From: a virus
Lineage: Duplodnaviria > Heunggongvirae > Uroviricota > Caudoviricetes
Virus record (IMG/VR): IMGVR_UViG_2740892426_000001
Reading direction: 5' to 3' (one strand)
DNA: 5,552 nt
The notes beneath the pieces were generated by a model. That model was not told where the DNA came from. It made no database searches and worked only from the letters and a program-made list of their open reading frames with translations. The translations under genes and the position numbers were made by a program. This document shows positions 1-5,552 of the stretch, one piece after another (the stretch's first letter is position 1; every line of letters starts with the position of its first letter).

Positions 1-1
1 G

Positions 2-1180
2 TTCTGGTTCTCGGAAAAGCGGATTACCGATATCAGGCAGGTTGAAACCACAGCCCGCTATCTTGGTACGGCGCTGTACTGGATAGCCGCCAGTATCAAT
101 ATCAAACCGGGCCATGATTATTACTTTTATATCCGCAGTGTGAACACCGTTGGCAAATCGGCATTCGTGGAGGGCGTCGGTCGGGCGAGCGATGATGCGG
201 AAGGTTACCTGGATTTTTTCAAAGGCAAGATAACCGAATCCCATCTCGGTAAAGAGCTGCTGGAAAAAGTTGATTTGACGGAGGATAACGCCAGCAGACT
301 GGATGAGTTTTCGAAAGAGTGGAAGGACGCTAACGATAAATGGAATGCCATGTGGGGCGTCAAAATTGAGCAGACCAAAGACGGCAAACATTATGTCGCG
401 GGTATTGGCCTCAGCATGGAGGACACGGAGGAAGGCAAGCTGAGCCAGTTTCTGGTTGCCGCTAACCGTATCGCGTTTATTGACCCGGCAAACGGGAATG
501 AAACGCCGATGTTTGTGGCGCAGGGCAACCAGATATTCATGAACGACGTGTTCCTGAAGCGCCTGACAGCCCCCACCATTACCAGCGGTGGCAGTCCTCC
601 GGTATTTTCCCTGACATCAGACGGAAAGCTGACCGCTAAAAATGCGGATATCAGTGGCAGAGTGAATGCGAACGCCGGGACGCTCAACAATGTCACGGTA
701 AATGAAAACTGTACGATTAAGGGCATGCTGGAGGCGACTCAGGTCAGAGGTGACTTCGTTAAAGCTGTATCCAAATCATTCCCGAAACAGGCTGGTACGT
801 GGGGTAATACGGAAACACCAAACGGGACGGTTACAGTCACCATCAGCGATGATCATAACTTTGACCGTCAAATCATTATTCCGCCCATTATCTTTAACGG
901 AATAGCGTATAGCGATCCGGGAAGTGGTAATAACCCGGGAGGTACAAGATACACGGGTTATGGTTTTGAAGTTCGCAAAAACGGTGTATTAATCGCATCC
1001 AGAGAAACTAAAGGGGCCATTCCCGGTAGTTACAGTGCAGTTATTGATATGCCTAGTGGTGGTGGTAGCGTCACTCTGGAGTTTAAGATTTTCCAGAAAG
1101 GCAATCAGGGGGCAGGGAATATCACCGACTGTACGGTGATTGTGACCAAAAAAGCGGCTTCCGGTATCAGTATTCGTTGA
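2..1180 (+). CDS. J: Tail tip / host-specificity protein J, C-terminal ~392 codons; 5' end lies upstream of the window
   Basis: Frame 2 is open from position 2 to TGA at 1178..1180, so the ATG at 140 in the ORF track is internal, not the true start. The translation (…[65 protein letters not shown]… ending …[18 protein letters not shown]) matches what I recall of the C-terminal part of lambda gpJ. Position immediately upstream of lom is the canonical lambda order. Not verified by search. Confidence 0.85.
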
Positions 1181-1202
1181 AATATTTATAACCCCAATAA
1201 AG

Positions 1203-1226
1203 GGCGTCAGGAATGACGCCTTTTTT
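1203..1226 (+). terminator. Rho-independent terminator after J
   Basis: Perfect 7-bp inverted repeat GGCGTCA (1203..1209) / TGACGCC (1214..1220) around a 4-nt loop GGAA, followed by TTTTTT (1221..1226). It sits 23 nt after the J stop codon. Confidence 0.8.
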
Positions 1227-1239
1227 ATTGCAGAAAAGC

Positions 1240-1245
1240 GAGAGG
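1240..1245 (+). promoter_or_regulatory. Shine-Dalgarno sequence for lom
   Basis: GAGAGG lies 5 nt upstream of the ATG at 1251. Confidence 0.6.
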
Positions 1246-1250
1246 TAATT

Positions 1251-1850
1251 ATGCGTAAACTTTATGCAGCCATTTTGTCCGCAGCTATTTGTCTGGCCGT
1301 ATCCGGTGCGTCTGCATGGGCATCTGAACATCAGTCCACGCTGAGCGCGGGGTATCTTCATGCCTCGACGAACGTTCCCGGCAGCGATGATCTGAACGGG
1401 ATTAACGTGAAATACCGTTATGAGTTTACGGACACACTGGGGCTGGTGACGTCATTCAGCTATGCAGGAGACAAGAATCGCCAGCTTACCCGTTACAGCG
1501 ATATCCGCTGGCATGAAGATTCCGTGCGTAACCGCTGGTTCAGCGTGATGGCGGGGCCGTCTGTGCGCGTGAATGAATGGTTCAGCGCGTATGCGATGGC
1601 GGGTGTGTCTTACAGCCGTGTGTCGACTTTCTCCGGGGATTATCTCCGCGTAACTGACAACAAGGGGAAAACGCACGACGTGCTGACCGGAAGTGATGAC
1701 GGTCGCCACAGCAACACGTCTCTGGCGTGGGGAGCTGGCGTGCAGTTTAACCCGACCGAATCCGTGGCCATTGATATTGCTTATGAAGGCTCCGGCAGTG
1801 GCGACTGGCGCACTGACGGTTTCATCGTGGGTGTCGGTTATAAATTCTGA
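1251..1850 (+). CDS. lom: Lom outer-membrane protein (Ail/Lom/OmpX family 8-stranded beta-barrel), 199 aa
   Basis: N-terminus [24 protein letters not shown] is a typical Sec signal peptide with an AxA cleavage motif. The mature part has alternating aromatic/hydrophobic residues and ends in the C-terminal Phe (…[10 protein letters not shown]) that is typical of outer-membrane beta-barrels. The sequence matches my recollection of lambda Lom. The gene is bracketed by intrinsic terminators and sits between J and stf as in lambda. Confidence 0.9.
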
Positions 1851-1877
1851 TTAGCCAGGTAACACAGTGTTATGACA

Positions 1878-1903
1878 GCCCGCCGGTTCAGGCGGGCTTT
1901 TTT
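1878..1903 (+). terminator. Rho-independent terminator after lom
   Basis: Stem GCCCGCC (1878..1884), loop GGTTCA, stem GGCGGGC (1891..1897), then TTTTTT (1898..1903). It lies 28 nt after the lom stop and 12 nt before the stf ATG. Confidence 0.8.
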
Positions 1904-1914
1904 GTGGGGTGAAT

Positions 1915-4875
1915 ATGGCAGTAAAGATTTCAGGTGTACTGAAAGACGGCACAGGAAAACCGGTACAGAACTGCACAATCCAGCTGAAAGCAAAACGTAA
2001 CAGTACCACGGTGGTGGTGAACACGCTGGCCTCAGAAAATCCGGATGAAGCCGGGCGTTACAGCATGGACGTTGAGTACGGTCAGTACAGCGTTATTCTG
2101 TTGGTGGAAGGCTTCCCGCCGTCACATGCCGGGACCATCACCGTGTATGAAGATTCCCGACCCGGTACGCTGAATGATTTTCTCGGTGCCATGACGGAGG
2201 ATGATGCCCGTCCTGAGGCACTGCGCCGTTTTGAACTGATGGTGGAAGAGGTGGCGCGTAACGCGTCCGCGGTGGCACAGAACACGGCAGCCGCGAAGAA
2301 GTCAGCCGGCGATGCCAGCACATCAGCCCGTGAGGCGGCAACCCATGCGACTGATGCTGCAGGCTCAGCACGCGCAGCCAGCACGTCAGCCGGACAGGCC
2401 GCGTCGTCGGCTCAGTCAGCGTCTTCCAGCGCAGGAACGGCATCAACAAAGGCCACTGAAGCGGAAAAAAGTGCTGCCGCTGCAGAGTCCTCAAAAAGCG
2501 CGGCGGCCACCAGTGCCGCTGCGGCGAAAACGTCAGAAACGAATGCGGCAGCGTCACAACAATCAGCAGCCACTTCTGCATCCACCGCGACCACAAAGGC
2601 GTCAGAAGCTGCCACCTCAGCCCGGGATGCGTCGGCTTCAAAAGAAGCGGCAAAATCATCAGAAACGAACGCATCATCAAGCGCCAGTAGTGCCGCTTCC
2701 TCGGCAACGGCGGCAGGAAATTCCGCGAAGGCGGCAAAAACGTCCGAGACGAACGCTAAGTCTTCTGAGACGGCAGCGGGACAGAGCGCCTCAGCTGCGG
2801 CAGGCTCAAAAACAGCGGCTGCGTCGTCTGCCAGTGCCGCGTCAACAAGTGCCGGGCAGGCCTCAGCCAGTGCCACCGCCGCCGGAAAATCGGCAGAAAG
2901 CGCCGCATCATCCGCTTCAACAGCCACAACGAAGGCTGGCGAAGCCACTGAACAGGCCAGCGCAGCAGCGAGTTCTGCTTCCGCAGCGAAGACATCCGAA
3001 ACGAACGCGAAAGCGTCGGAAACCAGCGCAGAATCCTCAAAAACGGCTGCCGCATCGTCAGCCAGTTCGGCGGCGTCATCGGCATCATCGGCGTCTGCTT
3101 CAAAAGATGAGGCGACCAGACAGGCGTCAGCAGCGAAGAGCAGCGCCACGACGGCATCCACGAAGGCGACAGAGGCAGCTGGCAGTGCGACGGCGGCAGC
3201 TCAGAGCAAAAGTACGGCGGAATCCGCGGCAACGCGCGCCGAGACAGCAGCTAAACGGGCAGAGGATATTGCATCCGCCGTGGCGCTTGAGGATGCGAGC
3301 ACGACGAAAAAGGGGATAGTACAGCTCAGCAGTGCGACTAACAGCACTTCCGAGTCACTGGCGGCAACGCCAAAAGCAGTTAAGGCCGCGTATGACCTGG
3401 CTAACGGGAAATACACCGCACAGGATGCAACGACAGCACAGAAAGGGATCGTTCAGCTCAGCAGCGCGACCAACAGCACATCTGAAATGCTGGCGGCAAC
3501 GCCAAAGTCGGTAAAGGCAGCCTATGACCTTGCTAACGGGAAATATACCGCTCAGGACGCTACGACAGCACAAAAAGGAATTGTCCAGCTCAGTAGTGCA
3601 ACCAACAGCGCATCTGAAACGCTTGCCGCGACACCGAAAGCAGTGAAAGCAGCTAATGATAATGCGAATGGTCGGGTACCTTCTGCCCGTAAGGTGAATG
3701 GTAAGGCGCTTTCAGCGGATATAACACTGACGCCGAAAGATATTGGTACGCTTAACTCAACAACAATGTCATTCAGCGGTGGTGCTGGTTGGTTCAAATT
3801 AGCAACGGTAACCATGCCACAGGCGAGTTCTGTTGTTTCAATTACGTTGATTGGTGGCGCGGGATTTAACGTGGGGTCACCTCAACAGGCAGGTATATCT
3901 GAACTTGTTTTGCGTGCAGGTAATGGTAATCCGAAGGGGATTACTGGTGCTTTATGGCAGCGCACATCGACAGGGTTTACAAATTTTGCCTGGGTCAATA
4001 CATCTGGTGATACTTACGATATTTACGTTGCAATCGGAAATTATGCGACTGGTGTAAATATTCAATGGGATTATACCAGTAATGCCAGCGTGACGATTCA
4101 TACGTCACCAGCATATTCTGCTAATAAGCCGGAAGGGTTAACGGACGGTACAGTTTATTCACTCTATACGCCATCAGAGCAGTTTTATCCGCCTGGCGCA
4201 CCAATCCCGTGGCCATCAGATACCGTTCCGTCTGGCTATGCCCTGATGCAGGGGCAGACTTTTGACAAATCTGCATACCCGAAACTTGCAGCCGCTTATC
4301 CGTCAGGCGTGATCCCTGATATGCGTGGCTGGACGATTAAGGGCAAACCCGCCAGTGGTCGTGCCGTATTGTCTCAGGAACAGGACGGCATTAAATCGCA
4401 CACCCACAGCGCCAGCGCATCCAGTACGGATTTGGGGACGAAAACCACATCGTCGTTTGATTACGGCACTAAATCCACGAATAACACCGGGGCTCATACG
4501 CACAGTCTGAGCGGCTCTACAAGCTCGGCCGGAGCACACTCGCACGTTGATGGTCGCAGGTTTAATACAAGCACTTTTAAAGACACCTATCAGTATGGTT
4601 CTACAGCTGTCGGAAGTAACTCATACCAGGTACAAGGGGCGGTTGGTCTGGGCATTGGCACGATGGCGAATACGAACTCTGCTGGCGCGCATACCCACTC
4701 ACTGTCCGGCACTGCTGCAAGCGCAGGTGCACACGCACATACTGTCGGTATTGGTGCTCATACGCACTCCGTTGCGATTGGCTCACATGGACACACCATC
4801 ACCGTTAACGCTGCTGGTAACGCGGAAAACACCGTCAAAAACATCGCATTTAACTATATTGTGAGGCTTGCATAA
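1915..4875 (+). CDS. stf: Side tail fibre protein Stf, full-length and uninterrupted (986 aa from ATG 1915)
   Basis: Continuous ORF ending at TAA 4873..4875. The ORF track starts at GTG 1909, but ATG 1915 preceded by GGGGTGA gives the N-terminus [26 protein letters not shown]…, which I recognise as the lambda Stf N-terminus. The C-terminus (…[70 protein letters not shown]… …[31 protein letters not shown]) matches the lambda Stf / T4 gp37-type fibre tip. A tfa gene follows immediately. Confidence 0.9.
2290..3290 (+). repeat. In-frame Ala/Ser/Thr-rich low-complexity region of stf with imperfect internal repeats
   Basis: About 330 codons dominated by GCN/TCN/ACN codons. The motif K-(T/S)-S-E-T-N-A recurs at about nt 2527, 2653, 2737 and 2989, and variants of '[12 protein letters not shown]' and 'TATTKA(S/G)EA' recur. 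Stop-free shadow ORFs on both strands (2138..2737-, 2312..3319+, 2412..3161-, 2756..3232-) are the expected by-product. Confidence 0.8.
3298..3660 (+). repeat. Three tandem in-frame repeats of about 129-132 bp (about 44 aa) inside stf
   Basis: Protein units: [43 protein letters not shown] / [44 protein letters not shown] / [32 protein letters not shown]…. Nucleotide units start near 3301, 3430 and 3562 and carry many synonymous differences, so the repeats are diverged at DNA level but conserved at protein level. My recollection of lambda Stf has a single '[14 protein letters not shown]' unit. Confidence 0.85.
4399..4794 (+). other. Array of seven His-x-His motifs in the stf C-terminal tip domain (putative metal-coordinating needle region)
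   Basis: In-frame HxH codon triplets at 4399..4407 (HTH), 4495..4503 (HTH), 4537..4545 (HSH), 4690..4698 (HTH), 4732..4740 (HAH), 4759..4767 (HTH) and 4786..4794 (HGH), mostly in the context GAHxHS/T. The T4 gp37 receptor-binding tip is known to coordinate iron ions through HxH motifs contributed by three chains. Confidence 0.6.
4861..4866 (+). promoter_or_regulatory. Shine-Dalgarno sequence for tfa, lying inside the 3' end of stf
   Basis: GTGAGG lies 8 nt upstream of ATG 4875. The stf stop TAA (4873..4875) and tfa start ATG (4875..4877) overlap as TAATG, indicating translational coupling. Confidence 0.6.
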
Positions 4876-5471
4876 TGGCATTCAGAATGAGTGAACAAGC
4901 ACGGACCATAAAAATTTATAATCTGCTGGCCGGAACTAATGAATTTATTGGTGAAGGTGATGCATATATTCCGCCTCATACAGGTCTGCCAGCAAACAGT
5001 ACCGATATTGCACCACCAGATATTCCTGCTGGCTTTGTGGCTGTTTTCAACAGTGATGAGGCATCGTGGCATCTCGTTGAAGACCATCGGGGTAAAACGG
5101 TTTATGACGTAGCGTCAGGGGACGAGTTATTTATTTCTGAACTCGGTCCGTTACCGGAAAATGTTACCTGGTTATCGCCGGAAGGGGAGTTTCAGAAGTG
5201 GAACGGCACAGCCTGGGTGAAAGATGCAGAAGCAGAAAAACTGTTCCGGATCCGAGAGGCGGAAGAAATAAAAAACAGCCTGATGCAGGTAGCCAGTGAG
5301 CATATTGCGCCACTTCAGGATGCTGTAGATCTGGAAATCGCAACGGAGGAAGAAACCTCATTGCTGGAAGCCTGGAAAAAGTATCGGGTGTTGCTGAACC
5401 GTGTTGATACATCAACTGCACCTGATATACCTCATTGCTGGAAGCCTGGAAAAAGTATCGGGTGTTGCTGA
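4875..5471 (+). CDS. tfa: Tail fibre assembly protein Tfa with a frameshifted C-terminus; 198 aa as encoded, last 13 aa non-native because of a 74-bp tandem duplication
   Basis: The translation [79 protein letters not shown]… matches my recollection of lambda Tfa (194 aa). The ORF runs into the second copy of a duplicated 74-bp segment in the +2 frame, giving …[20 protein letters not shown]-stop. Removing one copy restores …[16 protein letters not shown]-stop at TAA 5531..5533, a 194-aa product. Confidence 0.85.
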
Positions 5472-5502
5472 ACCGTGTTGATACATCAACTGCACCTGAT
5501 AT
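5355..5502 (+). repeat. Perfect 74-bp direct tandem duplication (copy 1 5355..5428, copy 2 5429..5502) at the 3' end of tfa
   Basis: ACCTCATTGCTGGAAGCCTGGAAAAAGTATCGGGTGTTGCTGAACCGTGTTGATACATCAACTGCACCTGATAT occurs twice head-to-tail with no mismatches. The flanking bases differ (A5354 vs T5428 on the left; A5429 vs T5503 on the right), so the unit is exactly 74 bp, which is not a multiple of 3. Confidence 0.95.
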
Positions 5503-5552
5503 TGAGTGGCCTACGAACCCTGTCAGGGAGTAATCATTGGGATTATGCCGCA

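What the first reader, a model, noticed from the sequence alone, without database searches (positions are those of the whole stretch)
4399..4794. Seven in-frame His-x-His motifs in the fibre tip, consistent with a metal-binding needle domain
There are seven HxH triplets (HTH, HTH, HSH, HTH, HAH, HTH, HGH), the last three tightly clustered in [26 protein letters not shown]. This is the signature of the T4 gp37-type receptor-binding tip, in which stacked HxH motifs from three chains coordinate metal ions along the needle axis. The motif count and spacing would set the needle length and so the geometry of receptor engagement.
Basis: partly seen in the sequence, partly recalled or inferred. Interest (0 to 1): 0.45.

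Follow-up and report, generated by a model that had tools for sequence, protein, structure and literature searches.

The report
Known iron-binding needle in prophage fibre
The seven His-x-His motifs are real and match, one for one, the seven iron-binding sites in the solved tip of the phage T4 long tail fibre, so this is the already well-known receptor-binding needle of a lambda-type side tail fibre in an E. coli prophage.

Summary
Seven in-frame HxH motifs lie at nt 4399-4794, and they contain all 14 histidines of the last ~160 residues. None of 100,000 shuffles reached seven.

The gene is stf of a lambdoid E. coli prophage, in the order J-lom-stf-tfa, 99.9% identical to many E. coli chromosomes.

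The last 243 residues align to the crystal-structure chain of the T4 gp37 tip (PDB 2XGF) at E = 7.6e-88. Every HxH falls on a gp37 HxH, and the spacing is the same (32, 14, head, 14, 9, 9). In gp37 these motifs bind seven iron ions along the trimer axis, and H929/H931 are essential (papers).

Only the head between motifs 3 and 4 differs: 25% identity to T4 and 14 residues longer. This is the usual hypervariable receptor cassette.

Across 139 related tips, motif number (4-8) changes by paired insertions on the outgoing and returning strands. That supports the idea that motif count sets needle length.

Homology between lambda Stf and T4 gp37, and the HxH-iron needle, have been published since 1989-2010. 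Metal content and trimer geometry were not tested; a monomer structure prediction failed.

In passing: a perfect 74-bp tandem duplication frameshifts the end of tfa.

The parts
1915..4875 (+). stf, the side tail fibre gene. It is intact, 986 aa from ATG 1915 (the ORF finder lists 988 aa from GTG 1909).
   Evidence: ORF. PF08400 N-terminal domain, 3x PF03406, PF07484 Collar, PF03335. RBS plus ATG 1915. RefSeq CDS of 2961 nt in a 99.9% identical genome.
4195..4338 (+). Collar domain (residues 763-810), the base of the gp37-type tip.
   Evidence: PF07484, E = 9.5e-12 and 5.4e-13. Aligned to the 2XGF chain.
4399..4545 (+). Outgoing (ascending) strand of the needle. It carries HxH 1-3: 4399-4407 HTH, 4495-4503 HTH, 4537-4545 HSH. 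One His-free [10 protein letters not shown] spacer unit lies between motifs 1 and 2.
   Evidence: Aligns to gp37 H883/885, H915/917 and H929/931. From collar to HxH3 it is 83.5% identical to T4.
4546..4689 (+). Head (putative receptor-binding) cassette between HxH3 and HxH4, 48 residues. This is the hypervariable part.
   Evidence: 25% identical to the T4 head and 29% to the lambda head; 14 residues longer than T4. DNA identity to close lambdoid relatives collapses across roughly 4480-4740. The best match in isolated phages is 61%.
4690..4794 (+). Returning (descending) strand of the needle. It carries HxH 4-7: 4690-4698 HTH, 4732-4740 HAH, 4759-4767 HTH, 4786-4794 HGH, at steps of 14, 9 and 9 residues.
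   Evidence: Aligns to gp37 H966/968, H980/982, H989/991 and H998/1000. From HxH4 to the C-terminus it is 77% identical to T4.
4795..4872 (+). Conserved C-terminal segment [26 protein letters not shown]. In gp37 the equivalent residues (1010-1026) rejoin the collar domain.
   Evidence: Near-identical in T4, lambda, P1-like, P2-like and siphophage tips. Domain limits are from PMC6957217.
4875..5471 (+). tfa, the tail fibre assembly chaperone. Its ATG overlaps the stf stop codon (TAATG). About 95% identical to lambda Tfa up to residue 185, after which it is frameshifted.
   Evidence: PF02413, E = 4.2e-40. phrog_105 'tail fiber assembly'. Pairwise alignment with lambda orf-194.
5355..5502 (+). 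Perfect 74-bp tandem duplication (5355-5428 = 5429-5502). It replaces the last 9 codons of tfa with 13 out-of-frame codons.
   Evidence: In the listed best hits among complete E. coli genomes, the two halves of the junction query collapse onto one 74-bp copy.
2..1180 (+). 3' end of gene J, the central tail fibre (context).
   Evidence: PF09327, PF12421. The frame is open from the left edge of the window.
1251..1850 (+). lom, an Ail/Lom outer-membrane protein gene (context). A terminator-like hairpin follows at 1879-1904.
   Evidence: PF06316, E = 9.4e-119. Sequence read.

Best explanation
The region encodes the C-terminal receptor-binding tip of a lambda-type side tail fibre (Stf) in an E. coli prophage. 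It is a direct homologue of the solved T4 gp37 tip. Three chains form a collar. Each chain then runs out along the fibre axis and back again, giving a six-stranded antiparallel needle. At each HxH level the two histidines from each of the three chains (six imidazoles) bind one buried metal ion octahedrally; the metal is iron in gp37. That makes seven ions stacked on the axis. The ions act as internal rivets that fix the register and stability of the trimer. The loop-rich head between motifs 3 and 4 contacts the host receptor; this is OmpC and/or LPS in T4 and OmpC in lambda, and unknown for this head allele. The gene immediately downstream, tfa, encodes the chaperone needed to fold the tip. 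Shown here: the homology, the one-to-one motif correspondence, the spacing, the domain order and the gene context. Inferred from the homologue: trimer formation, metal binding, which metal, and the receptor role of the head.
For:: seven HxH, containing every histidine of the tip; 0 of 100,000 shuffles reach seven. E = 7.6e-88 to 2XGF, with 7 of 7 HxH aligned and the gaps confined to the head; spacing is 32,14,51,14,9,9 here and 32,14,37,14,9,9 in T4; stem identity to T4 and lambda is 77-84%. Collar domain PF07484 lies just upstream, and the 14-aa fibre repeat PF03335 matches in five stretches (39.7 bits against a cut-off of 20); a Tfa chaperone gene follows with an overlapping stop/start codon; the gene order J-lom-stf-tfa is that of lambda; in 139 distinct tips the outgoing-strand gap of 22/32/42/52 residues goes with exactly 1/2/3/4 returning-strand 9-residue HxH steps (137 of 139). 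The 14-residue steps also occur symmetrically before and after the head (137 of 138). This is what an out-and-back hairpin needle built from paired layers predicts. Papers: PMC6957217 reports seven coordinated iron atoms, with H929A and H931A lethal. PMC6116203 describes octahedral six-histidine HxH iron sites in 2XGF. PMC7291167 and PMC12617516 equate the lambda Stf tip with the gp37 tip and report OmpC binding.
Against: Nothing contradicts it. Several things are untested. No metal or trimer data exist for this protein. The only structure prediction available was a monomer, and it failed (mean pLDDT 40.3), so stacking on the axis rests on homology to 2XGF and not on a model of this sequence. 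The primary structure paper (Bartual et al. 2010) was not held in the library, so details of the iron sites come from later papers that describe it. The 74-bp duplication at the end of tfa could impair the chaperone and hence fibre assembly in this particular prophage.
Confidence: 0.93

Rival explanations
1. The fold and the sites are as described, but the bound metal is zinc (or a mixture of metals) and not iron.
For: PMC6116203 notes that the HxH site of the T4 short fibre gp12 was crystallised with zinc, although after reconstitution in a zinc salt. Nothing in the sequence discriminates Fe from Zn.
Against: The closest solved homologue, 2XGF, has iron at all seven sites; its stem is 77-84% identical and every ligand is conserved. 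The other HxH sites listed (P2 gpV, phi92 spike, R-pyocin fibres) also hold iron.
Confidence: 0.1
2. The conserved His-box segments persist mainly as DNA-level recombination linkers that let head cassettes be swapped between fibres. On this view metal binding is secondary.
For:: against PhiR26_1 and ev099 the window is 97-100% identical at the DNA level up to about nt 4480 (HxH2) and again from about 4690-4743 (HxH4/5). Between those points identity is only 27-80%, so the exchanged cassette is bounded by His boxes; three His boxes share a 15-nt DNA repeat; the same head class occurs in lambdoid phages and in the 170-kb, T4-size phage P896. From memory, not checked here: Tetart et al. (1996, 1998) proposed recombination between these conserved motifs.
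Against: This does not compete with the structural role, and both can hold. Histidines are conserved at the protein level even where the DNA has diverged (T4 DNA identity is 40-80% across the stem). H929A and H931A are lethal in T4.
Confidence: 0.05
3. The iron in the fibre is functional bait ('Ferrojan horse'): it mimics siderophore-bound iron so the phage can engage iron-uptake receptors, or it serves as an iron store.
For: The hypothesis is discussed for HxH-bearing fibres in PMC11705849, which cites Bonnain et al. 2016.
Against: In gp37 each ion is fully coordinated by six histidines inside the trimer core. The known receptors of the T4 and lambda homologues are OmpC and LPS, not siderophore receptors. 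No evidence from this window points to an iron-uptake receptor.
Confidence: 0.02

Closest known systems
Bacteriophage T4 long tail fibre distal subunit gp37, receptor-binding tip (PDB 2XGF; residues 811-1026)
   Same: It has the same domain order: collar, out-and-back needle, head. It has seven HxH motifs at aligned positions with identical spacing outside the head. The stem is 77-84% identical, the C-terminal [15 protein letters not shown] is near-identical, and a dedicated folding chaperone gene lies immediately downstream.
   Different: The head cassette is only 25% identical and 14 residues longer. Of the T4 head residues reported as essential (I933, N937, G938, G940, G942, G943, S947, Y949), only G942 is kept in the HMMER alignment, so receptor specificity probably differs. 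The rest of the protein is a lambdoid Stf shaft, not gp37. The chaperone is a lambda-type Tfa (PF02413), not gp38.
Bacteriophage (Ur-)lambda side tail fibre Stf (orf-401 + orf-314 in lambda PaPa) with Tfa
   Same: The gene order is the same (J-lom-stf-tfa), as is the PF08400 N-terminal domain. The collar and needle are 80-84% identical. Tfa is about 95% identical over its first 185 residues.
   Different: Lambda has eight HxH. It carries one extra 10-residue SFDYGTK unit on the outgoing strand and one extra 9-residue IGAHQHPVV unit on the returning strand. The head is 29% identical. This Stf is 986 aa against 774 aa for Ur-lambda (that length is from PMC7291167). It has a longer Ala/Ser-rich shaft and an extra ~190-residue segment before the collar with no Pfam or PDB match. 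The gene here is intact, whereas lambda PaPa carries a frameshift.
Other HxH iron sites in trimeric phage fibres and spikes (R1/R2 pyocin fibres, P2 gpV, phi92 spike, T4 gp12)
   Same: They use the same octahedral site built from one HxH per chain on a three-fold axis (PMC6116203).
   Different: Those proteins have one site or a few, in unrelated folds. Here seven sites form a repeating needle, and the sequence homology is to gp37 only (the second PDB hit, a short tail fibre, 9CUY, matches the collar region only).

Membership tests
T4 gp37-type receptor-binding tip (collar-needle-head, PDB 2XGF) | Significant sequence homology to the crystallised gp37 tip over its whole length | tested here: met
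   E = 7.6e-88, 297.6 bits. Query residues 16-258 align to chain residues 15-242.
T4 gp37-type receptor-binding tip (collar-needle-head, PDB 2XGF) | Histidines at the positions of the metal-binding HxH motifs of gp37 | tested here: met
   7 of 7 motifs align (831/863/877/928/942/951/960 to 883/915/929/966/980/989/998). H929/H931 are named as iron ligands in PMC6957217.
T4 gp37-type receptor-binding tip (collar-needle-head, PDB 2XGF) | Phage tail collar domain immediately before the needle, and a conserved C-terminal segment that returns to it | tested here: met
   PF07484 at residues 763-810. The C-terminal 26 residues are near-identical to T4.
T4 gp37-type receptor-binding tip (collar-needle-head, PDB 2XGF) | Out-and-back hairpin topology: units on the outgoing and returning strands are matched | tested here: met
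   paired-module rule in 137 of 139 related tips. The window fits it (32 residues out; 14 out and 14 back; 9 + 9 back).
T4 gp37-type receptor-binding tip (collar-needle-head, PDB 2XGF) | Homotrimer with HxH side chains stacked on the three-fold axis | tested here: inconclusive
   Only a monomer AlphaFold2 run was possible, and it gave mean pLDDT 40.3 and pTM 0.16. No fold search was run on it. The feature is inferred from homology only.
T4 gp37-type receptor-binding tip (collar-needle-head, PDB 2XGF) | Seven bound iron ions per trimer | not testable with these tools
   Requires metal analysis or a crystal or cryo-EM structure of this protein.
T4 gp37-type receptor-binding tip (collar-needle-head, PDB 2XGF) | Dedicated assembly chaperone encoded directly downstream | tested here: met
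   tfa at 4875-5471; PF02413 E = 4.2e-40; stop/start overlap TAATG. Caveat: the last 9 codons are frameshifted by a 74-bp duplication.
Lambdoid side tail fibre Stf | PF08400 prophage tail fibre N-terminal domain, and position between lom and tfa downstream of J | tested here: met
   PF08400 E = 7.7e-72, plus Ail/Lom and the J C-terminal domains; same order in lambda and in the annotated E. coli prophage.

The most novel reading that the evidence does not exclude
The gp37/Stf needle is a quantised molecular ruler. Across 139 distinct tips, the number of metal layers (4-8) changes only by paired modules. In the collar-proximal part, a 10-residue His-free SFDYGTKxT unit on the outgoing strand is matched by a 9-residue IGAHxHxVx unit on the returning strand (1 to 4 pairs). 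In the distal part, 14-residue HxH units occur symmetrically on both strands (0, 1 or 2 pairs). If this rule has not been stated explicitly before, it gives a design grammar for lengthening or shortening engineered fibres. Separately, this window's head allele (at most 61% identical to any head in isolated phages) may recognise a receptor other than OmpC.
Probability: 0.3. Interest if true: 0.25.

Novelty: already known. Interest (0 to 1): 0.1.

Why it matters
It matters little for discovery. The motifs mark a well-characterised structural device whose structure (T4 gp37, 2010), genetics, and homology to lambda Stf are all published. The same gene is present at 99.9% identity in many sequenced E. 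coli chromosomes. There is some practical value. The fixed His-box framework with a swappable head is what makes these fibres attractive for host-range engineering. The paired-module spacing rule seen across the family shows which insertions and deletions nature tolerates in the needle.

Tried and rejected
1. Structure prediction. AlphaFold2 on the 258-residue tip, with a 30-sequence alignment, gave mean pLDDT 40.3 and pTM 0.16. That is unusable, as expected for a monomer of an intertwined, metal-bound trimer, so I ran no fold search. The tool cannot model trimers or metals.

2. The primary structure paper (Bartual et al. 2010, PNAS) could not be read by DOI or by PMC id. I relied on later open papers that describe it.

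3. Chance or low-complexity origin of the HxH motifs is rejected by the shuffles and by position-specific conservation.

4. A literature search for the closest isolated phages (PhiR26_1 and relatives), to find the receptor of this head class, returned nothing relevant. The receptor of this allele stays unknown.

5. The segment before the collar (nt 3640-4200) was searched against the PDB and Pfam, with no hit. It matches only PHROG tail-fibre families and families of unknown function.

6. An in-frame stop in J upstream of nt 140 was suspected from the ORF list. Translation shows the frame is open to the edge of the window.
Full report
**What the window is**

The 5552-bp window carries the 3' end of gene J (nt 2-1180), lom (1251-1850), a long tail-fibre gene (ORF 1909-4875) and a tail-fibre assembly gene (4875-5471). 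All four are on the + strand. Pfam assigns them as follows:
- J: the J C-terminal receptor-binding domains.
- lom: Ail/Lom, E = 9.4e-119.
- The fibre: PF08400 prophage tail fibre N-terminal domain (E = 7.7e-72), three PF03406 repeats, PF07484 Collar, and the 14-residue PF03335 fibre repeat.
- The last gene: PF02413, Tfa.

This is the J-lom-stf-tfa module of phage lambda. The whole window is 99.9% identical to prophages in many complete E. coli chromosomes. Some match to it was found in 5344 of 5426 genomes. The true stf start is probably ATG 1915. It follows a lom terminator hairpin and a GGGGTGA ribosome-binding site. The RefSeq CDS in a 99.9% identical genome is 2961 nt, or 986 aa. I keep the ORF finder's numbering (988 aa from GTG 1909).

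**Check of the observation**

| Motif | Residue | Sequence | Nucleotides |
|---|---|---|---|
| 1 | 831 | HTH | 4399-4407 |
| 2 | 863 | HTH | 4495-4503 |
| 3 | 877 | HSH | 4537-4545 |
| 4 | 928 | HTH | 4690-4698 |
| 5 | 942 | HAH | 4732-4740 |
| 6 | 951 | HTH | 4759-4767 |
| 7 | 960 | HGH | 4786-4794 |

They use 14 of the protein's 17 histidines, and every histidine after residue 731. None of 100,000 shuffles of the last 250 residues reached seven motifs (maximum 6). Shuffles of the whole protein gave at most 3.

**What it is**

A sequence search of the last 258 residues against all PDB chains gave one strong hit: 2XGF, the T4 long tail fibre protein gp37 tip. The E-value is 7.6e-88, and query residues 16-258 align to chain residues 15-242.

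Every HxH aligns with a gp37 HxH. In gp37 numbering the partners are 883, 915, 929, 966, 980, 989 and 998. The spacing is 32, 14, 51, 14, 9, 9 here and 32, 14, 37, 14, 9, 9 in T4. The only difference is the segment between motifs 3 and 4.

Identity by segment:

| Segment | vs T4 | vs lambda orf-314 |
|---|---|---|
| Collar to motif 3 | 83.5% | 84% |
| Head | 25% | 29% |
| Motif 4 to C-terminus | 77% | 80% |

PF03335 matches the tip in five stretches (39.7 bits against a cut-off of 20). This means the 14-residue His-box repeat already has a curated family.

**How the homologue works (from papers)**

- gp37 residues 811-881 and 1010-1026 form a collar domain, and 882-1009 form the elongated needle.
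- Seven coordinated iron atoms lie along the needle. H929 from the three chains forms one site. Alanine substitution of H929 or H931 abolishes plaque formation (PMC6957217).
- The iron sites are octahedral, made of six histidines from three symmetry-related HxH motifs. Similar sites occur in pyocin fibres and phage spikes. T4 gp12 was crystallised with zinc at such a site (PMC6116203).
- The needle is a six-stranded antiparallel beta structure, with the chains intertwining into a head that holds the receptor site (PMC9659904; PMC7291167).
- The lambda Stf tip has long been equated with the gp37 tip. It binds OmpC, and its parts can functionally replace T4 parts (Montag 1989 and Hendrix & Duda 1992, as cited; Ur-lambda cryo-EM, PMC12617516). 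HxH conservation in lambda is mentioned in PMC11705849.

**Most likely mechanism here**

By homology, three Stf chains form the collar. Each chain runs out (motifs 1-3) and back (motifs 4-7). At each level, six imidazoles bind one buried ion. The seven ions lock the register and stabilise the trimer. The head contacts the receptor. Tfa, whose ATG overlaps the stf stop codon, folds the tip.

Shown here: homology, motif correspondence, spacing, domain order and gene context. Inferred: trimer formation, metal occupancy, which metal, and the receptor.

**Does motif count set needle length?**

I collected related tips from two database searches and measured HxH spacing in 139 distinct complete tips. 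Counts range from 4 to 8.

- The gap between motifs 1 and 2 on the outgoing strand is quantised at 22, 32, 41/42 or 52 residues. It goes with exactly 1, 2, 3 or 4 nine-residue HxH steps at the C-terminal end of the returning strand (137 of 139). The two exceptions lack motif 2.
- The 14-residue steps next to the head occur symmetrically: none on either side in 52 tips, one on each side in 84, two on each side in 1, and asymmetric in 1.
- Lambda (42, 14, 48, 14, 9, 9, 9) differs from this window by one extra SFDYGTK unit going out and one extra IGAHQHPVV unit coming back.

The further step, to 'geometry of receptor engagement', is not tested.

**The variable head**

The 48-residue head (nt 4546-4689) is the only diverged part. 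Islam et al. list eight T4 head residues as essential. Only G942 is retained in the HMMER alignment, so the T4 contact set is not conserved.

At the DNA level, the window is 97-100% identical to the lambdoid phages PhiR26_1 and ev099 up to about nt 4480, and again from about 4690-4743. Between those points identity falls to 27-80%. The exchanged cassette is therefore bounded by His boxes, three of which share a 15-nt repeat.

The best head match in 50,697 phage records is 61%. Those matches are in several lambdoid phages and in P896, a 170-kb phage of T4-like genome size. This is the familiar mosaic exchange of adhesin cassettes. The receptor of this allele is unknown (one search found no literature).

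**What failed**

A monomer AlphaFold2 model was unusable (mean pLDDT 40.3). I ran no fold search on it. The Bartual 2010 paper was not held.

**Noticed outside the finding**

- A perfect 74-bp tandem duplication (5355-5428 = 5429-5502) changes the last nine codons of tfa. The 99.9% identical E. coli genome ends ...[12 protein letters not shown], lambda ends ...PDIEWPAVPVME, and the window ends ...[16 protein letters not shown]. In the listed complete genomes the junction query collapses onto a single 74-bp copy. If the duplication is real, it could affect the chaperone on which the needle's folding depends.
- A ~190-residue segment before the collar has no Pfam or PDB relative.
- Three PF03406 repeats form a 132-nt tandem array.
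- The Ala/Ser-rich shaft produces long spurious ORFs in other frames.

**Verdict**

But this is the textbook gp37/Stf iron needle in a very common E. coli prophage gene. Novelty: already known. Interest: 0.1. The most novel reading left open is that the quantised paired-module rule, or a new receptor for this head allele, has not been described. Either would be of modest interest.

Noticed in passing
window 5355-5502 (3' end of tfa): There is a perfect 74-bp tandem duplication (5355-5428 = 5429-5502). Because 74 is not a multiple of 3, it frameshifts the last 9 codons of tfa: ...[16 protein letters not shown] here, against ...[12 protein letters not shown] in a 99.9% identical E. coli prophage. 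In the listed best hits among complete E. coli genomes, the junction query collapses onto one copy. It could be a recent mutation, an assembly artefact, or a change that disables the chaperone.
   Followed up: partly
window 4399-4794 and 139 related tips (proteins P0001-P0263): HxH spacing is quantised across the family. An outgoing-strand gap of 22/32/42/52 residues pairs with 1/2/3/4 returning-strand 9-residue HxH steps (137 of 139). The 14-residue steps are symmetric around the head (137 of 138). Motif counts range from 4 to 8.
   Followed up: yes
window 3640-4200 (Stf residues ~578-764): A segment of about 190 residues lies between the PF03406 repeats and the collar. It has no Pfam hit (E up to 1) and no PDB sequence relative. 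It matches only PHROG tail-fibre families and families of unknown function (phrog_3299, phrog_21552). The corresponding region differs in lambda, PhiR26_1 and ev099.
   Followed up: partly
window ~4480-4740: There is a mosaic break at the DNA level. Identity to PhiR26_1 and ev099 drops from 97-100% to 27-80% between His boxes 2 and 4/5, then returns to 100%. The head class is shared with P896, a 170-kb phage of T4-like genome size (61% identity). This is consistent with cassette exchange at His boxes.
   Followed up: partly
window 3308-3653: A 132-nt tandem repeat, 2.6 copies at 80% match, encodes the three PF03406 'phage tail fibre repeat' units ([27 protein letters not shown]).
   Followed up: no
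window ~2240-3290 (Stf residues ~110-460): A long Ala/Ser/Thr-rich low-complexity shaft, longer than in lambda Stf (986 aa total against 774). It generates long spurious ORFs in other frames and on the opposite strand, for example 2312-3319 + (335 aa) and 2412-3161 - (249 aa).
   Followed up: no
window 1879-1915: A terminator-like GC hairpin with a T-run (CCGCCGGTTCAGGCGGGCTTTTTT) follows lom. After it come GGGGTGA and ATG 1915, the likely true stf start. The ORF finder's GTG 1909 adds two residues.
   Followed up: partly

Follow-up and report, generated by a model that had tools for sequence, protein, structure and literature searches.

The window analysed here, a whole stretch of 5,552 nucleotides of phage DNA, ends in a tail fibre assembly gene (tfa) in which a short segment stands twice in immediate succession. 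The locus thereby raises the question of whether this repeat is a new biological feature, a mutation of an already known kind or an artefact of the sequence record, and of what it would mean for the gene that carries it.

The lambdoid prophage that carries tfa

The window takes in the right end of a lambdoid prophage late operon, with the 3' part of J followed by lom, stf and tfa on the + strand, in the order known from lambda. Gene J (tail tip and host specificity) is cut by the window start, and its 3' part at 1..1180 aligns to the gpJ coding sequence of the E. coli genome NZ_AP017610 (L001 767-4180), which ends at window position 1180; J Pfam families are recorded for the homologous genes. 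The lom gene at 1251..1850 is identified by its open reading frame, the RefSeq annotation and PF06316. The side tail fibre gene, stf, occupies 1915..4875 (L001 4915-7875) and is intact, as had been claimed for it, encoding a protein of 986 aa that is recorded in identical form in 156 blocks of a public collection. Its mechanically called open reading frame starts at GTG 1909 (988 aa), whereas RefSeq and other gene calls place the start at ATG 1915 (986 aa), a small uncertainty about the start codon.

Within stf, a 132-bp unit is repeated 2.6 times at 80% identity (3308-3653; TRF score 426) and encodes 44-residue repeats. In-frame repeats of this sort are typical of tail fibres, which sets it apart from the 74-bp duplication in tfa. 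Residues ~125-460 of Stf (window ~2290-3300) form a low-complexity stretch rich in Ala, Ser and Thr, with a loose …KTSETNA…/…SSASSAAS… pattern, and this stretch together with the 44-residue repeats may explain why Stf has 986 aa here and 774 aa in lambda (PMC7291167).

The nearest complete genome, NZ_AP017610, differs from the window by 4 SNPs over 5478 bases. All four are confined to a 27-base stretch close to the stf 5' end (window 2026-2052), a cluster that looks like a short recombination or gene-conversion tract, and the window version of 2026-2052 occurs exactly in other assemblies. In NZ_AP017610, the prophage is ~44 kb long and lies at a tRNA-Arg gene, with an intD-type integrase alongside. 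Its genes for regulation, lysis, head and tail form a full set; beyond it come a methyltransferase gene, a tfa remnant and ompT, the arrangement of a DLP12-type site. The prophage lineage is widespread in E. coli and complete-looking. The NZ_AP017610 prophage carries cargo of the lysogenic-conversion type, with iss, for an increased serum survival lipoprotein, next to the lysis genes (L019 20843-21136) and lom next to stf.

Two further observations concern the region around the end of tfa. A 45-codon open reading frame with a GTG start inside the tfa 3' end (L001 8432-8569; window 5506-5552 and on past the window end) shares part of its sequence with the convergent methyltransferase gene. Its RefSeq name differs between genomes, 'nucleocapsid protein' in one and 'hypothetical protein' in a second, and it is probably a spurious gene call. 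Some ~900 bp downstream, between the methyltransferase gene and ompT, lies the tfa remnant, which lacks the N-terminus (L006 8418-8549; L001 9332-9544). E. coli genomes carry a median of 2-3 similar tfa copies.

Structure of the duplication and the reading frame of tfa

As written, tfa occupies 4875..5471 on the + strand. Its ATG at 4875 overlaps the stf stop and its DNA is 94% identical to lambda tfa (orf-194). The identification of the gene as tfa, made initially without database searches, is borne out by this position directly downstream of stf and by a match to the Pfam family Caudo_TAP (PF02413) that scores 137.4 bits against a cut-off of 22.1. In the 198-aa form, the match spans residues 72-186 and profile positions 1-125 of 131, while the repaired protein scores 151.6 bits and reaches positions 1-130, positions 126-130 being matched only by the repaired form. 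The tfa found here is, in these terms, a disrupted member of the family and not a non-member.

The disruption has a simple structure. The segment 5355..5428 recurs exactly at 5429..5502 (period 74, 2.0 copies, 100% matches, 0 indels, score 296 in TRF), and both a separate repeat search and a direct string comparison found the two copies identical, so that all three approaches agree with the perfect tandem duplication described in the initial annotation. Chance cannot account for 74 matches in a row at a single offset (0.25^74). The short segment is present in exactly two perfect head-to-tail copies, and the boundaries of the unit are unambiguous, the repeat extending 0 bases to the left and 0 bases to the right. 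Copy 1 (5355..5428, + strand) lies in the native tfa frame, and copy 2 (5429..5502, + strand), the inserted extra one, stands 1 base out of register relative to it (74 = 3 x 24 + 2). The new junction between 5428 and 5429 reads ...CACCTGATAT on its left and ACCTCATTGC... on its right, and the duplication ends 50 bases before the 3' end of the window.

Little else marks the unit. Inside it, only a small palindrome, GTTGATACATCAAC (5403-5416), stands out, and microhomology at the unit ends amounts to 0 bp at both boundaries, where the arms of microhomology-mediated tandem duplications (MTDs) measure 3-4 bp or more. A repeat search of the window detected no in-register flanking repeats around the 74-bp unit; the nearest imperfect likeness, ACCTCAT (5355) and ACCTGAT (5420), is 9 bases out of register. 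Promoter-like or terminator-like sites were likewise absent from 5200-5552, and a regulatory by-product of the duplication was rejected on this ground.

Because 74 is not a multiple of 3, the frame of tfa shifts after Ile185, a residue that is itself kept as its codon changes from ATT to ATA across the junction. The product consists of 185 native residues followed by a frameshifted tail of 13 (5430..5471, + strand; codons 5430-5468, TGA 5469-5471) and has 198 aa instead of 194; here the translation of the open reading frame agrees with the earlier statement that the last 9 codons are shifted into 13 unrelated ones. The native codons EWPTNPVRE and their TAA remain downstream at 5504..5533 (+ strand; codons 5504-5530, TAA 5531-5533), orphaned out of the tfa frame and carrying the WPxxP motif. 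They had been placed at 5503..5533, which is right in that the native tail is still encoded there but one base too early at its start, since base 5503 still belongs to the Ile codon, as its third letter.

Uniqueness and origin of the junction

With one copy removed, the window (5478 bases) is 100% identical to four independent assemblies, comprising two NCBI genomes and two ENA metagenome scaffolds (L006, L008, L010 and L012). The gene after the exact window Stf is a 194-aa tfa in 10 of the 10 places listed, and the repaired 194-aa protein, which is identical to a RefSeq 'tail fiber assembly protein', occurs on at least 1000 contigs. The duplicated form, by contrast with this common parent, is private to this sequence. 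A 60-base probe centred on the junction gave 0 matches in 5426 complete E. coli genomes, 0 in 50,697 phage records and 0 in 72,556 plasmids, and the exact junction pattern was absent from the GTDB species representatives (one genome per species, 185,579 species), from IMG/VR viral contigs and from JGI metagenome contigs. As positive controls, the native 60-mer under identical settings found 7379 places in 3966 E. coli genomes, and the native right-hand junction was found in at least 119 IMG/VR contigs. The 198-aa product was absent among about 15 billion proteins, and the source sequence is therefore not contained verbatim in the NCBI, ENA, JGI and Logan assemblies. Contigs that encode P0024, a close Tfa, showed a different gene setting and were uninformative on the ends of the window. 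The search for relatives carrying the duplication, which the initial annotation had recommended, thus returned none from any of these collections. There is zero divergence between the copies or from the parent allele, and the proposal that the event is either very recent or artefactual is upheld by the perfect copies, the identity of the remaining sequence to four assemblies and the unique junction.

This distribution bears directly on the idea of a reversible genetic switch, in which duplication and collapse would turn the assembly of side tail fibres off and on in a population of prophages, as a form of bet-hedging on adsorption rate. We consider this hardly credible. A switch would be expected to leave both states in the population, yet the duplicated state was found in 0 of 7379 tfa-like places (3966 genomes) and in none of the other collections; both repeat states recur among relatives at phase-variable loci, and the junction occurred 0 times in six DNA collections. 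The unit also has no microhomology arms to make its formation recurrent, is present in only two copies and is not a short contingency-type repeat. The idea draws on the tendency of perfect tandem duplications to revert far more often than they form (PMC8639346; preprint 10.64898/2026.02.28.708716), on the fact that collapse would restore tfa exactly and on the reported detriment of fast side-tail-fibre adsorption in a biofilm-like setting (PMC2762979). If such a switch did operate, it would produce mixed adsorption phenotypes without permanent gene loss.

Two explanations carry most of the weight, namely a mutation and an error in the sequence record. We regard it as an even call whether the duplication is a real private mutation in the sequenced clone, the junction being known from the sequence record. 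Under this explanation, a single and evolutionarily instantaneous 74-bp head-to-tail duplication would have taken place inside the tfa 3' end, presumably by illegitimate template switching or unequal exchange without microhomology. The initial annotation had offered replication slippage or unequal recombination; slippage between direct repeats was rejected, there being no microhomology and no in-register flanking repeat, while unequal exchange was kept as an option. With 0 bp of microhomology, a classical microhomology-mediated duplication is excluded as well.

Tandem duplications in this size range are a frequent and well-characterised type of mutation. The frequency of natural events of this type can be judged from a survey of public data, in which ~76,000 variable tandem-duplication loci were reported from 1.5 million genomes (preprint 10.64898/2026.02.28.708716). 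According to the same preprint, duplications without microhomology account for 25-30% of the fixed ones and 13% of those arising de novo, where the random expectation is 75% by its authors' calculation; our own two-sided check gave a random expectation of 56%. The zero microhomology at this locus therefore shifts the odds ~two- to three-fold towards arbitrary breakpoints, such as those of an untrimmed overlap or another artefact.

An artefact of assembly, sequencing or post-assembly editing, which would mean that the real prophage has a normal 194-aa tfa, is given by us somewhat less than an even chance. It might have come about through the end-to-end joining of two pieces overlapping by 74 bases with the overlap left untrimmed, for example at contigs meeting at a repeat boundary, at the ends of a circular or rotated phage contig or in a gap-filler extension; a chimeric library molecule or a change after assembly would be other routes. 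The perfect identity of the copies, in a window otherwise without divergence from four independent assemblies, is consistent with this, as are the missing microhomology, which is expected of arbitrary breakpoints and differs from most natural tandem duplications, and the lack of a second occurrence in any DNA collection or among ~15 billion proteins. The location points the same way, 50 bases from the window end and in a prophage gene present in several copies, a setting in which draft assemblies are prone to breaks and misjoins.

Several features argue against an artefact. Neither boundary of the unit lies at a divergence point of paralogous tfa genes, the kind of point at which assembly graphs branch: past 5428, ev099 and mEp332 keep their similarity for another 9-14 bases, and the downstream tfa remnant differs inside the unit. 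To our knowledge, 74 is not a default k of common assemblers. In pure de Bruijn assemblers, moreover, every k-mer of a contig, those across the junction included, must occur in the reads, which also counts against an artefact. Finally, natural fixed tandem duplications without microhomology are documented, at the 25-30% given above (preprint 10.64898/2026.02.28.708716).

A mosaic-breakpoint or assembly-graph origin was also considered and was rejected as specific support for an artefact. Several phage alignments ended at query position 554 (window 5428), but only because copy 2 starts there. The downstream remnant is 87% identical to the tfa 3' region, and its longest exact block ends at 5355, the first base of the unit, which we judged to be a coincidence, as the unit itself differs from the remnant at many positions. 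Given these many mismatches within the unit, the remnant cannot be its source or its partner in an assembly graph.

Loss of the WPxxP motif and relation to known systems

Whichever way the junction arose, the reading frame as written lacks a conserved end. The residues W187, P188 and P191 of the native protein are present in 74/85, 78/85 and 73/85 aligned representatives of the Tfa family, respectively, and are at least 90% conserved in a separate alignment of 66 sequences, which includes members down to 33% identity to the 194-aa native-type Tfa (P0002). Positions 192-194 are poorly conserved in the alignment of 85 representatives. In the alignment with phage Mu Tfa, the WPxxP motif falls at the C-terminal end of that sequence, and the 198-aa open reading frame is without this conserved C-terminal motif of the family. 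Since the frameshift removes WPxxP, which is among the family's most conserved features, the allele is probably null or weak, a view for which sequence conservation is the basis.

The initial annotation had likewise suggested that the altered tail could impair fibre assembly, giving as its reason that the C-terminal part of Tfa engages the fibre tip. The suggestion can be retained, with the deletion of WPxxP as the better argument, while the reason given for it reverses the roles of the two domains: papers citing the phage Mu work (PMC9608196, PMC7291167) assign fibre-tip binding to the variable N-terminal domain, and for the conserved C-terminal helical domain they put forward a role as a bundle driving trimerisation and assembly. 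Tfa is further described as remaining on the mature fibre (PMC7291167).

Structure prediction adds little to this. In the AlphaFold2 model of the native-type Tfa (mean pLDDT 95.1), a beta-rich N-terminal part is followed by long helices at 118-152 and 158-176, and residues 181-190 are predicted as an ordered tail (pLDDT 95). For the 198-aa form, the mean pLDDT is 94.0 and the predicted body is unchanged, with residues 181-190 at 86 and the new tail at 65. The comparison of native and mutant forms barely discriminates between them, as is expected of an alignment-driven predictor, and we treat it as weak. [quoted passage not shown]

A functional 198-aa protein, in which the terminal 9 residues are dispensable or the Cys-rich tail is tolerated and the duplication is effectively neutral, appears unlikely. 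It would accord with the preservation of every one of the 185 residues ahead of the new tail, the beta-domain and the two long helices (118-152, 158-176) among them, with the same fold being predicted by AlphaFold2 at nearly the same confidence (mean pLDDT 94.0 against 95.1) and with the poor conservation of positions 192-194. However, the lost W187, P188 and P191 are among the most conserved positions of the family, at the end of the Pfam profile, and the new tail is present in no natural family member.

The last point derives from 280 homologues retrieved, none of which has the new tail, so that the frameshift interpretation did not founder on a relative that naturally ends in these 13 residues; the only shared word is SIGCC, in P0256. 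This protein (171 aa), a 'representative' of the family, comes from a tfa in which several frameshifts have garbled the product, and it ends in …EARRSIGCC. It shares with the window tail both the alternative frame and the TGA at which that frame stops, by an independent event. Frameshifted tfa calls thus exist in public data, and some of them probably come from error-prone assemblies. A programmed translational frameshift was rejected, considering that the shifted-frame extension is not conserved among the 280 homologues.

Returning to the reading as a real mutation, the exchange of the last 9 Tfa residues, WPxxP included, for 13 unrelated ones would yield a null or weakened Tfa and, in turn, virions on which correctly assembled side tail fibres are scarce or absent. 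Such a phage would be expected to remain viable, infection through the J tail tip being independent of the side fibres, and collapse of the repeat would give back the exact wild-type tfa. Reversion of tandem duplications is more than ten times as frequent as their formation (preprint 10.64898/2026.02.28.708716; see also PMC8639346). In lambda, side tail fibres speed adsorption via OmpC and are not essential, and the laboratory strain is without them owing to a frameshift in stf (PMC7291167, PMC10695390). Knock-down of stf or tfa leaves plaque formation unaffected, and both genes are non-essential in lambda (PMC10695390, PMC7291167). Given that lambda can do without its side tail fibres, a lesion in the tfa of this prophage would be mild.

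Taken together, the only novelty is the allele itself, the gene, its family and this class of mutation having all been described before. The duplication is not a new biological feature; it is either a private mutation of an ordinary kind or a sequence artefact, in a gene that can be dispensed with. It matters little: if real, it would be a further private mutation that inactivates or weakens an accessory gene in a common E. coli prophage, and tens of thousands of its class have already been catalogued from public genomes. In practice, it is of use for annotation and quality control, where this tfa should be flagged as frameshifted or possibly artefactual and not as a novel Tfa variant. A minor use would be as an allele without only the WPxxP end of the C-terminal domain, for probing the role of the motif, although the same allele is trivially engineered.

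Among known systems, the gene itself resembles tfa (orf-194) of lambda, both in lying directly downstream of stf with overlapping stop and start codons and in the 94% identity of the DNA, and the C-terminal region of its product aligns to residues 112-174 of the phage Mu Tfa (protein U, PDB 5YVQ). It differs from the Caudo_TAP family in the missing terminal WPxxP, in place of which stand 13 unrelated residues, an ending seen in no other member.

The lesion can be compared with the stf frameshift by which lambda PaPa differs from Ur-lambda. In both cases, a frameshift lesion affects the lom-stf-tfa accessory module of a lambdoid phage, and the side tail fibres are expected to be lost with viability kept (PMC7291167, PMC10695390). 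In lambda PaPa, however, the lesion lies in the fibre gene and is a single-base change, whereas in the window it lies in the chaperone gene and is a 74-bp duplication, for which precise collapse is possible, known from one sequence.

As a mutation, the duplication resembles MTDs in the size of the segment (the range is ~10-500 bp), in its two perfect head-to-tail copies, in the frameshift and in the prospect of exact reversion (PMC8639346; preprint 10.64898/2026.02.28.708716). It differs from them in the absence of the defining microhomology arms, with 0 bp at both boundaries, and the window duplication is accordingly either of the minority class without microhomology or not biological.

A natural parallel is found in E. 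coli UTME-14 and UTME-10, in which IS1B splits the same tfa allele after ~29 codons (L002 2001-3362, UTME-14). The allele there has 100% identical flanks and is inactivated in natural genomes, but the agent is an insertion sequence at ~codon 29, and the event is recorded in two annotated complete genomes, as against the single unverified occurrence of the duplication. These IS1 insertions indicate that tfa decays naturally in this prophage lineage.
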